Shown here: piece by piece, positions 1 to 64,000 of the stretch | Numbering within the stretch: the stretch's first letter is position 1 | Layout of the letters: each line of letters starts with the position of its first letter | From: a virus | Taxonomy: Duplodnaviria; Caudoviricetes | Length of the DNA stretch: 64,000 bases | IMG/VR virus record: IMGVR_UViG_3300022555_000004 | Direction: 5' to 3' (one strand) | The notes under the pieces: model-generated | What the model was told of the DNA's origin: nothing | The model's input: the letters and a program-made list of their open reading frames with translations, nothing else | The model's database searches: none | Program-made: the position numbers and the translations under genes

Positions 1-2
1 AT

Positions 3-80
3 GAAACAGAAAAACTAAGATATGACTTTTTATTAGAACAAAATTTAAGAAATCATGAAAACCAGACTATGCCTACATAA
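3..80 (+). CDS. 3' end of a gene running in from the left edge (partial)
   Basis: Open frame ETEKLRYDFLLEQNLRNHENQTMPT* from the window edge. Confidence 0.5.
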   Translation, partial: ETEKLRYDFLLEQNLRNHENQTMPT

Positions 81-220
81 GAATGTATCATGTCCATATC
101 AGGGACATGATATAAAAACGTGTCCAAATTATATCAAAATATGGACACGATAATAAAGCTTGACTTTTATTGAAAAAGGGTATATACTATAAGGGTATTT
201 TGGGAGGGTGGGATCAGCAA

Positions 221-434
221 AACACATTTTCGTGATGCTATGCCACCGGAGCAAAAAGCGAACACATTTTCGTGATGCTATGCCACCGGGCGCAAAAAGC
301 GAACACATTTTCGTGATGCTATGCCACCGGGCGCAAAAAGCGAACACATTTTCGTGATGCTATGCCACCGGGCGCAAAAAGCGAACACATTTTCGTGATG
401 CTATGCCACCGGGCGCAAAAAGCGAACACATTTT
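221..434. repeat. Tandem repeat, 5 copies plus a partial copy of a 41-bp unit
   Basis: AACACATTTTCGTGATGCTATGCCACCGGGCGCAAAAAGCG at 261, 302, 343, 384; 40-bp variant at 221; partial at 425; no spacers. Confidence 0.97.
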
Positions 435-464
435 TTAGCCGAACATATATGCGGACAAAATGTC

Positions 465-1062
465 CTATATCTTGATATTATTGAAATTGATGATTTCACC
501 ATTACTGATGATGCACTCAATATATCGTCTGGCGGTTTCCTCGCCTCTATCTCTCAATAGGCGAGATACGTGTAATGGTAATTCTATCATATAGCCAGAC
601 CCACAATTAGTCATATTCACCGAATGTTCTTTGAAGATTTTATCAACCAAATCGTATGCTTCTTTTGATGGATATGAATACCCACTATGTTCTCTCAATA
701 TGCGTTTATTACAGATTTTACACTTACTGACCGTGTATTGTGATCCACTAAATTCATCTGTTTCGACCTTATAGGTTATGGTTGGTTCAAAGACATGAAT
801 ACAATCAATATGCTTACACTTTTTACAATATCTAATGCCACCGTAGCCGGTGCCCCCATTCAGGGTTGAAATGTTCTTGTGCCGGTGATTCAAAATCAAT
901 CGAATAGAACGACCCTTTTTCATTACACTTACTTGTCCAACATAATGACGCATTGATGTAATCATGCTTGAAGCAAAATTTTCTATCATTGATGTTCATT
1001 AGCAATGCTTTCGATTTTTCATCATAGTAGTTTTTGATACTATCGGTTATTTTGATTTCCAT
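465..1062 (-). pseudogene. Cys-rich hypothetical protein split by a 1-nt frameshift (probably one gene)
   Basis: ORFs 832-1062 and 465-989 join (EWGTGYGGIRYCKKC) if one G is removed from the G5 run at 853-857. Confidence 0.6.
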
Positions 1063-1127
1063 AAATTCTCCAATTTTTAGATTTTGATGCTCGCCGCCCG
1101 GAGCTCAAATGTCACTTTTATAAAATT

Positions 1128-1672
1128 TCAGTTGGTAAGGATTCCTTACATACTGACCAAGACGCAATAGCCATAGGGTGCCTAGGCGGGTTATGTAAAA
1201 GAGGGTATTACAGAGGGGATCGAGACCCTCATTTCCCCACAAATATGATGAGCAGGGATCTTCTATTAGATGATCCTGATATTCACATTCATTAGATATA
1301 AGAAAAAAGAGGAACGTATGTAAGGTCGCGGCCCGTGTATCCAACCTTCGGCTAATCTGGGCAGGGCTTACTTCATATCCCTCTTTTTGTATTTTCTACT
1401 TGTGTGAACACCCAAGGGCTCTAACACAAGTAATGTTTGGTTTGGTCAATGGAGTCGAACCATACCTTATACGTCACAGTATTCAAATCTTGCCCGATCG
1501 AGAGAAAATTTGATACCCTTGCAAGTTGTATAAGTCGCCGGATACCACATGTTTCATTATACGGTGGGTGTTTACACCACTTAGTGTTATTTCTTAACAA
1601 ACCGTATTTCGTGTAGGTGATAAGGGGTATCAAATTTAACCACTTGATTTGTTGATGTTCCCCTCACTCATT
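1128..1672 (-). ncRNA. Candidate large structured ncRNA or cluster of small RNAs
   Basis: GC-richer non-coding stretch below a perfect sigma70 promoter; long stems 1506-1520/1622-1637, 1304-1388, 1398-1431; T-loop-like hairpin ATGG-TTCGACT-CCAT near 1450. Confidence 0.55.
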
Positions 1673-1678
1673 AAATAC

Positions 1679-1707
1679 ATTATACCTCATTTTATTCATT
1701 TTGTCAA
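1679..1707 (-). promoter_or_regulatory. Sigma70-type early promoter
   Basis: TTGACA-17-TATAAT exact consensus. Confidence 0.85.
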
Positions 1708-2019
1708 GAAGTATTTTACGCAATAAAAAAGAGTGCCTTCTGACCAGCACTCTTTTCTACTCAACGAATAAATTTATCTTTTATTTTGAAGATGGTCGGT
1801 GTATTAATTATACGACTATGGGGGTGCTATATGTATTGACGAGATACCATTCACCCACTTATAGGTTGGATTACGTCATTTACCAACAGCACCGACACCA
1901 CTTCATTTGAACGAAAGAAACAATGAGGATGTAACCCCATATTGTCGGCTTGTAGGCCGCAGTTTTCCATCTTAAACTACATTTCCTTCATCCGTATCCA
2001 AACTGTTTTGTATATTAAT

Positions 2020-2532
2020 CTATAGACCTAAATCAGCCAAAGCATGATTCAAACCAGCATTTTTGATATGTAGTAACAAAAATTCATTTATAGTAGGTAC
2101 TATAGGCTTATGTTTAGGAAACATTTTAGCTTCAGCACAAGACTTGTTATCCTTTTTGTTGTTACATGGGATACATGCCATCACGCAGTTATCGAAAGAT
2201 GACATACCACCTTTTGATCTGGGCACGATATGGTCAATAGAGCTATCTTGTTTGATTTCTTTACCACAATATTGACAGGTAAAGTTATCCCTTATAAGCA
2301 AGTTACGTTTACTGAACGGAACCTTCTTGCGCCATATAGAACGCACGTATTTCAGCAATCTAATAACTTCTGGAACAAACAATTCGATTGTTTGTTCAAA
2401 GTTACGGATAATTTGTTTAGTTGCCTTGATGACTTCGATTTTACCTTTTGACCATAATTTTAGGGCCTTATGTAATGTGATTAGACCTAATGGACTGTAA
2501 TCAGCATTTATTAATAACACTTGTGATTTCAT
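2020..2532 (-). CDS. HNH endonuclease (McrA-like)
   Basis: CQYCG...SIDHIVPRSKGG...NCVMACIPCNNKK motif. Confidence 0.9.
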   Translation of the reverse strand: MKSQVLLINADYSPLGLITLHKALKLWSKGKIEVIKATKQIIRNFEQTIELFVPEVIRLLKYVRSIWRKKVPFSKRNLLIRDNFTCQYCGKEIKQDSSIDHIVPRSKGGMSSFDNCVMACIPCNNKKDNKSCAEAKMFPKHKPIVPTINEFLLLHIKNAGLNHALADLGL

Positions 2533-2547
2533 ATATAAACCTCTTTT

Positions 2548-2823
2548 CTAGTAAATGACTTTTTCTGCTCCTCTGATTAATTTATCCCCTTTAACACCAT
2601 CTTTCAATAAGGAATTATCCTCTTTGATTTGTTTTAAGAAGATGTCATATTCCTTTAGTATATCGTTTTTTGATACTTGTTTTCCATCACCGTATTTCAG
2701 GATTTTGATATTGTCTATACAGAAGATACATAGGGAACCGTTTAATGGTTCATTTGTTTTAGGGTTCTCTGTATGAACGAATCCCGGCGGTAAGAATTTT
2801 CTACATTTTTGACACATTGGCAT
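2548..2823 (-). CDS. Hypothetical protein with two CxxC motifs
   Basis: CQKC and CIFC; RBS present; co-oriented with neighbours. Confidence 0.7.
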   Translation of the reverse strand: MPMCQKCRKFLPPGFVHTENPKTNEPLNGSLCIFCIDNIKILKYGDGKQVSKNDILKEYDIFLKQIKEDNSLLKDGVKGDKLIRGAEKVIY

Positions 2824-2878
2824 TTGAGTATTGCTCCTTACTTTTTATTTTATATTACATATATGGTTATAAGTCAAG

Positions 2879-4195
2879 TTATTTCTTTTTACTTACAGGA
2901 AGCGTTTTAATTTTAGACCAATCCCATACTATATCCGTTTCTTTTACATCTAACATGGCACACATTCGTAAAAATCCTTTTCGACCATGTTCTGTATCTA
3001 TGTCAGCATCAACTGCCTCTTTGTATATTTTTAGAGCATTCCATGATGACCATAGAGCTTTCCATTCTTTTTGTATATCATCATAACCCCATACATCATG
3101 ATCCCACATTTTCTCTGTCCATATTTCTGTCATACGGACAACAACTGTGAATAATTCGATTTTATTCATCAATCTGGCCATTTTATGTTCATATTCTTTT
3201 TTCTTATATGTCGGATCACATGCTAGTGATAAGTCGAATACATAGTGTGCCATAATGGATTTGATACGATCCCATTTTCTATGATAATTTTCAGCACCTA
3301 TATACCTAAACTCAATATATTCATTGGCAGAATTTAGGTGTTCTATGTTGATCGCCATATAGTGGTCAGCGGGATATTCTTTTTTCAATCCGGTCACATC
3401 AATCAATTTTGTGGCTAATTTTGGGGCATTTAATCTTATCAAGGAACGATTAACTGTATCATGTGCTGACCTAGCATATGTATTAAATTCTCTTGCTGCA
3501 AAAAAATTATAGATATACCCTTCATCCATGAATAGAGATAACTTAGTAATATCAATTGCTTCACCGAGATTAGGAACATTTTTCAATGACATACTGATAT
3601 GGAAGCCACATGCATCGTCTATCTCGGCAGCAGGGCCCATGTTGTTTATATACTCAAACACTTTTGGGCAAATTTCCAAAAATTCTTTTAGGGGCAGGAT
3701 AGGTGACACAATTTCCAGACCGTGCAATCCTAGTGACCCATCGGGTTTGATGACCCATTTTTTAGCCGACTTAACATTATGGTCATGTGTAATAATCATG
3801 TTTTTGAACGGTAGTGTTTCTAAGTTCAAAAAGTCTTTTATCAATTTTCTGAATAGTTGATCCTTGTCTATTTTGAGATTAGGATATACTTCATCAGGTG
3901 GTGGTATTTCATCACCTATTTCATATCCTGCTTCAACTGCCCATTCAGGTAAATTTGGTAAAGGTTCTGTATTATTATCTATTGATGTCCATGCTTCTAG
4001 TTTATCATCATATTCTTCTTGTTCGATTGCCATGTCCTGCATTTTATCAAACATATCAACTTGCTTTTCATACTTGTCTATGAACGGCGGCACTTTAAAT
4101 TCAAATTCAGCACCGACATATACGTTTGGATTAGTCAGGGCTTGACTTATATCTTGCTTAGATACTTTTTCTAATAGAAGTTCTCTTAATGTCAT
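2879..4195 (-). CDS. Putative amidoligase (COOH-NH2 ligase type 2 family)
   Basis: VGAEFEF, IKPDGSL, GLEIVSP, CGFHIS, HYMAIN and IEFR motifs. Confidence 0.8.
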   Translation of the reverse strand: MTLRELLLEKVSKQDISQALTNPNVYVGAEFEFKVPPFIDKYEKQVDMFDKMQDMAIEQEEYDDKLEAWTSIDNNTEPLPNLPEWAVEAGYEIGDEIPPPDEVYPNLKIDKDQLFRKLIKDFLNLETLPFKNMIITHDHNVKSAKKWVIKPDGSLGLHGLEIVSPILPLKEFLEICPKVFEYINNMGPAAEIDDACGFHISMSLKNVPNLGEAIDITKLSLFMDEGYIYNFFAAREFNTYARSAHDTVNRSLIRLNAPKLATKLIDVTGLKKEYPADHYMAINIEHLNSANEYIEFRYIGAENYHRKWDRIKSIMAHYVFDLSLACDPTYKKKEYEHKMARLMNKIELFTVVVRMTEIWTEKMWDHDVWGYDDIQKEWKALWSSWNALKIYKEAVDADIDTEHGRKGFLRMCAMLDVKETDIVWDWSKIKTLPVSKKK

Positions 4196-4265
4196 TTGTT
4201 ATACCTCTTGTTATTTTAATATTCTTATTTATGTCTTTACAATAGCTTTATGTTTTTCTAAATAA

Positions 4266-4342
4266 TAGAAGGTAATCCAGATGTGTGGACATACTGGAAA
4301 CAGCGGAGCGAACAGCTGCTGTCCCTTCTCATTCTATTTATA
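4266..4342 (-). ncRNA. Three-way-junction element A with TATAAATA late promoter (4335-4342), antisense to the adjacent GIY-YIG gene
   Basis: P1 AGAAGG/CCUUCU, P2 GACAGC/GCUGUU, P3 UCCAG/CUGGA; same fold as 9034-9113. Confidence 0.65.
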
Positions 4343-4356
4343 AGGAGCGACTGTCT

Positions 4357-5053
4357 ATGTCAAACAAAATTTTTGGTGTAATCTATAAAGCAACTAATCT
4401 TATTAATGGTAAATGTTATATTGGACAAACAATACGATTTAAAAAACGAAAATATGACCATATATTCTGGTCTATAAATGAACTAGATAATTTCTATTTT
4501 CATAATTCCATAAGAAAGCACGGCGTTGGTAATTTCAGTTGGGAAATTATTTATGAATGTGATGATAAATTGTTACTAAATGTAATGGAAACATTTAAAA
4601 TTATGACACATCATAGCCATGTTAGTGAAGGCAAAGGATATAATCTAACTTGGGGCGGTGATGTTATATATGGCAGACCTTGTTCAGAAGAAACTAAGGA
4701 AAAAATAAGGCAAACACAATTAGGTAAACATATTACTGATGAAACACGAATAAAAAATGTGTATTGCTCAACAAAACAGGCCCACAATATCAGAAGAAAC
4801 AAGAATAAAGAAGAAAACGTTTCGTCATTCAATTGACACTAAAACAAAAATGCGTGAAAATACAATAGGTTCTCTTAATGGGTTTTATGGTAAAAAACAC
4901 ACAGATGAAACTAAAGCAAAATGGAAAAATAGACCTGTTTGGAATAAGGGCATACCAAGATCAGAAGAAACAAAACAAAAAATACGTGAAACTAAGTTAC
5001 GAAACAAACGTTTTAACCTTCAATGTACTCTGGATGAACAAGTTGTTTTATAA
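4357..5053 (+). mobile_element. GIY-YIG homing endonuclease with NUMOD3 repeats, frameshifted at A6 run 4752-4757
   Basis: GVIY...CYIGQT, GYNLTWGGD, SEETK..I repeats; ORFs 4285-4836 and 4757-5053 join with one A removed; opposite strand to flanking genes. Confidence 0.85.
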
Positions 5054-5534
5054 TAGTATTGCAAAACAGATCCCATTCCGGTAATTTATGTCCAAGTCTT
5101 TGTTTGTATATGTTACGCAATGTCTTATAACTATAACAACAAATTCGTGTTTGTATAAAACTACTAGGCAACAATCTTCGTAGACCTATAAAATCTTTAC
5201 TTAATCTACATTTTTCCAGTTCATCTAATATAATATTAGGGATAGGAACTTCAAACATATCTTGTGATATTTGTTTTTTCATTAGAGTATGCATTGTTGA
5301 TGTTGATTGTTTAGTACCTATTCGATATGTATCTAATTGATTATACCAATATAGAGGCGCATCAATTTTTAACCATACCATTATGCTCTCCAAGAATTTA
5401 TTATGTCCACCATCTTTATTGTATAATGTTTGTGATACTTTTTGTAATTGGTCTTTATCGGTTATATTATAGGATAGGCCAAGACCTAATAGAGCTTCAT
5501 TATAACCAGATTCGTTTAAAATTGAAATTTTCAT
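5013..5534 (-). CDS. thyX: ThyX-like flavin-dependent thymidylate synthase (divergent)
   Basis: GHNKFLESI, PLYWYNQLDTYR..QSTSTMH, SYKTLRNIYKQR.GHKLPEW pattern; canonical RHR motif altered. Confidence 0.65.
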   Translation of the reverse strand: MKISILNESGYNEALLGLGLSYNITDKDQLQKVSQTLYNKDGGHNKFLESIMVWLKIDAPLYWYNQLDTYRIGTKQSTSTMHTLMKKQISQDMFEVPIPNIILDELEKCRLSKDFIGLRRLLPSSFIQTRICCYSYKTLRNIYKQRLGHKLPEWDLFCNTIIKQLVHPEYIEG

Positions 5535-5537
5535 AAA

Positions 5538-5756
5538 TTATCTAATCCTTTCTTTTAAATCATACACACTTTTATTATATACAAGGCCGCCTAACAGGAT
5601 AGCGTCATTCATTTGTGATTTTTGATACCAACTCATTAATGACCCACCTATAAAAATTCCTATCAGGATAATGAAAAAGAACCAAAATCCTGCTTTGTGA
5701 AACATGTTGACCGTCTTCGTATACACATCTTTGATATCTTGCTTAAAATCTTTCAT
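5538..5756 (-). CDS. Hypothetical membrane protein
   Basis: One hydrophobic segment; in operon context. Confidence 0.65.
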   Translation of the reverse strand: MKDFKQDIKDVYTKTVNMFHKAGFWFFFIILIGIFIGGSLMSWYQKSQMNDAILLGGLVYNKSVYDLKERIR

Positions 5757-5768
5757 TTTCTTATTCTC

Positions 5769-6281
5769 CTATACAACAGTTTTTAATTTATGGTATAATG
5801 CAAACACTTTTTTAACTTGATCTCGTCCTCGATCTGAATCTAGTGGATATCCTTTATATAACATCAATGCTTTTATCATATCACCTTTAGCATAATCAAT
5901 TTTTTCTCGTAGGATGCGTGTGCCAATAAGGATATTGGCATCTGATTGATATACAGCGTGTGGAATTTGCATCAGACCTTTATAACCAGCACTTGAAACA
6001 GCATTTTGTTTAAACTGTGATTCCGTCCACGTCAAGGCTATGATTAGGTCAACCGAGATATTGTTTTGTTCGGATGCAAAACCTATAGCGTTGATTAGTT
6101 TTGGGTTACTAGATACACCGATATGGTTCAATTTTCGTTTTATTGGACTTTCGGTTGCAATAGATGCAGTGATAGATACAGGAACAAACGATTTTGCTTC
6201 TGTATGGTATTGATAAAATATTGTAGCCACAAGACACAAAATAATCAATGATTGTGTAAATTTTTTGATTATTATATTCAT
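5769..6281 (-). CDS. Lytic transglycosylase (SLT domain) with N-terminal anchor
   Basis: TESQF, GLMQI, ANILIG..IL motifs; start taken at MNIIIK with RBS. Confidence 0.88.
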   Translation of the reverse strand: MNIIIKKFTQSLIILCLVATIFYQYHTEAKSFVPVSITASIATESPIKRKLNHIGVSSNPKLINAIGFASEQNNISVDLIIALTWTESQFKQNAVSSAGYKGLMQIPHAVYQSDANILIGTRILREKIDYAKGDMIKALMLYKGYPLDSDRGRDQVKKVFALYHKLKTVV

Positions 6282-6315
6282 GGTTATATACCTCCTATGT
6301 AGTGCGCATAGAAAA

Positions 6316-6522
6316 TTAACGCACCAAGCTAGTGAAGAAATATCCCTGATGTTTGCCAAAGGCTTTCGATAACGTCATTAGTTGCCTCACATCTGGAAAA
6401 AGAGCTCCTGTTTCAATATTATTGATAACTTCTTCACTTAGTCCCGATTTTTGAGATAACATAAGAACAGACAAATTAACCTTCATCCGTTCCTGTTTTA
6501 TTTGTTCCCCAAAATAATTCAC
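6316..6522 (-). CDS. XRE-family helix-turn-helix protein
   Basis: FGEQIKQER...LSQKSGLS...IETG pattern. Confidence 0.85.
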   Translation of the reverse strand: MNYFGEQIKQERMKVNLSVLMLSQKSGLSEEVINNIETGALFPDVRQLMTLSKAFGKHQGYFFTSLVR

Positions 6523-6544
6523 TTTTGTTTTTATATCCTCCTGA

Positions 6545-6730
6545 TTATTTTACTTTTTCATTGACATATTTCCATACATCATCGCCATATACAGCGCGTA
6601 TAACATCTTCAAATATATAATGTTCAGTATCTTCACTGACATATCCTTCTTCTACTTGATCCATATAATTTTCAACACTATCAATAATAATGGCCAAGTC
6701 AATATTTTCTTTAATTTTTGGTCTGTTCAT
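6545..6730 (-). CDS. Hypothetical protein
   Basis: RBS; co-oriented. Confidence 0.7.
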   Translation of the reverse strand: MNRPKIKENIDLAIIIDSVENYMDQVEEGYVSEDTEHYIFEDVIRAVYGDDVWKYVNEKVK

Positions 6731-6920
6731 TTTCAGTTCCTTTCTTTCCCCATGTTTTGTCTATATCTTTGATAGCTTCTTTGAGTTGTTTTAATACTTC
6801 ATTCCTGTCCCGCGTATCAATCATAACAATCTCAATGAATGAATCAGAATTATCATCATCCATTGTTATAGACCAATTAAACTTACCACTGCCACCGGAT
6901 CTCCCAAATGTTAGTCCCAT
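6711..6920 (-). CDS. Hypothetical protein
   Basis: Start taken at MGLTFG; overlaps next gene. Confidence 0.6.
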   Translation of the reverse strand: MGLTFGRSGGSGKFNWSITMDDDNSDSFIEIVMIDTRDRNEVLKQLKEAIKDIDKTWGKKGTENEQTKN

Positions 6921-7250
6921 ATTATATCCTATCCCAATTATCAATTGTGATTTTATTTCTTTTAGTGCGAATACGGTCTTTCAACGATTTATGGGTAACT
7001 CCCGCCGGCGCCATTGGTATCCTACGTTTAGCGGTGTTAGCATAAACCAAGACTTCTTTATTCCCAATCATTTCTTTCCTCAATAATTTCTTTTTCATCG
7101 CTCTTCATCTTTCCAAGATCTTTTATTTTCCATCTTTTAGCCCACCCCATCTTATGAGGTTTACACATGGCACAAGACCTCTTTTTTACTTTATATACTT
7201 TTCTCATTTTTATCCCTTATTATAACACAATTTTCATATATTGTCAATGT

Positions 7251-7532
7251 TTATAATTCAAACAATTCATCGTCTAGTGTAAAGCAATCAACTTCATACG
7301 GTATAACATGTGATTTATTGACCAACCATTTTTTTAGATTATCTGGATATAAGATACTATAATTAACTTCGGTTATCCTATAATCAATAATAAAATATGG
7401 AACATCAAATTTATTATTATATGCTTGTTCTCCACGGTCAAAACTAATACTAACCCAATGCCCTTTATGATAGTCAGGGTCATTTTTAAGTAGTTTTAAT
7501 ATTTCTGGTTTAAATTTTACTTTCTTATTCAT
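7251..7532 (-). CDS. LDDELFEL-tag family protein, subtype A
   Basis: KVKFKPE N-terminus; ends FTLDDELFEL*; paralog of 7764-8060. Confidence 0.8.
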   Translation of the reverse strand: MNKKVKFKPEILKLLKNDPDYHKGHWVSISFDRGEQAYNNKFDVPYFIIDYRITEVNYSILYPDNLKKWLVNKSHVIPYEVDCFTLDDELFEL

Positions 7533-7542
7533 TTATTCATCC

Positions 7543-7767
7543 TTATAATTCAAACAATCCATCATCTAATGTAATTTCATATTCCTGTATCTCAATCAAA
7601 TCGTTTACAAGTGAATATGAACACAAACTGATTTGTCCATTTTCATCTATCAGACGGCGGCGAGTATTGTTAGTTGGGTCAATATAAACATATGGTAGTG
7701 TACTAAAATGTACGCAATCTGGACATCCACAATATATTTCCTTTTTTAGTTTATATTTTTTCCTCAT
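7543..7767 (-). CDS. LDDELFEL-tag family protein, subtype B (CxCPxC)
   Basis: Ends EITLDDGLFEL*; paralog of 8064-8303. Confidence 0.8.
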   Translation of the reverse strand: MRKKYKLKKEIYCGCPDCVHFSTLPYVYIDPTNNTRRRLIDENGQISLCSYSLVNDLIEIQEYEITLDDGLFEL

Positions 7768-8060
7768 AATTCAAACAATTCATCGTCTAATGTAATTTCA
7801 TATTCGTTGTATGGCATAACATGTGCTTTGCTTATGGCATATGTTGATAATCCTCTTGGTTCTACAATTCTATAACTTGACTCTGAACTAAATCCGGTTA
7901 CTATAAAAAATGGAACATCAAATCTATGGTCATATGATTGATATCCATACGATATGTTTGAATCTTTTATCCTAACAAACGACCCACTTTTAAAGTCTGG
8001 ATTGCTTCTAAGTTGTTTCAATACTTCTGGTTTAAATTTTACTTTTAACGTCATACACAT
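7764..8060 (-). CDS. LDDELFEL-tag family protein, subtype A
   Basis: Ends EITLDDELFEL*. Confidence 0.8.
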   Translation of the reverse strand: MCMTLKVKFKPEVLKQLRSNPDFKSGSFVRIKDSNISYGYQSYDHRFDVPFFIVTGFSSESSYRIVEPRGLSTYAISKAHVMPYNEYEITLDDELFEL

Positions 8061-8063
8061 TCC

Positions 8064-8303
8064 TTATAATTCAAACAATTTATCATCTAATGATATCACA
8101 AAAGGAAAAACCTCTACGAATGGATTGTCATCTGGCTTATATGTTACCATACTTAGACGGCCTTTTGTGTCACTTATTTTTACCTGACCATAGCCAAATT
8201 TATCATCTTTTATTATTATAAAATATGTCAATGATTTGAAATATTGACACTCTGGACAATTACAATCCATACAATCTTCTTTAAATTTATAATATCGTTC
8301 CAT
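8064..8303 (-). CDS. LDDELFEL-tag family protein, subtype B (CxCPxC)
   Basis: Ends ISLDDKLFEL*. Confidence 0.8.
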   Translation of the reverse strand: MERYYKFKEDCMDCNCPECQYFKSLTYFIIIKDDKFGYGQVKISDTKGRLSMVTYKPDDNPFVEVFPFVISLDDKLFEL

Positions 8304-9019
8304 TATTTTATCATTTCCATCAATGTATCAAAGTCAATAATGGTTACGCGCGACCTTTTCATTGATTCACTTATTTTTCTTTTATGTTCATCTGACATAG
8401 GGCCTCTTTTCATTCCTGTTCTACTTTTACTCATTTTTTCCTTTGTTTCTTTGGTCATTGGATGTTTATTTTTTGCTGATATTGACATTTTTTCTCTGGT
8501 TGTCAACGAAAATGTTTTATTGATAGCCGATTTACTCATTTTCTTTTTTGTTTCATCTGATTTTTTTCTGCCTAAAAGTGATATACTTATTTTTTTTCTT
8601 ACGTCCGATGGTATAGTTTTTCCAAACATGTAACTCAATTCACCAGTATATTTTCCTATCATTGATAATGACCGTTTTTCAATAATTTCTTTTGAAAATT
8701 TATATCCTTTAGGTATGCCATCTCCACCCCATGTAAGATTATACCCACCTTCTGTCCAATGAGAATGGTTTACAATAATTTTCATGGTTTCCATGACACC
8801 TAAAACTAAGGCATCATCACATTCATATAATATTTCCCATTTGAAATTACCAAGACCATACTTTTTAATAGCACGATGAAAATATGTATTGCTTTTACTT
8901 TCAACACTATCTTTATGCCCTTGTCTTCTTTTATGTAATGATTGTGTTGTTTTGCCAACATAACATTTACCGTTGATTAAATTTGTTGATTTATAAATAA
9001 TACACAATTGTTCTGACAT
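8303..9019 (-). mobile_element. GIY-YIG homing endonuclease with NUMOD3 repeats
   Basis: CIIY...CYVGKT, GYNLTWGGDG, SDETKKKMS repeats; start MSEQL with RBS. Confidence 0.9.
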
Positions 9020-9033
9020 AAGATATACCTCAC

Positions 9034-9113
9034 TATAAATAAGATGTGGAAGGGACAGCAGCAAACCTCACGCTGTTTTCGGTGTGTTGACGCACCCGAA
9101 TTACCTTCTACAT
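9034..9113 (+). ncRNA. Three-way-junction element B with TATAAATA late promoter (9034-9041), antisense to the adjacent GIY-YIG gene
   Basis: P1 AUGUGGAAGG/CCUUCUACAU, P2 GACAGC/GCUGUU, P3 UUCGG/CCGAA; covaries with element A. Confidence 0.65.
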
Positions 9114-9124
9114 GTATTTAGAGA

Positions 9125-10900
9125 TTACCTCAACATTTCTATAAGATCTTGAAAACTTATTATAGTAATATTCATGGTTTGCGCCTTTTTGTTTTTGATA
9201 CTGCCGCTATCGGAATCATCCGTCACCAAATAATCGGTGGATTTAGAAATACCTTTTACATATCCACCCTTGCTTGTTATCAATTGTGTAACTGCATCAC
9301 GTTTCATGGGCATTTTGCCAGTCAATGTGAATGTCAGTCCACTTATACTCGTTTTCTCTTTCATAATAAATTTCAATCCTTTCTCTTTCATAAAATTGTA
9401 AAGTTCGGCAAACTTATTTATATTTTCTACAAGGTTGTTAGAAAGAATATCTCCAACACCTTCTATACCATAGATGCCGTCTACGTTGAATAAATCATCA
9501 AAATTATATTTTTCTAAAATTGGTGTCGCCAATGTTTTACCAATACCACTTATACCAAAGGCTGCCAATAACTTATCAGGTGTAACCGATAGTGTTTTCT
9601 GGATTTCATAATAGACCTGTTCGGCCTTTTTGATACCAAATCCCCCAAGGGCAGACATTTCCAATTCATCCAATTCATACATTTCTTCAATAGAATTGAC
9701 ACCAAGATTTCTGACCGTTGTTTCGGTAATGTATTCAGACCCTAATGTTTTGAAAAAATGGGCAATCTGTCTTACCTTAGAATCATAACAATCCTCATTT
9801 TTACATACAAGGTCAACACCGATATGTTGTACACTACCACCACATGAAGGACAAACCTCCGGTGCGAAAATATCGAGAACTCGCTCGAAGACCTCTGTGA
9901 TGTAGGGTATCACACCACCACTACGGACAATACCAATTACGGCGCCCGTTCCAATTCCATTATCAAAAATGAAATCATAATTAAATCCGGTTGCTTTAGA
10001 GATTGTAACACCATCTAATTCAATCGGTTCAATATAAACCAAAGGTGTAATTTTGCCTGTACGTCCCAAATTCCATTCGACCTTATCAACAACTACTTTG
10101 ACTGCTTCTGTATTAACCTTGTATGCCACCTTATTTTCCGGTAACATAACATCTTCCCGTTCAGAATCATTATTCGTTAGAACAAGGCCATCAACATCAT
10201 AAGGCATGTATTTTGCGTTCATCAAAATCGTATTTAAGGTATCCACAATATCACTATCTTTTGAGTATTTTAATGTAGTGAACGGCGGAACTTGAAGACC
10301 AAGATTGACCATTGTGGACAATCGACTAATTTCGGTTGTAGGGATGCCCGTTTCACATTCCAATATTTCATAAAACATTGGATGTAACATTTCAACATGA
10401 TGAGCAAGTGCACCATTGACGCCGTTTCTACGATTTTTATAACCTAATTTGATATGGTCATCATTAAACAATAACAATTCACCCCTCAAAGAGATTCGAC
10501 TATCAATAACAAATTTGGGCATAATCTTTTTGATTTTATCCGTAATGTCCTGCCCTTCTTGACCATCGCCCCTTGTGGACGCAAATACAACTTCACCATT
10601 TTCAACAGTAACCATGAAGGATACACCATCAAGTTTATGGCTGACAACGATTTCCTTACCTTTTACAAACTTTTCAACTGTATCGGATTTTACCTTATCT
10701 AAGGAACCCAACACAAAGGGTAATTTGACCTTTTCGCCATCAACACTGGCACCGACTGTTTTGAAATATTGGTCATTAGGAAATTCGGACTTGGCCTGTT
10801 CCTTCAATAAATCATATTCAGTGTCAGTCAATGTCGTGACATCTTCATTGTAATATTCCTTATCATATTGTTTTAATTGTTCTAATATATTTTTTGTCAT
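9125..10900 (-). CDS. ligA: NAD-dependent DNA ligase
   Basis: KLDG motif I, TRGDG, Cys-containing Zn-finger region, HhH repeats, C-terminal BRCT. Confidence 0.96.
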   Translation of the reverse strand: MTKNILEQLKQYDKEYYNEDVTTLTDTEYDLLKEQAKSEFPNDQYFKTVGASVDGEKVKLPFVLGSLDKVKSDTVEKFVKGKEIVVSHKLDGVSFMVTVENGEVVFASTRGDGQEGQDITDKIKKIMPKFVIDSRISLRGELLLFNDDHIKLGYKNRRNGVNGALAHHVEMLHPMFYEILECETGIPTTEISRLSTMVNLGLQVPPFTTLKYSKDSDIVDTLNTILMNAKYMPYDVDGLVLTNNDSEREDVMLPENKVAYKVNTEAVKVVVDKVEWNLGRTGKITPLVYIEPIELDGVTISKATGFNYDFIFDNGIGTGAVIGIVRSGGVIPYITEVFERVLDIFAPEVCPSCGGSVQHIGVDLVCKNEDCYDSKVRQIAHFFKTLGSEYITETTVRNLGVNSIEEMYELDELEMSALGGFGIKKAEQVYYEIQKTLSVTPDKLLAAFGISGIGKTLATPILEKYNFDDLFNVDGIYGIEGVGDILSNNLVENINKFAELYNFMKEKGLKFIMKEKTSISGLTFTLTGKMPMKRDAVTQLITSKGGYVKGISKSTDYLVTDDSDSGSIKNKKAQTMNITIISFQDLIEMLR

Positions 10901-10999
10901 CTTTATATATCCTTAGTTTTTTCTCTTATTATAACACAAAAAGGGAATAATGTCAACCATTATTCCCTTTTGTAAGTATTGTAAATAGATAGCTTTTTT

Positions 11000-11207
11000 T
11001 AGGTTGCCGCCCGTCATAATACGGATGCGCTGGCACTATCTTCTGATTCCTGCTCGATATTTACAATTTTATTTATTTTTCTGATAGGATTCCCCACCCT
11101 ATTCCATATTCCCACATTTGGTTACTACAAGGTTCAACTGTCAGGCAGCCTTTTCATGCCATATGCTTTGGAATATTTTATCACTACGACAACCTAGTGC
11201 TGACACA
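11000..11207 (-). ncRNA. Candidate ~200-nt structured RNA
   Basis: 5' UAGGUUGUCG pairs with 3' CGGCAACCUA (G-U favours minus strand); also GUGUCAG/CUGACA, GCACUA/UAGUGC, UAUUCCA/UGGAAUA. Confidence 0.5.
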
Positions 11208-11220
11208 CTACAGAAAAATT

Positions 11221-11445
11221 TTAATAAAACAACTTTACTTCATTTTCGTCCATAAACTGATAAAACTTATCATATACTGTTTCATAAATTTTACTTTGTT
11301 CAGGTGTAAGTGTAACATTGTATTTTATTTGACCCCTTAACCATCCATGAAAATCATCTAAGACATGATGAAATTTAGGCCCATTCACGGTCAAGTTATA
11401 ATCATATTCATCTTCTGGTAAATTAAATTCTAATACGTTTTTCAT
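11221..11445 (-). CDS. Hypothetical protein
   Basis: RBS; co-oriented. Confidence 0.7.
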   Translation of the reverse strand: MKNVLEFNLPEDEYDYNLTVNGPKFHHVLDDFHGWLRGQIKYNVTLTPEQSKIYETVYDKFYQFMDENEVKLFY

Positions 11446-11462
11446 TTTTATCTCCTAATAAC

Positions 11463-11501
11463 ACGGAACCCGCCGGCACGCCATATCCGGCTTGGTTCCG
11501 T
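11463..11501 (-). other. Conserved GC-rich hairpin, copy 1
   Basis: GGAACC-AA-GCCGG...CCGGC-G-GGTTCC; near-identical stem at 37313-37346. Confidence 0.6.
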
Positions 11502-11808
11502 TCATATTTTACTTTGCTTGAAAATTAGCACAATCCTTCCCCGATTTCCGAGGAACGAATACATTATTGATAACACACAACCGGATTAATCCGGTTTGCA
11601 CAATCTTTACATTTCTGTTCGTTCATTGTATTTTCCTTTCTTTTTTATTTCCTTTTTAATTGTTTTGCTCTTGTTCTATCATCTTCTTTTTCGGCATCGC
11701 GTAACATTTCTTTGTCTAAATCCTTTTTAGAAAATTTGGCCAATACTGGCGGCCAAGCCGGTTTACTTCCTTTTTGTTTTTTCATAATATATACCTCAAT
11801 CTATAAAT

Positions 11809-11908
11809 CAGGTGTAGTAGGATTTCATACCTACATGAAAACTTTAATTATCCTCTGAATATTATGTTTTCACCAGAGTCCCGCGTCTTTGTGTTCCGCC
11901 ATACACCT
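11809..11908 (-). ncRNA. tRNA-Leu-like RNA with anticodon arm replaced by an insertion
   Basis: Acceptor AGGUGUA/UACACCU, Leu-type D arm UGGCGGAA..AGACGC, T arm GUAGG/CCUAC; no normal anticodon stem-loop. Confidence 0.6.
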
Positions 11909-11916
11909 TTTTAATT

Positions 11917-12474
11917 TTAATCCATTCTGGATCCGGTGTAAACCGTAATTCCATTATCACTCAACACCTGAGCAAAAGCACTTGCGAATGCGATTTTCCG
12001 TTCCATACTCTGGCCACCTTGACCAACCCAATAAGAATATCCACCTTGATAGGATTTGCCCCAATCAGAACCCTTTTCGCCAACCATACCGGCTTTTTTC
12101 AAACCAGCAAGGAATTTACGATTAGGTGTAGTGTTGGCTTTGAATTGAACCCAAGCGAACCCACAGACCCCACCATCAACAACCCACGATTTAGCCACGG
12201 GCGAATTATCATCAATCATATTTGTGTGTTGTTCAACAATCATTGGAGTCGGTTTGGCCGTATTGAGCGCCTTTATACCTGCTTCCAGAGCTAATGCCAT
12301 AATCTTTACGGCGCCATTTTCTTTTACAACAATCGTTTTTTTCGTATAGTTAGGATCACCAAGCGTTTTAATCATATCAGATGCCTGGTCATATGTCAAA
12401 TTTTCGTTTCGATAATCTTTTTTGGTGATGCAAAATAAAGCCCAACCTTGTCGTTTCGTCATAAGTTTAGTCAT
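11917..12474 (-). CDS. Conserved phage hypothetical protein
   Basis: GVCGFAWV...GQSMERK.AFA.AFA.VL pattern recalled from large phages. Confidence 0.75.
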   Translation of the reverse strand: MTKLMTKRQGWALFCITKKDYRNENLTYDQASDMIKTLGDPNYTKKTIVVKENGAVKIMALALEAGIKALNTAKPTPMIVEQHTNMIDDNSPVAKSWVVDGGVCGFAWVQFKANTTPNRKFLAGLKKAGMVGEKGSDWGKSYQGGYSYWVGQGGQSMERKIAFASAFAQVLSDNGITVYTGSRMD

Positions 12475-12541
12475 CGTTTTACCACCTTTCTTTCACTGTT
12501 TTTTCTCTTATTATAACATAAAATGTTGGCCAAGGCAAGTC

Positions 12542-12979
12542 TTATTTTTGTTCAATATCAATAGTGTCTTTGTTCAACATATACCAATCGGGGTTATTCA
12601 ATGTATCCATCGTAAAGTTTAACGTGGCTGCATTCCACACCATTAGGCTGGCAATGTTCTTTGTTTTATCATAATTGTGAATAACATAGATATGTTTAAA
12701 AATACCATAGGCAAAACCAATCTCCCAAATCGTTCCAGAGTCATCATTCATACCATCTGTAACAACAGCAACTACGGCATTACAATTCTGAATGGCGGTT
12801 ATGTCTTCAAGAAAAACATTCTTTCCCCATTCTTTGTTAGTCAAATCCCAAGCGTTTGGAATGTCGTGTTCCATAGGAACATAGACCTCATGACCCTGTT
12901 TGCGAAGTTTATCGGCAAGGAACGAAATCGTTGCCCTGTCCTTTGTATTAAAAAATGCTCCTGCTAAATATATTTTCAT
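12542..12979 (-). CDS. Nucleoside 2-deoxyribosyltransferase family protein
   Basis: KIYLAG.FF and DDSGTIWEIGFAY motifs. Confidence 0.88.
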   Translation of the reverse strand: MKIYLAGAFFNTKDRATISFLADKLRKQGHEVYVPMEHDIPNAWDLTNKEWGKNVFLEDITAIQNCNAVVAVVTDGMNDDSGTIWEIGFAYGIFKHIYVIHNYDKTKNIASLMVWNAATLNFTMDTLNNPDWYMLNKDTIDIEQK

Positions 12980-13040
12980 AGTGTTATCTCACTTTTTTCT
13001 CTTATAATAACATAAAATCCTTTGTTTGTCAAGGCCTATG

Positions 13041-13241
13041 TTAGAACATTTTTCCGTCAAAATTCAATATGTTACGAATGGGTGCCAGTCTATTGAAGAT
13101 ATCTTGAACATTTACCATCTTATCGTTATGAAATTTTTCCAATTGTAAATACTTATATAATTCAACAATGACTTCATCTGCTTCCGTCATTTGTGTTTGT
13201 AAATTTTTTATATCTAATTCTAATTTATTGATATATCTCAT
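13041..13241 (-). CDS. Hypothetical protein
   Basis: RBS and own sigma70 promoter context. Confidence 0.65.
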   Translation of the reverse strand: MRYINKLELDIKNLQTQMTEADEVIVELYKYLQLEKFHNDKMVNVQDIFNRLAPIRNILNFDGKMF

Positions 13242-13564
13242 ATACTTCCTTTCTTTTATGTCAATTCTATATCATTTTTAACGAACATAATGTCAGCCGT
13301 TTGATACATGTTTTCCCCAAAGATATTCATTATTTGCACAACTGAATTTCAAGAACATCAGTATTATGATCGAAATGATATCTCATGGCGTTTAGGTCAT
13401 TTTTCGCTAATACATCAACACCCTTTTTGGTCAATGTAACCCTTACTATATCGTTAATGTTTATTATGTTTTTCATATTTTTATCTCACTTTTTTCCTTT
13501 TATTATAACACAAAATTCTTTGTTTGTCAATATAAAAAAAGGATGGTCAAAACCATCCTTTTTA

Positions 13565-13702
13565 TTATTTCTTACCTTTTTTTCCTTTTGGTGCACGGAT
13601 ACCTTTGTTCAAACAGGATTTACACATTTTCTTAGTCACCATTTCGGAAGCGCGTTTTGGGGAATTACAAGCCCCACATACTACCATTCCTTTTGCTGCC
13701 AT
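13565..13702 (-). CDS. 45-aa basic Zn-ribbon-like protein (below ORF-track cutoff)
   Basis: MAAKGMVVCGACNSPKRASEMVTKKMCKSCLNKGIRAPKGKKGKK*; GGGGG RBS; terminator follows. Confidence 0.7.
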   Translation of the reverse strand: MAAKGMVVCGACNSPKRASEMVTKKMCKSCLNKGIRAPKGKKGKK

Positions 13703-13947
13703 AATCGTATCCCCCTTTCATTTTATTTGATGTTGGATCCCTGTATGTAGTAGTGGGTGCAGTTACACTCTGTTTTAAACAGATATGCCACATTAGGACT
13801 AATACAGAATTCACTTCCCAAGAGCCATATAGTCGATTGTCACCAATCAAACATCACTCTTGCCTCCAACTAAAGTGCCCTCCAAGGCACACTCTTTGTT
13901 TCATTTATTAAAGAGAGTATAACAGATTTTTCTTTATTTGGCAAGGA

Positions 13948-14322
13948 TTATTTACTTTTTAAAACGCTCAAAATCTCATGTAATGCCCAGTATTCTGGAT
14001 TTACAAATGCTGTAACAGCACCGAATAAACCAATTATGGCAACCACAACCATCACACCAATGAATGTTGTTGGCAAAAACATTGCTGGCCCTAAATACTC
14101 TAATTTTTCATACCAATTACAACAAGCGCTGTTTGGATGTTTACCAGAGAATTTTTTGTGCAATTTATACAACACTGCAACACAAATTGATGTCAAAACA
14201 GCAAACATAATACTCAATATGCCATCAATAAATGCTTGCTTGACCAACACATCCCACAAATAACCAGATGTTACACCCAATTTTTCCGCTAATTTTTCTA
14301 ACACTGGAACCAATTCTTTCAT
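13948..14322 (-). CDS. Hypothetical membrane protein
   Basis: Two hydrophobic segments. Confidence 0.75.
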   Translation of the reverse strand: MKELVPVLEKLAEKLGVTSGYLWDVLVKQAFIDGILSIMFAVLTSICVAVLYKLHKKFSGKHPNSACCNWYEKLEYLGPAMFLPTTFIGVMVVVAIIGLFGAVTAFVNPEYWALHEILSVLKSK

Positions 14323-14331
14323 TTTATTCTC

Positions 14332-15339
14332 CTATTCTTTGTTCTTCAATAAAAAATCATTGTTGAGGCATTTAATACTCATTCTGCCATTCATTGCCCG
14401 TGAAACCATTTCTACGACTGGACGAATAACAATTCCTTCACGGAAATTATTAGTATCTTCATACACACCCTTTGCCATTTCTAACAATTCATCAACTGAA
14501 TTATTGAAATACCATATATCAATAATAGGCACCATTTCAAGTTGCAAATCTCGACAAACTTGTTTTAGTTCTTCAAAGTTTGCATATCGTTGTTCATCAA
14601 TAAACCATACATTGAATACAAACAATTTATGTCCTTTCAATTTCAGATGGTTCTTTTGTATTCCTTCGCCACACAACTCTGCCTGTATAGCAATATTCTT
14701 ACCATATTTCAAAAGTTTGTCTTGTAAGTCATACTTATACATCATTTTGATATAGATGTTGTCATCATTACCTTCTAATTTCAAGGCATTGTTGCGAGAA
14801 CAAACATTGATTTCATCGTTCAAACATCCAATCGTCCAACTTGTGCCATCACACTTTACGGTACTATAGACCTTCACGCCCCGTAACTCATTGATTACAT
14901 CAGGGTAGTTTTGTATCCTATCTTCATCTGTCTTAGGAATATAAGGCGGAAAATTACCTTTGATTAGCCCACGCATTTCAGGTGGTATTGGTTTTTCATA
15001 ATGAGTAACACCCAAAACATTAGAAATATCCAAATCTTCTTCAATAAGAAACGGAAATGGATAATCGGCCAAAATTGTAATTGGAAATACAATGCCTTGG
15101 GACAAAGCGCCACGTAATCTTTTGGTTTTGATACGGAATTTTTCTTTTCGTAAAAATTCAAAAATCATTGATTCACGTACAATAGAATCAAGGGCAATAT
15201 AAACACATAAATCACCAACTCTAAAGTCGCCACGCTTAGTCACAACCTGCCAACCCAAGACTTTTACTACATCTAAAAAGTCTGAATTTTCAACAGGCTG
15301 AACATCAATTATTCTTTGGATGGTTGCTTCTCTGGACAT
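14332..15339 (-). CDS. RNA ligase, Rnl2-like with N-terminal OB/tRNA-binding-like domain
   Basis: KCDGTS motif I, QAELCG.GIQKN, REGIVIR, KCLNNDFL. Confidence 0.9.
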   Translation of the reverse strand: MSREATIQRIIDVQPVENSDFLDVVKVLGWQVVTKRGDFRVGDLCVYIALDSIVRESMIFEFLRKEKFRIKTKRLRGALSQGIVFPITILADYPFPFLIEEDLDISNVLGVTHYEKPIPPEMRGLIKGNFPPYIPKTDEDRIQNYPDVINELRGVKVYSTVKCDGTSWTIGCLNDEINVCSRNNALKLEGNDDNIYIKMMYKYDLQDKLLKYGKNIAIQAELCGEGIQKNHLKLKGHKLFVFNVWFIDEQRYANFEELKQVCRDLQLEMVPIIDIWYFNNSVDELLEMAKGVYEDTNNFREGIVIRPVVEMVSRAMNGRMSIKCLNNDFLLKNKE

Positions 15340-15342
15340 TAC

Positions 15343-15510
15343 TTATTTCCTTTCCCTTTTAATTTTTAATTTTTCTAATTTTGCTCGTAAATCATCAATA
15401 GTTATAATATCACTACCTCTTGATAATTTTTTTATATCTTCCCACATAAAGGGGCTACCTTCTGTTTTCCAGAATGCCAATAATTCTTTTCTATTAGTAA
15501 TGTTGTTCAT
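15343..15510 (-). CDS. Small hypothetical protein
   Basis: Start MNNITN with GGGG RBS. Confidence 0.6.
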   Translation of the reverse strand: MNNITNRKELLAFWKTEGSPFMWEDIKKLSRGSDIITIDDLRAKLEKLKIKRERK

Positions 15511-15586
15511 AATAAAAACCCCTTTCATAGTATGTAAGTATAATACCATAAAAGGGGTGATTTGTCAAGGAAAATATATCCCTTAT

Positions 15587-15916
15587 TTAATCGTATTCAT
15601 AATCGTGTCCGTGTCTGCCTTTCCAGTTTTGTATCAACAAGTCTTTTGCTTTATCATTCAGATTATCCAAAGCACCAAAATCCGCATCCTCCTCACCAGA
15701 CACGCCTCGAGCATGTTGCCGTTCATGTTGTAAGATAATATCCTTTTCATTTTTAGTCAAAGACGGATCGTTACAGATAACAATAATAGTTTTAGATTTT
15801 GATGTTATAGTCAATGCGTATTGTTCGGTCGAATCAAAATCATCATTCACAGATAACAATGTTTTCTTGAACGTGTCGAAATCTGATTTAGATAAGTATC
15901 GTATTATAGTTTTCAT
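15587..15916 (-). CDS. Hypothetical protein with HExxH motif
   Basis: ILQHERQHA. Confidence 0.65.
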   Translation of the reverse strand: MKTIIRYLSKSDFDTFKKTLLSVNDDFDSTEQYALTITSKSKTIIVICNDPSLTKNEKDIILQHERQHARGVSGEEDADFGALDNLNDKAKDLLIQNWKGRHGHDYEYD

Positions 15917-16383
15917 TCTTTCCTCAAATAATCTATCAATTTACACATAGCATCGTAAACAGGTGTAAATACATCCAATTTGCTTTGTGCATTACCAGCA
16001 ATATTTATGATTTTGAAATCGTTTTCAATAATCCAATCGCCTACTTCTTTTATCATTGTGTATGTAATTGGATAACCAAGGTCTATATCTGTATGAGGTT
16101 TATCATATTCTTTGATGGCATTGAATGTGCATTTTTCGCCGGCGGAATTGAAGTTGAAGGCAAATCGTAATGTGCAATCAGAATTTTGAACATTCATATA
16201 TGTTCGTTTTTTGTAACCACCTTGAACTTCAACAAGGCCAAATTTATCACGGAGGGAAAAATCACTTCCATCTAATGTCATAAACTTAGAAGGAGCAAAC
16301 CCACCTGTTTCTATGCCTTTATAAAATGCTGCATAGAGTCCGGCTTGATCTGCCCCTGTTTGTCCGCCCGATATAATTTTCAT
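15913..16383 (-). CDS. SLOG-family (putative molybdenum-carrier-like) protein
   Basis: KIISGGQTGAD.AGL, RTYMNVQNSD.TL, INIAGN motifs. Confidence 0.85.
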   Translation of the reverse strand: MKIISGGQTGADQAGLYAAFYKGIETGGFAPSKFMTLDGSDFSLRDKFGLVEVQGGYKKRTYMNVQNSDCTLRFAFNFNSAGEKCTFNAIKEYDKPHTDIDLGYPITYTMIKEVGDWIIENDFKIINIAGNAQSKLDVFTPVYDAMCKLIDYLRKE

Positions 16384-16574
16384 AATTCAAACAATTCATC
16401 AGGTATTGTAATTTCATATACTGGAACACACATCGTATTACGGTTGGCCGCGCCACATGCTCCTAAATTACAATAGGTTGATAGGTCATGTTTAAATTGA
16501 TGTTCACAATCAGGTGTTGTCTTAAATTCATATCCACATATTTTATCTCTTATCAATTCACAAATTACATGCAT
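16380..16574 (-). CDS. Cys-rich LDDELFEL-tag family protein
   Basis: Ends YEITIPDELFEL*; DNA matches the 3' ends of the 7251-8303 genes. Confidence 0.75.
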   Translation of the reverse strand: MHVICELIRDKICGYEFKTTPDCEHQFKHDLSTYCNLGACGAANRNTMCVPVYEITIPDELFEL

Positions 16575-16816
16575 TATGTCAACAATCTTTCTTTTATTTC
16601 ACGAACCTTTTCAACTGTTACATTTTGTATAGTCCATGAAATATTTCGTCCTGTAATAAACCATGCTCCGACTCTATAGGCATAAAACAACATATCATCA
16701 ATTATTCGTACATCGCCTTGTTTTACGCCACGTTCATAACTTCTTATGATTGACCCTAGACCACCCATCCATTCATATTTTCTACCGTCAATTGTTACAA
16801 CGATTTTATCTGACAT
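16574..16816 (-). CDS. Hypothetical protein
   Basis: RBS; stop overlaps next start. Confidence 0.7.
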   Translation of the reverse strand: MSDKIVVTIDGRKYEWMGGLGSIIRSYERGVKQGDVRIIDDMLFYAYRVGAWFITGRNISWTIQNVTVEKVREIKERLLT

Positions 16817-16846
16817 TTTATTTTCCTTTCTAACAGATTTTTAAAT

Positions 16847-16923
16847 TGGCAGGCCTTGTAGGTTATGCTCCCACTACTTTTGTTTTGGAGACAAATGTGA
16901 TAATCTGATTTCACCAAAGACCC
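16847..16923 (-). tRNA. tRNA-Trp (CCA), non-canonical T loop AGCAUAA
   Basis: Cloverleaf, anticodon arm UUUGU-CU-CCA-AA-ACAAA, encoded CCA. Confidence 0.85.
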
Positions 16924-16932
16924 ATATTTTAT

Positions 16933-17005
16933 TGGAGCCCCTATTCGGATACGAGCCGAATCCTTCCATTTTACGAGAATGGTGCTCTCACTAAGCTATA
17001 GAGGC
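16933..17005 (-). tRNA. tRNA-Thr (CGT)
   Basis: CCAUU-CU-CGU-AA-AAUGG; T loop CUCGUAU; CCA. Confidence 0.85.
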
Positions 17006-17015
17006 AGTATATTTT

Positions 17016-17089
17016 TGGATCTTGTGGGTAACGATCCCACCGATTTCACATTGCAAGTGTGATGACCGCCCCGTGCAGTCCCAAGACCC
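17016..17089 (-). tRNA. tRNA-Ala (TGC)
   Basis: UCACA-CU-UGC-AA-UGUGA; T loop AUCGUUA; CCA. Confidence 0.85.
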
Positions 17090-17092
17090 TTA

Positions 17093-17284
17093 TTATTTTA
17101 CTATTTTTCTTATAAATCGTTCTGTTATTCTGTATGCAAAAGAACAAATAGCAACACCAACACATATCAAAACTATGATAACTGCAAAAATTCCTGTTAA
17201 ACAACCGATTAACAGGAATATACTTAGTAATACTATGTATATGAATGGATGTTCTAATAGTTTTATTTTATATTCCTTTTTCAT
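17093..17284 (-). CDS. Hypothetical membrane protein
   Basis: Long hydrophobic stretch. Confidence 0.6.
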   Translation of the reverse strand: MKKEYKIKLLEHPFIYIVLLSIFLLIGCLTGIFAVIIVLICVGVAICSFAYRITERFIRKIVK

Positions 17285-17994
17285 ACAATTTCCTTATACA
17301 TATTTTTTTTACTATTTTTTTTACTATTTTTTCTGCCTTTGAACCACCCTTGTTTCAAATAATAATCAAGGTCGCTTTTTATGATTTTTTTATTTTCAAT
17401 GATGTTATATATCCAACATGTTCCGAATTGTGAATTTTTTTGCCCTTCATGTAATCCTGTATGTTTTTCACTCATTTTTCTCTTAGTTTCTTCTGAATGA
17501 CGTTTGCCTTTAAAAACATTCCCTGCGATTTCACTTCTTTTTTGTTTTATATCAGGAGAACCATTATGCGCCCATGATTCTAATCGTTTGTCTATTCCCA
17601 ACATACTAATTATTGATTTATAATTTTCACCATATTTTTCTTTCAATTTTATATCAGCGGTTATTCTTCCTTTTTTACATCGTTCAATATGATCTTTTGA
17701 ACCATCGTTTAAATAATCCCAACCACCTTCGTCACCTCGTTTGAGATTATACGTATTACCGGACTTCAAATATTCGTCTGTAACCAATTCTGATTCTTTG
17801 TCATCCATGTCCTTTTTGTTATCAAACACATGAAGAACCGTTTTCTCAAAACAATCTTTGCCATACTTGTTTATGGCACGTTTCAAATATTTTCCTGAAC
17901 CTAAGTAATTATCATAGATATTGTCTGTTTGATGTTTACCTATATATATTTTACCGTTCGCCTTGTTTCTAACTTCATATACGATATAGTTCAT
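17281..17994 (-). mobile_element. Seg-like GIY-YIG homing endonuclease within the tRNA cluster
   Basis: YIVY...KIYIGKH, YLGSG, NUMOD3 HSEETKRKMS; sense TATAAATA at 18014-18021; paralog of 31942-32610. Confidence 0.9.
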
Positions 17995-18046
17995 AATTTT
18001 TATCTCCTATATCTATTTATATAAAATTAAAAATTTGTAAATGAAA

Positions 18047-18119
18047 TGAGCGGAAAATAGGATTTGAACCTATACAAACTGCCGGGTAGGCAGTCATGCT
18101 ACTTTTACATCATTTCCGC
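18047..18119 (-). tRNA. tRNA-Gly-type with atypical ACC anticodon
   Basis: Gly acceptor GCGGAAA/UUUCCGC-U; ACUGC-CU-ACC-CG-GCAGU. Confidence 0.7.
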
Positions 18120-18130
18120 TTATGTTTAGC

Positions 18131-18203
18131 GAGCGGGATAGGGGAATTGCACCCCTGATTTCCACGTTGGCGACGTAGTTCCATGCTACTTGGATAATCC
18201 CGC
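18131..18203 (-). tRNA. tRNA-Gly (GCC)
   Basis: CUACG-UC-GCC-AA-CGUGG; T loop UGCAAUU. Confidence 0.8.
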
Positions 18204-18211
18204 ATATGTTC

Positions 18212-18287
18212 TGGCAATAACGAGCAGATTTGAACTGCCATAATCTTGATTGACAATCAAGTGCACTTGCCATTGTGCTACGTTACC
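18212..18287 (-). tRNA. tRNA-Asp (GTC)
   Basis: CUUGA-UU-GUC-AA-UCAAG; CCA. Confidence 0.9.
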
Positions 18288-18293
18288 ATGTTT

Positions 18294-18419
18294 TGGCGGC
18301 GTGTTCGCTCTATCAGTAAGAGATCGATCGATTTTTTCACTCCATCATGTATTGTAAGTCTATCTTTATAAGCGCTATTTTGATTCCTCTGCTTTACACA
18401 ACTTCCCTGAAAACACACC
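18294..18419 (-). ncRNA. 126-nt tRNA-like RNA with 8-bp acceptor and GCCA end
   Basis: GGUGUGUU/AACACGCC-GCCA; T-arm-like CUCU-UACUGAU-AGAG; no clear anticodon arm; spaced like its tRNA neighbours. Confidence 0.55.
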
Positions 18420-18431
18420 ATATTATATTTT

Positions 18432-18506
18432 TGGAGCCCAATACCCGATTTGAACGGGTGTCTCAACTTTACAAGAGTCATATTCTGCCAACTAAACTAA
18501 TCGGGC
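18432..18506 (-). tRNA. tRNA-Thr (TGT)
   Basis: UGACU-CU-UGU-AA-AGUUG; CCA. Confidence 0.88.
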
Positions 18507-18565
18507 GTATAATTATTCCTTACTTCTGTTCTTATACTACACTATTTATAATAGTTTGTCAAGTA

Positions 18566-18880
18566 TTATTTTTTTGTTGTTGCTTTGGCTGCCTTTCTTG
18601 CCTTAGCTGCTTTCTTAGACGCCTTCAAAGGATTCAGTTTCTTTTCATCCTTCTGAACAATAACGATCTTGACGGTACATAATGGGCATCGACCATCAAT
18701 CCATTTTGCTTCCGGTTTCATATATGCCCTGCAATATGTAATGTTATCATAAACATCAACATTTTTACATCCTTCGCATTTATCAATAACCGGACTACAA
18801 AAACCGTCTGGAAAATTACATTTTCCATTTTGCATAAACGGACAACGAACGCCCTTTCTGATTGTATCACATTTTTTCAT
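18566..18880 (-). CDS. PxxKW-type cysteine-rich protein
   Basis: Eight Cys, PEAKW, C-terminal KLNPLKASK(K)AA; matches my recollection of a Desulfobacterota family. Confidence 0.75.
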   Translation of the reverse strand: MKKCDTIRKGVRCPFMQNGKCNFPDGFCSPVIDKCEGCKNVDVYDNITYCRAYMKPEAKWIDGRCPLCTVKIVIVQKDEKKLNPLKASKKAAKARKAAKATTKK

Positions 18881-18909
18881 TTCATATTTCTCCTAATGAA
18901 ACAGATGAC

Positions 18910-19368
18910 TTATTTATCAATTTTTTTATATAATTCATCTAAACCCTTACAAAAATCATCGTTCATTCTTGTAATATCTCTGTCTAATGTGTCATATGAA
19001 TCATCCATTTTATCGTTCAAATTATTCTCAACTAATTCAAGTTGACGATGTATTGCATCAGCATTATCATTGATTTGACGATTTAATATATCAACATTAT
19101 CATTGATTTTACGATTTAATATATCAATATCATCATTGATTTTACGATAAACTTTTTCATCATTCGACTCAATTTGAGTATACATGTCATAAATTCGTCT
19201 GCCAATATCGGTATTATCATTAGCAATATCAGTGCGCATTTGCTGTATCTGTTCTTTCAATTTGGTTATTTTATTGAATAGTTTATAGATACCAAGTATC
19301 GCAAACACAATAAACACCAACACAACCATTACAAAACCTAAACCTAACATAAATTCATACATTTTCAA
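18910..19368 (-). CDS. Membrane-anchored coiled-coil protein with 11-aa repeats
   Basis: N-terminal TM; RKINDDIDILN/RKINDNVDILN/RQINDNADAIH repeats (33-bp DNA repeats). Confidence 0.75.
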   Translation of the reverse strand: MKMYEFMLGLGFVMVVLVFIVFAILGIYKLFNKITKLKEQIQQMRTDIANDNTDIGRRIYDMYTQIESNDEKVYRKINDDIDILNRKINDNVDILNRQINDNADAIHRQLELVENNLNDKMDDSYDTLDRDITRMNDDFCKGLDELYKKIDK

Positions 19369-19391
19369 ATCCTCCTATACATTTTATTTTT

Positions 19392-19465
19392 TGGAGCAGA
19401 TAGCCGGACTCGCACCGGCCTCTTTGGCTTGGAAGGCCAAGGCACAACTTCTATACCATACCTGC
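19392..19465 (-). tRNA. tRNA-Gly (TCC)
   Basis: UUGGC-CU-UCC-AA-GCCAA; T loop UGCGAGU; CCA. Confidence 0.9.
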
Positions 19466-19472
19466 ATATTTC

Positions 19473-19547
19473 TGGTAGGACGTAGTGGAATCGAACCACT
19501 TCGTTATAGGGTGTAAACCTATCGCTTTCCCATTGAGCTAACATCCC
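19473..19547 (-). tRNA. tRNA-Val (TAC)
   Basis: AUAGG-UU-UAC-AC-CCUAU; CCA. Confidence 0.9.
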
Positions 19548-19556
19548 ATATATTTT

Positions 19557-19636
19557 TGGTACGCCTGGAGGGAGTTGAACTCTCATGTTTCCAGTTAACC
19601 TTTCAATTCGTTCGTAGCGAAAGGGTATACAGGCGC
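19557..19636 (-). tRNA. D-arm-less tRNA-Arg (ACG)-like RNA
   Basis: Acceptor GCGCCUG/CAGGCGU-ACCA and T arm intact; UUCG-CU-ACG-AA-CGAA follows the acceptor almost directly. Confidence 0.6.
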
Positions 19637-19753
19637 ATATTTATTATTTTAACCACATCCACCATTTGTTCATTTGATCTCGGTTCTCACTCAATCGAAA
19701 CCATAACAATAATTGTATTTTATATCAATCTACCACTGAAATATGGCGGAATA

Positions 19754-19981
19754 TTATTCGTCTTCATCCTCTGGATAACCGTCTTTCATAACTGATAATT
19801 CATCAATTCGATCTGTAACCATATCAAGTAATTGTTCAATATATTCAATTATTTCTGGTGTAATAATTTCTGTGTCAATATCTTTGAGAAATTTATCAAC
19901 ATCCTTTTCTGAATATAGGTCATACAAATTTTCTAAGATTGTATCCTCAACAACCCCTCTCACATTTTCAACAAAATCCAT
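19754..19981 (-). CDS. Acidic hypothetical protein
   Basis: GGAGGG RBS. Confidence 0.7.
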   Translation of the reverse strand: MDFVENVRGVVEDTILENLYDLYSEKDVDKFLKDIDTEIITPEIIEYIEQLLDMVTDRIDELSVMKDGYPEDEDE

Positions 19982-20010
19982 TATTATCCCTCCAACATTA
20001 TTTTATATTT

Positions 20011-20085
20011 TGGCAGCCGTGTTTTGAATCGAACAAAATTCTCTTGGGTCAAAGCCAAGCATAATAGCCATTATACGACACAGCC
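20011..20085 (-). tRNA. tRNA-Gln (TTG)
   Basis: CUUGG-CU-UUG-AC-CCAAG; CCA. Confidence 0.9.
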
Positions 20086-20091
20086 TTATTT

Positions 20092-20167
20092 TGGTGCTGC
20101 TTCAGGGAGTTGCACCCCATTCTCATGTTCTTCAAACATACGCTATCACTGGACTAGCTCAAGCAGC
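20092..20167 (-). tRNA. tRNA-Phe (GAA)
   Basis: UAUGU-UU-GAA-GA-ACAUG; T loop UGCAACU; CCA. Confidence 0.85.
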
Positions 20168-20176
20168 ATATATTTT

Positions 20177-20252
20177 TGGCACCCCTAGTAGGACTCGAAC
20201 CTACATATGAACTGTTTAGAAGACAGTTGCCTATCCATTAGGCTATAGGGGC
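20177..20252 (-). tRNA. tRNA-Arg (TCT)
   Basis: ACUGU-CU-UCU-AA-ACAGU; canonical; CCA. Confidence 0.93.
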
Positions 20253-20258
20253 ATATTT

Positions 20259-20492
20259 TTAAAATATAGAATCATCCAATTCAATTATGAAAACAGGCGA
20301 CACTGTAAACCCATATGCTCGTAACTGACTGACTTGTAACAATTCTAAATCTATTTTGACACTTTTATCTGATCGCATATTATCACATATATCTTTTGTT
20401 TCTCTAAGACCCCATCCTGTAACGGCCCGCATGTCTTTTATGGATTGAATAAAGATATGGTCAATATCATTTTTTGATATATTATATAACAT
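20259..20492 (-). CDS. Ribosomal bL12 C-terminal-domain-like protein
   Basis: IQSIKDMRAVTGWGLRETKDICD resembles IK.VR..TGLGLKEAKD; ends IIELDDSIF*. Confidence 0.6.
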   Translation of the reverse strand: MLYNISKNDIDHIFIQSIKDMRAVTGWGLRETKDICDNMRSDKSVKIDLELLQVSQLRAYGFTVSPVFIIELDDSIF

Positions 20493-20493
20493 A

Positions 20494-20817
20494 TTACTTT
20501 CCCATATATTTAGTTGATGTCCAAAATCTTTTAGCACTTTTCATTGCTTGTTCTATGTTTCTGCGACCAACCGGATTTGATGAATGAACATCCCAAGTCA
20601 TCGGTTCAATATCACCATCATGCGCCCATTTTTCAATGACACGAGCAATGTCATATCCTGTGTCCATACCATTGTTACTTTCAGAACCTAAATCATGGTC
20701 AAATGAAATATGGGTAATTTTTTCAGTGTTCAAAATAGTAATTGCATCATCATATGATTTAGCCCAAACATCATAATCATGAGGCATTTTCCTTATGTCA
20801 TCAATCCAAAGTTTCAC
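20494..20817 (-). CDS. Cyclic-phosphate-processing receiver-like domain protein
   Basis: KLWIDD.R, ISFDHDLG, TGYDIA, VHSSNPVG motifs. Confidence 0.8.
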   Translation of the reverse strand: MKLWIDDIRKMPHDYDVWAKSYDDAITILNTEKITHISFDHDLGSESNNGMDTGYDIARVIEKWAHDGDIEPMTWDVHSSNPVGRRNIEQAMKSAKRFWTSTKYMGK

Positions 20818-20849
20818 TTTTATCCTTTTTTATTTATACTATCATATTT

Positions 20850-21965
20850 TTAAGGAATAGTCAATACGTCTTTTATTTTATTTATAACCATTTCAGGTGT
20901 TATGTTCAATGAACATTCTGGAACATCAATCCAATTTGGCGCCCAATCAACTCTATGTTTTTTATCACAAGAACCACTTTCTTGTTTTTTCCAAGTGTAA
21001 CAACCGAAACACGTTCCTTCCGTGTGATTATATACAAAATGTAATGGAAAATCTGTATCCATCCATGTATTAGTTGAAATACATATTGTAGGTGTGTTTG
21101 TTGCTGTACCTACACATATTGCTGCCGTTGCGGCGCCGACCATACAATCGGCATATTTGATGTATCTAGCCATTTCAGAAATAGATAATCCGGTTCTATC
21201 AATAATACCATCACCGACAAGATTTGTCGGTTCATTGGAAATAGGTATAACCTTATACCCATTTTCCATAAGGAAATTGGCAACCGTTTGCCATCCCATT
21301 GGATACAACCAATTCTTTTCAAAATTTGACAAACCATATTCAGTCAGACAAACATATTTACCATCAACATCTGGCCGTGTATCATCATAATCAATTCTCA
21401 ATTGTTGTGGTTGATATTTCAATCCAAGACATTGCAACACTGCTTGTTGTGGTGTTGTATATCGTGGATATTTACCATCCCAAAATACAGAATCATATAT
21501 TTGTAATGAAGGTTCATAAACAGCATACACACCTTCATTTATAAGTTTTGCATATTCCGTTGTAAAAAATATGTTAGGATATGATTTACACACTGCATTT
21601 ATATATTCTATCCGTGAACACTGAACAATCAATCGACAGTTATGTTTTACTCTAAACATTTCAAAAACTGGCATCCAACATAGAAAATCGCCAAGTGTTG
21701 TATATGGATACGCAATAATAACACGTTGACCTGATAGGTCTAACGTATGTTGCCATAAAATAGAATTATCTAAAGTTGTTATCTTGATATACCATTTTAT
21801 AAACTGTTTTTGATCGGCAGAAGCCCATGTACTAGGAGTAAGAGTTGTTTCATATCGAACACCATTTGTATCCAAATCAATAAACTGAACCTTTACAGGT
21901 GGATCATCTTTAGTACCAATATATTCTAAACACGCTCCTAAATGAAAATTATACCTGAATTTCAC
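20850..21965 (-). CDS. TibC/Aah-like (GT9-related) glycosyltransferase
   Basis: LSGQRV..LGD.L.WMP, K.WLYP.GWQTV..FL, C-terminal CFGC...C...C cluster. Confidence 0.7.
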   Translation of the reverse strand: MKFRYNFHLGACLEYIGTKDDPPVKVQFIDLDTNGVRYETTLTPSTWASADQKQFIKWYIKITTLDNSILWQHTLDLSGQRVIIAYPYTTLGDFLCWMPVFEMFRVKHNCRLIVQCSRIEYINAVCKSYPNIFFTTEYAKLINEGVYAVYEPSLQIYDSVFWDGKYPRYTTPQQAVLQCLGLKYQPQQLRIDYDDTRPDVDGKYVCLTEYGLSNFEKNWLYPMGWQTVANFLMENGYKVIPISNEPTNLVGDGIIDRTGLSISEMARYIKYADCMVGAATAAICVGTATNTPTICISTNTWMDTDFPLHFVYNHTEGTCFGCYTWKKQESGSCDKKHRVDWAPNWIDVPECSLNITPEMVINKIKDVLTIP

Positions 21966-21975
21966 TACTTCACCG

Positions 21976-22239
21976 TTATTCGATACCCAAATATTTTAAT
22001 AATTGTTTTCCTAAAAATTTTCTTCGTGCTAATGTAACACGGTCATTGGTATGCCGTAATGCTTTATGTGATTCGACAAGCAATTCCAATAAAATTTCAT
22101 CGGGATATTTGTCATCACCGATACCTAACGACCTAATATATTTTCTAACCAATAACATTTTCATCATCCTTCCAATCATCGTTTTCATTACACATTTTAC
22201 ACATATCCCACAATAACGACATTTCAAATCCAATTTCAT
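21976..22239 (-). CDS. Hypothetical protein (start uncertain)
   Basis: ORF track; likely starts further downstream. Confidence 0.5.
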   Translation of the reverse strand: MKLDLKCRYCGICVKCVMKTMIGRMMKMLLVRKYIRSLGIGDDKYPDEILLELLVESHKALRHTNDRVTLARRKFLGKQLLKYLGIE

Positions 22240-22513
22240 CAGCTGTCATAGGAACATCATAATCAGGATGGTCTTTTGGATGCGTAAGAATATATGTATC
22301 TTCGTGATTTATTTCAATATCACCCTTACCTAGATACAAACAATAACCATAATTCTGATCATTGACTTCTTTATCATCAATTTCTTTTCTGTTTTTCCAA
22401 TATGGGCATTTACCAATTACTTCAAGGCGCCCGTTATCTTTCATTTTTAGTGATTCATAACAATACATTCCTTTTGGTATTAACGATTTATCCATACTGT
22501 TCCTTTCTATCAA
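22145..22513 (-). CDS. Cys-rich hypothetical protein
   Basis: IPKGMYCY...CPYW...YCLYL...LLWDMCKMC pattern. Confidence 0.7.
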   Translation of the reverse strand: MIERNSMDKSLIPKGMYCYESLKMKDNGRLEVIGKCPYWKNRKEIDDKEVNDQNYGYCLYLGKGDIEINHEDTYILTHPKDHPDYDVPMTADEIGFEMSLLWDMCKMCNENDDWKDDENVIG

Positions 22514-22514
22514 T

Positions 22515-23213
22515 TTAAAATAATTTAACTATACGACAAATAGTTGATTTTGCCACATTTAGTTGTTTTCTTATTTCATGTTGTTTCATACCATTGTCTA
22601 TCATTTGTTTTACGAGATTGATATCAACAGGTTTTGATGTTTTTCGTATTTCTTTAGTGTAAATCATATCCTTATTTTTTTCAAACTTTTCAATATCTAC
22701 ATGTTGTAATTGATGACAATTTGAACATAGAACCGAACATTTATTTAATTCATTTTTTATACTTTTTTCAATATCATCAATGGTATCCCATCGTTTTATA
22801 TTAGTTACATCGCCAATGTTAAATAATTTATCATCTTTATGATGAAATTCCAACGCCTTGTTGCATTTATTATATCCGCATATTTCGCATTTAAAAATAT
22901 CTTTAAATATCAGACAGATTATTTTATTTGTTCTGTCACGATTTTGTATTTCATAATTATAATGTTCTTCTATATGACAGTTTCCACATAATAATATACA
23001 TTTTTTGGCTTCTTTTTTTATGTTAGATAAACTCAAAGAAAATCTAATTCCGTGTGTGCCCATTTTGGTATCTTTGTCATTTTTATTGACATGATGAAAT
23101 TCTAATAGGTGAATATTTGTTTCACCACAAACGGTGCATTTTCCACCAAGTTCGTTAATTACTTCAATCCTTTTTACCCATCTATTAATATATTCATTTT
23201 CACGTTTTGTCAT
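22515..23213 (-). mobile_element. Tandem-HNH endonuclease with C-terminal HTH
   Basis: Two C..CG...LEFHH...KC..LC.NCH modules; free-standing next to tRNAs. Confidence 0.85.
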
Positions 23214-23290
23214 AAGTTCAAATCCTCTAATAATATTATTTATTAAAATGCTTGAACTTTGTATTCATTAGTTATGATAATATTATAAAA

Positions 23291-23380
23291 TGCGGAAGAA
23301 CGGGGAATCGAACCCCGACTGCTGTTTAGACAGTTTTGTTTAGCAAACAAACGTAACAAACCAATATTTACCTTTCTTCC
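23291..23380 (-). tRNA. tRNA-Ser (GCT)
   Basis: UUUGU-UU-GCU-AA-ACAAA; long variable arm. Confidence 0.9.
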
Positions 23381-23386
23381 ATATTT

Positions 23387-23475
23387 TGGCGGCAGGAACA
23401 GGTTTCGCACCTGCATCCGTGATTAGCGGCGACACTTTTCAAGAGTGCTTGGCCCTCTATACTGCCCATCCTGCC
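23387..23475 (-). tRNA. tRNA-Ser (TGA)
   Basis: GCACU-CU-UGA-AA-AGUGU; long variable arm; GCCA. Confidence 0.88.
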
Positions 23476-23740
23476 ATATATTTTATACTTCACGATAATT
23501 GAAAACTAATCCTTCCCCTCTAAGGAATTTGCTATATTGCCTTGCGGGGCCCAAATCAATGTGTGAAGTCGTTTTCTTTCCATGTTTGCTCTGTATCTTG
23601 TTAGGCAAACCGATTTTTGTATATTTGTCCATAAATTCAGCATTTCCTAATGCTCTCTCTCTTTCAACGTTACAACTTTTGCCTTAACTGCCTTAGCAGG
23701 TGCTTGGATAATTCTTTCCATTATTTATATTTCCTTTCAA

Positions 23741-23935
23741 TTATTCTGTCATGTGTTCAACAACTTTTGTGATAATACCCACAACCAATGCCACTGGAAG
23801 ATAAATCCAGAACAAAAACATCATCAATTCAGTAGCTTGTACCCTAACTAAAATTTGATAAAGTAAATAAAACCAAATAGGCATAGTTACTAAAAATCCT
23901 AAGATAGAGCTAACCACTTTCAATTTATTTTTCAT
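23741..23935 (-). CDS. Small two-TM membrane protein
   Basis: Hydrophobic; RBS. Confidence 0.7.
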   Translation of the reverse strand: MKNKLKVVSSILGFLVTMPIWFYLLYQILVRVQATELMMFLFWIYLPVALVVGIITKVVEHMTE

Positions 23936-23995
23936 ACGCTTCCTTTCATCTTTTTATAATATACCAGACTTTTCATATTTTGTCAAATAAAATAT

Positions 23996-24070
23996 TGGTA
24001 GGGATGGCCGGACTTGCACCGGCACTGTACACGGTTTAAGCGTGTTGACTCTGCATTGGCCTACATCCCC
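23996..24070 (-). tRNA. tRNA-Leu (TAA), short variable loop
   Basis: ACACG-CU-UAA-AC-CGUGU; CCA. Confidence 0.85.
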
Positions 24071-24078
24071 ATTTATTT

Positions 24079-24156
24079 TGGTAGCCGAAGAAGGATTTGC
24101 ACCTTCAAAAATCTTAATTTTGAGTTAAGAATGTCTGCTAGTTGCATCATTCGGCC
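24079..24156 (-). tRNA. tRNA-Leu (CAA), short variable loop
   Basis: CUUAA-CU-CAA-AA-UUAAG; CCA. Confidence 0.85.
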
Positions 24157-24304
24157 TTATATTCAATCAATTTCGGTTGTTCATTATACTCAGCATTACA
24201 AACCATTGATATTCTTTGTAATAATTTGTAATAATCGTCCGGTTTCAATTGTTTTTTCAACTCATGTATATGTAGTATAATTTTCTTAATTTGTAAATCA
24301 ATCA

Positions 24305-25036
24305 TTATACCTCGGAACCCGCCGGCAACGCTTTGTCAAACAGGGTATCTAAATCCAATTCAACCAATTCTGCCGTTCCATCCTCAATAGATTTCATTTG
24401 TTCGTTCATTTCGTTCATTTCTCTATCACGATCTTCTGGTGTGCCAACAAAGGAAAGTTCCCAAATAATACTACGAATAAAATCATATAAATTCAAATAG
24501 CCCTGTTCCATACCATTGTAAGTTTTTTCGTCAATAATTTTATATTTGTCAAATGTTGTAATTCTAGTCACATCTGGCTCAATGATTAGTGGAACATCAA
24601 GTAATTTGCCCAATGGTGTAAATTCAATAGCATACCGAACAACCCCTTTTTCATCAGAACCAACACCATCAAATTCAATGTAATTATCGTATTCAGTTAC
24701 TTTTCCGTTTGTATCTAATTCAATGTTATTTATTCGTCCTACACAAAGATGTGTCAGTCCACAAATACATTCATCTGTTTTTGTTTGATAATATTCATCA
24801 ATAAAAAATGGGAAAAAGTTATCAAGACGGATAAAGTCAGGATTATTTATAATCATAAGAAAATAATCTCTCAATTTATATCCAACTTCTAATTCAATAA
24901 TATTATACTGTAATGCGTGAAAAATATTATTGGTAACAATAGGGGCAATAACAATCACACCACTATCAGTTTTGTCATCATATACCCATTTTCTAGTATA
25001 TATTTTACCACCTTTTTTTAAAATTAATCCATCCAT
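24305..25036 (-). CDS. Hypothetical protein
   Basis: 243-aa ORF with RBS. Confidence 0.8.
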   Translation of the reverse strand: MDGLILKKGGKIYTRKWVYDDKTDSGVIVIAPIVTNNIFHALQYNIIELEVGYKLRDYFLMIINNPDFIRLDNFFPFFIDEYYQTKTDECICGLTHLCVGRINNIELDTNGKVTEYDNYIEFDGVGSDEKGVVRYAIEFTPLGKLLDVPLIIEPDVTRITTFDKYKIIDEKTYNGMEQGYLNLYDFIRSIIWELSFVGTPEDRDREMNEMNEQMKSIEDGTAELVELDLDTLFDKALPAGSEV

Positions 25037-25046
25037 ATTTTACCCC

Positions 25047-25430
25047 TTATTTTAGTATAATTCCTTTGTCTAATATCAAATTACATTCTTCCATAGCAGT
25101 CATAGAGTTCATATCCCATACGGCGACAGCACGATAGTAATCAAATCCTGATAGTCTATTTTTCAACCATACAAAACCACCTACACATGAATATAATTCT
25201 ATATCTTCTCTGGTGCTGACGACCCAATAAAGATCATCTTCATATTGGTCTGTCCATCCTAAAAGTTTTACAACTTTAAAGGGCGAATCATACACCAATT
25301 CGTTTCGATGTTTATTTACATCACGTTGAATTGTCTTGTCGTTATCCCATCCAAGGGCTTTATTTATATAGTGTTCCATTCTTCTCTTTGGCTGTTCAAT
25401 ACACTTCCAATAAAAATCTAATTTATCCAT
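25047..25430 (-). CDS. Hypothetical protein
   Basis: Stop-start overlap with upstream gene. Confidence 0.75.
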   Translation of the reverse strand: MDKLDFYWKCIEQPKRRMEHYINKALGWDNDKTIQRDVNKHRNELVYDSPFKVVKLLGWTDQYEDDLYWVVSTREDIELYSCVGGFVWLKNRLSGFDYYRAVAVWDMNSMTAMEECNLILDKGIILK

Positions 25431-26134
25431 TATACTTTACCTCTGAAAGATGTTTTCAAATCAAAGCCATGCCCCATGATTTTATACTTATCGTCAATCT
25501 TTATTTCAGGCATCATATCAGGTGATTCCTTCATTACATTACCCACGAAATAAGACAAGTGTTGATACATTTCATTTGCTGATATAAATGAAGCAACCCC
25601 GATTTCACCAAGTTTTGGTGTCATATCGTGTATTATGATACTGTTTCTATATGTATTGAACATGAATACAGGGGATCCAACTATTCGGCATAAAGCTATA
25701 AGTGTTTCATCTTTATGATTTATATAATCAGAATATTGTGGCCCTTTTCCCCACCAACTATATTTTGGTTCTTTGATGTCAGATTTTTTGACAAGTCTAT
25801 ATGGTTCATCTGATTTCATTTTTATTTGTGTGAAAAAAATATCACCAACAACTATACCTCTTACTTCTGGATTATAATCATTACGACCATCAAAATATGA
25901 ACCATAGAGGTCATAAGCATTTCCAACACTGTCACATCTTGTTTTCCATTGATCATCTAAAGTTGTATAGTATCGGTGTCCTTGTTGAGCATAACGTATA
26001 AATTCACGTCTAATATCAATTTGGTCAGCGATATTTTGTTTATAAGGTCTTACATAAACAATTTTTGGATCACCGCCACCGTATATATGGGCAATGTGGT
26101 CGTAATAATCGCGAAAGTTGCTTTTAATTATCAT
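25430..26134 (-). CDS. Hypothetical phage protein
   Basis: MII.SNFRDYYD N-terminus and DK.KI..HGFD.K.SFR C-terminus. Confidence 0.8.
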   Translation of the reverse strand: MIIKSNFRDYYDHIAHIYGGGDPKIVYVRPYKQNIADQIDIRREFIRYAQQGHRYYTTLDDQWKTRCDSVGNAYDLYGSYFDGRNDYNPEVRGIVVGDIFFTQIKMKSDEPYRLVKKSDIKEPKYSWWGKGPQYSDYINHKDETLIALCRIVGSPVFMFNTYRNSIIIHDMTPKLGEIGVASFISANEMYQHLSYFVGNVMKESPDMMPEIKIDDKYKIMGHGFDLKTSFRGKV

Positions 26135-26683
26135 GTTTGTTTCCCTTCTAAATATCGTTTTTTAGCATCACGCATTTTTTGTTTGGCTTCTTCTGTATGT
26201 TTTTTTCCTGTCATACCAACACGATTTTTACACATATTTTCTATATGTTTTTTTGATAAATGTCTGCCTTCTAAGCTTTTGCTTATATTATTTTTTTGCG
26301 CTGGTGTTCTTTTTTTCCCTGTTATTGCTTTTACTCTTTTTTCTACCCAACTATCGGTTTGTTTTTTGCCAATTTGTCTAATACTTTTCTTTTTATTTTG
26401 TTCATCAGAAAATTTATACCCATATGTTCCGTCACCACCCCATGTCAAGTTATACCCATTGCCTTCACTAACATGGCTATGATTTACAATAATTTTGAAT
26501 GTTTCCATCACATTCAAAACTAAAATATCATCACATTCATAAATAATTTCCCATTTAAAATTGTCGTGGCCATATTTGTTTAGAGCATTATAAAAATAGA
26601 TCGATATGCCCTCTTTATGTGTACAACATAGGTGTTGATTTTTTCTTTTCTTTAATGTTCCTGTAGTTAGTTTTTATAATCAT
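26131..26683 (-). pseudogene. 5'-truncated GIY-YIG/NUMOD3 endonuclease
   Basis: FKWEIIYECDD, GYNLTWGGDG and NUMOD3 present; GIY and YIG motifs missing; preceded by MIIKTNYR, a copy of the downstream gene start. Confidence 0.7.
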
Positions 26684-26875
26684 TTACATCATCGCTTTCT
26701 TGTTCGCTATTCCCGAATACCGAATATCTAATCGTTTTACGGTTTTTGTTTTTATATTTGTCCGGTTTTGGATGTTTACTAGCATTGTCCATGCCACCAT
26801 GCCATGGACAACGTGTACATTTACCTGTTTCATTACATACTTTTTCTTTGTAAATTCGTCTGAATGCTTTTGAAT

Positions 26876-27022
26876 TTACACATTCATCATCAAAACAAAA
26901 CCATAAACCATTGAGTGATCAACCAATGCACACCAATCTTTACTCTTATTGATTGCCATTTTATCTGTTTGACATAGAAAATCAGCAACCCAATGTATAA
27001 ACAAAATCCAATACATCAACAT
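26876..27022 (-). pseudogene. Truncated DUF3307-like membrane protein fragment
   Basis: IHWVADFLCQT..MA..K...L..H motif; only 48 aa. Confidence 0.5.
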
Positions 27023-27041
27023 GATATACTACCTTTCTATT

Positions 27042-27422
27042 TTAATTCATGTTCCGTTCAATCAAACCGAACAGGACTTTTTCAAATACCGTCAAGTCAG
27101 GCATATATTCAGATTTATAATCAACGTTGATTAATGCTTTATCACGAACATTTAGTTCATCAATAACAAGAACATCAAAACAAACCGTATTGATTGCCAA
27201 ATCATTAACTTTGTTAAAAATGGCCTTTAACGCCCGACCACGAGCGATATCCCTTCCCGTTTTCTTTACAGGCATGTCCTCATATGAACAAATCGAAATA
27301 CCACGAGCATATTCATCCCCTTTTCTAACAACACAAATCGTAACATACGGTACATTTTCACGATTCCTCAAATGATAGTAATAAATCTGGTCAACATTAT
27401 AGTTATTCGCTTTCTTCAACAT
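27042..27422 (-). CDS. Hypothetical phage protein
   Basis: RGISICS.ED...K.GR.IA.GRA pattern. Confidence 0.75.
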   Translation of the reverse strand: MLKKANNYNVDQIYYYHLRNRENVPYVTICVVRKGDEYARGISICSYEDMPVKKTGRDIARGRALKAIFNKVNDLAINTVCFDVLVIDELNVRDKALINVDYKSEYMPDLTVFEKVLFGLIERNMN

Positions 27423-27531
27423 TTTAATTTCCTTTCTTTTTTCTCTTTATTGTATCCTAAAATTGTGTAATTGTCAACATATATTTTGAATAAAGGAATG
27501 CCCTAGTTCAGACCAACTAGGGCATTCAATT

Positions 27532-27834
27532 TTATTTTTTAATGAAAAACATTTTATTCAGTCTTCGTTTGAACATTTTTCTAATAGACTTTGTTGTAGT
27601 CAAATATGTTCCAACACCACAACCAACCACATAACAAGCAAATCCAATATAGTCTTCATTCTTAATAATAAGCCAAGTTGAAGCCATACTAACCGTAGTC
27701 AACAGAATTGTATATACAGTTGCTTGTACATTTTTGAAAGCGTTTGTGGCCTGTATTTGTAAGCATAAAAGAATATCTATTACAAATCCAAATCCGAATA
27801 AACCCAAACACATCAATATTGTATTCTTTACCAT
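27532..27834 (-). CDS. Small multi-TM membrane protein
   Basis: Three hydrophobic segments; GAGGGG RBS. Confidence 0.75.
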   Translation of the reverse strand: MVKNTILMCLGLFGFGFVIDILLCLQIQATNAFKNVQATVYTILLTTVSMASTWLIIKNEDYIGFACYVVGCGVGTYLTTTKSIRKMFKRRLNKMFFIKK

Positions 27835-28002
27835 AAAAATTCCCCTCTCTATATATTACCCACACATTATCCTCACTGTGAGGTTACTTGTGGCTACATA
27901 GTTGGATTGGTGTATGCCTCCATTGACATATCTGCCGTTATCCTTGACTTTTTCTCTTATTATACAACACTTTTTGGAAAAAGTCAAGGATTATTATTTA
28001 CT

Positions 28003-28073
28003 TGGAACCCTTGTCGGGACTCGAACCCGCCGGCAAGACAGGCCCTCATTACTTCTTTTTCCAAGACCGTTCC
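28003..28073 (-). ncRNA. tRNA-like RNA with extended acceptor stem and T arm, no D or anticodon arm
   Basis: GGAAC(GG)UCUUG/CAAGG-GUUCC, CGGG-UUCGAGU-CCCG, ends UCCA. Confidence 0.5.
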
Positions 28074-28076
28074 TCT

Positions 28077-28310
28077 TTAACTCCGTTTTATTTCATATTT
28101 TTCACAAGCATCAATTGCCTCTTGTAGAGTATCAAAACCACTATACACAATTGAACCATTAATTCTTTTACCGTCATGATATGCCCAGTAACCATCTTTT
28201 TGTGTTTTTTCCCAGCCACCGCCATAAGTATAATGGAATAGATGGATACTATACAAACCGCTTTTCCATACCATGTAACAGGAATCACTATCAACTTTTT
28301 GAAATTTCAT
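28077..28310 (-). CDS. Hypothetical protein
   Basis: Overlaps upstream gene; F.TLQEAIDACE ending. Confidence 0.7.
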   Translation of the reverse strand: MKFQKVDSDSCYMVWKSGLYSIHLFHYTYGGGWEKTQKDGYWAYHDGKRINGSIVYSGFDTLQEAIDACEKYEIKRS

Positions 28311-28479
28311 TATTTTTTTCCTTTAGTAATTTATTCATACAGATTAAAGCATCCATATCTTGCTTCATACCACGCAATAATAATTCGGATACAAAATCAA
28401 CGCCTTCAAAACGTCCGAAAAACAATTGTTCACGGAACCGTTTTAACAACATTTTGTTATTCAATTCTTTTAAATCCAT
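28291..28479 (-). CDS. Hypothetical protein
   Basis: Own sigma70 promoter upstream. Confidence 0.65.
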   Translation of the reverse strand: MDLKELNNKMLLKRFREQLFFGRFEGVDFVSELLLRGMKQDMDALICMNKLLKEKNNEISKS

Positions 28480-28555
28480 ATCACTATCTCACTTTTTCCT
28501 TTGATTATAACACAAATCCTTGGATTTGTCAAGTGAAATTATTTACCTGTATGCT

Positions 28556-29704
28556 CTATTTTTTTATCAATCTAAATTTTGAATCCTTACCAAATGCTGT
28601 AGCATTTGATATAAATTCTTCTTCTGTTTGGCCAATCCATCGAAATATATTATGTGTTTTTGTTGTTGGCAAAAATCCGTGCATAAAGGTATACATCCTT
28701 GTTACACCTTTCACCAATTCATCCGTCCACTTATCACCGATATAAGAATTTCTTTTTAATGCAGTCAATGGTTCATATCTTTGTGGAAACAAAAAAATTG
28801 TTCTCCCAACATCATCTGTCATTTGTTGTGCTTTGATAATTCTTTTCCAAAAATCACTAGGACTATCCTTCCAATTAAATAACATATAACAAAAGAAACC
28901 TGCTTTTACTTTATATTTTTCGACATATTCTAACGCACGTCTGATATGCTTTTCGTATCCAATGAAATCAAAACTAAACCTCAAATATGCTGTTCCTTTT
29001 TCCTTTTGCGCCCCCCATTTCAATTCGCTAAATCTTTTTGCTTGATGTTCAGTAAATGACGATACATGAAGGCCATGTATGTCAACAGGTAAACCAAATT
29101 CAATCAGTTCATCTACTATATTATCAAAATATTCGTGTTCAGTGAAGTTATTATCATATAGAACAACACTTGTAGCATCAGGAATTTCCAATATGCCTTT
29201 TTGTAAAATGTTCTTTATAGATTTAAATGATTTCATACATCCTTCTAATGTAGGAACGGCACAATAACCACATTTATTTACACATCCTCTTGATGCATAT
29301 AAAACAATTTTTTTCGAGTCTGGACATACTGAATATTTTGGTGTCAAATTTTCTATTTCTTCACACATCCCACTAACAACCGTCACTTTACCTCTTGATA
29401 AAAATGGATTGGATGGAAATGTAGTATTGAACCACTCTGGATTTAAAGTAGGAAACGAACCACCTACAATTATTTCCGCCTGTGGATATTTTGTTCTATA
29501 AAAATTAATTGTATCCTTATATATTTCTGAATAAAACGAAAAAATGCACGAAATAAGTATCTTATCAGGTATAAACATTTCAGGGCTTTTACCGATAACA
29601 TACTTATATTCATGTTTATTTTGTTCGCACCATTCTGCCCATTTCATCAAGGCTATATTAGGTGCTATTGATTTAACCGATGGTTCAACTATAAGATATT
29701 TCAT
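28556..29704 (-). CDS. Radical SAM protein
   Basis: SRGCVNKCGYC (CxxxCxxC); YDNNF. Confidence 0.9.
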   Translation of the reverse strand: MKYLIVEPSVKSIAPNIALMKWAEWCEQNKHEYKYVIGKSPEMFIPDKILISCIFSFYSEIYKDTINFYRTKYPQAEIIVGGSFPTLNPEWFNTTFPSNPFLSRGKVTVVSGMCEEIENLTPKYSVCPDSKKIVLYASRGCVNKCGYCAVPTLEGCMKSFKSIKNILQKGILEIPDATSVVLYDNNFTEHEYFDNIVDELIEFGLPVDIHGLHVSSFTEHQAKRFSELKWGAQKEKGTAYLRFSFDFIGYEKHIRRALEYVEKYKVKAGFFCYMLFNWKDSPSDFWKRIIKAQQMTDDVGRTIFLFPQRYEPLTALKRNSYIGDKWTDELVKGVTRMYTFMHGFLPTTKTHNIFRWIGQTEEEFISNATAFGKDSKFRLIKK

Positions 29705-29705
29705 A

Positions 29706-30272
29706 TTATATCAATCTCTCCGTTCCCTCTGGCCATTCGCCATCATTTGTTTTTTTCCAATGAAAAAGGTCATTATGAATCATCCATTGTTCAGGCTTTG
29801 AACCATATAATTGTTGTAATTTCTCTCTTTTTGTTTTTCCACCAGCAATAATAACTTCATCCATATGGTTTATAATATACTTTGTAAAATCTTCTTTTGA
29901 AATGATAAAAACTTGTATATCATTTGGTTCTACCGTTAAAAAAGACAGATAATCATATTTTTGTTCTTGCCTAATTTGAAAGAATGTATATGTATTTGCT
30001 TTTAAACTAAGGCACGATCCTTTTAATTCAACTTTTGAACCATTAGTTAGGTTGTCTATGCGATAATCATAGTCGCTTTCTTTTTTATTTCTAATTTGAA
30101 GTTTCCATCCAGCATCAATAAGAAGCAACTTGACAAATTCTTCCATATCTGCTCCCTTTGTTTTTGGTGATTGTCTGAATATCCATTCGTTTCTGGAATC
30201 AATCCATGCACCAACCTTTTTCAATCTTTTTTCTTTTACTTTATCAACTATTGCCCATTGTCGTTTATTCAT
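29706..30272 (-). CDS. PD-(D/E)xK restriction-endonuclease-like protein
   Basis: DYDYRI...KVELKGS...FFQIR..Q.YD pattern. Confidence 0.5.
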   Translation of the reverse strand: MNKRQWAIVDKVKEKRLKKVGAWIDSRNEWIFRQSPKTKGADMEEFVKLLLIDAGWKLQIRNKKESDYDYRIDNLTNGSKVELKGSCLSLKANTYTFFQIRQEQKYDYLSFLTVEPNDIQVFIISKEDFTKYIINHMDEVIIAGGKTKREKLQQLYGSKPEQWMIHNDLFHWKKTNDGEWPEGTERLI

Positions 30273-30364
30273 ATATATCTCACTTTTTCCTTTGATTATA
30301 ACATAAATCCAAGGATTTGTCAACATAAAATAAAACCCCATGATATCATGGGGTTTCCTTATTT

Positions 30365-30438
30365 TGGTGCAACCGGCGGGAGTCGAACCCGCCTTTACTG
30401 GTTAAAGCCAGTTACTAAACCAGATCAGTTACGGCTGC
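30365..30438 (-). tRNA. tRNA-Lys (TTT)-like with 6-nt anticodon loop (possible 1-nt deletion error)
   Basis: ACUGG-CUUUAA-CCAGU; other arms canonical; CCA. Confidence 0.7.
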
Positions 30439-30443
30439 ATGTT

Positions 30444-30572
30444 TGGTAGGGTGTGCTTGGAATTGAACCAAGCGGCCACGTCATTATCAGTGAAGTAACT
30501 CTTATCTACACCACCGAATGGGGAACAAACGACAAAAGAAATTATCGTGCTCTAACACTGAGCTAACACCCT
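30444..30572 (-). tRNA. tRNA-Ile (GAT) interrupted by a 52-nt hairpin insertion (30494-30545)
   Basis: Removing the insert restores CGUCA-CU-GAU-AA-UGACG; acceptor, D and T arms intact; CCA. Confidence 0.75.
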
Positions 30573-30581
30573 ATATTGTTT

Positions 30582-30655
30582 TGGTCTGCGATCAAGGAGT
30601 TGAACCTTGTACATACGGGCCCAGGCCGTAGATGTCACCCATACACCAATCGCAG
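30582..30655 (-). tRNA. tRNA-Pro (TGG)
   Basis: C1 start; UACGG-CC-UGG-GC-CCGUA; CCA. Confidence 0.8.
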
Positions 30656-31178
30656 ATTATTTGAAATTTTTTCTAAATTTTTAATTACGTTTTTTGCTTT
30701 TATTCTATAAACACTATACCATACTTTTCTTTGCCTGTCAAGGAATTTTCTAATAAAAATGGGTTATAGAACACAAGTTTTAAATATCCTTATTTCCATT
30801 CTTTATCAGTAAACCACTGGATATTACTTATGATTTACTAACAAGGCGTTCTCTATAAGATTTCGTATAACTGGATGCCGAAGCATCATAACCCATTTTT
30901 GACAATAAAAAACGCCCAAACTTTTTAGGAGCATGGGCGGTTTTTGTGTACCTGTGTTGGAACTCGGCTAAAACACAAACCTCCACGCTTCCCTATAATA
31001 ATTTTTAGGTTCTTCTATGAGTATCGGTTTTGGCCCTAGTTCATTAAACATTTTTCTTCTTTCCTTTTCAATTAAAATTGCATAGAGGACTCATTTAATA
31101 TAATTTCTATGATTTGAGGCGGAGTCCTCTAGGTATGAATAATATTCTACCCTATTAATTTGCCTCACTGATTATTAT

Positions 31179-31772
31179 TTATAACATATTATTTTTCTTT
31201 GTCAACACTTTATTTTCTTTTATTCTATAATGTTTATTTATGAATGTTGTAATATTATTTGACCATAAAAGAGGCGCTTCCCCTTTGATTTTATTAGTAT
31301 CCTGTGGCCAATCCCACCAAGCAATATCTAATAATTTTTCAATAATATCCAGTTCAAATCTATACTTTACAACTCTTGCTGGATTACCAACTACTATAGA
31401 ATACGCAGGAATGTCTTTTGTGACCACAGAACCCGCCCCAACGACAGCCCCACTATGGATTGTGACGCCTGATAAAATTATAGATTTTGCTCCTATCCAA
31501 ACATCATTTTCAATTTGAATATTTCCTTTACATGCTGGATGACCTATATCCATATGCATTTTAGCAATTTCTGGTGTAACAGGCCCCCATAATTGAGAGG
31601 ACGTTGTAATCCAATCTGGCCTATGGTCTGCATGTAAAAAAAATGATGTTCCTCTACCTATGGAACAATATTTTCCAACTAATATTTTATATTGGTCAGA
31701 CCAACTTATGATTTCAATTTCTCTATCATAATATGACCCGATATTCATATGTAATAAATGTTCGTTTTCCAT
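31179..31772 (-). CDS. CatB/Vat-related hexapeptide-repeat O-acetyltransferase
   Basis: [44 protein letters not shown]. Confidence 0.9.
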
Positions 31773-31795
31773 ATTTCCTTATGCACAATAAAAAA

Positions 31796-31932
31796 ATGAC
31801 ATGTCCTGACGGGCGTGCCAGGTTCTATCGGTGTGTCATGTCACCGAGCAAATTTGTTTCCGAAGACCAATTCGGTTCCATATCGTCAGAGTTTGCTTAG
31901 CTCCTGATTAGCCAGAAGTCAACCGGCGTGTA
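31796..31932 (-). ncRNA. Candidate structured leader or small RNA upstream of the acetyltransferase
   Basis: GC-rich; stems GCCGG/CUGGC, GCAAA/UUUGC, UCGGUG/CACCGA, CUGACG/CGUCAG. Confidence 0.4.
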
Positions 31933-31941
31933 TCAAATATT

Positions 31942-32610
31942 CTATATTTTAATTTTTCGTCCTTTATGCCACCCTTTTTGTAAATATTCATCAATGTTGT
32001 TTTTATCAACTCTAGTACATTCCACATCATTATAAATCCAACATTTGCCGTACATAGGATTTTTAATACCAGACCTATTGATGTTTTTTTGCGTTTGTTT
32101 CATTTTTTCTTTTGTTTCATTTGTGTGGTGTTTGCCTTTAAATGTTTTACCGGAATTTTCTGATCTTCGTTTTTTAATTTCAGGATCATTACTTTTTACA
32201 TATGTCAAAAGTGTTTTTTCATAAGATTTTTTTCCATTTTCACTTCTTTCATTTTTTGTAAGAAGGGCAAGACCATTATCATATCCTTTTTTACCAACCT
32301 CTGTGGCTATTTTTGGATTTTTATATATATGATCCCAACCACCTTCACCGCCTCGTTTCAGATTATAAATCATTTTGTTTTTTACTTCATCATCTGTAAC
32401 CAATTCGGCTTCTTTGTCATCCATGTCTTTTTTGTTATCAAAGACATGAAGGACAATTTTCTCAAAACAATCTTTGCCATACTTGTTTATGGCATGTTTT
32501 AAAATCCTACCAGAACCAAGATATTCATCATAGATATTATCCGTTTGATGTTTACCTATATATGTTTTGCCATTCACCTTGTTTCTAACTTCATATATTG
32601 TGTAGTACAT
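31942..32610 (-). mobile_element. Seg-like GIY-YIG homing endonuclease
   Basis: YTIY...KTYIGKH, YLGSG, NUMOD3; sense TATAAATA at 32631-32638. Confidence 0.9.
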
Positions 32611-32671
32611 AATTTTTTTACCTCTACACCTATTTATAAAAAGTTCGATACTTAGTAAACAAATAATTAAA

Positions 32672-32744
32672 TGGGTGATCGGAGGAAATCGAATCCTCGT
32701 ACTTGGGGCCACGACCCAAGGTTCTTCCATTGAACTACGACCAC
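32672..32744 (-). tRNA. tRNA-His (GTG)
   Basis: UUGGG-UC-GUG-GC-CCCAA; C73. Confidence 0.85.
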
Positions 32745-32794
32745 ATCATGATTATTTGGAACACCCAAAGGCTCAACAAATAATGCTGTTCGTT

Positions 32795-32862
32795 GGGGGA
32801 ACATATCATTGAGTATCTTTCTGGCACAAAAGTTAAGTCAATGAGTGCCATATGTAACCCCC
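32795..32862 (-). ncRNA. Small pseudoknotted RNA between tRNAs
   Basis: GGGGG..ACAUAU/AUAUGU.CCCCC outer stem; GGCAC/GUGCC hairpin whose loop UCAUUGA pairs with UCAAUGA. Confidence 0.5.
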
Positions 32863-32867
32863 GATTT

Positions 32868-32940
32868 TGGTAGCCCATATGGTATCGATCCATAGTCGAA
32901 CGGTTATCATCCGTTTGCTCTTCCATTGAGCTACAGGGCC
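32868..32940 (-). tRNA. tRNA-Ile (GAT)
   Basis: AACGG-AU-GAU-AA-CCGUU; CCA. Confidence 0.88.
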
Positions 32941-32945
32941 ATGTT

Positions 32946-33020
32946 TGGCTGTGGGTAAAGGAATCGAACCTTCATTTTACACGTTAACAGCGTGCTGCAT
33001 TGCCGTTATGCTAACCCACA
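32946..33020 (-). tRNA. tRNA-Asn (GTT)
   Basis: GCACG-CU-GUU-AA-CGUGU; CCA. Confidence 0.92.
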
Positions 33021-33028
33021 ATATTTTT

Positions 33029-33092
33029 TGGTTGCGGACGGTAGTACCACCCTACCCGCTTTCCGGCGAGACACTTTTTCTCCATTTCCGCG
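33029..33092 (-). ncRNA. Anticodon-less tRNA-fMet mimic (64 nt)
   Basis: CGCGG...CCGCA-ACCA with C1:A72 mismatch; D arm shared with 33183-33259; anticodon arm replaced by CCG-GAAA-GCGG. Confidence 0.65.
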
Positions 33093-33104
33093 ATATTTGT
33101 TTTT

Positions 33105-33176
33105 TGGTAGCTAGTCAGGGTGTTGATCCCTATTGAAGAAGGATATGAGCCCTCTTTGATTACCGAATCCCTAGCC
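33105..33176 (-). tRNA. tRNA with CAT anticodon (Met or Ile2), shortened D arm
   Basis: GAGGG-CU-CAU-AU-CCUUC; T loop AUCAACA; CCA. Confidence 0.75.
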
Positions 33177-33182
33177 ATATTT

Positions 33183-33259
33183 TGGTAGCGGGCGCCATTA
33201 CTGCCATGGCTGATTTTCACCTTATGAGAGTGGTGAGACACTTTTTCTCCATGCCCGCA
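33183..33259 (-). tRNA. tRNA-Met (CAT), initiator-like body, degenerate T loop GGCAGUA
   Basis: CCACU-CU-CAU-AA-GGUGA; 1:72 mismatch; CCA. Confidence 0.7.
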
Positions 33260-33319
33260 TAATTTCCTTTATTTATAAAACATTGTAACATAAAATTGTC
33301 ATTTTGTCAAGTAATATTT

Positions 33320-33393
33320 TGGAGAGCCTATACGGAGTTGAACCGTAGTCTAATAGGTTGCAGCTATTCGTAATTCCGTTATACCATAGACTC
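33320..33393 (-). tRNA. tRNA-Cys (GCA)
   Basis: AAUAG-CU-GCA-AC-CUAUU; CCA. Confidence 0.9.
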
Positions 33394-33424
33394 AATATAT
33401 ATTTACCATACTTTTATCAATTTG

Positions 33425-33787
33425 TCAATCATCAATTCCTAATTCTTTTAGTGTAACATAACTTCCATCAGGATTAATCATCCCTGTTTCGCCTACACCG
33501 GGCCTTGGTTTACTGTTCATGCAATAATCATCAAATTCATATTGGTCATATAACAGTTCACAAAGTTCTAAGACATGTTCTTGTCCTTTATTTATAGTTC
33601 TAATAACGAATATCAATATTGCTGTAATTTCATCCAATGCCATTTCATCTGACATTTTCAATAATGTTACCAATTCTTTTAGAAGTTTGCCTACGGATTT
33701 TGTTGCTCCGCCCTGTACCGATCCGGCAGTTTCCCATTCAGCCACATGCTCTTCAATCGCTTTATACGTGCTAGTATCAAGTATCAT
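33425..33787 (-). CDS. Hypothetical protein
   Basis: ORF track; co-oriented. Confidence 0.75.
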   Translation of the reverse strand: MILDTSTYKAIEEHVAEWETAGSVQGGATKSVGKLLKELVTLLKMSDEMALDEITAILIFVIRTINKGQEHVLELCELLYDQYEFDDYCMNSKPRPGVGETGMINPDGSYVTLKELGIDD

Positions 33788-33796
33788 ATCACCATC

Positions 33797-33982
33797 CTAT
33801 ATTTGAATGTAATGTATTTTTTTACCTTTATCTATTGTAGTTGAAACATATTGAAATGTTCGTATAGAACCGTCTTTCATTTTTGCTGTTCCACTGTCTT
33901 TATTTTTTGCTATCAATTCTTCCATGAAATTAAAGAATTTTGAATTTTCTTCAACTGTTAGTATTTTTTTTGTATTTTCCAT
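33797..33982 (-). CDS. Hypothetical protein
   Basis: Start MENTKK with GAGGG RBS. Confidence 0.65.
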   Translation of the reverse strand: MENTKKILTVEENSKFFNFMEELIAKNKDSGTAKMKDGSIRTFQYVSTTIDKGKKIHYIQI

Positions 33983-34039
33983 ATAACGGCCCTCACTTTC
34001 CATAAATTAAATTTTATTAGGGCTGTTTTTTATATCTTA

Positions 34040-34213
34040 TTAGCTATTTATATCAACCAACATCGAATTAAATAGTAACATTAAAGGAAATCCTACCATA
34101 GTGAATGCCAGCCCTTGCCCCATCACTATTCCTAAACCAATTGCTAAAAAACCTCCGACTTGAATTACCCACGACATCAATACCATGAAAATAAACTCTA
34201 ATAGTTCTTTCAT
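34040..34213 (-). CDS. Small membrane protein
   Basis: Hydrophobic; start MKELL. Confidence 0.6.
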   Translation of the reverse strand: MKELLEFIFMVLMSWVIQVGGFLAIGLGIVMGQGLAFTMVGFPLMLLFNSMLVDINS

Positions 34214-34241
34214 ATAATACCTTTTTCCTTGTTTTATTTTA

Positions 34242-34475
34242 TTAACCCCTTCGTTCTTGCCATTCAGGGCACGTTCCATATGGATGAACATCAATAACAT
34301 CATCAAATAATTTACATTCTAGGTCGCCTAAACCCTTACCTTTGCCTGCAAATCCTTCTCTACTATTGATACACGATTGACATATTTTTGGTTGTATGAT
34401 TTTGAACCCTTTGATGCCTTCGCCATACCCTTTATTGTTGCTTGTTTCGCTCAAATATTTTTCTTCAATTTCCAT
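34242..34475 (-). CDS. Cys-rich hypothetical protein
   Basis: CQSC..C..C; MEIEEKYL.E start shared with 61902-62192. Confidence 0.7.
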   Translation of the reverse strand: MEIEEKYLSETSNNKGYGEGIKGFKIIQPKICQSCINSREGFAGKGKGLGDLECKLFDDVIDVHPYGTCPEWQERRG

Positions 34476-34525
34476 AATACCTCCTGTATACAACTTTCAA
34501 AATTGAAAACCGCTAAAGTTGTATT

Positions 34526-34975
34526 TTATTCATCGTCTTCGTCATCTTCATAATATCCATTAGGATCTTCTTCCATAAGATCCTCTTTATTTTCAATGGT
34601 ATCATTATTTATATATTCTTCCAACTTAACGATGTTAGAATACGGAAAAATATCATCAATTAAATATGGTTCAAACAATCGTCTTAATCCATTGAGGTAT
34701 TTCTTTGTCAGATAAACATTTGTGCTTTTTGCTGATTTAGAAACACCACTAAATTTCATATCAATCATAGTTGACAATGGTTCGTTTTGTTTGACTCGTT
34801 TCTTAACCTTCTTGACGCCTTTGCCGGCAGATACAGCAACAGAAGTCGTGGACATACCTGAAAACACTAGCCATTTGAACCCCTGTTTGTTTGCCGTGGA
34901 TTTTGAAAAACTTATTATATTTTTACTATCCAATTCTATATATGGAATGCCTGTTTCTGAATATTTTAATTCCAT
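34526..34975 (-). CDS. Hypothetical protein
   Basis: Start MELKY with RBS. Confidence 0.7.
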   Translation of the reverse strand: MELKYSETGIPYIELDSKNIISFSKSTANKQGFKWLVFSGMSTTSVAVSAGKGVKKVKKRVKQNEPLSTMIDMKFSGVSKSAKSTNVYLTKKYLNGLRRLFEPYLIDDIFPYSNIVKLEEYINNDTIENKEDLMEEDPNGYYEDDEDDE

Positions 34976-35213
34976 CAAAATTCCCTTTCCTTTTACTGTG
35001 TTAGAGCGATCAATGCAATGGTCGTCAGGTACATTGTAATAACCATCAAGGCCGTCTTGCAAAACTTATCAAATTCATAATCAAAAACTGTTTTTTTCAT
35101 CTTTTTCATATTAGTTCCTTTCTTTACTTGATACTGGATTATAACAGATAATCGCTAAAATGTCAAGGAATCATCCGACCCTTACTACCATTGGGCCGCC
35201 CGCGGGTTACAGA

Positions 35214-35274
35214 AAAGGGTTCTTTTTCTGTGTCCAGTTGAAACATTACTGATAGGAGAGAAAAAGAACCCTTT
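35214..35274. repeat. Perfect 16-bp inverted repeat
   Basis: AAAGGGTTCTTTTTCT ... AGAAAAAGAACCCTTT. Confidence 0.85.
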
Positions 35275-35279
35275 ATTTA

Positions 35280-35606
35280 TTATACAATCTTAACAAGGGA
35301 CATGGGAACATTCCAAGTCATGTCGTATCCAAAGCCATCCGAAACTTTAACCTGAACGCGTGTGCGATTGACTTTGACAATCGTGCCCTTTTGATACCCT
35401 TTACGTCCGTTCCATTCGACAATCATGCCAGCACTCAATACTCTTTTGAGGTCGTTTGCCTTTACGTTCCGAACCCATTTTAAACGGGCGATAATCCATT
35501 TGTTTAGCTCCAATAAATCCTGTTCATTAGCTCCATTGTTCAAAATCCCTGTTACCTGTTCAAAAACCTTTGTGTCCATCACGCCATAAGTAGTTTTTTT
35601 AATCAT
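35280..35606 (-). CDS. Hypothetical protein with KOW/SH3-like C-terminus
   Basis: GMIVEW...GTIVKVNRTRVQV...WNVP. Confidence 0.7.
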   Translation of the reverse strand: MIKKTTYGVMDTKVFEQVTGILNNGANEQDLLELNKWIIARLKWVRNVKANDLKRVLSAGMIVEWNGRKGYQKGTIVKVNRTRVQVKVSDGFGYDMTWNVPMSLVKIV

Positions 35607-35855
35607 ATTCTTACCACCTTTCTTTCAGTGTTTTTTCTCTTATTATACAACACTTTTCAGGTTTTGTCAAGCATTTCCTTCATTGTAACCTATTGGTTTT
35701 ATTGATGATATAAATAGAAAAAGAGTCAATGATAGTATCATCAACTCTTTATAAACTTGTTACCCAGCACCACCGTCCCATCTTTTATCGCCCCATCTAT
35801 CTTTTGCTGGTAATTCTTCCCTAGGCGTATCCGAAACAGATATTGTCTTGTTTAA

Positions 35856-35882
35856 AGTGAGGGCCGGATGAAGGCCCTCACT
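35856..35882 (-). terminator. GC-rich hairpin after the small ORF
   Basis: AGTGAGGGCC/GGCCCTCACT 10-bp stem. Confidence 0.6.
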
Positions 35883-35890
35883 CGTTCATC

Positions 35891-36061
35891 TTACAGGATC
35901 TCTTTGATGTCCTTGTAGGGCACATCCAGCACATCCTTGTCATCATTGGCCAGCTCAACCGTGGCATTATACACGTTCTTCTCAATAAGAACACCCTCGA
36001 ACAACTCACCGGCCTTGACAAACTCCACGTTCTGACCATTTTCCAATAGATTTTTCTTCAT
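35891..36061 (-). CDS. 56-aa small beta-barrel-like protein with GC-rich codon usage (missed by ORF track)
   Basis: MKKNLLENGQNVEFVKAGELFEGVLIEKNVYNATVELANDDKDVLDVPYKDIKEIL*; GGGAG RBS; own promoter. Confidence 0.75.
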   Translation of the reverse strand: MKKNLLENGQNVEFVKAGELFEGVLIEKNVYNATVELANDDKDVLDVPYKDIKEIL

Positions 36062-36161
36062 TTTTTTTCTCCCTTTTTAATTTAATTGTTATTTGTTTGT
36101 GTTTCCCTCACTCTTTATAAAACATACTACCTTATTTCTTTTGAAAAGTCAAGAAGTATTT

Positions 36162-36487
36162 TTAAATATGTTTACCGTCTTTAAGGGCTTGCCATACTTC
36201 ACTTGCCTTCATTGGCGTGAAAAACTTATCTCGTTCAATACCAATCATAAACGGGCCTTTGTATGCCTTCAATTCAGACAGACTAAAACTTCCAATTTTC
36301 GTTTCGTTTCCTTTTACAATACCCCACAAATAGTCGGTATCCTTTGGGTCTTGGTTCATTAAATACCAAGTCCAACTTCCACAAGGGTCAAAAAATTTGG
36401 CAACAATCATTTGTTCCATATCAGAACCCATTGGATATTGTTTCTGGGCCTTTTTTCGATAACCTTAGTCATTAATTTTAATTTCAT
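36162..36487 (-). CDS. DUF2958-like protein (frameshift at A6 run 36451-36456)
   Basis: AKFFDP.GSWTWY, E.GSFSL.EL, IERD..F.P; MKLKLMTK N-terminus restored by adding one A. Confidence 0.75.
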
Positions 36488-36506
36488 TGTCTTTACCCAC
36501 TTTCTA

Positions 36507-36815
36507 TTATATCTTTTTGTTAGCAATCTTTGCCAATTGTCCGGCATACTTAACGATGCGTTTTTTAGCAATAACCATTTGTTTTACAGATAAATGTCGG
36601 TCATTGCTCTTCAATAATTGTTTGGCAAAACTTGTCAAAATTTTAGCATCCGCTCCAGTGAAACCAACACCATTGTTTTGTGTGGTAGCTTCAACATTCT
36701 GTTCCATAGATGTTTGTTTATTGAATATAGCGATAACAGACCGTTCAATCCATGTTCTATCACCACTAAGTAATTTGTCCTTTATTTCGTCTTTTTTCCA
36801 AGTATATGTAGTCAT
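36507..36815 (-). CDS. Conserved phage hypothetical protein
   Basis: WIERSV.AIF..QT..EQ...T...NGVGF.G.DA pattern. Confidence 0.75.
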   Translation of the reverse strand: MTTYTWKKDEIKDKLLSGDRTWIERSVIAIFNKQTSMEQNVEATTQNNGVGFTGADAKILTSFAKQLLKSNDRHLSVKQMVIAKKRIVKYAGQLAKIANKKI

Positions 36816-36880
36816 GTTGTTTACGTCCTTTCTTATCGTTTATAAGACATAATACCACACTTCCTCGGTTTTGTCAAGGA

Positions 36881-37099
36881 TTATTCTTTGATACCAAACA
36901 GACGTTCTAATAGGATCTGATCCATCTTTTTATCTGGTTCCAATTTTAAACTAATGGATTTACCATATATATTAACCTTACCATCAACGATTTCTACAAA
37001 ACCGGCAGATGTTGGATGACCAATTTTAACCATATCAGCATGCACCAATGCTTCACTAAACACAACTGGATGATAGTTTCTAATAATTACGTATTTCAT
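36881..37099 (-). CDS. Hypothetical protein
   Basis: MKYVII...H....SAGF...YG.S.SL pattern. Confidence 0.65.
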   Translation of the reverse strand: MKYVIIRNYHPVVFSEALVHADMVKIGHPTSAGFVEIVDGKVNIYGKSISLKLEPDKKMDQILLERLFGIKE

Positions 37100-37100
37100 A

Positions 37101-37283
37101 TTATTTGATATCCTCAATACTTTCAATATATACATCAAATTTAGATGCGATATCAGTCATATGTATCAACATTTGAATATCACATTCATCCATCTGACAT
37201 TTGATTTTCAATTGACCAAGATCACCAACTATTTCACTCTGATATACTTCAAGACCTCTAACACTCAATGTTACACTTTTCAT
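37101..37283 (-). CDS. Hypothetical protein
   Basis: GGAGGG RBS. Confidence 0.6.
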   Translation of the reverse strand: MKSVTLSVRGLEVYQSEIVGDLGQLKIKCQMDECDIQMLIHMTDIASKFDVYIESIEDIK

Positions 37284-37312
37284 TTTTTACCCTCCTGATT
37301 TTCAACTAAACC

Positions 37313-37346
37313 GGAACCCGCCGGCACGACCTGCCCGGCTTGGTTC
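37313..37346 (-). other. Conserved GC-rich hairpin, copy 2
   Basis: GAACC-AA-GCCGG...CCGGC-G-GGTTCC; matches 11463-11501. Confidence 0.6.
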
Positions 37347-38546
37347 TTATTCAACCTCAACTAAATTACAACGATTTATAACCGTTTGTTTCAACCCTTT
37401 GTATTCAGTATGTTTTGTTACTGTGGCTTTTCCAGTATAATGTCCGTCCACTTCTAAATTTACACTTTTAGTAAACCAAACAGCCACATTATCATTAATT
37501 GTTTTAAACATATAACAATTGGATGTTCCATATTGACTATCAAAAACTCGTTTGCTAATCAAAACCATATCAACATCAATACGTTCACCGATGTTTCCAA
37601 AATGATTAGAAATAGTTTTATCTTCGACTTTCTTCTTATTCAAATTCATAAAATAAACACCTACAATAGAGGCCGCCGTTGTTGCTGTTTTATATGTGAT
37701 ATACTCACGAGCAATAAGGCCTTTGATGTTTCTGATATAATCGGAAGTATTTTCTAATCCATTGACCCATTCAATAACGTGTTTATACGTTTTATCAACA
37801 CCATCACTTGCGGCTGTGTTTAATTCATCTTGCCAATACTTTTTATTATATTCAATGCCCCATACAATATCACCAGTTGCTGATAAATAATTATGGTCAA
37901 CATTCTCTCTGTTTTCTTCGGCATCTTTTCTTACCATTTTAGCAGAAATATATCCGTGTTTCTGAACACAGGCAATGGTTCGTTTCAAAAACATTTCAAT
38001 GTTTTGAACTTCAACGCCTCGTTTATACATTTTTCCATGTTCTTTATCCATCATATCATTCAATGTGTTGAATAATGTAGCATGGGACAATAACAGACTG
38101 GCATCAAATCCAAGATATGCCGTCAAACAAGTGCTTCCCACCTGATGGATTTCTTTTGTATCTGCTCTATAAACCAAATATGTATATTTACGATACCTGT
38201 CTGTATTGCAATGTTCGCAATAGGTGTCACTGTTCCAATACTGTTCAGGTATTTCAACATCATATATTTTTTTCATTATAATATTACCGTTTTTTGAATG
38301 TTCGGTAATCGCTAAGAAAGACCATCCATTCAAGGATACAACCGGATTGATAACATCAATATCATTGACTTCAACCATTTTATGAACATCAACATCATCG
38401 TCATTTTTGAAAATAATATCCTTCTGATATGACGGTGAAATCATGTAATCAATACGAATACCATCCATGCCGAGAATACGATTGTTCAATTCCTCTAGCT
38501 TTTTGGTAATTGTCTTTAATTTATAAGTCGGTATTGTATATTTCAT
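37347..38546 (-). CDS. Conserved phage hypothetical protein (CEHC, QVGSTCL; C-terminal OB-like)
   Basis: 399-aa ORF with own sigma70 promoter. Confidence 0.8.
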   Translation of the reverse strand: MKYTIPTYKLKTITKKLEELNNRILGMDGIRIDYMISPSYQKDIIFKNDDDVDVHKMVEVNDIDVINPVVSLNGWSFLAITEHSKNGNIIMKKIYDVEIPEQYWNSDTYCEHCNTDRYRKYTYLVYRADTKEIHQVGSTCLTAYLGFDASLLLSHATLFNTLNDMMDKEHGKMYKRGVEVQNIEMFLKRTIACVQKHGYISAKMVRKDAEENRENVDHNYLSATGDIVWGIEYNKKYWQDELNTAASDGVDKTYKHVIEWVNGLENTSDYIRNIKGLIAREYITYKTATTAASIVGVYFMNLNKKKVEDKTISNHFGNIGERIDVDMVLISKRVFDSQYGTSNCYMFKTINDNVAVWFTKSVNLEVDGHYTGKATVTKHTEYKGLKQTVINRCNLVEVE

Positions 38547-38963
38547 AATTTTATTGCCTTTCTTATTCTTTATATAACCGATTATACACTAATATAAAGG
38601 AAAAGTCAAGGTATTTTTGTATGTCAGTGGTGGCAGGGGATTGCCGGCGGGTTCCAGAGGATTGAATTTTACGCAAGAAAAAGGTTCAAGAAGTCTTATT
38701 ACCATCATTCTATTTATCAACACTCTGGTTGCCCAATCTGTTGGGAAATAGTTTTAGGGTTTATCGCTTTTGAACCTTATCTTGTTACAATCTAATTAAG
38801 TATCATCCTATAATTTATCTAATATAATTTACTTCTAGTCACTTCATTTCATCACCTGTTCCTTTACGTCTAAAGTTAAAAGTTTAAAACAAAAAATGGT
38901 TCAATATGGTAAACCGAACAGGATAAGAGTCATGGCCAATGAACGAGATATCCTTTTGATGTT

Positions 38964-39395
38964 GGAATTATAACCATTTGAACCGCGTCAGCCCTGATAG
39001 GAATTATGACCTGTTTGACAGGAATTATAACCGTGGCCAACATTTTTTTTGATTGATATATTATGGAATGAAAGAACATGTGGTATATGGTATCATTCCA
39101 AATATCAACCAATCATATCGTTGATTGAAGTCGGTTCTTTGTACCACCAAAAAACGTCCCTTATCAACAGATAAGTAAAGTAGGACTTACACCCAGCTGC
39201 CAATGGACTTATGCGGAATTACTGCCTGGTAGGACTTACCACCCTACGCCAATGGTCTTATTGAAGTCTGATCGCTAAACGTTGAATGGTATTTTCCCCG
39301 TTCAGGCTTATTGCCTCACGCCTTGGACTTACAAAGGATTTATAGCCTCATAGGACTTATAACCCACCGCCATCAAGGACTTACGTGGGAGTTTA
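38964..39395. repeat. Array of about 13 direct GG(A/T)(C/A/T)TTA-type motifs in non-coding DNA
   Basis: GGACTTA at 39183, 39205, 39232, 39325, 39353, 39377; GGAATTA at 38964, 39000, 39021, 39215; variants at 39254, 39305, 39336. Confidence 0.85.
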
Positions 39396-39866
39396 TCGCC
39401 TAAGTTGGAAACCAATAAAGTTGTGGTTCATTGGAAGGATCATTTAGCCTACCAACCGTTCCGCGGATTTCATAGTTAGTATCAATTACATATTTTTTCC
39501 TGTAATTGTAGGGTATTCAGCTTATTTCCCCTAGAAGGAATTGACCTTCACTATATGTCCACATACTTTTTGTTTCCGAGATAGGATAACATGGGCAGTT
39601 ACGCCCAATAACACCTATCGTTTTGATTGATAATGGGAATCGAACCCATATAAACGATGTAGTATCGTTTGTTTGACCATATTAAACTACATCAATCAGT
39701 TTACTGATACTTGGGTGTTGCACCCGCAACGTATATCTACGCGTCACTGCGACTTATCAGTATTGTATGGTTGGGGTGCTGGATGTTTGCGATCCAGATC
39801 CTGACTGTTTTTTTGAGAGGAATTGCGCCTCTATTGTAGGATAACTATTAATTTTTCCCAACTCAT
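39145..39866 (-). ncRNA. Candidate ~720-nt structured ncRNA with serial T-loop hairpins
   Basis: TTGACA-17-TATACT promoter at 39872-39900; at least 5 T-loop-like hairpins; terminator-like CUUAUC-UGUU-GAUAAG...U6 near 39150; no ORF. Confidence 0.55.
39625..39696 (-). tRNA. Degenerate tRNA-like module with CUA at the anticodon position
   Basis: AUUGAUG/UAUCAAU acceptor, GUUU/AAAC D stem, AACGA-UACUACA-UCGUU, UUCGAUU T loop; A33, C37, no CCA. Confidence 0.5.
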
Positions 39867-39929
39867 AATTCAGTATAACAAACTTTGATATGTTTGTCAA
39901 CTATTTTAATTTTTTAAATCTAATTTTTA

Positions 39930-40117
39930 TTTGTGGTAGGGATCAACCCATTTTCGTGAATATTACCAAAATAATTGTTAGACTCAATTCCCTGAGGCTT
40001 TTGGAGAACCAATCTTTATAGGTAACTGACGTATCGTGTTGACTATCGTAACTGACCGTCTGATGTGGTTCCCTCACTCATTAAATACATTATAACACAC
40101 TAAAATCAATATGTCAA
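39930..40117 (-). ncRNA. Short non-coding transcript with sigma70 promoter (40089-40117)
   Basis: TTGACA-17-TATAAT; first 24 nt identical to 1661-1684; twin TCAGTTAC; ends GGGUUGAUCCC-UACCA. Confidence 0.45.
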
Positions 40118-40128
40118 TGATTATTTTT

Positions 40129-40335
40129 TTAATATTTTAAACTCTTGGATATATCATCGGGATTTTCTTTTCCTATGATATCCAATACATTTTTATATGC
40201 TTCAATACTTCTCACGGCATGAAATATAATAGCGGATACTTTAGCCCCGTCTTTACATGCCTGATAGAACAACGCACCTTCCCTTGTTGCTTCTCCGTAT
40301 TTTCTTTTTATCTCCATTTTCTTGATTGTTTCCAT
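40129..40335 (-). CDS. Hypothetical protein
   Basis: GGAG RBS. Confidence 0.65.
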   Translation of the reverse strand: METIKKMEIKRKYGEATREGALFYQACKDGAKVSAIIFHAVRSIEAYKNVLDIIGKENPDDISKSLKY

Positions 40336-40584
40336 TTAAATATCTCCATTGTTATCAATAAACAAATTAACTAATTCAAAGGCCGGTTTATGGTCACGAT
40401 AAAATGCTTCACCATAAACATTGGCGACTGTTACATTAACAATCTTTTTATCAGGTAAAATAAAACTGATAAAGGTCACAGTCCTATCACTAAAAGGGGA
40501 TCGTATTTCTTGTATCTTACACCCATACCCAATAGCCTTCAATGATTTTCGTAAACTTAATTTTTGCTTGTTTGTATATTTCAT
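40336..40584 (-). CDS. Hypothetical protein
   Basis: Co-oriented; RBS. Confidence 0.7.
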   Translation of the reverse strand: MKYTNKQKLSLRKSLKAIGYGCKIQEIRSPFSDRTVTFISFILPDKKIVNVTVANVYGEAFYRDHKPAFELVNLFIDNNGDI

Positions 40585-40585
40585 T

Positions 40586-41035
40586 TTATTTAATCCTCTT
40601 TATAATATTTCTCAATTGAACTCTTTTTTCAATTGTGCCATATCTGATTATAACACACTTCAATGTGGTTCGTAATACCTCATGCGTGCTAACACGGCTA
40701 CCAACTTTGATGCGAACATAGTAACCACGGCCAACATAGTTTTGGTTGGCCATAAATCCCATTTCCCACAATGATTTAGGAAATAATTTTTCCCATCTAT
40801 TAATGGTTGGTCTTGTAGTATTCTGCCACGAAAAAGTAGTGGATTGTGCCGTTCTATCAGTAGGTGTTGCCTTGATAAAACCCCAAGAAATCCCCAAACG
40901 TCTCAACGCATCTGGATTGCTTTTACAAGCATTCACTTGTTGCGCCTTGACCAAAGCATCCTTCATTTCAGGATGAATGTCTGGATGAACCAATCTAATT
41001 AAATCTCTGTATATTGTAGTAGGTGTAAAAGTCAT
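40586..41035 (-). CDS. J-domain-like N-terminus protein
   Basis: YRDLIRLVHPD motif. Confidence 0.65.
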   Translation of the reverse strand: MTFTPTTIYRDLIRLVHPDIHPEMKDALVKAQQVNACKSNPDALRRLGISWGFIKATPTDRTAQSTTFSWQNTTRPTINRWEKLFPKSLWEMGFMANQNYVGRGYYVRIKVGSRVSTHEVLRTTLKCVIIRYGTIEKRVQLRNIIKRIK

Positions 41036-41121
41036 TGTTTTAACCCTTTCTTTACTTTTTCCTTTGATTATAACATAAATTGTTCATCATGTCAAGGATT
41101 ATTAAACCCTTAACATTCATA

Positions 41122-41511
41122 TTATTCCTTATTGTTTTCCACCGGAATATCACGTTCTGATTCTAACTTGAATGTATAATGTGTCAAAAAAGATGCGATA
41201 GGTTTTGACCGTTGAATGTATAATACATTGTCTTTTGCGTTATAATATTTGGCAGCCGTTGATGAAATAAGAGATTCGCCAGTATCATAAACAACATATG
41301 TGCCGGCCCTAGCGATTTTTGACGGATCAACTTTGATATAATCATATTTCAATGTAACAGAAACACACAATAGAACACATAACCATACCCAAAAAAAAGC
41401 AAACATGCCCCCTACAAGGCCATCATCACTAATCATTGCCCATGCAATCAATATAGCAAAAACAACGACTAATACAATTGCTGTTACAATTCCACTAATT
41501 TCTACAAACAT
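41122..41511 (-). CDS. Hypothetical membrane protein
   Basis: Two N-terminal TM segments. Confidence 0.7.
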   Translation of the reverse strand: MFVEISGIVTAIVLVVVFAILIAWAMISDDGLVGGMFAFFWVWLCVLLCVSVTLKYDYIKVDPSKIARAGTYVVYDTGESLISSTAAKYYNAKDNVLYIQRSKPIASFLTHYTFKLESERDIPVENNKE

Positions 41512-41512
41512 T

Positions 41513-41770
41513 TTATTCCCCCTTTTCTTCTGGTATCAATTCTTTATATAGGGCGTCATCATCCCATACTCGTTCACACACGAATTTCTTTTTCTTGACT
41601 TCTGTGTTCAAATATTTCCCGATAGACTCTGCCAATAACAATTCATCATATACGGTTTCCGGTATATCAATATACTTATACAGTCCGCCGTTTTTAAATA
41701 ATACTATCAAAGTGTTATTCTCATATCCAACACTTTTTACATTTGAACTTTCAACATTTATTAATTTCAT
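41513..41770 (-). CDS. KTSC domain protein
   Basis: VESSNVKSVGY, LIVLFKNGGLYKY, AESIGKY. Confidence 0.9.
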   Translation of the reverse strand: MKLINVESSNVKSVGYENNTLIVLFKNGGLYKYIDIPETVYDELLLAESIGKYLNTEVKKKKFVCERVWDDDALYKELIPEEKGE

Positions 41771-41835
41771 TTTGTTCTCCTATAATTTAATATTTTATTA
41801 TTTTATTTTACCACAAAAAATTAAATTTGTCAATT

Positions 41836-42120
41836 TTAATATACGTCTTCACTGTAAAGTAGCCCACCACGATACCCACCAGAATATGATGGAATACCAG
41901 CATCAATTTGAAGTTTATATCCATCTGCCCTATTGACAAATCTGTTACAAGATGTCATAAACCCCTGATCGCTATTTTTGAAACATCTGTTTCGTTGATA
42001 AATTAAAAATATGCAATCCGAATGTCGGTGGCCACGCCAAATATATCCGGTGTCATCCTTAACGGCAGCACATATACAAATTTCTTTATTCATTTTGTTG
42101 TCCTCTGTTTCTTTATCCAT
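41836..42120 (-). CDS. Hypothetical phage protein
   Basis: ICAAV...G.RH...QGF.TS..RFV.R...LYSEDVY pattern. Confidence 0.75.
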   Translation of the reverse strand: MDKETEDNKMNKEICICAAVKDDTGYIWRGHRHSDCIFLIYQRNRCFKNSDQGFMTSCNRFVNRADGYKLQIDAGIPSYSGGYRGGLLYSEDVY

Positions 42121-42290
42121 CCATCAAACAAGTCTTTAACTTCACGTTCATTCATTCCCATTATTTCAAAGAAAGCCTTACGTTCAGCATCATTTTTATT
42201 AAACCCACGAATCATTAATTCATCTGTTCGTTCTGTCAAATACGTGTATGCGTATCGTAAAAACCAATCTGTTTTTCTTATCGCTTTCAT
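42090..42290 (-). CDS. Hypothetical protein
   Basis: GGAGG RBS. Confidence 0.65.
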   Translation of the reverse strand: MKAIRKTDWFLRYAYTYLTERTDELMIRGFNKNDAERKAFFEIMGMNEREVKDLFDGWIKKQRTTK

Positions 42291-42299
42291 AGTCGCCTC

Positions 42300-42779
42300 C
42301 TATATCGTATATCGTAAATCCGACCAATCAATCAAATATTCACATTCAAATTCTTTCATTTTGTTTTTTAGTGCCACAACGTCCTGACGAATTTTCATAT
42401 ATTCATCGAACCATTCATCGGTATGTTCCACGGCGTTACGATATTTCACATAGGTATCCAGTTGGGTGTAATATCGTTCATTTTGTTTCCTGACATAATC
42501 CATATTAAGTGTTTGCCTTTTTTGGCCATCACTCAATCGAAGCGTCAATGTTTTATTGCCCTTTGCCATAGTAAGCTCAAGACCATTCCATCCCTTCCTG
42601 ATGTATAAATTAAAATCACCTGAAATTGTCAATCGAAGACGGTCAATTAATCGTTTGGTAATTAATTTGCCATTCCAAGACGCCAATGCTGGGTCAAGGA
42701 TGTTGATCATATATGTCGTTGCTTCAATGTTATCCATATATTCTTTTAATTTGGTTTTCAATTCTTCTCTTTTAGTCAT
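42300..42779 (-). CDS. Hypothetical protein
   Basis: Start MTKREE with GAGG RBS and promoter. Confidence 0.7.
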   Translation of the reverse strand: MTKREELKTKLKEYMDNIEATTYMINILDPALASWNGKLITKRLIDRLRLTISGDFNLYIRKGWNGLELTMAKGNKTLTLRLSDGQKRQTLNMDYVRKQNERYYTQLDTYVKYRNAVEHTDEWFDEYMKIRQDVVALKNKMKEFECEYLIDWSDLRYTI

Positions 42780-42799
42780 ATATATTTCCTCGTTTTTAT

Positions 42800-42950
42800 T
42801 TGTATTATACACGAAAACATAGTGTTTGTCAAGGAAATTCTTCAACTGTTGGCTGTGCCGTTGGAACTCGCCACAAATTCAGACAGGCAATGGGTTTCCG
42901 AGGGTATAAAATACTTGACAAAAGGGCTCTTATAGTGTATGATGTTCATA
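42800..42950. promoter_or_regulatory. Divergent sigma70 promoters at the strand switch
   Basis: TTGACA-17-TATAAT on minus (~42803-42832); TTGACA-type promoter on plus (~42915-42945). Confidence 0.75.
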
Positions 42951-42976
42951 TAAAATAAAGAAAAGAGGATATAAAA

Positions 42977-43129
42977 ATGGATTGGTTAAATTATACTGAC
43001 TATGTGCCTAATACATTTCCAGATATTTTTAAATTGTTAGATTCGAGAGATTATCGTTCCCATAATTTTTATGAACGATATACAGGCAAAAGTAAGAAAT
43101 TCAAGAAGAACAAACGAAAAGGTAAATAA
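42977..43129 (+). CDS. 50-aa protein with basic C-terminus
   Basis: GAGG RBS, first gene after plus-strand promoter. Confidence 0.6.
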   Translation: MDWLNYTDYVPNTFPDIFKLLDSRDYRSHNFYERYTGKSKKFKKNKRKGK

Positions 43130-43185
43130 TCCTTGACTTATAAGGATTGTTGTGTTATTATGTAAAAAGAAATGAGGAAAAGACT

Positions 43186-43545
43186 ATGGCAAATTTTGAA
43201 GGTGTAACAGCAAGTAATTCTCCGGCAATTAAACCGGATAAAATAGATAAAATTAAGGAAATCGTTGATAGGTATTGTTTGAATGAATTGGCATGTGGTG
43301 TTCGTGATGGGTGCCTTGAATTATATGGATACGATTTTTTCTATGTATCTGCCAATGAACCGAATGATATGGATGATGAATACGACAAAACTGATAATTT
43401 CTTGAAAGAAATTGCTCCACTATTACTTGAAAAATTGGTTATTCAAAGTGTTGGGTCGGAGAAATGTCGGTTTCCACTGGCGGCACAGGAAATTGTAGTG
43501 TTGCCTAATGGTGATATTACATATAATGGATTTAAGGGAGAATAA
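43186..43545 (+). CDS. Hypothetical protein
   Basis: Start MANFEG with GAGG RBS. Confidence 0.75.
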   Translation: MANFEGVTASNSPAIKPDKIDKIKEIVDRYCLNELACGVRDGCLELYGYDFFYVSANEPNDMDDEYDKTDNFLKEIAPLLLEKLVIQSVGSEKCRFPLAAQEIVVLPNGDITYNGFKGE

Positions 43546-43548
43546 GAT

Positions 43549-43761
43549 ATGACAGCAATACAGGATATAGAAAACACAAAGAAACGGTTGATTGCCCGAG
43601 CGGCTAAAAGGGGTATATGGGAGAATTTTGGGCAAAAAGAACGCCGGAAATTACAAGATAAATATACACCAGAAATGTGTAAAAATGATGATTTTCATGA
43701 TGTTCATCGGGCAATTATGGAATTTGAACTATGGTGCATGAATTATGATGGAGGCAAATAA
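43549..43761 (+). CDS. Hypothetical protein
   Basis: GIWENFGQKE.RKL pattern. Confidence 0.7.
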   Translation: MTAIQDIENTKKRLIARAAKRGIWENFGQKERRKLQDKYTPEMCKNDDFHDVHRAIMEFELWCMNYDGGK

Positions 43762-43762
43762 C

Positions 43763-44134
43763 ATGAGAAATTCAATTAAATTATCGGAAAAACATGGTGT
43801 AAATCCAATGATACCAACATGTTTTTATTGTAATAAAGAGAAAAACGAAATAATACTATTTGGTAAATTACCTTATGATGAAAAGGCACCAATGACGGGT
43901 GTTATCAACATGGAACCTTGTGATGAATGTAAAGGATATATGGAAATGGGTATTATCCTTGTATCTGTAAGGAACGGCGAACCCCACGATAATCCATATC
44001 GCACTGGTGGTTGGGTGGTTATGAAAGAGGAAGCAGCAAAACAAATTTTCAATACTCTTGGAAAAAATCGTTTTGTTTTTGTTGAGGACGAAGCATGGGA
44101 TCAGTTGCAGTTGCCAAGGTCTTTAGATATTTAA
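43763..44134 (+). CDS. Hypothetical protein with CxxC pairs
   Basis: KHGVNP...CFYC...EPCDEC. Confidence 0.75.
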   Translation: MRNSIKLSEKHGVNPMIPTCFYCNKEKNEIILFGKLPYDEKAPMTGVINMEPCDECKGYMEMGIILVSVRNGEPHDNPYRTGGWVVMKEEAAKQIFNTLGKNRFVFVEDEAWDQLQLPRSLDI

Positions 44135-44229
44135 TAAAAAAGATGGTTTTTATTGAAAAAAATGGTTGACAAAACAAATTCTATGGTGTAAGATAAAACT
44201 ATAAAAAAAATAAATGGAGGATGTTAATT

Positions 44230-44574
44230 ATGAACAAAGCTACTTTGATTGATTTTGTGGCCGCAGAAACAAGCATGACAAAGAAAGACGCACGCAGTGC
44301 GATTGAGGCCGTTATTGAGGGTATCGTTGAAGGATTGTCGTCTGACAATAAGGTTGCCCTTGTTGGTTTCGGCACGTTCCTGTTAGTGGATAAGAAAGCC
44401 CGAACAGCTCGCAATCCGAAAACAGGTGAGGCCGTTGAAGTACCGGCAAAGGTTGTTCCGAAATTCCGCCCATCGGCTACTCTTAAAGAGTATTTTGAAG
44501 GGTATGATCTCGGTGAAGACAACGATGTAGAGGAACTGGAAGATGTCGCCTCTGCTGATGAAGTCATTGCCTAA
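44230..44574 (+). CDS. hup: HU-family DNA-binding protein with acidic C-terminal extension
   Basis: MNKATLI, LVGFGTF, RTARNPKTGE, PKFRPS. Confidence 0.93.
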   Translation: MNKATLIDFVAAETSMTKKDARSAIEAVIEGIVEGLSSDNKVALVGFGTFLLVDKKARTARNPKTGEAVEVPAKVVPKFRPSATLKEYFEGYDLGEDNDVEELEDVASADEVIA

Positions 44575-44588
44575 TCAGTAAAAGAATA

Positions 44589-44619
44589 AAAAGAGGGCGG
44601 GATTTCTCGCCCTCTTTTT
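44589..44619 (+). terminator. Intrinsic terminator
   Basis: GAGGGCG/CGCCCTC stem followed by T run. Confidence 0.85.
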
Positions 44620-44795
44620 TATTTACAATTTTATAAAATTAGGGTATAATTGATTAGAAAGGTAGAAAATATGAAGTGGCGGTATATTTTAATAGCGATA
44701 TGTCTTACATTGTTTTCAATGGCATTAAATAATGTCAATGAAATGACGTTGTGTATATTACTTGTTATGTGGCTACATCAGAAGGATGTGATGAA

Positions 44796-45695
44796 ATGAT
44801 AAATGATAAACAGGCAATTTGGGTGTTCAAACATGAACCTACTGAATTTGAAGATATGGTTCTCAATGAGGATGTTCGTGGTAAATTAGGAAAGGCATTA
44901 GTTGAAATTCCAAATCTAATGTTAGTTGGCCCTGCTGGTGTTGGTAAAGGAACCTTTACACATATATTTTTGAAAAAAACAGGTCTTGATAGTCTTTGGG
45001 TAAATTGTTCTGATGAAACATCTATTGATAATATCAGAACAAAAGTGAAATCGTTCGCAACATCTTTGGGTATTACACCTTTGAAGGTTGTTGTATTGAA
45101 CGAATGTGATTTTCTATCGGTGCCCGGCCAAGCCATGCTTAGAGATTTGATTGAACAAGTCCAAAAAATTACACGGTTTATTATCATGTGTAATTATGGT
45201 CATAAGATAATTCCCGAATTACAATCTCGATGTCAGATTGTTGAATTAGGCAACCCACCTTTGAAGGATGTTGCTAAATTTGTTATGGGAATACTCAAAA
45301 AAGAAAAAGTGGTCATTGATAAAATAGAAACAGTGGTTGATACAGTAAAAAAATTATATCCAGATATTAGGTCAACCATCAATACACTACAATTGAATAC
45401 AGTCAATGGCTGTATTACAAATGTCAAACTGGAAAATACAACTGGCGTTTATGATAAAATATTGAACCTAGCAATGTCTTCTGACTTAGACGGTATAAGG
45501 AAAGCATTGAGGTCGAATACAATAAATTATACCGATTTATATCAATACTTTTTTGATAATGTCGGTGGGTTTAAGTCGCCGGGGGATGCCATCATTGAAA
45601 TCGCCGAAGCAATGTATCGTGATAGTATTATCGCAATCAAAGAAATCAATTTCATTTCATGTGTTTTGAAATTGATTAAAAAGGGTTGTATATGA
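44796..45695 (+). CDS. gp44: Clamp loader small subunit (T4 gp44/RFC-like AAA+)
   Basis: KHEP.EFED, GPAGVGKGT, INCSDE, LNECD, ELQSRC. Confidence 0.92.
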   Translation: MINDKQAIWVFKHEPTEFEDMVLNEDVRGKLGKALVEIPNLMLVGPAGVGKGTFTHIFLKKTGLDSLWVNCSDETSIDNIRTKVKSFATSLGITPLKVVVLNECDFLSVPGQAMLRDLIEQVQKITRFIIMCNYGHKIIPELQSRCQIVELGNPPLKDVAKFVMGILKKEKVVIDKIETVVDTVKKLYPDIRSTINTLQLNTVNGCITNVKLENTTGVYDKILNLAMSSDLDGIRKALRSNTINYTDLYQYFFDNVGGFKSPGDAIIEIAEAMYRDSIIAIKEINFISCVLKLIKKGCI

Positions 45696-45934
45696 AATGC
45701 GATGGGCACATAAACATCAATTCCGGTGGCGCTCTTTGGAGGGCAACGTGTGACCTTGAAGAAGGACATGAAGGTTCTCATGTGTTTTATGGTGATAATT
45801 ATAAACTGACATGGCTTACACAGGCAAAGATGATTGAGAATTATAATCATGAAGTAGGTTTGTTATCGGACGAAGTAAAAGAAAATTGTAAAAGAAAACT
45901 AATGGTAGAAAATCTTGTAGAGAGTATATTTTAA
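45686..45934 (+). CDS. Hypothetical protein
   Basis: C...CDL..GH.GSH pattern. Confidence 0.6.
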   Translation: MYMKCDGHININSGGALWRATCDLEEGHEGSHVFYGDNYKLTWLTQAKMIENYNHEVGLLSDEVKENCKRKLMVENLVESIF

Positions 45935-46335
45935 TGGCTGAGAAAACCATATTCGATTATTTGAATAATATTTATTTGAAGGGCGATTTGAAGTACGATA
46001 AGAAATTAGCACCTGTTTATCTTATTTCATTATGGTTGTCCCATGATAAACAACTACTTGATATTGTTGACAAAATCAACGAGTTCCAGTTCTTTCTTCC
46101 AGACAATTTAATTTATGAATATTATTATCATAAGGTGCCTAAAGGAAAACGATATATAAAGTGGGTTAAAAAAGAAGAAGTTGATAAAAAGGAAAAGGAA
46201 AAATTTGATTCTATCCGCAAGGATATGATGTTATCAAAAAAGGAAATGTCTTATTTTCAATCGTTTACAAATCTATTGGAAAGTAATAAGATAAGTAAGA
46301 AAACAACAAAAAATGCATCATCAATATTTTTATAG
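45934..46335 (+). CDS. gp62: Clamp loader A subunit (T4 gp62-like)
   Basis: IFDYLN.I.L, YLISLWLS, R.YIKWVKK; position between gp44 and gp45. Confidence 0.8.
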   Translation: MAEKTIFDYLNNIYLKGDLKYDKKLAPVYLISLWLSHDKQLLDIVDKINEFQFFLPDNLIYEYYYHKVPKGKRYIKWVKKEEVDKKEKEKFDSIRKDMMLSKKEMSYFQSFTNLLESNKISKKTTKNASSIFL

Positions 46336-46347
46336 AAGGAGCAAAAA

Positions 46348-46605
46348 ATGATTATTAAACAGGATGTTAATGGAAATGTTTTGGAAATCCAATGTGATAT
46401 TTGCAAAGCACGGTTCGATGTTAAGGAAGAAATGGATGAATTTATCTGTTTCGATTATGTTATGGGTGAAGGCGCCCAGTATCCAGATAAACAAATTCAA
46501 GCGGATATTTGTCAGGATTGTTTTATTGAAGCATTCCCCACATTGTTTGAGGATGAAGAAGCAGAACCAGAAATGCCTATCACATTTAGCAATGAAGGAT
46601 ATTAA
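46348..46605 (+). CDS. Zn-ribbon hypothetical protein
   Basis: CDIC and CQDC. Confidence 0.7.
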   Translation: MIIKQDVNGNVLEIQCDICKARFDVKEEMDEFICFDYVMGEGAQYPDKQIQADICQDCFIEAFPTLFEDEEAEPEMPITFSNEGY

Positions 46606-46623
46606 TAAGGAAATGGTGGAATA

Positions 46624-47373
46624 ATGTTAATCAACACAAGTGAATTAAAAACGTTTTTAAAAAAGGCCACGATCAACTACTGTATTGATAGTGTTCAGAT
46701 AAATTTGACAAAAGCCCTCGTAACATCAAAGATGATTTCGGCGGCCTCTGATGTAATTTCATTACTCAAATTACCTAATGAAATACTACCTAGCATGAAG
46801 GCCACGGATACATTGGTTCTGAATTTTGCTGAACCAAATACAAACATCGTTCCATACCTCAATCTTATTGATGATGATGTAGAAACAACGATAGCTATTA
46901 AGGATGAAAAAATTACATTGATTCAGGGGAAACAAAAATCCAATATGTTTTTTTGCTCGCCCCAAATGGTAAATGTTTTTGAGGCGGATAGTCCACGAGC
47001 TGATATTGATTACTTCAAAGTGATGGATATTGATGATGATTTTATTGAATCCTTCAATAAAATTAAAAAGATTGGGTCAAAATTTAATAAGATTTATTTT
47101 GGTGTTTTGGATAATGTGTTATATATAGAAGCATCGGATAAACAAAATAGATTTTCAAATGGATTGAGAATTGATTTATGTGACGTGACATATGATAATA
47201 TGTCCATGTGTTTTGATTTCAAAAATGTGGTCAATGTAATGTCGGTATTAGACATGGTTGATTTTACATGTCATTTTGCCTATGTTCCAGAACAAGAATT
47301 AGGTATGATATATATCGGAAATGAAAATGAAAGTGAAAAATACTATTTAATGAGTAAAAACGATGGTGTATAA
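46624..47373 (+). CDS. gp45: Sliding clamp (T4 gp45-like)
   Basis: ~250 aa, acidic, clamp-like repeated pattern; adjacent to clamp loader. Confidence 0.75.
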   Translation: MLINTSELKTFLKKATINYCIDSVQINLTKALVTSKMISAASDVISLLKLPNEILPSMKATDTLVLNFAEPNTNIVPYLNLIDDDVETTIAIKDEKITLIQGKQKSNMFFCSPQMVNVFEADSPRADIDYFKVMDIDDDFIESFNKIKKIGSKFNKIYFGVLDNVLYIEASDKQNRFSNGLRIDLCDVTYDNMSMCFDFKNVVNVMSVLDMVDFTCHFAYVPEQELGMIYIGNENESEKYYLMSKNDGV

Positions 47374-47441
47374 TTTCCTTGACAATTCAATAAAAATGGT
47401 GTATAATAGGTTTATAATTGAATAAGAAAGGAAATGGAAAA

Positions 47442-47885
47442 ATGACGGATAACATTTTTAATGTGTTATTTCTTGATTTTGACGGTGTTCTCAATAGGTA
47501 TGGTCATTTAAAGAGTTGTGGGCTTTTATCGAAAAATTGTATTTCAAAATTAAATACGATTGTGGAGCAAACAGAAAAGTTAAGGATTGTAATTTCAAGT
47601 TGTTGGAGGATGGGTCGTTCAGTTGAAGTGTTACGACATATCTTGAAAAATGGTGGATTTAAGTATTCAAATTTTATTATTGATACTACGTTGTTTGGTG
47701 TTGAACTGAGCACAAGGGGTGATGAAATTAAGGAATGGCTTAGTCGAAATAATCGTGTAAATAAATTTGTTATTATTGATGATAATTCTGATATGGCACC
47801 TTATATGGATCGATTGGTTCAAACCAATGGTAAAATGGGAATTACAGATAATGATGTAAATGAAGTTGTAAATTTGTTCAAATAG
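47442..47885 (+). CDS. HAD phosphatase, Swiss-Army-knife RNA-repair-like family
   Basis: LFLDFDGVLN, IVISS.WR, RGDEI.EWL, FVIIDD. Confidence 0.85.
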   Translation: MTDNIFNVLFLDFDGVLNRYGHLKSCGLLSKNCISKLNTIVEQTEKLRIVISSCWRMGRSVEVLRHILKNGGFKYSNFIIDTTLFGVELSTRGDEIKEWLSRNNRVNKFVIIDDNSDMAPYMDRLVQTNGKMGITDNDVNEVVNLFK

Positions 47886-48079
47886 AAAGGATGACGTATG
47901 TGTAAAGGAAAGTTTTTTCATACTTGGGTAAATGGAGTGAGGCAAAAGCCGAACAATGGGTAAGAACGAATTATTTTCATGCCAGTGAACAATTTTTTTA
48001 TAAAATGTTCCAAAATAGGTATTGTGAACGATGTGGCAAATATACGAAAAGATATATTTTAGAAGATTAAAAAAATAAG

Positions 48080-48108
48080 TTGACAAACATGAATAAATAA
48101 GGTATAGT
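48080..48108 (+). promoter_or_regulatory. Sigma70 promoter of the Ubl gene (similar promoters at 48550-48578 and 49518-49546)
   Basis: TTGACA-17-TATAGT; TTGACA-17-TATTAT; TTGACA-17-TATAAT. Confidence 0.8.
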
Positions 48109-48139
48109 GTAGTTACAAAATTAAACAGGAGGTTATGTT

Positions 48140-48418
48140 ATGGAAAGAGAAGTTTGGGGTGGTGAAAATTTTCAGTATAATGAAGGCGCAATCCAAACTG
48201 GCATTATGGTAAACGGAACGACAATTCCGGTTGAACCAGGCGCTAGTTTTAGGGATACAATCAAAAACGTGTCGCTTGATGCGGGTTTTGGTAAGTATCG
48301 TGTGTTTCTGAACGGTGCTGAAATTCGTCCGTCTGAAGCGCCCGCTCTGTTCAACGCAGGCGATAAAGCCGAAGTGCGCGCATATGACGATGCCGGAGCT
48401 ATAATCCTTTGCCAGTAA
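48140..48418 (+). CDS. Ubiquitin-like beta-grasp protein, ends DAG-AIILCQ
   Basis: IMVNG.....PG.S...FLNG.EI....A...GD.AEVR.YD.AG pattern; upstream of E2/E1/JAB genes. Confidence 0.7.
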   Translation: MEREVWGGENFQYNEGAIQTGIMVNGTTIPVEPGASFRDTIKNVSLDAGFGKYRVFLNGAEIRPSEAPALFNAGDKAEVRAYDDAGAIILCQ

Positions 48419-48459
48419 GGATTTGGACGTTTAATTCATGGGTTTCGCGAAATCAGTGA

Positions 48460-48494
48460 AAAAAGGTTGTATATATTATGTATACAACCTTTTT
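48460..48494. repeat. Perfect 14-bp inverted repeat between the Ubl and E2-like genes
   Basis: AAAAAGGTTGTATA-7nt-TATACAACCTTTTT. Confidence 0.8.
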
Positions 48495-48608
48495 ACGTTG
48501 TATCCAATGGTATGCTGAACGATACGATATTGGTGGATAAAAATAAATGTTGACAAATGGAACAAAACGTGGTATTATAAGAGAAAAAAATGAAGAGAGG
48601 ATATAACA

Positions 48609-49475
48609 ATGGCTGATACCAGCAACATTAAAGATAAGCTTAAAGCATATCATGACAGTATGATTCAAACACTTGAAACGTTGAAAATTGACGATCTCAA
48701 AACAACGACTGTTACGATACGTCTAGGCAATAAAATATATGATTTGGTTGCTTCAAAAGAATCCGTGATTGTTGATGAAGATCAGATCAGGAAAGAATTT
48801 GAAGATAAACTAACAGAAAAACGTTTGAATATCAGGGATACAATTAAGGCTAAAATGTCCGAAGTTTCGGCATTAGTGTCGTCTATTCAAAGTGAATATG
48901 AACGAAAAGAAAAAATCCTAAAGGATACAATGTCGAAAGCGGCACCTATGCCAGAAGTAACATGGTCACATGCACAACGTGGGTTGTCCATTGTTAAGGG
49001 TGGTTCGCGTGGTGAAATTATTTGGATTGTCAAAAGAACGTATAATCCTAAATTCATGGATCATAAGAGTATTGAACCGTTATATGTCAAGAAATTAATG
49101 ACCCATATTTATATCAGAATTACAACTAGGGATAACGCTGTTATGGGTGTGTCTTCACACTATATGAATAATATGGATTATTTTGACCACTATCATCAAG
49201 CCCGTCCTGATTGTTGGGGAAATTGGAAATACCCTAAATCGTGGAATACCGCGGATGATATTATCAAAATCGCTGATGATGCCACATCTGTAATGGAAAA
49301 CATTAACACAATGTCCGTTGCACACAGGACGCCATCGTTGATGCCACGGTTGGAAACTTTACGCCGTCATTTAGCCAAAGATCCGATCGCTCCACCTGTT
49401 GTTAAGGTTGGTGTGTCTGATATGAGAGAAGGACTTGGTATGAACGCTCCAAATAGCGATATTTGGGGAAACTAA
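48609..49475 (+). CDS. Coiled-coil plus putative prokaryotic E2-like domain
   Basis: FDHYHQARPDCWGN resembles the HP(N/H)...C(W/L)G E2 active-site region; C202 is the only Cys; operon context. Confidence 0.55.
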   Translation: MADTSNIKDKLKAYHDSMIQTLETLKIDDLKTTTVTIRLGNKIYDLVASKESVIVDEDQIRKEFEDKLTEKRLNIRDTIKAKMSEVSALVSSIQSEYERKEKILKDTMSKAAPMPEVTWSHAQRGLSIVKGGSRGEIIWIVKRTYNPKFMDHKSIEPLYVKKLMTHIYIRITTRDNAVMGVSSHYMNNMDYFDHYHQARPDCWGNWKYPKSWNTADDIIKIADDATSVMENINTMSVAHRTPSLMPRLETLRRHLAKDPIAPPVVKVGVSDMREGLGMNAPNSDIWGN

Positions 49476-49577
49476 CAGGATGAACCGGAGGAAATTTTCC
49501 TCCGGTTCATTATTATGTTGACATAACAGGGGTTTTGTGTTATAATCAATTTATAATAAAGAAAGGAAATAAAAACT

Positions 49578-50159
49578 ATGAGCCGTTTATATGAACGACA
49601 AGAAAGTTTAAAATTGAATAAGGATATTAGCATCACCGTGATTGGTTGTGGTGGTGTTGGTTATTGGACGGCAAAATTTGCTGCAATGTCTGGAATTGAA
49701 AAGATTTATTTGTTTGATTTCGATGTTATTGAGGAACATAATTTGAATCGGTTGGATTTACCGATAAGTGCAATTGGTCAGAACAAAGCGGCCGTTACGA
49801 AATCGGTTATCAATTTTTTACGTCCTGAAACGACCGTGTTTGCACTGCCTTTCAAATTTAAAGAAGGTCTTTTCAAAATGACAGATTGGATTATTGATTG
49901 CACAGATCGTTCCAATGTTCAAGAGGAAAATCAAGCTATCGCAAAAGCCAATGGTGCAAAATATTTGAAGGTTGGGTATAACGGTGAACATATCACTTTA
50001 TCAAATGTTGTTGCCGAGTGGGGTGAGTCTACCGATGGGTACACGGTTATTCCATCGTGGGTTGTTCCTGCCACCGTTGTGGCCGCACTTGCCGTTGGAA
50101 AAATCATGAAATATTATGATAAAGAGATTTCTACCAATTTAAAAGATTTGTATAATTAA
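49578..50159 (+). CDS. ThiF/E1-family adenylyltransferase (minimal, no CxxC Zn sites)
   Basis: VIGCGGVG, DFDVIEEHNLNR, IGQNKA, IDCTD. Confidence 0.92.
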   Translation: MSRLYERQESLKLNKDISITVIGCGGVGYWTAKFAAMSGIEKIYLFDFDVIEEHNLNRLDLPISAIGQNKAAVTKSVINFLRPETTVFALPFKFKEGLFKMTDWIIDCTDRSNVQEENQAIAKANGAKYLKVGYNGEHITLSNVVAEWGESTDGYTVIPSWVVPATVVAALAVGKIMKYYDKEISTNLKDLYN

Positions 50160-50163
50160 GATT

Positions 50164-50979
50164 ATGGGAAAAAAGAAAAATAGGAGAAAAAAGAAAATGA
50201 ATAAAATATATAGAGCATATAATTTTCAATCAGTTGAAAATCAATTGGATGCACTTGAACCGATTGCGGCCGATGATGGGTGGGGTAACACCGCTGATGA
50301 TTTGAAGGTAGTTTCCACTTGTGGACGTAAACCAGAAGGAGCATTGACAATTTTATTCAGTCGGATTGCCAAAGCAAAGGTTGATATTCTAATGAAGAAA
50401 TATCAAAATCTGGAATGGTTAGCATATCTAATTGGCGATGCTAGTAACCGATTTGTACGAGATATTGTTTTACCTGAGCAAGAAGTAACGTCTGGAGCGG
50501 TTACTGTGACTGGCCCTCAGCCGAGTTCTGATGTAATGGGTGTCATTCATTCCCATCACAGCATGGGAGCGTTCTTTTCGGGGACAGATGATGCTTATAT
50601 CAATCAAAATTATGATATTTCGGTTGTCGTTGCCCACAATGGAATTAAAGCACAGGTACGATGGGTAACGCCTTGTGGATATAAGGTTGTGTCGGATGGT
50701 CAGGTTATTGTTGAAAGCGAAAATCTGTTTGATGAAAACGATTTTATCAGCCAAGTGGATACGGTGGTTACACCTAAAACCTTCAACCTGATTAAATCCG
50801 TATGTGGAACAGGAACAAAAATTCCTGTAAAACATCGAAAAGGTATAAGAGGATTGTCAGGATTGTCAGGATCGTATATGCCAAAAGTTGATATTGATGA
50901 AGAAACATCACCTGAACATCCAGATGAAGGTGAAAATTTGGCGGATATGCTCACACGGGATTTCTGTAACAGGTCATAA
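50164..50979 (+). CDS. JAB/MPN+ metalloprotease (deconjugase-like)
   Basis: EWLAYL...PEQEV and HSHHSMGAFFSGTD JAMM motif. Confidence 0.9.
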   Translation: MGKKKNRRKKKMNKIYRAYNFQSVENQLDALEPIAADDGWGNTADDLKVVSTCGRKPEGALTILFSRIAKAKVDILMKKYQNLEWLAYLIGDASNRFVRDIVLPEQEVTSGAVTVTGPQPSSDVMGVIHSHHSMGAFFSGTDDAYINQNYDISVVVAHNGIKAQVRWVTPCGYKVVSDGQVIVESENLFDENDFISQVDTVVTPKTFNLIKSVCGTGTKIPVKHRKGIRGLSGLSGSYMPKVDIDEETSPEHPDEGENLADMLTRDFCNRS

Positions 50980-51041
50980 TTTAAATTTAAAATAATAATT
51001 AAAAAACCCATAGGATATTTTTTACCTTATGGGTTTTTTAT

Positions 51042-51049
51042 TATAAATA
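51042..51049 (+). promoter_or_regulatory. T4-type late promoter TATAAATA (also 57975, 61398 on plus; 18014, 32631 on minus)
   Basis: Exact octamer in intergenic positions upstream of genes. Confidence 0.7.
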
Positions 51050-51211
51050 GTGTTGTAATAAAAATATGTATTATCGGAAATGTTTAGTATTCTTGAATTG
51101 TTTATGATTGAATATCAAATAACAACATTCAAACAAATATATCCGGCTGCCCTGTTGCTAATGCATATTTTACCACATAAAAAATACAATGTAAATAGAA
51201 GGTAAGAATAA

Positions 51212-51571
51212 ATGCGACTAACACTGACGACAACACAGTTTTGCCAATTAGTAATGTGTATGTTGTACGATTCCCTCGTCCGGCCGGACGAGATTGTTCC
51301 TATTTTGAATAATCAAGACTATAATGATCTTATGACGCTTTTGAAACAACGTGGATGTCGTACAATTTTTCAACAATACTACATGAGATTAGACCCTCAA
51401 ATGAGAATTAGGTATAGAATGATTGATGATGTGTTCAGGGATAACAATAAGAATATGGATATTTTTCTGGACATAAGGAAAGAACGTGTACCCGTTGAAA
51501 AGAAAGGCCTGATAAGACGCACAGGCGAGTTCTTGGCAAAGGTTGTAACACTAGGATTATATAAAAAATAG
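51212..51571 (+). CDS. Hypothetical protein
   Basis: ORF track; RBS. Confidence 0.75.
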   Translation: MRLTLTTTQFCQLVMCMLYDSLVRPDEIVPILNNQDYNDLMTLLKQRGCRTIFQQYYMRLDPQMRIRYRMIDDVFRDNNKNMDIFLDIRKERVPVEKKGLIRRTGEFLAKVVTLGLYKK

Positions 51572-51584
51572 GAGGAAGTAAAAA

Positions 51585-51902
51585 ATGGGTGGTGAATTTT
51601 TTGGAAGTGGTTTGACACACGATCAAACAAATCTTGCAGCGGAAACGAGTCCTGATACAGTTGACCCAGGCAAGATTGAAACAGATGTAAGTGGTGTATT
51701 TGCTGATGGGAAAAAAGATAGTTTTCCGATCTTCACGGTTAATAAGGAAGATTTTTATAATAACATGAAGGCTGACCGAAAACGAATGAGATTTTCAACT
51801 GAACCGGCGGCAAATTATCTAAGAGGAACACGATATAATAGACCGTTTTATATTCAATATAAAGGGGAACAGGGAGAGAATTTTTTGAGGAAGGTAAAGT
51901 AA
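51585..51902 (+). CDS. Hypothetical protein (T4-like phage type)
   Basis: FP.F.V..E.FY.NM.ADRKR.RF pattern. Confidence 0.75.
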   Translation: MGGEFFGSGLTHDQTNLAAETSPDTVDPGKIETDVSGVFADGKKDSFPIFTVNKEDFYNNMKADRKRMRFSTEPAANYLRGTRYNRPFYIQYKGEQGENFLRKVK

Positions 51903-51903
51903 A

Positions 51904-52113
51904 ATGATATTCAAACATTATATCAAGAATTACAAGAAGTTAAATGAAGGTGTATCTTTAGATGAAGGTGCTGTAGCATGGGATGATTTGACTGCTTTTT
52001 ATAAAAAAGCTGATAAAACAGAAATTGCTAAAATGGAACGTCTTGTTAAAAATGAAGATTGGGATGCATTTAAAACCCTTATTTATAAAGTTATTGGCGT
52101 AATGGTAAAATGA
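51904..52113 (+). CDS. Hypothetical protein
   Basis: Tight operon packing. Confidence 0.65.
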   Translation: MIFKHYIKNYKKLNEGVSLDEGAVAWDDLTAFYKKADKTEIAKMERLVKNEDWDAFKTLIYKVIGVMVK

Positions 52114-52370
52114 CAGAACAAGAATATGATTTTATCCGAACATTAGAAAATAATAATCTGAATATTATGCGCCGAATGTCGAATATAGAAACATTAAACA
52201 ATCAAAATGATATTATAAAATTACATGATGATATAACCAAAACCCTTGATATTATTTACAATTTACTTATGGCAAGAAATATAACTACTAAAGAAGGTGT
52301 ATATACCTTAGAACAAATGAAGATAGGATTTATTGAAATGCTAGCGTTACTGGACGAATTATTATCTTGA
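52110..52370 (+). CDS. Hypothetical protein
   Basis: 4-nt overlap with upstream gene. Confidence 0.65.
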   Translation: MTEQEYDFIRTLENNNLNIMRRMSNIETLNNQNDIIKLHDDITKTLDIIYNLLMARNITTKEGVYTLEQMKIGFIEMLALLDELLS

Positions 52371-52425
52371 CAAACCAATAATTTTGTGGTATTATATACT
52401 TAAATTAAGAAGGAAAATGTGAAGA

Positions 52426-53295
52426 ATGACAACCAGCCTGATAGACCTTAACAACCTCGCCGTTAGACATTATTGCTCAAAAGAAGTGGGTTATGATACA
52501 GATGAACCCAACATATCATTATGGAAACATAATGTAATTGACTCAATATATCAATCGTTATATAAAGAACCGTCCCTAAATGAGATTGTTCTTGCTGTTG
52601 ATGATAGGAAATCATGGCGAAAATTATATTGGGCTAGATACAAAGAATCACGAAAAGGAAAACGAGATAAATCCAAAATTAACTGGAATATTTTTCATAC
52701 AGAATATAGAAAATTTTGTGATGAAATTCAAGACAACCTACCATTCAAAGTATTACTTGTTGAAAATGCCGAAGCTGATGATATCATTGGCGTTCTTGCT
52801 TTAAAAGATAATAGGGAATATATTGTTATTTCTAATGATGAAGATTATTTACAATTAGTGTCAGATAGGGTAAAATTGTATAATCCTCAAAAAATGATGT
52901 TTATGGATTGTCCTGATACAGAGAAATTTATCGTAATGAAATGTCTTACTGGGCAAGCAAAGGATGATATATTCAATATTAAAACACCGTTAGATTGGCC
53001 GGCAGGCAAAAGAAAGCCGGGTTTTGGTGAAGTTTCGGCAAACGCTGTTCTTAGTTCTGGATACAAGGACTGGCTTATTAAAAATAACTTAGAAAAACGA
53101 TTTGATGTAAATCGTATTTTGATTGATTTTCATAGAATACCAACTACGATAAAGTCAAGAATAATAAATGCTTACAAGAATTATATATTAGCTCCACCAG
53201 ATAGAATGTATGGATTTTTTGCTGGAAATAAGTTTGGCGGTTTTATTGAAGATTTCAGTAGGGTTGAGAGCAAACTTTTACAATTATACAATTAA
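52426..53295 (+). CDS. rnh: T4-type RNase H / 5'-3' exonuclease
   Basis: LIDLNN, WRK.YW..YK.SRK, EADDIIG, ISNDED..QL, GQAKDDI.NI. Confidence 0.9.
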   Translation: MTTSLIDLNNLAVRHYCSKEVGYDTDEPNISLWKHNVIDSIYQSLYKEPSLNEIVLAVDDRKSWRKLYWARYKESRKGKRDKSKINWNIFHTEYRKFCDEIQDNLPFKVLLVENAEADDIIGVLALKDNREYIVISNDEDYLQLVSDRVKLYNPQKMMFMDCPDTEKFIVMKCLTGQAKDDIFNIKTPLDWPAGKRKPGFGEVSANAVLSSGYKDWLIKNNLEKRFDVNRILIDFHRIPTTIKSRIINAYKNYILAPPDRMYGFFAGNKFGGFIEDFSRVESKLLQLYN

Positions 53296-53310
53296 ACGAA
53301 AGGAACATCA

Positions 53311-53568
53311 ATGAAAACGTATTTTGTTGTCAATGAAAAAGAAAAAGACGAGTTTGAAAAGAAATATCAGGCACCATATGGTCTGCATACATGCCCTAAT
53401 TTTGATTTTGAAGAATCAGCCGTTGGTTTTGTAGAAACATCTCCATATAAAGGACGAAACGATCTTATCGTAGAACGATGGGAAAATGGTGAGTGTACAG
53501 TTGTATATCGTGGTATTTGGTATACGACAGAATTGGACATGATGGATGAAAATAGAATTTTAAACTAA
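53311..53568 (+). CDS. Hypothetical protein
   Basis: AGGA RBS. Confidence 0.7.
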   Translation: MKTYFVVNEKEKDEFEKKYQAPYGLHTCPNFDFEESAVGFVETSPYKGRNDLIVERWENGECTVVYRGIWYTTELDMMDENRILN

Positions 53569-53630
53569 TTAAGGAAAACGAGAGGTGTGGCATTTGTTTG
53601 CCACACCTTTTTCTGTTTTAGGTAAGACAT

Positions 53631-53921
53631 ATGGTAACATATCTTAAAAAAGAAGAAATATATCCATTTTTTGGATTAGCAAAAAATGGTCAAGTGTTTG
53701 TTCAAGAAGGATTACCAAAGAAGGTAAACGAATTTGTTATAGAACATGAACAATATCATATCACTGATATGATAGCAAAATGGTGGGTATGGCGTGAGAT
53801 TAAGGCTAATTGTTATGCTGGTATAAGGCATCCGGTTGGGTTCTTTCATACATTATACTTAACATTGAGTAGTTGGGATAGAATAAAATTATACATAAAA
53901 AGATCACAAGACGGAATATAG
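53631..53921 (+). CDS. Hypothetical protein with HExxH motif
   Basis: VIEHEQYH. Confidence 0.65.
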   Translation: MVTYLKKEEIYPFFGLAKNGQVFVQEGLPKKVNEFVIEHEQYHITDMIAKWWVWREIKANCYAGIRHPVGFFHTLYLTLSSWDRIKLYIKRSQDGI

Positions 53922-53955
53922 AAATAGGACGTTTTCGGAATTTGGAGGAAAATAG

Positions 53956-56900
53956 ATGAATAAAGGAATAGAAAATTCACAATTGAGTGAAATGGCAAAA
54001 AGAATATTTTTGGATTTGTATAGTTTCAGTGATGAAACTATTGACGATACATTCAAACGGGTTTCAAAAGAATTTGGTAACGATGATGATGCTAAATTAG
54101 CATATGACTTAATGAAGAAAAATATATGGCGTCCATCAACACCGATATTTTTTAATTCGGGGTCAACGAAAAAGATTTTTTCGGCATGTTGGGTGGTAAA
54201 CCTTGATGATAGTATGGATAGTATATATGATGTAGCAAATGTTGCAAGAAAAATCTTTCAGAGCGGTGCTGGCATTGGTATTCCTATTGGCAAGTTGCGT
54301 GAAAAGGAAGCTAATATATATGAAGGTCAGGAGAAAACTGATAATGTTCCCAGCGGACGTTCAAGCGGCCCAATATCATTTATGACATTATTTGATGCTG
54401 TTGGGGCAACAACAAAATCTGGTGGTAGAGCAAGACGAGCAGCTATTATGTGTGCTATGCCCATAAACCATCCTGATATTATGGAATTTATCGAATGTAA
54501 AAGTGTTGATGGTGTGTTGTCAAATATGAATATATCTGTATCTGTTACAGATGACTTTATGCAAGCATTCAAAGATAATATACCATATTCTTTGATATCA
54601 CCCGCCAATGGCCCTGTAAAGGAAATAAATGCTAGAGTTATTTGGGATAAGATTGTTGATATGGCACACAAGACTGCCGACCCTGGCGTTTTGTTTATTG
54701 ATACTATCAACAAATTCAATCCTCTGAAAAAAATATTGAAAATTGATTGCACAAATCCTTCGTTGAGGGCAGGAACAAAGGTTATTACTGATGGTGGTAT
54801 ATATCCGATAGAACAATTAGAAAACAAAAAATTTCTTGTTATAAATCAAAAGGGTGAATATTCACCAGCAAAATGCTTTTTATCAGGAAAAGAGAAAGAA
54901 TTGTTTGAAATAACATTAATGGGAGGTAAAAAGTATTATTCAACTGCCGAACATAAATGGCCAGTGTTGAATAACAACATATATGAAAAAAGACAGACAA
55001 CCGACCTCAAATCAGGCGATTACCTACCTATTGTAAGAATGAATTCTCTTGGATATGGTGTGAAGGGCAATTATGATGATGGTTTCGTTATTGGATGGAA
55101 TCTAGGAGATGGATGGATAACAGATAGAAAGGATAATGGTAAACGTCAGTATGGGTTTATATTTAGTAATGAAGATATTGAAAATGGAATATATGATAGG
55201 GTGATGAAAAAAATAACATCAATAACAAATAAAGTATATAATCCTTCAAAGATAGATGGTTGCATTGAATTTAATACAACAAATAATGATTTAGATACTT
55301 TCTTTAGGTCGTATGGTGTTGATAAAAAATCAACTGGGATGCCTTCTAGTGTATGGACAACAGCATCAGAGGAATTTAGAAAAGGGTTGATTGACGGTTT
55401 ATTTTCATCAGATGGTTATGTCGATAAATCTGGAAGCCGATGTGTTTTTTGCAGTAGTAATTATAAATTAGCATCAGATGTTTCAGAAATATTAGGATTT
55501 TATGGAATCAAAACAAGATTAACAGAGTCAACATCATCTAATATATCGTTTCCAAATGGAAAATTATATGGCAGAGCTTATACTAGATATTTCGTACAAT
55601 TGTTCACATCATCATTGATGCATTTTAGAGACATATTTACTCTTTCAAATAATAGGAAAAATGAGTTGATGTGGATGAAAAAATCATTAAATAAAGGTGG
55701 AATGGTATATGATAATATTAAAATAAAGAGTATAACCAAAACAGATATAAAAGAAGATGTGTGGGATATTAGTGTTTTTGATGATACACATACTTTTAAA
55801 CTTTCTCATGTGATCACAGGAAATTGCGGCGAACAGCCTTTGATTCCATATACATCTTGTAATTTGAGTTCAATCAATTTACATAGATTTTGTAGTAATG
55901 ATGGATATAATTTTGATGGACTATATAAAACAGCATACAATGTTACAAGATTGATGGATAATCTTATTGATAATATGGAATTTCCAGATGAACGGTTCAA
56001 AATTAATGTATTGAAGTATCGTCCAATAGGTGTTGGTATTATGGGGTTGGCGGACACTTTATATGAAATGGGTTTGCCATATGATGATAAAGAAGGACAG
56101 ATATTTGCTGAAAAATGTATGAAGATTGTTACTACAGCCAGCTTAGAGGCTAGTTCTGATATAGCAAAGGAAAAAGGAACATTTACTGATTATAAACTTG
56201 TAGAAGATGATGTTTTAGAAATTGTATCTTCTTTTATTGATGACCCATCAGTATTAGAAAAAATTAAAAAATATGGTTTGAGAAATTGTCAACACACAAC
56301 GGTGGCGCCAACCGGAAGTATTGCTTTATCATGTGATTGTTCATATGGTATGGAACCGAGTTTTGGTTTAGTATTTCAAAAAAGATTGGTTGAATCTGGT
56401 GATACATATATTTTAGTCAATCCAATATTCAAAAAGAAGTATGAAAACGAATCATGGTATACACCTGAAATGATTGAGAAAATCGTTCAAAACGGAGGGT
56501 CATTGAAGGGTATTAGAGGAATACCAAAAGAAGTACGTGAAGTATTTGTTGTTGCTCATGATATTAAAGCTAAGGATAGAATTGATATGCAGTCTGTATT
56601 ACAAAAACACGTATCGACTGCCATTAGTAGCACGACAAATTTACCATCCACAACAACAAGGGATGAAATATCTGAAATATATAGATATGCTTATCAAAAA
56701 GGACTGAAAGGTGTTACAATTTATAGGGATGGTTCTAAAAAATTGCAACCCATTTCTTTTTCAAATAAAGAGAAAGTAGAGGTTGTTCCTAATTTTAAAC
56801 GACCTACAAAATTATTAGCAGTTAGACATGAAGTTGAAACCGGCAATGGTAAAATGTATATCATCGTATCAACACATGATGGCAAACCTGTAGAAGTTTT

Positions 56901-57258
56901 TCTTTCAATGGGTAAATCTGGACAATTATTCAATAGTTTTTGTGAGGGTCTTGGAAGAACCGTATCCATTGCGTTACAACACGGAACGCCGGTAGCGGCA
57001 ATCATCAAAACCCTTGAAGGAATAAATTCAGACCGTCCTAATTGGTTCAGGTTTGAGGAAACAGATAAAAAGCCAACACAAATATTGTCGATTCCAGATG
57101 CTATAGCAAAATTATTGGAACGATATTACCTGAATGATAATAAAATCATCAATGTTGAATCAGAAGGTGAATTATGTCTAAAATGTGGTAGATATGCTGT
57201 TATACCTTTTGAAGGATGCCATATATGCACATCATGTAATGATAGTCGGTGCGGATAA
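53956..57258 (+). CDS. nrdJ: Class II (adenosylcobalamin) ribonucleotide reductase with intein and C-terminal TSCPD/Zn-ribbon
   Basis: SAC, GAG.G, RRAA, HPDI.EFI.CK, NISV, TNP/CGEQPL, APTG, KGVTIYRDGS. Confidence 0.93.
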   Translation: MNKGIENSQLSEMAKRIFLDLYSFSDETIDDTFKRVSKEFGNDDDAKLAYDLMKKNIWRPSTPIFFNSGSTKKIFSACWVVNLDDSMDSIYDVANVARKIFQSGAGIGIPIGKLREKEANIYEGQEKTDNVPSGRSSGPISFMTLFDAVGATTKSGGRARRAAIMCAMPINHPDIMEFIECKSVDGVLSNMNISVSVTDDFMQAFKDNIPYSLISPANGPVKEINARVIWDKIVDMAHKTADPGVLFIDTINKFNPLKKILKIDCTNPSLRAGTKVITDGGIYPIEQLENKKFLVINQKGEYSPAKCFLSGKEKELFEITLMGGKKYYSTAEHKWPVLNNNIYEKRQTTDLKSGDYLPIVRMNSLGYGVKGNYDDGFVIGWNLGDGWITDRKDNGKRQYGFIFSNEDIENGIYDRVMKKITSITNKVYNPSKIDGCIEFNTTNNDLDTFFRSYGVDKKSTGMPSSVWTTASEEFRKGLIDGLFSSDGYVDKSGSRCVFCSSNYKLASDVSEILGFYGIKTRLTESTSSNISFPNGKLYGRAYTRYFVQLFTSSLMHFRDIFTLSNNRKNELMWMKKSLNKGGMVYDNIKIKSITKTDIKEDVWDISVFDDTHTFKLSHVITGNCGEQPLIPYTSCNLSSINLHRFCSNDGYNFDGLYKTAYNVTRLMDNLIDNMEFPDERFKINVLKYRPIGVGIMGLADTLYEMGLPYDDKEGQIFAEKCMKIVTTASLEASSDIAKEKGTFTDYKLVEDDVLEIVSSFIDDPSVLEKIKKYGLRNCQHTTVAPTGSIALSCDCSYGMEPSFGLVFQKRLVESGDTYILVNPIFKKKYENESWYTPEMIEKIVQNGGSLKGIRGIPKEVREVFVVAHDIKAKDRIDMQSVLQKHVSTAISSTTNLPSTTTRDEISEIYRYAYQKGLKGVTIYRDGSKKLQPISFSNKEKVEVVPNFKRPTKLLAVRHEVETGNGKMYIIVSTHDGKPVEVFLSMGKSGQLFNSFCEGLGRTVSIALQHGTPVAAIIKTLEGINSDRPNWFRFEETDKKPTQILSIPDAIAKLLERYYLNDNKIINVESEGELCLKCGRYAVIPFEGCHICTSCNDSRCG
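54760..55824 (+). mobile_element. 355-aa intein with LAGLIDADG endonuclease
   Basis: Interrupts TNP|CGEQ; begins SLRAGTKV, has TAEHKW block B, GWNLGDG and GLFSSDG motifs; ends ITGN. Confidence 0.92.
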
Positions 57259-57277
57259 ATTAAGTGAGGTATTTGAT

Positions 57278-57544
57278 ATGTTTGATGATATTTTAGATGA
57301 TAAAAAAGATGATAAAAAGATGTGGGTTTTTTATGTTAAGAGTGTAAGTAAGGACAGTAATGGCATGCCACTTGTCAATATTAGCATTGACTCTGTAAGT
57401 TCAAAACTTGATAACGGATATGTATTAGAAGATGGTAGATTTATCAACAAAGAACAAGTGATAAATGAAATAACACCAACAAATAAAGAAAGTATAAATG
57501 ATGTAAACAATGCTGCAATATTTGTTGAGAATTTAAAAACTTGA
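57278..57544 (+). CDS. Hypothetical protein
   Basis: GAGG RBS before MFDDIL. Confidence 0.65.
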   Translation: MFDDILDDKKDDKKMWVFYVKSVSKDSNGMPLVNISIDSVSSKLDNGYVLEDGRFINKEQVINEITPTNKESINDVNNAAIFVENLKT

Positions 57545-57592
57545 CTTTAGTATAAAAAAATGTTAGGATAAAATAAAAAAGAGGAAAATGTT

Positions 57593-57865
57593 ATGTGGAA
57601 TAAAATTGTGGCATGGATTGTTATTGTTGTTATGTGTTTATCAATGGTTGCCTGTGGTAGTTCAAAGGTGATTGATGGTGTTACATATGAAACATATGGC
57701 TTATTCAACAAAAATGAAGAAAAAGACGATAATATCAAATATAAAACCATTATCGGCAATGTTGTATGGGGCATCATTTTGTTTGAAACCATTGTAGCTC
57801 CAGTGTATTTTTTCGGATTTTCACTTTATGAACCAATTGAAAAGAAAACAAAAACAGCCAAATAA
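57593..57865 (+). CDS. Putative lipoprotein or membrane protein
   Basis: Signal peptide with MVAC lipobox-like site and second TM segment. Confidence 0.75.
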   Translation: MWNKIVAWIVIVVMCLSMVACGSSKVIDGVTYETYGLFNKNEEKDDNIKYKTIIGNVVWGIILFETIVAPVYFFGFSLYEPIEKKTKTAK

Positions 57866-57888
57866 AATTGAAAGGTAGTTTATACTAC

Positions 57889-57966
57889 ATGAGTATAATG
57901 TTAAATGAGAACAGCGGCAGTAGAGTATGGTTTTCATCGGATTATCATTTTGATCATATTTTTTGA
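57889..57966 (+). pseudogene. Duplicated 5' fragment of the metallophosphoesterase gene
   Basis: MSIMLNENSGSRVWFSSDYHFDHIF*; synonymous-variant copy at 58621. Confidence 0.8.
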
Positions 57967-58012
57967 AATATTTTTATAAATAGTGTATATCAAATTAAAA
58001 GGGGAAATATAC

Positions 58013-58600
58013 ATGAATAATAAAAAATTCTTTGGAAAAGATAATTCAAATTATAAACACGGAAAAACGGTAAAAGGGTATAAAGATTTGTGTGTCTGTG
58101 GAAGAGAAAAAGATGTAAGAGCCAAACAATGTTCGTTATGCGCACATAGAGGGTATCCGAAAGAAAAAGAAAAATTTAGAGAAGAACAATTGAAATTGAT
58201 AATTGAAAATATTCAACACCACAACTCTTTTCTTGAATTATCTAAAGTAATCGGAGTTCCTAGAAAAACAATTAAAATCATAACCGACACATATAATATA
58301 GAAATAGGGCATTTCAAACCATGTGCTCAACGGCCAACATCATTTGAAGATATTTTTAAAAATGACGGCGGAGTTAGAAGCGGCAAAGTAAAAAATTATA
58401 TAATCAAACATAATATATTAGAATATAAATGTGATATATGTGGATTGAATGGCGAGAGGATGGGCAATAAATTGACATTACATTTAGATCATAAAGACGG
58501 TGTATGCGGTAATAATACAATTGAAAATTTAAGATTTTTATGCCCAAATTGTCATGAACAAACAGATACAAATAAAGGCAAAAACAAGAAATATCATTAA
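58013..58600 (+). mobile_element. HNH homing endonuclease
   Basis: C.ICG...LHLDHKDG...NN.IENLRFLCPNCH.QT; late promoter at 57975. Confidence 0.9.
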
Positions 58601-58620
58601 ATTTAACGAAAGGACGCATA

Positions 58621-59126
58621 ATGAGTATTATGTTGAATGAGAATAGTGGTAGTCGGGTATGGTTTTCATCCGACTATCACTGACCGATTTTGACCATTTT
58701 AATATTATTAGATATTGTGATAGACCTTTTGTAACGGTTGAAGAAATGAATGCAGAAATTATACGAAGACACAATGAGGTCGTAAAGAAAACGGATATTG
58801 TGTTTTGTTTAGGCGACATATCATTCAATCATTCTCTTGACCATCTTCATAAAATGAATGGAACGTTTATTACAGTTCGTGGTAATCACGATGATAGGCA
58901 TGTGAAGAAAATATCACCAGCAGACCTTGTTGTTGAATACTATAAGATACGTCTTTTATGCCTACATAAGCCCGACAATATATATGGTAATTTTAATTTG
59001 AATGTATGTGGCCATGTTCATCAACATTGGATTTATCGAAAAGATATAAATGCTTTGAATGTTGGTGTTGATGTTCATGATTTTTATCCGGTGTCATTAG
59101 ACCAAGTATTAAAGTATTGTAAATAA
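58621..59126 (+). CDS. Calcineurin-like metallophosphoesterase (8-nt insertion near 58681 breaks the frame)
   Basis: WFSSDYH, LGD, RGNHD, GHVH, NVGVD motifs. Confidence 0.8.
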
Positions 59127-59134
59127 AGGAAATT

Positions 59135-59470
59135 ATGAGAAAAGAATTAGGAAAAATAGAAAAGATAGAATTTGGGGTAGGCGGATATCAAGACGCTTGT
59201 ATTGGATTACATATTACTTTATCCGGTGAAGGATGGGGGGTAGGTGCATCAAAAGAAGCATGGGATGCAAATATGATTGTGTGGTCAGAATATTGTAAAT
59301 GGACGGAAGAAGATAGGTCAAAACAGTATGATGAAATTGTTCGATATATTTCAGACCTTCTTCATGAAGCAAAAGTATCAAATATAACACAATTGAAGGG
59401 TAAACCAGTCGAAGCTACATTTGATGGTCTTATGTTGGTATCTTGGCGTATATTGACGGAGGTTTTATAA
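59135..59470 (+). CDS. Hypothetical protein
   Basis: ORF track; RBS. Confidence 0.75.
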   Translation: MRKELGKIEKIEFGVGGYQDACIGLHITLSGEGWGVGASKEAWDANMIVWSEYCKWTEEDRSKQYDEIVRYISDLLHEAKVSNITQLKGKPVEATFDGLMLVSWRILTEVL

Positions 59471-59473
59471 AAT

Positions 59474-59746
59474 ATGAAAATATTTGGATTGAAATTTTTT
59501 GAAAAAGATGATATAAAGAGTTGTGGATGTGGATGTGGTTGTTCTATTGATGGCGGCCCAAATATTGGCGAAATATGGAATTATGTATCAGCGGATCCAT
59601 TTTTTGCGCCAGCAGAAGTTGTGATAGTTGATAAAATTGCCGGATATGTTAGATATAATCTATTGACAGGCACCACACCAATGAGTATGAGCATCAAATC
59701 GTTTATAACAGTGTATAAAAAGGGGAGATTGAATGGAAATGGTTAG
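59474..59746 (+). CDS. Hypothetical protein
   Basis: GGAGG RBS. Confidence 0.65.
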   Translation: MKIFGLKFFEKDDIKSCGCGCGCSIDGGPNIGEIWNYVSADPFFAPAEVVIVDKIAGYVRYNLLTGTTPMSMSIKSFITVYKKGRLNGNG

Positions 59747-60038
59747 ACAACTGAATGGGTCGGAAATTGCAGATGAATTGGGTATTACACGACAGGCCGT
59801 ATCAAATATTTTAAAACGAGCAATGAGGAAATTTTATATACAAGCAAGGAAGTTGGATGCCGAGTGGGGGCCGTTTGAATGTTCATGTGCTATGATGCGA
59901 ATGTTAAAAGTTGATAATAATGCAGAGGAAATTAAAAAGTTTTATATGTTGTTTCCACCTGATATTAGGGATGAAATTGAACAGGATGCTTTAGACAATC
60001 ATGTATCAAAAAAAACAAGAGAGGAATATTCACAATGA
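59733..60038 (+). CDS. Sigma70 region 4-like HTH protein
   Basis: SEIADELGITRQAVSNILKRAMRK. Confidence 0.75.
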   Translation: MEMVRQLNGSEIADELGITRQAVSNILKRAMRKFYIQARKLDAEWGPFECSCAMMRMLKVDNNAEEIKKFYMLFPPDIRDEIEQDALDNHVSKKTREEYSQ

Positions 60039-60223
60039 ATCCCTGTCTAACACGTTGTATTGATTGTGCTTTTTCAGAAGAAATACCAAAAAGATTAAAA
60101 TGTAATCATGGATTTTTCAATGTAAAAATTACCGATGGTATTTTATTAGTTCCAATGGATTCAGATTGTGTTTTATATGAACCTAAAAATATAACATCGG
60201 AGAAAAAATATGAAAAAGAATAA
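60035..60223 (+). CDS. Small Cys-rich protein
   Basis: CIDC..C..C. Confidence 0.6.
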   Translation: MNPCLTRCIDCAFSEEIPKRLKCNHGFFNVKITDGILLVPMDSDCVLYEPKNITSEKKYEKE

Positions 60224-60346
60224 AGAGAAAAAAATTGAAAAAGAAGTAAAAAAAGAAGTAAAAAACATTCCACTAACAACCAGCCTTCTATCACCAGAAA
60301 AAGCACAAGAAATCATTATAAAAATATTAAATCGTTGGGAAATAAA

Positions 60347-61327
60347 ATGATATTACACCAAACAATTACAGATTTTCTTTCACAATATGGCACGATATAT
60401 GTGAAAGGAAATTCTATTGGATCTCGTTGTCCTCTTTGTGGTGATAGTAAGAAATCAAAACTCAAACGAAGATTTAGTGTAACATATGATAATGGTTGTG
60501 CATTTTATAACTGTTTCAATTGCGGTCGAACAGGAACCTTTGCTGAGCTAGTATCAGAATTAAAAGGCATTCCCATAGGTGAGGCAATACGTGAAGTCGA
60601 AACAATTGAATTTGATGATATAAAAAAAACATTGACCAAAGCCGTTTCCGCCGTAAAAGTAATACCGGAAGAACAAAATCTTACTTCTATTTTAGATGAT
60701 TGTATATCAGTAGATTCCAATGTTTCTAGTTATTTTGATAAACAATATCAAAAAATTTTAGTATCATTTTTGGATTCCAGAAAAATCCCATTAGACTATA
60801 AAATTTTTATTGCCAATAAAGGGGAATACAAAGGACGATATATAATTCCTGTATATCATGGTAATGAAATTGTATATTTTCAAGGTCGGGCAATGGATGA
60901 TACAGTTGAACCAAGATTTAAAAATCCGTTGATTGAAAAAACCGGCATTATAATGAATATTGATTATTTCAAACGAGATAAATTTATTATTGTTACAGAA
61001 GGTGTTATAGATGCTATGATGGTTGAAGATCATCAAGGAACATGTGTATTAGGCGGCAGTATATCAGATGATTTTCTTATAGAACTATACAAATACACAG
61101 ACAAAGGTATCATTATTGCTGTTGATACTGATGAACGTGGCGAAAAGGAAAGAAATAAACTTATTGAGTCAAGTAAATATGGCAAATTACTCAAATATTT
61201 TATTCCACCAGATGAAATTAAGGATTTGAATGAGTTCAAGAAAAAACGGAATATACCAAACATGTATGATTATGTAACTAATAAATGTATAGATTACTGG
61301 ACATTATCAGTTCATAAGTCAATATAA
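60347..61327 (+). CDS. gp61: DNA primase (T4 gp61-like)
   Basis: RCPLCGDS...CFNC Zn finger; IIPVY...YFQGRA; TEG..DA; DxD Toprim; KDLNE. Confidence 0.92.
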   Translation: MILHQTITDFLSQYGTIYVKGNSIGSRCPLCGDSKKSKLKRRFSVTYDNGCAFYNCFNCGRTGTFAELVSELKGIPIGEAIREVETIEFDDIKKTLTKAVSAVKVIPEEQNLTSILDDCISVDSNVSSYFDKQYQKILVSFLDSRKIPLDYKIFIANKGEYKGRYIIPVYHGNEIVYFQGRAMDDTVEPRFKNPLIEKTGIIMNIDYFKRDKFIIVTEGVIDAMMVEDHQGTCVLGGSISDDFLIELYKYTDKGIIIAVDTDERGEKERNKLIESSKYGKLLKYFIPPDEIKDLNEFKKKRNIPNMYDYVTNKCIDYWTLSVHKSI

Positions 61328-61437
61328 AGATTCGATGACCATCAGTTTAATTGCTGATGGTTTTTTTGCATATATTGAAAAAATTCTTTACAAAGTGTAT
61401 AAATAACCATATGAAAACTATGTTGGAGGAATCTCAT

Positions 61438-61905
61438 ATGAAATTGACACTTATAGGCGATGATTTTGTTGTTATAAATGAACAAAATATAGAAGAATTA
61501 TCTAAAAAATTAGATAGAAAAATACATCTTATCAAACTTAATTTTACGGAACCTACCAGAGATAGGATACTTTTTGTTATAAATACCTTTGTAAAAACAA
61601 ACAGATATGTTATTTCTAATAATATACGATTTTATAATGATGTATTGAAGACAACAGGAAAAAAATATTATATTGAGAATGAAGTCGGGGCAAATCTTAT
61701 ATCATACCTTAGAAAAAATAACAAAATTTTAGTGAATTTCAATAATTTGAGAAAAAACGAATCGGATGTGATGTTAGATGAAAAAATATTATTAGATTTA
61801 TTGCGAAATGTCGAAGTGATACAGATTTCAAAAGAAGTGTATTGTAAATATGTAAATATATTCAATACATGGGATGGAAACATAGTAATGGAGAAAACAA
61901 CATGA
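61438..61905 (+). CDS. Hypothetical protein
   Basis: GGAGG RBS; late promoter at 61398. Confidence 0.7.
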   Translation: MKLTLIGDDFVVINEQNIEELSKKLDRKIHLIKLNFTEPTRDRILFVINTFVKTNRYVISNNIRFYNDVLKTTGKKYYIENEVGANLISYLRKNNKILVNFNNLRKNESDVMLDEKILLDLLRNVEVIQISKEVYCKYVNIFNTWDGNIVMEKTT

Positions 61906-62192
61906 ATGTAGAAGAAAAATATTTGAATGAGGATTTTTATAGAAAAAGACCTACTGATAGTCGAAAAACAGATGATGTAATCAAAAGCAGAGAAGTTATA
62001 ATGCAGGATTCCACTGAAAGTAAAAAAATTGGTTATGAATATAGTAAATTCTGTGGCAATTGTAAACATTCAAAACAAAGCGGCCCAGATGTTATTTGTA
62101 AAAATCGTGTTGTTATGGATTTGATATTTCCACAGCAAGAAGATATTTGGGTAGAAAAATTATGCGTTTGTAAATATCATAAAAGGTATTAA
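61902..62192 (+). CDS. Cys-containing hypothetical protein
   Basis: MNVEEKYLNE start; CGNC..C..C; similar layout to 34242-34475. Confidence 0.7.
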   Translation: MNVEEKYLNEDFYRKRPTDSRKTDDVIKSREVIMQDSTESKKIGYEYSKFCGNCKHSKQSGPDVICKNRVVMDLIFPQQEDIWVEKLCVCKYHKRY

Positions 62193-62195
62193 AAA

Positions 62196-62531
62196 ATGAA
62201 ACTAAACGAACATTTCAAATTTCATGATATGGTAAAAGAACTTAGTGAAAAGGTCGGTCTTTTTGATTCTGATATTGATTATATTATAAAAGACGATAAA
62301 TTGAAAAATAGTTACGTAGTTACCTCATGGACGACAGGTAAGGCACCCAAAAACGTTTATACTGTAAGTAAAGCCGGTAATAAATGGTCATGTAATTGCC
62401 CGACAAAAACATCGTATTGCAAACATATTGATATGGTAAAAGAATGGATAAAAGATGGTAAACCAAATCCATTGATTGATAAAGATACAGATAATGACTT
62501 TGCAAAATTGTTGAAGAAAATAAGAAGCTAA
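62196..62531 (+). CDS. SWIM Zn-finger protein
   Basis: YTV...WSCNCP....CKHI. Confidence 0.75.
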   Translation: MKLNEHFKFHDMVKELSEKVGLFDSDIDYIIKDDKLKNSYVVTSWTTGKAPKNVYTVSKAGNKWSCNCPTKTSYCKHIDMVKEWIKDGKPNPLIDKDTDNDFAKLLKKIRS

Positions 62532-62554
62532 TGTTTGATAGGAAAATGTGATAT

Positions 62555-63346
62555 ATGAAAATAAATAATGTTCTTATAGGGCCATTTCTTGGCGATTTTA
62601 GATCCGAAATCATAGATTTCCGTCCTTATACCCGATGGGTTTATGAGGTATTGAAACCAGCAAAAATGTTTGTAGCGACCCATTCAAATAGAAGTTTTCT
62701 ATATGATTGGGCTACAGTGTTGCCGGTGTTTGAAGATTTTTCAAGGGATGAACTAAATCAAAACGGGTTCATGCATAATTTCGTATCACAAAAGGATTTG
62801 AACATTGTTATCAAAAAGATAAAATCGGATATGGTAAAACAAACATTACCTGAAAAGGATTTTGTTCATTTGACTACCTTATATTCTAAAAATGTTCATT
62901 GGTTTCCATTATATAAAAAAATCTATTCACAAGTTGATATGGGCAAAAAGAAAAACAATACAATATTGTTCATACCAAATATTGGTGAAAAATATGCTGT
63001 AGTAAAGGATATATACGATTTTTTATGTGAAAAATATGGTGATACTGTTGTTGTTGCTGGTGATATGAAAATACATTTACATGAAAATAATATTATGCTC
63101 AAAAATCCTACCTATTTTACTGATGTTTATTATGATGTAATCAAATTGATATCAGAATCAAAAGTTGTAATAACACCAAATTCACATTGGACTGTGTTAG
63201 CCTTAGTACAAAAAACGCCGGTATTTTCTTGGGGTTTGATGGCGAAGTATTTTAGTAATGATACTAATCATATGTTGTTACATGAAAATGTTCCAACGGA
63301 TTATTTGAAAAAAATGATGGAAGTTTTTATAAATAATATAAAGTAA
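62555..63346 (+). CDS. Glycosyltransferase-like hypothetical protein
   Basis: GPFLGDF.SE N-terminus; VITPNSHW..LA...TPVF.W C-terminus. Confidence 0.55.
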   Translation: MKINNVLIGPFLGDFRSEIIDFRPYTRWVYEVLKPAKMFVATHSNRSFLYDWATVLPVFEDFSRDELNQNGFMHNFVSQKDLNIVIKKIKSDMVKQTLPEKDFVHLTTLYSKNVHWFPLYKKIYSQVDMGKKKNNTILFIPNIGEKYAVVKDIYDFLCEKYGDTVVVAGDMKIHLHENNIMLKNPTYFTDVYYDVIKLISESKVVITPNSHWTVLALVQKTPVFSWGLMAKYFSNDTNHMLLHENVPTDYLKKMMEVFINNIK

Positions 63347-63364
63347 TCTTCCAAGAGGATAATA

Positions 63365-64000
63365 ATGACAAGTAGTGTATCTAAAATCAGTGGTAATTCA
63401 GGTGTATCCGTACAAGGGGCGTATGGTATTGAACTATATATAAAAGGCGGCACGGATTATTACCGTCTAATGTGTGTATATAAACCAAAAGACTCTGATT
63501 ATGATGTAACAAGGATATATTCATCAGATTTCGTTGAAAATCAAAATCTATTCATATTTACCCTGACACCAAAAGCCGGTGAAATAGGGGCAACATACAT
63601 CCCATCCGAATTATCATTTGATGATCTTTTTACAAACGACCCTGTAACAGATTTTTCTGGATCAGAAATTTACATAAAAAACAACTCACCTATTCATAGA
63701 TACATCAACAATAACGGACATTCATCTTATATAAACACTAGAAAACCATATCTATATTTTGGAAAACTTTATCCTAAAGATCCAGAAACGAATACAATTA
63801 GTGTCGAAACATATTTTATGAAAGACTATGCCTTGGATTCTTTGCCTGAACATCAGAGAACGGATAATTTACGAGAATTTTTTGGTGTTGCGTTTGATGA
63901 ACTATATTCACAGGTATATTATAAAATAAGAAACATTCTATCTTTGTCCGATCCATATGAAACAAGTGACGAATATTTGCAATATCTATTAGAAACATAT
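63365..64000 (+). CDS. Probable structural (baseplate/tail-like) gene, partial at right edge
   Basis: Open to window end; SLPEHQR...F..FD...L.DP...EYL.YL pattern. Confidence 0.55.
   Translation, partial: MTSSVSKISGNSGVSVQGAYGIELYIKGGTDYYRLMCVYKPKDSDYDVTRIYSSDFVENQNLFIFTLTPKAGEIGATYIPSELSFDDLFTNDPVTDFSGSEIYIKNNSPIHRYINNNGHSSYINTRKPYLYFGKLYPKDPETNTISVETYFMKDYALDSLPEHQRTDNLREFFGVAFDELYSQVYYKIRNILSLSDPYETSDEYLQYLLETY

Follow-up and report, generated by a model that had tools for sequence, protein, structure and literature searches.

A candidate family of three-way-junction RNAs beside homing endonuclease genes of T4-like phages, with loops complementary to the endonuclease ribosome-binding site

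Phage genomes commonly carry homing endonucleases, which are selfish genes, and how phages tolerate them is, to our knowledge, known only from a few T-even hairpins. In the IS10 RNA-OUT/RNA-IN pair, and for the type I antitoxin RNAs of the IstR-1/tisB and OhsC/shoB systems, a small stable RNA pairs with the translation-initiation region of an adjacent selfish or toxic gene. HEARO and OMEGA RNAs are guide RNAs bound by RuvC/HNH nucleases (IscB, TnpB), and they include a DNA-matching guide segment. The T-even homing endonuclease leaders (those of I-TevI, I-TevII, I-TevIII, segB and Aeh1 mobE) form hairpins that sequester the ribosome-binding site and are associated with late promoters (PMC2988022). 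In the T4 system, the site is part of a simple mRNA hairpin, and so is the late promoter (PMC2988022). In Aeromonas phage 25, a hairpin is found upstream of seg43(25) (PMC2988022). An antisense RNA, CfrI, is encoded by cyanophage S-PM2 (Millard et al. 2010); it is described in PMC2984593 as ~225 nt long, overlapping both the endonuclease ORF and psbA, and having no known function. The antisense control of toxic and selfish genes has been reviewed (PMC3874152).

The locus described here lies in a 64,000-nt stretch of viral DNA, which is the whole of the sequence analysed and is called the window below. Among the genes of the window are those for gp44/gp62-type clamp-loader subunits, an RNA ligase, NrdA and a primase, along with 22 tRNA genes, a content in keeping with a large T4-like phage. 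A gp55 late sigma factor was not found among the window ORFs scanned. The tRNA genes span 16847-39697 on the minus strand; one of them, at 39624-39697, has a CUA (amber-reading) anticodon, and another, at 30365-30438, is odd in that ARAGORN assigns it a two-letter anticodon. Sequencing runs containing the window DNA come from lake and freshwater metagenomes only, and no RNA run is among those listed.

Two genes of the window, A and B, match phrog_314 and phrog_5123, annotated as "homing endonuclease with GIY-YIG motif". The GIY and YIG motifs are visible in both translations, and Pfam detects NUMOD3 in gene B and, for gene A, in the shifted frame. The Pfam GIY-YIG model does not reach E ≤ 0.001 with either gene; it does so with the relatives at loci L004 and L256. 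On the strength of a GIY...YIG N-terminal domain and a NUMOD3 motif, the predicted products are assigned to the GIY-YIG homing endonucleases. The catalytic part of gene A stops at 4836; its NUMOD3 DNA-binding part is read in the +1 frame, at 4757-5053. Gene A would be either a pseudogene or a gene that requires frameshifting. The features of the two loci are collected in Table 1, together with the loop and site sequences of five related loci.

Table 1. Features of RNA copies A and B and their surroundings in the window, and loop and site sequences of five further loci
Feature	Position	Strand	Remarks
Divergent intergenic region	4196-4356		between amidoligase-like gene and GIY-YIG gene A
Amidoligase-like gene, 438 aa	2879-4195	-	flanks RNA copy A
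GIY-YIG homing endonuclease gene A (SegE-like), predicted	4357..4836	+	frame break
Gene A Shine-Dalgarno region GGAGCGA	4344..4350	+	proposed loop target
TATAAATA box (T4-type late-promoter motif)	4335..4342	-	5 nt upstream of copy A P1
RNA copy A, three-way junction, 63 nt, predicted	4267..4329	-	core 4329->4267
Copy A P1	4329-4324 pairs 4272-4267	-	AGAAGG/CCUUCU
Copy A J1/2 GAC	4323-4321	-	
Copy A P2	4320-4315 pairs 4304-4299	-	
Copy A P2-loop anti-ribosome-site UCGCUCC	4305..4311	-	complementary to GGAGCGA
Copy A P3	4298-4276	-	UCCAG..CUGGA
Copy A J3/1 UUA	4275-4273	-	
Gene-sense box TCTAAATA, cassette A outer edge	4257..4264	+	imperfect late-promoter motif
GIY-YIG/NUMOD3 homing endonuclease gene B, 238 aa, predicted	8303..9019	-	intact
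Gene B Shine-Dalgarno region GUGAGGU	9033-9027	-	
TATAAATA box	9034..9041	+	6 nt upstream of copy B core P1; 2 nt upstream of extended P1
RNA copy B, three-way junction, predicted	9044..9113	+	core 9048-9109, P1 extended by AUGU/ACAU
Copy B core P1	9048-9053 pairs 9104-9109	+	
Copy B J1/2	9054-9056	+	
Copy B P2	9057-9062 pairs 9072-9077	+	
Copy B P2-loop anti-ribosome-site ACCUCAC	9065..9071	+	complementary to GUGAGGU
Copy B P3	9078-9100	+	UUCGG..CCGAA
Copy B J3/1	9101-9103	+	
Gene-sense box TCTAAATA, cassette B outer edge	9115..9122	-	2 nt from ligA stop codon
NAD-dependent DNA ligase gene (ligA)	9125-10900	-	stop codon 9125-9127
L246			P2 loop UUAGCUCC; ribosome-binding site GGAGCUAA
L250			P2 loop AUAACUCC; ribosome-binding site GGAGUUAU
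L265			P2 loop GUUCUCCUA; ribosome-binding site UAGGAGAAC
L266a			P2 loop UAUACCUCAC; ribosome-binding site GUGAGGUAUA
L328			P2 loop AUAGCUCC; ribosome-binding site GGAGCUAU

A preliminary description of the window, made from the sequence, had claimed that a structured RNA with a three-way junction lies just upstream of gene A and that a second copy of the same architecture lies at 9034-9113. Both copies do fold in this way and do so better than shuffled sequence, the predicted energies being -24.3 kcal/mol for copy A and -29.6 kcal/mol for copy B (z -3.1 and -3.7). The compensatory change between the P3 helices (UCCAG..CUGGA in copy A, UUCGG..CCGAA in copy B) and the UUA junction, J3/1, are as first reported. 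The ribosome-binding site had been placed outside the fold, and it lies 3' of the fold in both window copies; what that description missed is the P2 loop complementary to it. The two copies are alike from the endonuclease start codon across the fold to a TATTTAGA motif and are divergent beyond. Thus, the element belongs to the endonuclease cassette. A covariance model run over the whole window with its filters off finds only copies A and B (83 and 75 bits, the next best hit scoring 10 bits).

Homologs were sought by exact-pattern scans of viral and metagenome contigs, followed by covariance models R1-R3. The more divergent members came from the same contigs, from further pattern matches, from loci reached via the endonuclease proteins and from whole contigs. 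The resulting family has 38 distinct sequences on about 30 contigs from lake, sludge and digester-type metagenomes. P3 was absent from every search pattern, and all nine of its pairs co-vary. In the 38-sequence alignment, which was fitted to the model and so leans towards the structure, 94.4% of cells pair, and both partners have changed in 19 of 21 pairs; the paired fraction is 72% in shuffles and 36-51% when the partners are slid. When 22 sequences are aligned by MAFFT, 95.9% of cells pair, and 16 of the 21 pairs have changed on both sides. The conserved core reads AAGG-GAC-AG...UU-U...A-UUA-CCUU.

The P1 helix first proposed, AGAAGG/CCUUCU, stands. The P2 register proposed with it, GACAGC/GCUGUU, was rejected, as it breaks in divergent members; the covariation of 22-38 homologs supports a register shifted by 3 nt, AGCAGC/GCUGUU, in which GAC becomes the junction between P1 and P2. 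With this shift, compensatory changes such as AGCGGUG/CACCGUU, AGUGG/CCAUU and UUUGGU/ACCAAA come into view.

No match to a described RNA was found. An Rfam 15 scan of the window at the gathering thresholds gives tRNAs only, and at E ≤ 10 the segment 4150-4450 has no Rfam 15 match. GenBank phage records give no match by megablast (7 kb) or by blastn (the element). Bacterial and archaeal genome contigs yield 46 pattern matches, none of which is a real member by the covariance model; L272 and L277 are weak false matches. The loose DNA patterns produced mostly chance matches among the matches listed in two scans. It seems rather probable that the element represents an undescribed RNA family, a three-way junction of about 65 nt found with free-standing homing endonuclease genes in one lineage of uncultured T4-like phages. 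Copies can be numerous in one genome: a 204-kb viral contig (89% complete) carries six (L479, L482, L484-L487), of which five point away from the endonuclease gene and one, L486, is its leader, and a 244-kb contig (97% complete) carries three.

The strand that folds is indicated by the wobble pairs. A P2 G.U pair is found in 35 of the 38 sequences and, over all helices with the P3 loop-closing pair excluded, there are 40 G.U cells and no A.C cell. It follows that the folding strand is the one with the sequence GGGAC...UUACC, which in the window is antisense to the GIY-YIG genes, as originally assigned. Folding energy shows no strand preference (-22.1 vs -22.4 kcal/mol). At 33 loci, both window copies among them, the RNA points away from the nuclease gene; these are termed antisense-type. 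At five loci (L473, L477, L415, L486 and L480), three of whose members score only 26-35 bits, the RNA is the nuclease gene's own leader, and these are termed sense-type.

Box-like motifs flank the fold. The preliminary description had a late promoter pointing away from the endonuclease gene and, indeed, a T4-type late-promoter box precedes the RNA in both window copies in that direction. In the family, the RNA-strand box ends in TAAATA and is mostly found 4-6 nt before P1, with two outliers at 8 and 10 nt. At antisense-type loci, this box is a perfect TATAAATA in 20 of 33 cases and fits NATAAATA in 26; by inspection, it is a perfect TATAAATA at four of the five sense-type loci. The seven antisense-type boxes that depart from NATAAATA do so at position 2 in six cases (TCTAAATA or CCTAAATA) and as TATAAGTA in one. 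These should be weaker T4-type late promoters; at six of these seven loci the gene-sense box is perfect. The gene-sense box sits at the far edge of the cassette at antisense-type loci and is a perfect TATAAATA in 18 of 22, the two window copies having TCTAAATA.

Pairing of the flanking TAAATA/TATTTA boxes as an extension of P1 was considered and rejected. The boxes stay unpaired in the consensus folds, and a variant in one is not compensated in the other; they are therefore taken to be signals rather than part of a stem. A T4 late-promoter box covers approximately -13 to -6. With the spacing between box and P1, this position would put the start of the RNA at, or a few nucleotides from, the base of P1.

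The motif TATAAATA occurs 25 times in the window, against 14 expected, and several of these copies lie directly 5' of a Shine-Dalgarno sequence and start codon. Three further GIY-YIG-like genes and one HNH gene in the window (17281-18021, 31942-32745, 58013-58600 and 26134-26673) have no RNA. Three of these four have a gene-sense TATAAATA box directly 5' of the Shine-Dalgarno sequence (at 17994, ~32600 and 58013), and the gene at 26134-26673 looks N-terminally truncated.

The variable part of the RNA is the key to our interpretation. At all 33 antisense-type loci, the P2 loop shows complementarity to the own gene's ribosome-binding site, the longest match averaging 7.4 nt with a range of 5-10 nt, a short pairing. 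Complementarity between loop and site was never a search criterion. Among the 24 loci whose sites differ, loops match their own site over 7.50 nt, as compared to 4.34 nt when loops and sites are re-paired, and none of 5000 permutations reaches the observed value. The predicted duplex of loop and site has -12.6 kcal/mol for own pairs vs -6.2 kcal/mol. The matched flanks extend beyond the GGAG/GAGG core and vary from locus to locus (CGA, CUAA, CAAA, UUAU, AAC and others). At L328, the match is kept on a P2 stem of wholly different sequence. The RNA thus shares one feature with antisense or type I antitoxin-like control, complementarity to the translation-initiation region of its target. By eye, no anti-Shine-Dalgarno sequence is seen in the first ~50 nt of the gene A ORF.

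These data bear on the possibility that the functional RNA is the gene-sense strand. That is, the endonuclease mRNA would begin at the outer TATAAATA, and its leader would act as a stabiliser, a standby site or a decoy, with a loop that mimics the Shine-Dalgarno sequence. The high proportion of perfect gene-sense boxes, 18 of 22 at the cassette edge, is in line with such a leader, the sense strand folds about as stably, and T4 endonuclease genes with their own late promoters and leader hairpins have precedent (PMC2988022). Against it, the helices supported by covariation contain 40 G.U cells and no A.C cell and would therefore be mismatched in places on the sense strand, one such mismatch being almost invariant and inside P2. 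Were the loop a mimic, there would be no reason for its flanks to follow the real site beyond the Shine-Dalgarno core. Moreover, the five true leaders keep the RNA orientation, GGGAC...UUACC, with a loop that is complementary, not identical, to the site. Finally, the sense-strand folds leave the site unsequestered: in 14 loci so folded, they do not consistently pair it, which upholds the contrast with T4-style site-burying hairpins drawn at the outset. We hold a gene-sense function to be unlikely and prefer the antisense strand as the functional RNA.

The sense-type loci provide a second line of evidence. Here, the RNA has the same orientation and lies on the gene's strand as its 5' leader, with the ribosome-binding site 22-28 nt downstream. 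The loop that matches the site is now that of P3, which contains its reverse complement over 8 nt in L473, 6 nt in L477, 7 nt in L415, 12 nt in L486 and 7 nt in L480. The P2 loops of these five loci have no match to the ribosome-binding site; L480 has an extra 8-nt P2 match to sequence just upstream of the site, and it is this match that was scored in the statistics. Matches to own sites average 8.2 nt vs 5.2 nt for cross pairs, and the observed sum is reached by none of 44 derangements. The 12-nt match of L486 is reached in none of 2000 shuffles; taken singly, two of the matches, of 6 nt and 7 nt, are not significant when compared with shuffled sites. Scoring the entire sense-type element against the site with RNAduplex did not discriminate, as the pyrimidine-rich P1 strand pairs with any purine-rich site, and position-specific matches were scored in its place.

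To summarize, the loop is, on the gene's strand, a copy of the site where the RNA is encoded on the opposite strand, and the complement of the site where the RNA is encoded on the same strand; in both arrangements the RNA can therefore pair with the site on the endonuclease mRNA. Such a strand-dependent pattern would be hard to explain except by RNA-RNA pairing.

With moderate confidence, we propose that endonuclease cassettes of these phages carry an RNA of ~65 nt that has its own late-promoter box and an anti-ribosome-site loop and that limits translation of the nuclease. The proposal rests on comparison, namely on structure, strand bias, boxes and covarying complementarity, from which we infer promoter activity, the RNA ends and repression. 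The steps would be as follows. The RNA would be transcribed from its own T4-type late promoter (TATAAATA), starting at or near the base of P1. In the antisense-type arrangement, the P2 loop would pair in trans with the Shine-Dalgarno sequence of the endonuclease mRNA and block ribosome loading; this RNA would also be fully complementary to the leader of any endonuclease mRNA begun at the far, gene-sense TATAAATA box. In the sense-type arrangement, the P3 loop would occlude the ribosome-binding site in cis. In either case, translation of a potentially harmful selfish nuclease would presumably be kept low or timed. We speculate that the conserved junction core, in which one G.U is nearly invariant, probably serves to present the loop or to bind a factor.

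Another possibility is that the element merely punctuates the cassette, acting as a terminator or insulator with outward promoters that shield neighbouring genes, the RNA itself regulating nothing. The element does lie at cassette edges (copy B is 4 nt after the ligA stop), its outward box would feed a neighbouring gene in copy A, L001, L484 and L497-L499, and it persists beside decayed endonuclease genes. A terminator had also been raised at the outset as the alternative to a functional RNA. However, a consensus scan finds no intrinsic terminator at copy A or copy B, whichever strand is read, and a U-tract is lacking. Nor does a terminator need a conserved three-way junction, or a loop that tracks 24 different sites. 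Punctuation as the sole role is thus improbable in our estimation, and a regulatory RNA is preferred.

The persistence just mentioned deserves attention. An intact element with a matching loop is found beside a frame-broken or truncated endonuclease gene at window copy A, L250, L253, L265 and L251b, which is unexpected if control of that gene is the only function. It hints at an additional role, e.g., as a late promoter for a neighbouring gene in divergent arrangements like that of copy A; recent decay is an equally good explanation. In the two divergent arrangements seen first, the RNA is followed by the amidoligase-like gene in the window (2879-4195) and by a gene for a RimK-type ATP-grasp/Zn-protease at L001 (1779-3203). 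The late-promoter box of the RNA would also drive these two genes, the RNA then being their 5' leader. At L251 (7792-9631), two ORFs make up a split helicase gene, with the Walker A half at 8942-9631 and the DEVH half at 7792-8676. The 265 nt between the halves hold an intact RNA copy and a 21-codon GIY-YIG stump. This element has outlived its endonuclease.

The preliminary description had conceived of nuclease and RNA as one mobile unit. In this it was correct: the two travel together as one cassette, and the RNA adjoins nuclease genes at 38 of 38 loci. The linkage is not specific to GIY-YIG genes, since the partners belong to at least four nuclease families. They include SegE-like GIY-YIG enzymes, LEM-3-like GIY-YIG enzymes, zinc-finger proteins of phrog_559/681 ("HNH/homing endonuclease"), one EndoVII-like and one HNH protein. 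The genes on the far side vary from locus to locus.

The same description had likened the unit to HEARO/OMEGA, with the RNA as a cofactor or guide of the nuclease. The tight physical linkage at all 38 loci is what such a partnership would give. The analogy is not supported by the rest of the evidence. The partners come from several families, as listed, and IscB, IsrB or TnpB types are not among them; GIY-YIG, NUMOD3, HNH, EndoVII-like and phrog_559 proteins are found instead. Most close relatives of these nucleases lack the RNA: it is present at 4 distinct loci among the 85 closest SegE-like relatives and at 7 among 80 LEM-3-like loci, i.e., in ~5-9% of the closest relatives, and, of 20 more large phage contigs that carry related endonuclease genes, 19 do not have it. 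Such a distribution makes an obligatory cofactor or guide very unlikely. In place of a variable, DNA-matching guide segment, the variable loop matches the gene's own ribosome-binding site and no DNA target. In addition, GIY-YIG and HNH homing enzymes read DNA via protein domains such as NUMOD3, and this DNA-recognition domain is present here. We give a cofactor or guide role hardly any credence. The variety of at least four partner families, together with the absence of the RNA from most close nuclease relatives, argues that the RNA is probably a portable translation-control module, not an OMEGA-like guide.

Modular behaviour is also seen at L246 and L252, which agree in RNA, boxes and ribosome-binding site as far as the start codon and encode different nucleases. 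In these two loci (L246:1380-1500 and L252:5695-5810, from one metagenome), the promoter-RNA-promoter-ribosome-binding-site segment is almost base-identical; L246 continues into a LEM-3-like GIY-YIG gene, and L252 into an EndoVII-like HNH gene, two unrelated nucleases. Recombination appears to have taken place exactly at the start codon.

A broader and more tentative suggestion is that the RNA may be a portable scaffold for a programmable repressor. It would consist of a core that binds a factor or stabilises itself and of an exchangeable loop "written" to the adjacent site, acting in trans through P2 or in cis through P3. RNA and nuclease would then form an antitoxin-like pair that lets unrelated homing endonucleases settle in phage genomes. 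If the proposed regulation is true, a distinct RNA family offers a solution to the tolerance of homing endonucleases different from the T-even hairpins: a conserved scaffold with a short, re-targetable anti-ribosome-site loop. This scaffold, common to at least four unrelated nuclease families and used both in trans and in cis, would be an addition to Rfam and would suggest a compact natural design for programmable translational repression. The result shows, in addition, that cassettes exchange regulatory modules as well as nuclease ORFs, the start codon being the point of exchange.

How, then, does the element compare with the known systems? Like the T-even hairpins, it is proposed to restrain endonuclease translation by RNA pairing at the Shine-Dalgarno sequence, and it is accompanied by TATAAATA late promoters; the five sense-type loci would follow the T-even principle in cis. 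Unlike those hairpins, it has a conserved three-way junction, and the site is outside the fold and would be reached by a loop. The promoters differ in place as well: the boxes bracket the entire fold, on both strands and mostly 4-6 nt beyond P1, rather than lying inside a hairpin. At 33 of 38 loci, moreover, the RNA is encoded on the strand opposite the gene, behind a promoter box of its own, and so must act in trans. The resemblance to seg43(25) is that of a stable structure immediately upstream of the site of a free-standing endonuclease gene, the site not being contained in it. The structure at seg43(25) differs in being one hairpin, for which neither loop complementarity nor a family has been reported. 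CfrI is, like the RNA proposed here, an antisense RNA associated with the homing endonuclease of a T4-like phage; it is not a three-way junction with an anti-ribosome-site loop.

With the HEARO and OMEGA RNAs, the element shares a structured RNA encoded beside a mobile nuclease gene. It differs in having no guide segment, in that its nucleases are unrelated to IscB and TnpB, and in being dispensable for most relatives of those nucleases. The likeness to IS10 RNA-OUT, or to a divergent type I antitoxin, lies in the adjacent or facing promoter and in the pairing proposed at the initiation region. Those RNAs pair via overlap or long complementary stretches. In contrast, the RNA described here would start beyond the site, carries a transposed anti-ribosome-site segment of 5-10 nt in a loop, and belongs to a scaffold that is also used in cis.

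Follow-up and report, generated by a model that had tools for sequence, protein, structure and literature searches.

Shared docking peptides organise replisomes, the clients of sliding clamps and the tails of SSB proteins being examples, and viruses wire many proteins into one hub in this way. T7 gp2.5 and E. coli SSB are ssDNA-binding proteins with acidic C-terminal tips. In bacteriophage T4, the peptides that clients present to the gp45 sliding clamp are C-terminal, are found on unlike proteins after a variable linker, and are interchangeable between carriers (PMC2988020). The acidic tip of T4 gp32 (residues 273-301) is distinct from the helix that binds Dda, and its role is to regulate ssDNA binding rather than to recruit Dda (He et al. 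2024, PMC11551737).

Here we compare these systems with a C-terminal tail found on small proteins of an uncultured freshwater T4-like phage that has no close relative among deposited phages. The window, that is, the whole stretch of DNA analysed, comprises 64,000 nucleotides. Sequences of the same phage come from several lake metagenomes in ENA, one of them being a contig of 229 kb. Five minus-strand ORFs in the window have a common end, (L/I)(D/P)DxLFEL.

Results

Setting and composition of the array

Four of the tail-bearing genes form an array, with genes for an NAD-dependent ligase and a GIY-YIG homing endonuclease upstream of it (Table 1). The initial annotation had described four tandem genes arising as a duplicated B-A pair, and this is borne out: B2, A2, B1 and A1 follow one another in the order of transcription and are tightly packed. 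The start of A2 is most likely at 8054 rather than at 8060, the other readable start. The two A proteins are 47% identical to each other and the two B proteins 36%, the latter having a CxCxxC knuckle in common. The array proteins end in SLDDKLFEL (B2), TLDDELFEL (A2 and A1) and TLDDGLFEL (B1). Adjacent genes are coupled at their junctions through an ATGA overlap or through TAAGGA-N-ATG. Thus, the ATG of B1 overlaps the stop codon of A2 (ATGA), and away from the array the stop codon of C overlaps the start of a cpYpsA/SLOG gene (15913-16383). The array's transcription unit ends at a promoter placed directly after the A1 stop, which consists of TTGACA-17-TATAAT with an upstream TG and faces a gene for a 49-residue CxxC protein (7058-7207).

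Table 1 Features of the window discussed in the text
Feature	Coordinates	Strand	Description	Basis
Promoter	7219..7247	(-)	sigma-70-type, 12/12 consensus, extended -10
A1	7251..7532	(-)	93-aa A family, C-terminus ..DCFTLDDELFEL	alignment; recovered by profile search as P0079
B1	7543..7767	(-)	74-aa Cys-rich small protein, C-terminus ..EYEITLDDGLFEL	B-family alignment
A2	7764..8054	(-)	96-aa A family, small barrel body and flexible tail ..EYEITLDDELFEL (predicted)	alignment, AlphaFold2
B2	8064..8303	(-)	79-aa Cys-rich (CxxCxCxxC), end ..VISLDDKLFEL	B-family alignment
A2 tail module	7764..7805	(-)	42 nt with stop: GAA TAT GAA ATT ACA TTA GAC GAT GAA TTG TTT GAA TTA TGA
Near-identical copies of A2 tail module	7543-7584 (B1), 16380-16421 (C)
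Shorter copies of A2 tail module	7251-7274 (A1), 8064-8087 (B2)
GIY-YIG endonuclease	8303-9064	(-)	end ..VTIIDFDTLMEMIK
Ligase	9125-10900	(-)	just upstream of endonuclease, end ..ITIISFQDLIEMLR
C	16380..16574	(-)	64-aa Cys-rich, unrelated body, C-terminus ..VYEITIPDELFEL
L12-like ORF	20259..20492	(-)	77 aa, weak L7/L12-CTD-like match, end ..IIELDDSIF
Sliding clamp	46624..47373	(+)	PCNA-like two-domain fold	AlphaFold2 and Foldseek
Ubiquitin-like cassette	48140-50979		adjoins the clamp

A six-frame scan of the window found the full tail on one further ORF beyond these four. This is the Cys-rich gene C, for which the initial annotation had correctly given the end TIPDELFEL. A regular expression for the tail peptide matched 5 of the 396 ORFs of the window, against none of the ~2,560 ORFs (about 525 kb) of three large relatives of this phage (G003, G004 and G005). 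At the DNA level, the pattern GAYGANNNATTGTTTGAATTATRA with up to 3 mismatches matched exactly the five tail sites, where 0.11 matches are expected by chance. A2, B1 and C have ~39-42 nt in common with 3-5 differences (5 of 42 nt between C and A2), encoding (E)YEIT(L/I)(D/P)DxLFEL. In A1 and B2, DNA conservation is limited to the last ~24 nt. The 35-40 bp of conserved DNA that had been ascribed to all carriers is therefore a property of A2, B1 and C, and not of A1 and B2.

The L12-like ORF is a marginal member, and its inclusion is uncertain. It had been listed among the tail carriers as a bL12-like gene, and it does end in the look-alike ELDDSIF. The motif is cut short there, and the match to the Pfam L7/L12 CTD (PF00542) extends over 32 residues only and scores 19.4 bits, below the gathering cut-off of 25.9. 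Truncated variants (..IDNEEIF, ..LDDKLFE) are also present within the A family described below. Neither this ORF nor C has a relative in IMG/VR. After the stop codon of the L12-like ORF, the minus-strand sequence at 20229-20258 (GCCCCTATAGCCTAATGGATAGG..) resembles the 5' end of a tRNA gene.

Two further observations concern the surroundings of the array. The ligase of a related phage without the endonuclease (L070, 7941-9728) ends in ..KIIDFETLMEMIEG, which is closer to the end of the window endonuclease than to that of the window ligase. From these sequences, it seems that ligA was invaded at its 3' end by the endonuclease cassette, which supplied a recoded spare end. Some 4.3-4.6 kb before the start of the window, another contig of the same phage (L050:4670-4981) encodes a 103-residue protein with the C-terminus ..YEEEYEEEDAPF. 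This acidic Pro-Phe tail resembles the C-terminal tip of bacterial SSB and may, by analogy, be a second, different docking-type tail of the same early region.

The A family keeps its C-terminus

A1, A2 and one homologue were used together in an exhaustive profile search, which recovered 31 representative clusters of A-family proteins, all of them metagenomic. The family is previously undescribed. It was absent by tblastn from 50,697 deposited phage genomes, A, B and C had no match in Pfam or PHROGs, and word-indexed searches retrieved a single relative of A and none of B. A literature search confined to gp32 and clamp peptides found no paper describing the A family or the tail motif.

The initial annotation had taken conservation in homologues as the mark of a meaningful tail, and the A family displays it: 36 of 40 sequences end in [LI]-[DE]-D-x-[LVI]-[FW]-[END]-[WLIM], and one of the 40 is truncated before the motif. 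The sequences are 24-47% identical to A2 overall, and the C-terminal motif is among the best-kept parts of their alignment. The exchange of F for W at position -3 and the variation among W, L, I and M at position -1 are conservative, and a short strand-like h-x-I-T precedes the motif. The polypeptide stops at the motif in 24 of the 36 sequences and runs on for 2-3 residues in the other 12. Among tail carriers in general, up to 8 residues may follow the motif (for example, WxE in L070 and NIQEVKQ in G007). This indicates that the tail can do without a free carboxylate, as linear motifs typically can.

The phage represented by L070 has the same synteny as the window, with the ligase followed by the array and then by the same downstream genes. 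The A gene is present in its array in 12 tandem copies (L070:9733-13189), and 11 of the encoded paralogs share the end ..h[DE][DE]xhFEW(xE). These paralogs are 67% identical in the tail and 30% identical in the body. The hydrophobic positions of their tails are written with seven codons (CTT, CTA, CTG, TTA, GTG, GTA and ATA), and tails found elsewhere by pattern search use other Leu codons too. Such varied codons at hydrophobic positions imply a constraint on the peptide and not on the DNA. In L070, the end of a protein and the ribosome site of its neighbour are written in the same bases.

The A family owns the tail and a few other genes are borrowers; what the initial annotation took for a tagged family is largely a single genuine protein family.

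Predicted structure of A and relation to B

We modeled A2 with AlphaFold2 from a 40-row alignment. The body is predicted with confidence (pLDDT ~96) as a small barrel. Over the last 14 residues pLDDT falls from 74 to 59 and the model contains a helix of four residues only; the tail is thus predicted to be flexible and not to pack on the body. Searches with the body gave no match in the PDB at E<=0.001, the best being a weak SH3/Tudor similarity. Among the AFDB clusters, the best matches were SH3 or integrase-SH3-like (E 0.2-0.4, probability up to 0.91, TM<0.5). Taken together, the structural similarities of the body are weak and of the SH3/chromo type.

The A and B profiles align with E=1e-7 in hhalign when the tails are included. 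After the tails had been trimmed, the comparison gave P=0.015 only, with no detectable homology. This leaves true homology of A and B unproven and agrees with the earlier view that the two bodies are unrelated.

Tails on other bodies

A contig from another related phage (L069) encodes a B-family protein within an A array. This protein carries the local pre-tail QFNIT and the Trp flavour of its neighbours, ending in ..LSEDLWEL where the A tail reads ..IEDDVWEL. The two tails differ at 9 of 42 nt and still keep the consensus, which indicates that the borrowed copy has been maintained. The tails of L069 are not uniform (VWEL, IFEL, VFNL and LWEL), and this variety weakens the case for strict co-evolution of the tail with one receptor.

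The tail is also found on proteins outside the A, B and C families. These add at least six body types from five further records, and often no A gene lies in their neighbourhood; at least four related phages have the tail on such non-A bodies. Among the IMG/VR records, G002 encodes a 91-residue protein ending in ..ITIDDDLFEL, and G001 encodes proteins of 73-83 residues ending in ..THLDDKLFEL and ..DIEKLFELEL. G007 has ORFs of 83-182 residues with the ends ..LDDELFELNIQEVKQ, ..IEKELFEI, ..EDELFKV and ..EEDIFKV, and five ORFs of 69-119 residues in G008 end in ..LD[DE]xLF[EK][VI]. Two metagenome contigs (L017 and L033) encode proteins of 108-117 residues ending in ..EHLDDNLFEL. A scan with a strict DNA pattern for the tail gave 2 true matches in IMG/VR and 34 stretches in JGI metagenomes. 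Four of the latter end ORFs of 74-117 residues, one being the G001 contig again and the other three forming one new family.

The near-identical tail DNA on B or C and on local A genes indicates that the tail module moves by recombination. The proposal that the shared DNA promotes shuffling gains from this comparison, as in two genomes the B gene has both its pre-tail and its tail in common with the A genes around it. To judge from these sequences, the module has probably been exchanged repeatedly between neighbours and then maintained.

Sliding clamp and ubiquitin-like cassette of the clade

The protein encoded at 46624-47373 is recognisable as a sliding clamp by fold only. It had no sequence match in Pfam, PHROGs or the PDB, whereas its AlphaFold2 model (pLDDT 95.7, from 50 homologues) had PCNA and beta clamps as top Foldseek hits with a probability of 1.00. 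Metagenomes contributed 72 homologues and IMG/VR 60 loci; this clamp therefore marks a large clade of uncultured T4-like phages.

The adjoining ubiquitin-like cassette is present in 12 of 20 further records of this clade. All five tail-bearing records (the window, G001, G002, G007 and G008) have it, and the large tail-free relatives G004 and G005 do not. A third large relative, G003, contains the cassette yet is tail-free, and the co-occurrence of tail and cassette is not significant and only suggestive.

Discussion

In the reading that we favor, to which we give a probability of roughly 55%, the tail is a short linear motif that docks its carriers on a single common partner. The comparisons above show directly how the tail is conserved and how it is distributed in the clade, that it is predicted to be flexible and that it is transferred as a module; its docking role is one that we infer from the conservation pattern. 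A flexible, near-C-terminal acidic-aromatic peptide would act as a common docking handle. Its main owners are the ~90-residue small-barrel A proteins of a clade of uncultured freshwater T4-like phages. Their genes lie in a hypervariable island that follows the NAD-ligase gene downstream, and reach up to 12 tandem copies there. The A bodies diverge fast while the handle stays constant, and recombination through the tail DNA copies the handle onto unrelated small bodies, namely B and C here and others elsewhere. All carriers would then be read by one partner, which might belong to the phage or be a conserved protein of the host. The initial annotation had inferred a modular system in which variable bodies are recruited to one hub; the modular, selected and flexible tail on unrelated bodies is consistent with the first part of that view, whereas the naming of the hub is not supported, as set out below.

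The chief rival, which we regard as unlikely, has no shared partner at all. The motif would be an intrinsic end of the A family, serving self-association or the family's own activity, for example, and the tails of B, C and other proteins would be hitch-hiking by-products of illegitimate recombination and gene conversion in an island that is prone to recombination and adjoins homing endonucleases. Most carriers are indeed members of the one A family, so conservation of the tail could largely reflect a function intrinsic to that family. The tails of B and C could be recent products of recombination that selection has not yet tested, as the DNA of B1, A2 and C is near-identical over the shared stretch. 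A GIY-YIG endonuclease gene heads the array, and the L069 B gene has acquired the pre-tail of its A neighbours together with the tail. However, this explanation does not account well for the further body types that bear the tail in records often lacking a nearby A gene, nor for the L069 B tail, which fits the consensus (L-S-E-D-L-W-E-L beside I-E-D-D-V-W-E-L) in spite of its nucleotide differences. The predicted freedom of the tail from the A body also speaks against an end that serves the body itself.

Another function considered for such an end was proteolytic processing. The prohead protease of T4, gp21, cleaves at L/I-x-E. We rejected this candidate, since cleavage at such a site would remove 1-3 residues only and variants have N or D in place of E.

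Less probable than an intrinsic A-family end is a role for the tail as this phage's clamp-binding peptide, by which the carriers would ride the clamp in the manner of T4 gp43, gp33 and gp55 on gp45. The initial annotation had put the clamp forward as a candidate hub. The T4 clients end in ..NTLDFLL (gp33), ..SLDFLFG (gp43) and ..SLDFLYEAND (gp55) in the T4 record, and the window tails start with (T/S)LDD where the T4 peptides start with (S/T)LD. The window clamp is real by fold, all of the tail-bearing IMG/VR records checked (G001, G002, G007 and G008) carry its family, and client motifs are known to vary between T4-family phages (PMC2988020). However, the obvious clamp clients of relatives in the clade do not have the tail. 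The polymerases of five such relatives end in ETLNFFF (two of them), KQLGLFFS, ENLGLFFV and ETMSLFFGE, which are PIP/QLxLF-like ends without the acidic LFEL. The KQLGLFFS end belongs to G007, a phage that has LFEL-type tails on other proteins. The gp55 homologues of G003, G004 and G007 have ends unrelated to the tail, and G003, G004 and G005 carry the clamp family without any tails. This indicates that the tail is not the recognisable clamp-client motif of this clade, and the clamp gains no support as the hub although its fold is confirmed. We also observed that two separate ORFs make up the DNA polymerase gene of G003, G004 and G007 (L136-L141), and that an ORF resembling a homing endonuclease lies between them or next to them.

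We think it improbable, and more so than clamp binding, that the tail imitates the extreme C-terminal tip of gp32, so that its carriers would dock on the cleft of the gp32 core or on proteins recruited by gp32. This idea starts from sequence resemblance: T4 gp32 ends in ..DTDLDDLLNDL and the tail in ..EITLDDELFEL, so that without any shift in register the two agree at 5 of the last 8 residues. Within the clade, all gp32 tips form acidic helices whose positions -8, -4 and -1 are hydrophobic (DLLAELENF, DLLKELESM, DIMAKLETI and ALLASLRDL), and gp32 of this phage ends in DLMAELRAMR, with the same pattern shifted by one residue. The tail, too, has hydrophobic residues at -8, -4 and -1, as expected of an acidic amphipathic end. 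The acidic tip has been linked to the ssDNA cleft (He et al. 2024, PMC11551737). However, residue by residue the tail is close to the tip of the distantly related T4 rather than to the tips of its own clade. The latter carry a hydrophobic residue or Ala at -7 and -6 and lack an aromatic one at -3, where the tail is acidic and aromatic, respectively. Moreover, hydrophobic residues at i, i+4 and i+7 are a common pattern in acidic helices. In G005 and G006 (L144 and L145), the gp32 frame contains two in-frame TGA codons.

It is very improbable that the conserved element works as DNA or RNA (in translational coupling, as a ribosome-binding site or as a recombination site) with the peptide being incidental: every tail does abut the next start, with TTATGA overlaps at A2/B1 and at C/15913 and TAAGGA-N-ATG after B2 and B1, and the W-x-E codons of L070 (TGG AGT/GAG GAA TAA) spell the Shine-Dalgarno GGAG of the next paralog, but this accounts for the last 1-3 codons only, the hydrophobic and Asp codons vary freely while the residues are kept, and A1, the last gene of the array, keeps its tail though a promoter and not a coupled gene comes next.

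The docking motif that we favor may be taken one step further, to a reading that we regard as a long shot. The A family and its borrowers would be interchangeable adaptors with variable target-binding bodies and a constant handle into one phage machine, possibly the ubiquitin-like cassette. The bodies would bind different targets, for instance host defence or replication proteins, and the carriers would serve as substrate receptors of a phage ubiquitin-like conjugation cassette. A fast-evolving body, 2-12 tandem copies and a transplantable constant handle make up the architecture expected of a set of adaptors or decoys in an arms race. Finding the receptor would give a function to dozens of hypothetical early genes in widespread freshwater T4-like phages, and would provide a portable tag for recruiting proteins to that receptor.

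Among the known systems, the tail may be compared with the client peptides of gp45. Both are short hydrophobic-acidic C-terminal ends of unlike proteins, although the likeness in sequence is confined to the leading (S/T)LD. As in clamp clients, the peptide stands at the extreme C-terminus on a linker predicted to be flexible (pLDDT 59-74). The two differ in spacing, L-D-D-x-L-F-E-L in the window and L-D-F-L-F in the T4 clients, and in their carriers, which are tiny early proteins here and replication or transcription factors in the case of gp45. The PIP box and beta-clamp motif (QxxhxxFF; QL[SD]LF) has an aromatic pair or L-F at a fixed spacing, whereas the tail has the spacing h-x-x-x-h-[FW] with a single aromatic residue, and a Gln, which leads the known motif, is present in 0 of 36 tails. 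Finally, the acidic tips of gp32 and SSB are borne by OB-fold ssDNA binders, unlike the tail, which is carried by a small barrel in A and by Cys-rich mini-proteins in B and C.

Follow-up and report, generated by a model that had tools for sequence, protein, structure and literature searches.

Organization of the locus

At the locus analyzed here, a gene for a free-standing homing endonuclease, HEG-B, lies downstream of ligA and on the same strand, and the short interval between the two genes is occupied by an RNA element, copy B, with an octamer of the T4 late-promoter type on either side (Table 1). Positions are those of the window, by which we mean the whole 64,000-nt stretch of phage DNA that was analyzed. 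The HEG-B product matches Pfam NUMOD3 (5.3e-11) and the homing endonucleases of PHROG 314 (6.5e-30), its GIY-YIG/SegE matches being weak, and the ligA stop codon lies 2 nt beyond the far octamer of copy B. A first-pass annotation of this DNA had placed the element upstream of the GIY-YIG gene, on the opposite strand from a paralogue (copy A), with a late promoter that points at the 3' end of ligA and hence drives no protein gene. The sequence agrees with this layout, and no open reading frame lies ahead of the near octamer of copy B. A second perfect TATAAATA is found at 8992-8999 (+), 42 nt upstream of the copy B near octamer, where the opposite strand encodes I-I-Y-K of HEG-B; were this octamer active, its transcript would cover the HEG-B start codon and Shine-Dalgarno (SD) sequence in full antisense and would include the whole fold.

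Table 1. Features of the copy B locus and of its paralogue in the window.
Feature	Position	Strand	Remarks
HEG-B, free-standing GIY-YIG + NUMOD3 homing endonuclease gene, 238 aa	8303..9019	-	Start codon 9017-9019
HEG-B Shine-Dalgarno region, GUGAGGU, 7 nt before AUG	9027..9033	-	Read from the sequence
Near octamer TATAAATA, T4-type late promoter motif	9034..9041	+	Points into the element, away from HEG-B
Three-way-junction RNA core, copy B	9044..9113	+	Fold, covariance model, covariation
Copy B P1	9044-9053/9104-9113	+	10 bp including one G.U
Copy B J1/2, GAC	9054-9056	+	Unpaired at the junction
Copy B P2	9057-9062/9072-9077	+	AGCAGC/GCUGUU
Copy B P2 loop, 9 nt	9063-9071	+	
Anti-Shine-Dalgarno heptamer ACCUCAC in P2 loop	9065..9071	+	Complementary to the HEG-B ribosome site
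Copy B P3, outer stem	9078-9082/9096-9100	+	UUCGG/CCGAA
Copy B P3, inner part	9084-9087/9092-9095	+	Preceded by bulged U9083; P3 loop 9088-9091
Copy B J3/1, UUA	9101-9103	+	Joins P3 to P1
Far octamer TCTAAATA, degenerate	9115..9122	-	Outer cassette edge
ligA, NAD-dependent DNA ligase	9125..10900	-	Pfam ligase adenylation, OB, HhH and BRCT domains
Copy A fold	4262..4333	-	The one paralogue in the window; covariance model 72.4 bits
Copy A near octamer TATAAATA	4335-4342	-	Element with octamer, 4262..4342
HEG-A, GIY-YIG + NUMOD3 gene in two frames	4357..5053	+	Frames 4357-4836 and 4757-5053

Copy A stands head-to-head with HEG-A and also adjoins the start of an amidoligase gene. HEG-A itself is apparently frameshifted: the switch of frame falls within 4740-4840, at or near the A-run ATAAAAAATG, with the NUMOD3 repeats in the 4757-5053 frame, and it could represent a frameshift mutation, an assembly error or slippage. 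Two further GIY-YIG genes, at 18021 and 32638 (-), lie in a tRNA-rich region (their products begin MNYIVYEVRNK... and MYYTIYEVRNK...) and have the plain order TATAAATA-SD-ATG without a three-way junction, so that two styles of endonuclease control occur in this genome. The window holds 20 tRNA genes at the Rfam gathering score, all on the - strand and all within 16850-39696; these are the 20 matches to the tRNA model, which has none at 9034-9113.

Fold, covariation and strand

For the + strand of copy B, the fold has an energy of -31.6 kcal/mol (z = -4.95), which none of 200 shuffles matches, and the fold of the - strand is weaker (z = -2.17). P1 runs to 10 bp, as had been proposed, with one G.U among them, and only seven of these pairs would lie inside an RNA that starts near 9047. 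When 15 members of the family described below are aligned, 93.6% of the cells are paired and 11 pairs have changed on both sides, a level of pairing that none of 500 shuffles equals and that compares with 38-51% in slid controls. P3 covaries strongly, with changes on both sides in eight pairs; its outer stem is seen as UCCAG, UUCGG, UCAGG, GAUUG, UCUGG, UCCGG and GCUUG, each with its complement, and the difference earlier remarked upon between copy B (UUCGG..CCGAA) and copy A (UCCAG..CUGGA) is borne out. No change is seen in the P1 core, in P2 or at the junction among the 13 close members, and the invariant GAAGG..ACAGC..GCUGUU..UUACCUUC, along with a bulged U in P3, is present in its entirety in copy B (9044-9113). 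The diverged members L250b and L259b have compensatory changes at two pairs of P2 (A-U to G-C or G.U, and C-G to U-A), and because these fit the register AGCAGC/GCUGUU alone, we take it as the register of P2; RNAalifold also favors it, and the alternative register breaks in the diverged members. With P2 in this register, GAC is unpaired at the junction and the P2 loop of copy B has 9 nt.

We favor the TATAAATA strand, that is, the strand read from the near octamer, as the functional one, although we do not regard the matter as settled. Conserved G.U pairs are found on this strand in P2 (15/15 members) and in P1 (9/15), and P3 is often closed by a U.G; on the opposite strand all of these would turn into A.C mismatches, and the support that they lend is modest. 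Minimum free energy favors the TATAAATA strand by about 1.5 kcal/mol on average, not in every member, and folding energy makes no decisive choice between the element strand and its mirror. The earlier proposal of a free small RNA hence holds up in part: the near TATAAATA faces no protein gene and the G.U pairs are on its strand, but the energies of the two strands barely differ.

An RNA family in uncultured T4-like phages

Copy B is a confirmed member of an undescribed family of three-armed RNAs that stand beside selfish nuclease genes in uncultured T4-like phages. A covariance model of the family, R1, was built from 13 members. On the 64-kb window it returns copy B at 86.7 bits (E = 3e-22) and copy A at 72.4 bits (E = 4e-18) and nothing beyond these two, the next best score being 13 bits; the other members score 53-86 bits, and chance pattern matches reach 21 bits at most. 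Exact-pattern scans, together with R1, which added three more diverged members (53-60 bits) among the contigs from those scans, yielded 16 distinct members, all of them on uncultured phage contigs from IMG/VR and JGI/ENA metagenomes, some labelled activated sludge. One IMG/VR contig, a 66.7-kb fragment (G001; L002), has three copies of the module, at 3573-3647, 45568-45637 and 53080-53154, which fall into two loop classes; their nuclease neighbors are genes of the zinc-finger type and truncated GIY-YIG genes.

Loose pattern scans of IMG/VR gave only chance matches among those listed, and two relaxed patterns gave zero extra family members. A pattern scan of prokaryote genomes returned four MAG contigs, none of which is a true member: with R1 scores of 18 bits or less, these are chance matches. 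In 50,697 GenBank phage records, neither positions 8000-11000 of the window (megablast) nor three module classes (blastn) found a family match, and the search produced one chance AT-rich match, in a microvirus. The element is unmatched in Rfam 15 at gathering scores over the whole window, and at E <= 10 copies A and B and eight homologous loci gave only sub-threshold chance matches, the best of which score at most 18.5 bits against cut-offs of 47-114. At these ten loci, int-alpA (RF02996) was unmatched at E <= 10 with permissive filters, and C4 antisense RNA (RF01695) was likewise unmatched at E <= 10. A hammerhead or other ribozyme, or a tRNA-like identity, was also considered and rejected, the core motifs being absent and Rfam giving no match. 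In the literature, no description of an RNA of the copy B type was found.

A module shared by unrelated nucleases

In all 16 members, an endonuclease gene on the opposite strand has its start codon 12-32 nt away from the fold, which extends to the family the linkage to homing endonuclease genes that the first-pass annotation had seen in the window. The module of about 105 nt, from far octamer to start codon, is far better conserved than the genes behind it. The modules of L008 and L254 are 95% identical, and their ORFs, an HNH and a GIY-YIG nuclease, are 21% identical in amino acids; the corresponding values are 87% and 22% for L252 and L261, and 95% and 52% for L007 and L255, and L250b and L281 share a module class and encode different nuclease types. 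The nuclease partners comprise two GIY-YIG subfamilies, an HNH/EndoVII-like type and the zinc-finger endonuclease of PHROG 559. Copy B and its nearest relative, L243, are similar right up to the far octamer and no further, and we hence take this octamer to be the edge of the cassette. L007 has two different GIY-YIG genes in tandem at 3813-5519 (-), with a module only at the 4932-5519 gene.

Alleles that have lost most of the endonuclease gene do keep the element intact. In four independent metagenome contigs (L003, L247, L257 and L259), a GIY-YIG gene that is intact in L255 alone has undergone a clean deletion of 425 bp (junction L003 3452/3453 against L255 1249-1673), and these alleles retain the RNA module, the ribosome site and 38 codons. 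They represent decay after insertion, not an empty site, and since the deletions are internal and spare the ribosome site and 38 codons, the link between element and endonuclease gene is not refuted by them. At ligA itself, relatives identified by the ligA protein are only 26-46% identical and offer no comparable site for an empty-site test.

The P2 loop and the ribosome site of the endonuclease

Every member has in its P2 loop a second copy, read on the same DNA strand, of the bases that border the near octamer on its outer side. These bases are the antisense of the SD region of the adjoining endonuclease gene, so that an element-strand RNA is complementary to the mRNA of that gene at its ribosome site. 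This match goes beyond the first-pass annotation and gives the RNA a concrete target. The ACCTCAC of copy B at 9065-9071 is identical to 9027-9033 (+), and this longest common string of 7 nt has P ~0.005 against random windows; in copy A, the loop UCGCUCC matches the SD of HEG-A through the common 7-mer TCGCTCC. Across the members, the loop-SD complementarity extends over 5-8 contiguous nt, a short match, and every SD complement has a CCUC/CUCC core. Loop and SD region co-vary across seven sequence classes, namely ACCTCAC (copy B and L243), TCGCTCC (copy A), (A)CCTCTC, T(T)CACCTC, TTAGCTCC, TTTGCTCC and GTTCTCCT, and this co-variation reaches past the SD core expected of any 16S-complementary site. 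The longest string common to loop and flank averages 7.2 nt when both are of one member and is 3-5 nt when the flank is from another class, and the own-flank match has P values of 0.001-0.02 against random windows of the same locus in 14 of 15 members; that of the 16th member is equally good. Five of the 16 members retain the match beside broken endonuclease genes.

Predicted duplexes between loop and initiation region average -12.6 kcal/mol for cognate and -7.0 kcal/mol for non-cognate pairs. Copies A and B are predicted not to cross-react, with cross-duplexes of -4.1/-5.6 kcal/mol against cognate ones of -10.9/-12.8 kcal/mol (copy B, -10.9). The anti-SD bases are predicted to be 50-98% unpaired (0.98 in copy B). 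Loop and SD strings are copies on one DNA strand, and pairing between them therefore requires two transcripts, one from each strand; these identical same-strand copies, combined with co-variation beyond the SD core, are the main argument for pairing in trans. Two other accounts of the repeated string were rejected: a leader ORF behind the SD copy, as no member has a start codon after it, and a target-site duplication giving rise to the 7-9-nt copies, as the segment between them is only half of the fold. Elsewhere in the window, a GTGAGGT in SD position occurs only at 57264-57283 (+), before a small ORF (ATG 57281) directly after a ribonucleotide-reductase-like gene; to judge from its sequence, the copy B loop could pair there as well.

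Octamers and transcription

Two inward-facing late-promoter octamers flank the element in every member, 6-9 nt from the base of P1. The near octamer, on the element strand, is TATAAATA in ten of the 16 members, CATAAATA in four and TCTAAATA in two; the far octamer, in the sense of the endonuclease gene, is a perfect TATAAATA in 14 members and TCTAAATA only in copies A and B. Both octamers are perfect in 8/16 members, and one of them is degenerate in the window copies and in the L003 group. The T4-type late octamer spans -13 to -6 (PMC1524935), and a copy B transcript would on that basis be expected to start at about 9047.

Position -13 is loose in T4-like phages, and Aeh1 uses CTAAATA (PMC1524935). 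In the window, TATAAATA is enriched (25 sites against 14 expected) whereas CTAAATA is depleted (7 sites against 17.4 +/- 4.3 expected), and of these seven sites, copies A and B account for two with their far octamers. With TCTAAATA as the far octamer, the late promoter in endonuclease sense thus looks disabled in the window phage. Neither strand of 9020-9125 contains a terminator-like site (hairpin plus U-tract) or a sigma-70-like site, and no terminator or defined 3' end follows P1 of copy B. Given a degenerate far octamer and no terminator between the genes, HEG-B is probably transcribed by read-through from ligA. For most relatives, the far octamer is the probable start of the endonuclease mRNA, whose leader would then be the fold in mirror image; the mirror-image RNA is probably also made, since a perfect far octamer (14/16) reads through the element into the endonuclease gene.

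Discussion

We suggest, and give the suggestion a probability of about one half, that copy B encodes a small RNA, transcribed late and divergently, which masks the ribosome site of its own endonuclease by pairing with it. Copy B would on this proposal belong, as one module, to a portable cassette that controls free-standing homing endonuclease genes. An RNA of about 65-70 nt would be driven from about 9047 by the near octamer (9034-9041) late in infection, and in it the P1 and P3 helices would hold the P2 hairpin in such a way as to expose its 9-nt loop. The loop sequence ACCUCAC would then pair in trans with GUGAGGU (9033-9027) on the HEG-B mRNA, and this pairing would hide the ribosome site, resulting in less, or differently timed, synthesis of the nuclease. 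As each cassette has a loop/ribosome-site pair of its own, control would be cognate. A complication is that the small RNA is complementary over its whole length to any endonuclease mRNA with a start at the far octamer or upstream of it; on such an mRNA, the mirror copy of the loop would vie with the true ribosome site for pairing.

It is tempting to take this proposal further, and to see in each cassette a private, orthogonal anti-ribosome-site RNA, an antitoxin-like immunity RNA with a loop/SD code of at least seven classes; we consider this extension unlikely. Were it true, the cassettes of one genome (A and B here, or the three of L002) or of co-infecting phages could be silenced independently of one another, and the unit of promoter, RNA and ribosome-binding site would amount to a plug-in controller that any nuclease ORF could acquire via recombination.

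Other interpretations place the function on the opposite strand or on both strands. The mirror strand could be the functional one, as the structured 5' leader of an endonuclease mRNA begun at the far octamer and exerting control in cis, with the invariant CCCUUCC (the 3' strand of P1) pairing either with GAAGG, the junction being closed, or with the SD, which would be masked; the P2-loop copy of the SD would serve as competitor or decoy. Such a leader would resemble the logic of late promoter and ribosome-binding-site (RBS) hairpin in I-TevI, segB and mobE (PMC2988022), and it accords with a far octamer that is perfect in 14/16 members and stands at the cassette edge, with two strands that fold about equally well and with the hairpins of the form UUCCUAU/AUAGGAG that appear in predicted leaders. 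The predicted SD is also often less accessible in these leaders than in the initiation region alone (0.07 against 0.71 in copy A, 0.13 against 0.68 in L008), but the predicted masking varies between members, and accessibility is lowered in only some of them. What an invariant CCCUUCC cannot explain is the joint change, in loop and ribosome site, of the bases that flank the SD core (TTAG, TTTG, TCG, GTTCT); moreover, the loop and SD copies are identical, not complementary, on the mirror strand, the conserved G.U pairs become A.C mismatches there, and the far octamer of the window copies is TCTAAATA, a motif depleted in the window. We hence think a functional mirror leader improbable, though it is the main rival. 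Masking of the I-TevI kind by sequence upstream of the far octamer was considered separately; it is seen in the copy B fold and absent in relatives, and it is rejected as a general mechanism because the similarity of the relatives ends at the far octamer. A different possibility is that both facing promoters fire, and that convergent transcription acts through polymerase collision or through RNase III cleavage of a sense/antisense duplex of about 70 bp, to which fold and loop match would be secondary. The inward octamers, set at a fixed and symmetric 6-9 nt from the base of P1 and both perfect in half of the members (8/16), would suit such an arrangement. A plain antisense duplex, however, needs no conserved fold, yet P3 is compensatory and P1, P2 and the junction are invariant; the second, non-overlapping complementarity to the SD would go unexplained, and one octamer is degenerate in the window copies and the L003 group. 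This makes convergent transcription quite unlikely as the main function.

The block of about 105 nt might instead act mainly at the DNA level, as a recombination and expression module for the swapping of ORFs, with an incidental fold. High module identity ahead of unrelated ORFs (L008/L254, L252/L261, and the differing types of L250b/L281) would be expected of such a module, and the PeSL cassettes are known to mediate modular shuffling (PMC2839356, PMC4122927). Recombination homology does not, however, call for compensatory changes in P3 and P2, for G.U pairs or for co-variation of loop and SD, and the early sigma-70-type promoter and terminator hairpin of PeSL are both absent here; we judge this reading very improbable. 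That the element serves as the ligA transcription terminator and nothing else is scarcely credible. It does begin 2 nt past the ligA stop codon, and stable hairpins form on the - strand too, but there is no hairpin-plus-U-tract on either strand of 9020-9125, the - strand fold is weak (z = -2.17), and the element recurs in contexts unrelated to ligA, at copy A (the amidoligase start) and in 14 further members. The lack of a terminator-like site and these unrelated contexts lead us to reject a terminator-only role, which the first-pass annotation had itself named as an alternative. Convergent transcription, a DNA-level module and a terminator all account for less of the evidence.

Among the selfish genes of large phages, homing endonucleases are the most common. 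The way in which a phage tolerates them is, to our knowledge, understood only from a handful of T-even cases, which all rely on cis hairpins. A conserved, portable RNA matched to the ribosome site of each nuclease would be a second solution, acting in trans, and would also be a rare case of a phage regulatory small RNA for which the sequence alone suffices to predict the target. For design purposes, it would offer a rigid three-way junction with a programmable loop of 7-9 nt and at least seven natural orthogonal pairs. The R1 model could in addition aid annotation, in that it flags free-standing endonuclease cassettes, decayed ones included, in metagenomic phage contigs.

In the divergent type I antitoxin systems, such as IstR-1/tisB, OhsC/shoB and Orz/Zor, the small RNA gene is a divergent, non-overlapping neighbor of the gene for a harmful protein and has short complementarity to the 5' region of its mRNA, by which translation is kept low. 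Copy B is likewise an adjacent, divergent and non-overlapping element that, on its sequence, is complementary to the initiation region of its target. It differs from these antitoxins in that the target is a 238-aa GIY-YIG nuclease and not a small membrane peptide, in that the complementarity comprises 5-8 contiguous nt, on the SD and in a hairpin loop, and in its phage late promoter. The c4 antisense RNA of P1 and P7 (RF01695) pairs through its loops with the ribosome-binding region of a neighboring gene, and its loop and target co-vary between related phages, giving specificity; it is processed from the target's own transcript, has two loops and controls an antirepressor operon. Copy B resembles c4 in setting the loop of a phage RNA against the ribosome site of a neighbor, without an Rfam match to RF01695.

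It is well established that T-even homing endonucleases are restrained translationally via their ribosome sites (PMC2988022). The RBS hairpins of I-TevI, I-TevII, I-TevIII, segB and Aeh1 mobE (PMC2988022) have the same target, the ribosome site of the endonuclease, and, as in the copy B family, they make use of late-promoter octamers and the control element moves with the endonuclease gene. In the T-even hairpins, the anti-SD is on the same RNA, and an internal late promoter relieves the masking (PMC2988022); in copy B, by contrast, the match is on the opposite strand and sits in a conserved three-way junction, which would make the pairing one in trans, and the octamer beside the SD points away from the gene. 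The endonuclease-sense octamer, for its part, lies upstream of the whole leader and not inside the hairpin as in the I-TevI type. The CfrI antisense RNA of the T4-like cyanophage S-PM2 is also tied to a free-standing homing endonuclease gene, but at about 225 nt it fully overlaps that gene and the 3' end of psbA, and neither a three-way junction nor a separate anti-SD loop has been reported for it (PMC2984593; PMC12197685). The PeSL cassettes of T4-type phages share with the copy B module that they are short, conserved and portable and that unrelated genes are exchanged at them, yet they consist of an early promoter and a terminator hairpin (PMC2839356, PMC4122927), whereas the copy B module has late octamers, a junction and a loop matched to the RBS. 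In architecture, copy B is closest to the divergent type I antitoxins and c4, and in setting to CfrI; it would work in a similar way but is a member of none of these groups.

What the first reader, a model, noticed from the sequence alone, without database searches (positions are those of the whole stretch)
30444..30572. tRNA-Ile split by a 52-nt hairpin at position 28/29
Seen: precise removal of 30494-30545 restores a perfect 5-bp anticodon stem and GAU loop. The insert folds as a long hairpin (UAA-UUCU-UGUC/GAUA-AGAG-UUA). It is too short for a group I/II intron, and an intact Ile(GAT) exists at 32868. Known: short protein-spliced introns at non-canonical positions are an archaeal trait. Inference: a phage tRNA intron needing a nuclease plus the phage ligase, a conditional tRNA, or a decoy.
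Basis: partly seen in the sequence, partly recalled or inferred. Interest (0 to 1): 0.68.

Follow-up and report, generated by a model that had tools for sequence, protein, structure and literature searches.

The report
Y-RNA handle inside a phage tRNA
A lake phage's isoleucine tRNA gene has a 52-base hairpin in its anticodon stem that closely matches the stem of bacterial 'Y RNAs', the part thought to bind the RNA-surveillance protein Ro60, so the gene is more likely a tRNA-shaped Ro60 partner than a tRNA with an archaeal-type intron.

Summary
On the minus strand, 30572..30444 is a tRNA-Ile(GAU) with intact acceptor, D and T arms and an encoded CCA. Exactly 52 nt (30545..30494) sit between positions 28 and 29.

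The interpretation changes. The insert belongs to a conserved family: 50 covariance-model hits in 65 sources (64 phage loci plus this window), and hits in bacterial genomes. The family sits at the same tRNA site in tRNAs of at least six anticodon types and has two helices backed by compensatory changes. Its two strands align almost base for base with the two strands of the stem of Y RNAs (YrlA type) encoded between rsr (Ro60) and rtcB in Flavobacterium and Tundrisphaera. In 12 of 28 phage loci with the insert, a Ro60 gene lies 163-492 nt away on the same strand.

So the gene reads as a circular permutation of a YrlA-type Y RNA: a complete tRNA carrying a capped stem like the presumed Ro60-binding stem. 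I found no BHB motif, group I/II intron or ribozyme signature. Ro60 binding is inferred, not shown. No rsr lies in this window, and splicing is not excluded.

The scan met such inserts before on other DNA: e1-4039926 read one as a mini-intron, e1-5587654 as a Y-RNA-like handle.

The parts
30713..30741 (-). Sigma-70-like promoter (TTGACA-17-TATAGT with TG) ahead of a three-gene tRNA operon
   Evidence: 11 of 12 hexamer matches. Consensus match only; expression was not measured.
30582..30655 (-). tRNA-Pro(UGG), first gene of the operon
   Evidence: ARAGORN.
30546..30572 (-). tRNA-Ile 5' part: acceptor 5' strand, U8 A9, D arm, A26, C27 G28
   Evidence: Identical in L006, L010 and L011.
30539..30545 (-). 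Single-stranded leader of the handle (AUAAUUU). Most family members start with UAA/UAU/UAC here.
30531..30538 (-). P1 5' strand, CUUUUGUC
   Evidence: Pairs with 30506..30499. The family helix shows compensatory changes. The G-to-A change in the sister phage turns a G.U pair into A-U.
30524..30530 (-). Internal-loop strand GUUUGUU, identical in the Flavobacterium rsr-linked Y RNA
   Evidence: Alignment A7.
30511..30523 (-). P2 hairpin CCCC-AUUC-GG(U)GG, which caps the stem. In bacterial Y RNAs the RNA's 5' and 3' ends lie here instead.
30506..30512 (-). GGUGUAG, a degenerate form of the GNCGAA(N)G motif that lies in the same place in YrlA RNAs
   Evidence: The motif is described in PMC4201824. 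This is a positional analogy; binding was not tested.
30499..30506 (-). P1 3' strand, GAUAAGAG
30494..30498 (-). Tail UUACU. GUUA is invariant and the following C is nearly invariant across the family.
   Evidence: Alignment A4. Also present in the rsr-linked Y RNAs.
30444..30493 (-). tRNA-Ile 3' part: U29 C30 A31, loop CUGAUAA, UGACG, variable loop, T arm, one extra C, acceptor 3' strand, A73, CCA
30365..30438 (-). Third gene of the operon: tRNA-Lys-like with a 6-nt anticodon loop, CUUUAA
30332..30357 (-). Intrinsic terminator (11-bp stem and U tract) closing the operon

Best explanation
The 129-nt gene is a tRNA-Y RNA chimera. It is a complete tRNA-Ile(GAU) body (open acceptor end, encoded CCA, canonical anticodon loop) with a capped copy of a YrlA-type Y RNA stem, the stem taken to bind Ro60/Rsr, branching from the anticodon stem between nucleotides 28 and 29. 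It is a circular permutation of the Y RNAs that bacteria encode between rsr and rtcB. In those, the same two stem strands are the RNA's 5' and 3' ends and the acceptor stem is closed by a loop. Likely working, all inferred: the RNA is transcribed with tRNA-Pro and a tRNA-Lys-like gene from its own promoter. It is trimmed like a tRNA by RNase P and 3' exonucleases, and the tRNA fold and CCA end make it stable and perhaps chargeable. The handle stays on and binds a Ro60 ring, from the host or from a phage gene outside this window. This would tether Ro60 to whatever binds the tRNA body, or block or hijack Ro60. Shown here: family membership, conserved helices, homology to rsr-linked Y RNA stems, and linkage of the family to rsr. 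Inferred: Ro60 binding, absence of splicing, and the biological role.
For: (1) A covariance model built from 18 family inserts, without this phage, finds 30539..30492 as the only significant hit in the window (33 bits, E about 1e-4). It finds 50 hits in 65 sources, 64 phage loci plus the window. (2) Over 36 distinct sequences, P1 and P2 are 86.5% paired, against 64.5 +/- 1.5% after shuffling and at most 52% with partners slid. Eleven of 12 pairs show changes on both sides. In my own partner shuffle, 90.8% were paired against 66%. There are 46 G.U against 2 A.C pairs, so the helix forms on the tRNA-sense strand. (3) Both strands of the insert align almost base for base with the two strands of the stems of RNAs that Rfam's YrlA model hits: L240, L213, L271 and L164 at 41-47 bits, E 1e-5 to 1e-8. 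In L240 and L271, Pfam shows a TROVE/Ro60 gene and an RtcB gene flanking those RNAs. (4) The Flavobacterium RNA has the same junction (GAGC-ACG | handle | UCG-CUGUUAA-CGACG) but a closed acceptor hairpin, so there the 'insert' cannot be an intron. (5) Twelve of 28 phage loci with the handle encode a Ro60 homologue in the same roughly 9-kb locus, against 15 of 170 other loci (Fisher p = 3e-5). All 12 are on the same strand, with the nearest handle 163-492 nt away. This meets the rsr-proximity pattern that Chen et al. 2014 used to identify YrlA RNAs (PMC4201824). (6) A precedent exists: M. smegmatis YrlA is cut by RNase P and receives CCA in vivo, which gives the same open-acceptor form (PMC4201824). 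(7) The sister phage (L006; flanking genes 87.7% identical in DNA) keeps 126 of 129 nt. All three changes turn a G.U pair into a Watson-Crick pair in stems of the handle as predicted for the sister's sequence. (8) The gene sits in a compact promoter-to-terminator tRNA operon.
Against: No TROVE/Ro60 gene lies in the 64-kb window or the sister loci. None lies in four more distant relatives, one of them a complete 223-kb genome. A Ro60 partner for this copy is therefore assumed. Rfam's YrlA model does not hit the window, as expected for a permuted form but still a failed test, and its hits on the bacterial RNAs are below the gathering score. The GNCGAA(N)G-like motif is degenerate here (GGUGUAG). 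Family members keep canonical 7-nt anticodon loops (U33, purine 37) of several identities, and removing the handle always restores a perfect 5-bp stem. That pattern is what a removable insert in working tRNAs would show. Ro60 binding, RNA size in vivo and charging are all untested.
Confidence: 0.6

Rival explanations
1. It is a removable insert, that is, a protein-spliced intron. Nucleases cut or trim both single-stranded linkers back to the anticodon stem. The two halves stay paired, and a ligase seals the nick at 28/29 to give a working tRNA-Ile. The ligase would be the nick-sealing enzyme at 14332-15339 here, or RtcB in the sister phage. The Y-RNA-like stem could make this conditional on Ro60.
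For: Exact removal gives a perfect tRNA whose anticodon arm is identical to that of many natural tRNA-Ile genes. All clean family members restore 5-bp stems with canonical loops of defined identity, namely Asn, Lys, Cys, Ile and Arg. The junction lies inside a helix, which is the ideal substrate for a duplex-nick ligase. The window encodes an OB-fold plus PF09414 RNA ligase, the sister phage encodes RtcB about 3 kb downstream, and L101 also has RtcB.
Against: I found no BHB motif by hand, and there is no intron or ribozyme match in Rfam. The distance from the conserved UUAC to the 3' junction varies from 0 to 7 nt, so no fixed cleavage site can be seen in the insert. In the homologous bacterial RNAs the same stem is the RNA's termini and cannot be spliced. 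RtcB next to Y RNAs is the normal rsr-operon arrangement and needs no splicing to explain it. I found no intron-less copy of the commonest Asn host tRNA in IMG/VR. There is no RNA evidence either way.
Confidence: 0.2
2. It is a stranded relic. A Y-RNA-type tRNA cassette was moved by recombination into a phage that has no Ro60, and it now does nothing useful or only serves as a processing spacer.
For: No rsr lies in the window, the sister loci or the relatives. The region is mosaic, with different neighbouring tRNAs in the sister phage and three Seg-like GIY-YIG genes nearby. The tRNA body has defects: an extra C, and a D loop without GG. The next gene has a 6-nt anticodon loop.
Against: The element is 97.7% identical to the sister's copy while the flanking genes are 87.7% identical, and the three changes all keep or improve pairing. 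It has a strong promoter and a terminator. A recent transfer of the cassette could mimic this conservation.
Confidence: 0.12
3. It is a small self-cleaving or self-splicing ribozyme of a new class.
For: It is a conserved structured RNA of about 50 nt with invariant nucleotides near a junction.
Against: There is no match to any Rfam ribozyme, even at E up to 10 on the 181-nt stretch. The same stem occurs as the open ends of bacterial Y RNAs. The 3' junction distance is variable.
Confidence: 0.03

Closest known systems
YrlA-type bacterial Y RNAs (Rfam RF02553; Chen et al. 2014, PMC4201824; Wang et al. 2018, bioRxiv 10.1101/312249)
   Same: Both join a stem of the type described as Ro60/Rsr-binding, with a GNCGAA(N)G-type motif beside a 7-9-bp helix, to a tRNA-like body with D arm, T arm and acceptor stem. 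The family is encoded within about 0.5 kb of rsr on the same strand in 12 phage loci, and between rsr and rtcB in Flavobacterium and Tundrisphaera. The stem strands are nearly identical to this window's insert.
   Different: [quoted passage not shown] Here the topology is permuted: open acceptor with encoded CCA, a full canonical Ile anticodon arm, and the stem capped by a loop. This copy has no rsr within 30 kb and lies in a tRNA operon of a T4-like phage. Rfam's model does not detect it.
[quoted passage not shown]
   Same: The end product is a tRNA-shaped RNA with an open, CCA-ending acceptor stem that still carries the Ro60 stem and is bound by Rsr.
   Different: There it is two RNA pieces made by cutting a closed acceptor loop. 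Here it is one chain, encoded in that form, with an anticodon loop.
Archaeal non-canonical (BHB) tRNA introns (PMC4090602, PMC3241643)
   Same: Short inserts at non-canonical tRNA positions, including the anticodon stem. Removal restores the cloverleaf.
   Different: I found no bulge-helix-bulge motif at these junctions and no splicing endonuclease in the parts of the window I scanned. The insert family has its own conserved helices and is linked to Ro60 genes.
'Enigmatic' introns of Lak megaphage tRNAs (Devoto et al. 2019, PMC6784885)
   Same: Short, highly conserved inserts in phage tRNA genes, with no known splicing route.
   Different: Those were predicted with tRNAscan's eukaryotic settings, which model anticodon-loop introns, and one is itself tRNA-shaped. 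Ro60 is not mentioned in the passages I read.

Membership tests
YrlA / bacterial Y RNA | Long stem carrying the Ro60-binding site, with a GNCGAA(N)G motif on the strand 5' of the tRNA-like body | tested here: inconclusive
   The stem is present and aligns with the stems of rsr-linked Y RNAs. The motif is degenerate here (GGUGUAG; GUCGUAG in L240, GUUGAAG in L056). Binding was not tested.
YrlA / bacterial Y RNA | tRNA-like module with T arm, D arm and acceptor-like stem | tested here: met
   A full cloverleaf once the handle is set aside.
YrlA / bacterial Y RNA | Encoded within about 4 kb of rsr (TROVE) on the same strand | tested here: not met
   No TROVE gene in the window or sister loci. The feature is met by 12 of 28 family loci and by L240 and L271.
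YrlA / bacterial Y RNA | Scores above the Rfam RF02553 gathering threshold (69 bits) | tested here: not met
   No YrlA hit in the window, even at E up to 10. The permuted order defeats the model. The bacterial relatives score 41-47 bits.
YrlA / bacterial Y RNA | Bound by Ro60/Rsr in cells | not testable with these tools
   Needs immunoprecipitation or a gel-shift assay.
Handle-bearing tRNA family defined here (model R1) | P1 and P2 helices, UUAC tail, insertion after nucleotide 28 of a tRNA | tested here: met
   33 bits with a model built without this sequence. Junction k=2.
Archaeal/eukaryal protein-spliced tRNA intron | Bulge-helix-bulge (or relaxed) motif presenting both splice sites | tested here: not met
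   Read by hand. The 4 nt before C42 (AUGA) have no complement at the start of the insert (AUAAUUUC), so no 3-4-3 motif forms.
Group I / group II intron or known small ribozyme | Match to the family's covariance model; size | tested here: not met
   At 52 nt there is no Rfam match other than tRNA.
Bacterial tRNA-Ile(GAU) | A1-U72, A73, anticodon loop CUGAUAA, canonical cloverleaf | tested here: inconclusive
   All are present after removing the handle in silico, and the arm is identical to natural genes. Against this, there is an extra C at the T/acceptor junction, the D loop lacks GG, and the handle is present in the gene.

The most novel reading that the evidence does not exclude
The handle makes this a Ro60-gated tRNA. 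Either Ro60 with its exonucleases and RtcB or another RNA ligase removes the handle on demand, which would be a bacterial or phage tRNA 'splicing' route built from the rsr-rtcB repair module. Or the charged, handle-bearing tRNA carries Ro60 to the synthetase, EF-Tu or the ribosome. Either would finally give the tRNA-like half of bacterial Y RNAs, and the rsr-rtcB pairing, a concrete job.
Probability: 0.15. Interest if true: 0.9.

Novelty: new variant of a known kind. Interest (0 to 1): 0.68.

Why it matters
Bacterial Y RNAs have been known since 2014 to mimic tRNAs, but what the tRNA-like half does is still open. The published forms lack both a CCA end and an anticodon loop. Here, and in dozens of large phages and some bacteria, the same type of stem sits on complete, identity-bearing tRNAs (Ile, Asn, Lys, Cys, Arg). 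Charging, EF-Tu or ribosome contact, and anticodon-nuclease sensing therefore become directly testable. It also gives a practical warning: some short 'introns' in phage tRNA genes, at least those of this family, are better read as Y-RNA-type handles, and tRNA finders miss these genes altogether.

Tried and rejected
- **Archaeal BHB intron:** rejected. I could build no such motif by hand.
- **Group I/II intron or known ribozyme (hammerhead, twister, pistol, hatchet):** no Rfam match.
- **tRNA-Glu with a giant variable arm:** this would use the first hairpin, CGAUA..UGUCG. Rejected because the loop has 8 or 6 nt and ARAGORN reads a 2-base anticodon.
- **Nested degenerate tRNA starting at GGUGGUG (30515):** Rfam gives 23 bits, below threshold, with a 2-nt D loop. 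I treat it as a by-product of the handle's 3' strand pairing with G43 and the variable loop.
- **Repeat or MITE within the window:** no second copy.
- **Phage GenBank search (blastn) and exact-word scans of IMG/VR for this phage:** nothing found.
- **First metagenome scan with an exon-2 word:** nothing found.
- **Intron-less version of the commonest Asn host tRNA in IMG/VR:** none found.
- **Family pattern scan in bacterial genomes:** 65 hits against roughly 130 expected by chance. Only 11 passed the tRNA test and 13 passed the model.
- **Ligases near the handles:** RtcB or the window's ligase type lies within the held loci in only a few cases, so I draw no conclusion from this.
- **Literature searches for this kind of insert in phage tRNAs:** nothing beyond Devoto 2019 and the Y RNA papers.

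Full report
**The object.** All tRNA genes of this window lie on the minus strand. Between tRNA-Pro (30655..30582) and a tRNA-Lys-like gene (30438..30365), ARAGORN and Rfam call nothing. The sequence there nevertheless reads as a tRNA with something in the middle:
- a 7-bp acceptor stem, a GCUC/GAGC D arm and a CUUGG-UUCAAUU-CCAAG T arm;
- A73 and an encoded CCA;
- 52 nt (30545..30494) between C27-G28 and U29-C30-A31.

Removing exactly these 52 nt gives CGUCA-CUGAUAA-UGACG, and ARAGORN then calls tRNA-Ile(gat). No other cut point gives a perfect stem. The joined 22-mer occurs uninterrupted in at least 120 metagenome contigs, and the 69 distinct surrounding sequences I extracted read as ordinary tRNA-Ile genes.

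Two blemishes remain. One extra C sits between the T stem and the acceptor strand. Against the natural genes (GGGUGUG...CACACCC) this looks like a one-base shift of the acceptor register. The D loop also lacks GG.

**It is real and kept.** Two independent ENA assemblies carry the identical sequence. A sister phage from a Logan assembly (L006/L007) has flanking genes 87.7% identical in DNA and carries the same gene with 126 of 129 nt identical, although the tRNAs on either side differ. The three differences all lie in the insert, and each turns a G.U pair into a Watson-Crick pair in the sister's predicted fold. This could also follow a recent cassette transfer, so on its own it is moderate evidence for selection. 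The three genes sit between a near-consensus promoter and an intrinsic terminator.

**A family.** I wrote a scanner for acceptor + D arm + T arm genes of 95-230 nt. It found further insert-bearing tRNAs in unrelated phage contigs and none in shuffled sequence. A gapped pattern scan of IMG/VR then gave at least 119 stretches, 75 of them distinct well-formed tRNAs with inserts.

In the cleanest cases the insert follows the second nucleotide of the anticodon-stem 5' strand, usually after 'A CG'. One recurrent type matches the window's insert:
- an A/U-rich leader;
- an 8-9-bp helix P1;
- a U-rich strand;
- a capped hairpin P2;
- a G-N-Y-G-N-A-like strand;
- the P1 return strand, then an invariant GUUA and a nearly invariant C.

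A covariance model was built from 18 such inserts, without this phage. It finds 30539..30492 as the only significant hit in the window (33 bits), and 50 hits in 65 sources, 64 phage loci plus the window. On 36 distinct sequences the helices are 86.5% paired, against 64.5% after shuffling and at most 52% with partners slid. Eleven of 12 pairs show changes on both sides. That alignment was fitted to the model, which favours the structure, but my independent partner shuffle agrees. G.U pairs outnumber A.C pairs 46 to 2, so the helix belongs to the tRNA-sense strand. Host tRNAs include Asn, Lys, Cys, Ile, Arg and others.

**The turn.** The same pattern and model also hit bacterial genomes. Three of these hits lay beside RtcB genes.

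Rfam's YrlA model (Y RNA-like) hits exactly there: L240 and L213 (Flavobacterium), L271 (Tundrisphaera) and the phage contig L164. The scores are 41-47 bits, below the gathering score but with E of 1e-5 to 1e-8. In L240 and L271, Pfam finds a TROVE/Ro60 gene on one side and RtcB on the other; for L213 and L164 the same neighbours rest on tblastn hits.

The Flavobacterium RNA reads, 5' to 3':
1. the return strand of the stem (..GUCGUAGAUAAGUGUUACU);
2. a full Asn-like anticodon arm;
3. the variable loop and T arm;
4. an acceptor stem closed by a loop;
5. the D arm, then ACG;
6. the other stem strand (UAAAUUUCACUUAUCGUUUGUU..).

This is a circular permutation of the window's gene. Both strands of the window's insert align with it almost base for base. 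In that bacterial RNA the 'insert' is the pair of RNA ends, so it cannot be an intron.

**Linkage to Ro60.** A tblastn search with Rsr proteins shows a Ro60 homologue in the same locus for 12 of 28 phage loci that carry the handle, against 15 of 170 other loci (p = 3e-5). All 12 are on the same strand, with the nearest handle 163-492 nt from the gene. Being close to rsr on the same strand is the pattern Chen et al. used to identify YrlA RNAs. They also showed that M. smegmatis YrlA is cut by RNase P and receives CCA while bound to Rsr, which is the two-piece equivalent of the form encoded here. [quoted passage not shown] This family has both.

**This copy.** No Ro60 gene lies in the window or the sister loci. 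Four more distant relatives, one of them complete, have neither Ro60 nor the handle. The partner would therefore be a host Ro60 or a gene elsewhere in the roughly 229-kb genome. The handle is closest in sequence to the Flavobacterium Y RNA, and the window has 29-37% G+C. These are weak hints about the host.

The window encodes an OB-fold plus PF09414 RNA ligase. The sister phage encodes RtcB about 3 kb downstream.

**Reading.** Most likely (about 0.6) the RNA works unspliced as a Y RNA: it is processed and stabilised as a tRNA, and the handle binds Ro60. Splicing to a working tRNA-Ile remains possible (about 0.2). The perfect restoration and the canonical, identity-specific anticodon loops across the family are its best support. 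Those loops could instead serve charging, since Ile, Asn, Lys, Cys and Arg synthetases read the anticodon (established knowledge). A stranded relic (about 0.12) and a new ribozyme (about 0.03) are less likely. No RNA data could be obtained.

**Novelty.** I found no paper describing complete tRNAs that carry a Y RNA stem. Iyer et al. note only that some jumbo phages have TROVE proteins. I class this as a new variant of a known kind, the YrlA-type Y RNA.

Noticed in passing
window 30365-30438 (-): A tRNA-Lys-like gene with a 6-nt anticodon loop, CUUUAA, one U short of CUUUUAA. It is identical in three assemblies, while the sister phage has a normal Lys(UUU) at L006:2992-3065.
   Followed up: partly
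IMG/VR loci L127, L129, L138, L144, L150, L043, L063, L071, L076, L117, L118, L086: A second recurrent type: tRNAs whose anticodon region holds a nested module with its own T-arm-like and D-arm-like hairpins, a 'tRNA within a tRNA'.
   Followed up: no
IMG/VR loci L078, L097, L143, L125, L090, L082, L044, L130, L137, L079, L068: A third type of 44-57-nt insert at or within one base of the same 28/29 site, with a hairpin followed by (A/C)AC(A/U)GCAA. None of these loci has a Ro60 hit, so it may be a different element, possibly a true intron.
   Followed up: partly
L220, L236, L246, L253, L259, L263 (Polyangium and Polyangiaceae genomes): One to three handle-bearing tRNA-like genes per locus, several with odd 6-nt anticodon loops. 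A Ro60 homologue lies nearby in L259 and L263.
   Followed up: partly
L271:4550-4900 and L164:3370-3640: The rsr-linked Y RNA region is a chain of alternating capped handles and tRNA-like modules, not a single YrlA.
   Followed up: partly
window 8303-9064, 17281-17994, 31942-32730, 2020-2532 (all -): Three Seg-like GIY-YIG genes (two with NUMOD3) and one HNH homing-endonuclease gene lie scattered through the tRNA region.
   Followed up: no
window 53956-57258 (+): The ribonucleotide reductase large subunit is 1100 aa, and its family matches fall in two blocks (residues 45-218 and 624-1099). This suggests an intein or other insertion.
   Followed up: no
window 15913-16383 (-): A circularly permuted YpsA (SLOG) protein is encoded close to the RNA ligase gene.
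   Followed up: no
L006:2781-2856 (+): In the sister phage, a stretch with a good T arm (GGUGG-UUCGAUU-CCACC) but no callable tRNA lies just upstream of the handle-bearing tRNA.
   Followed up: no
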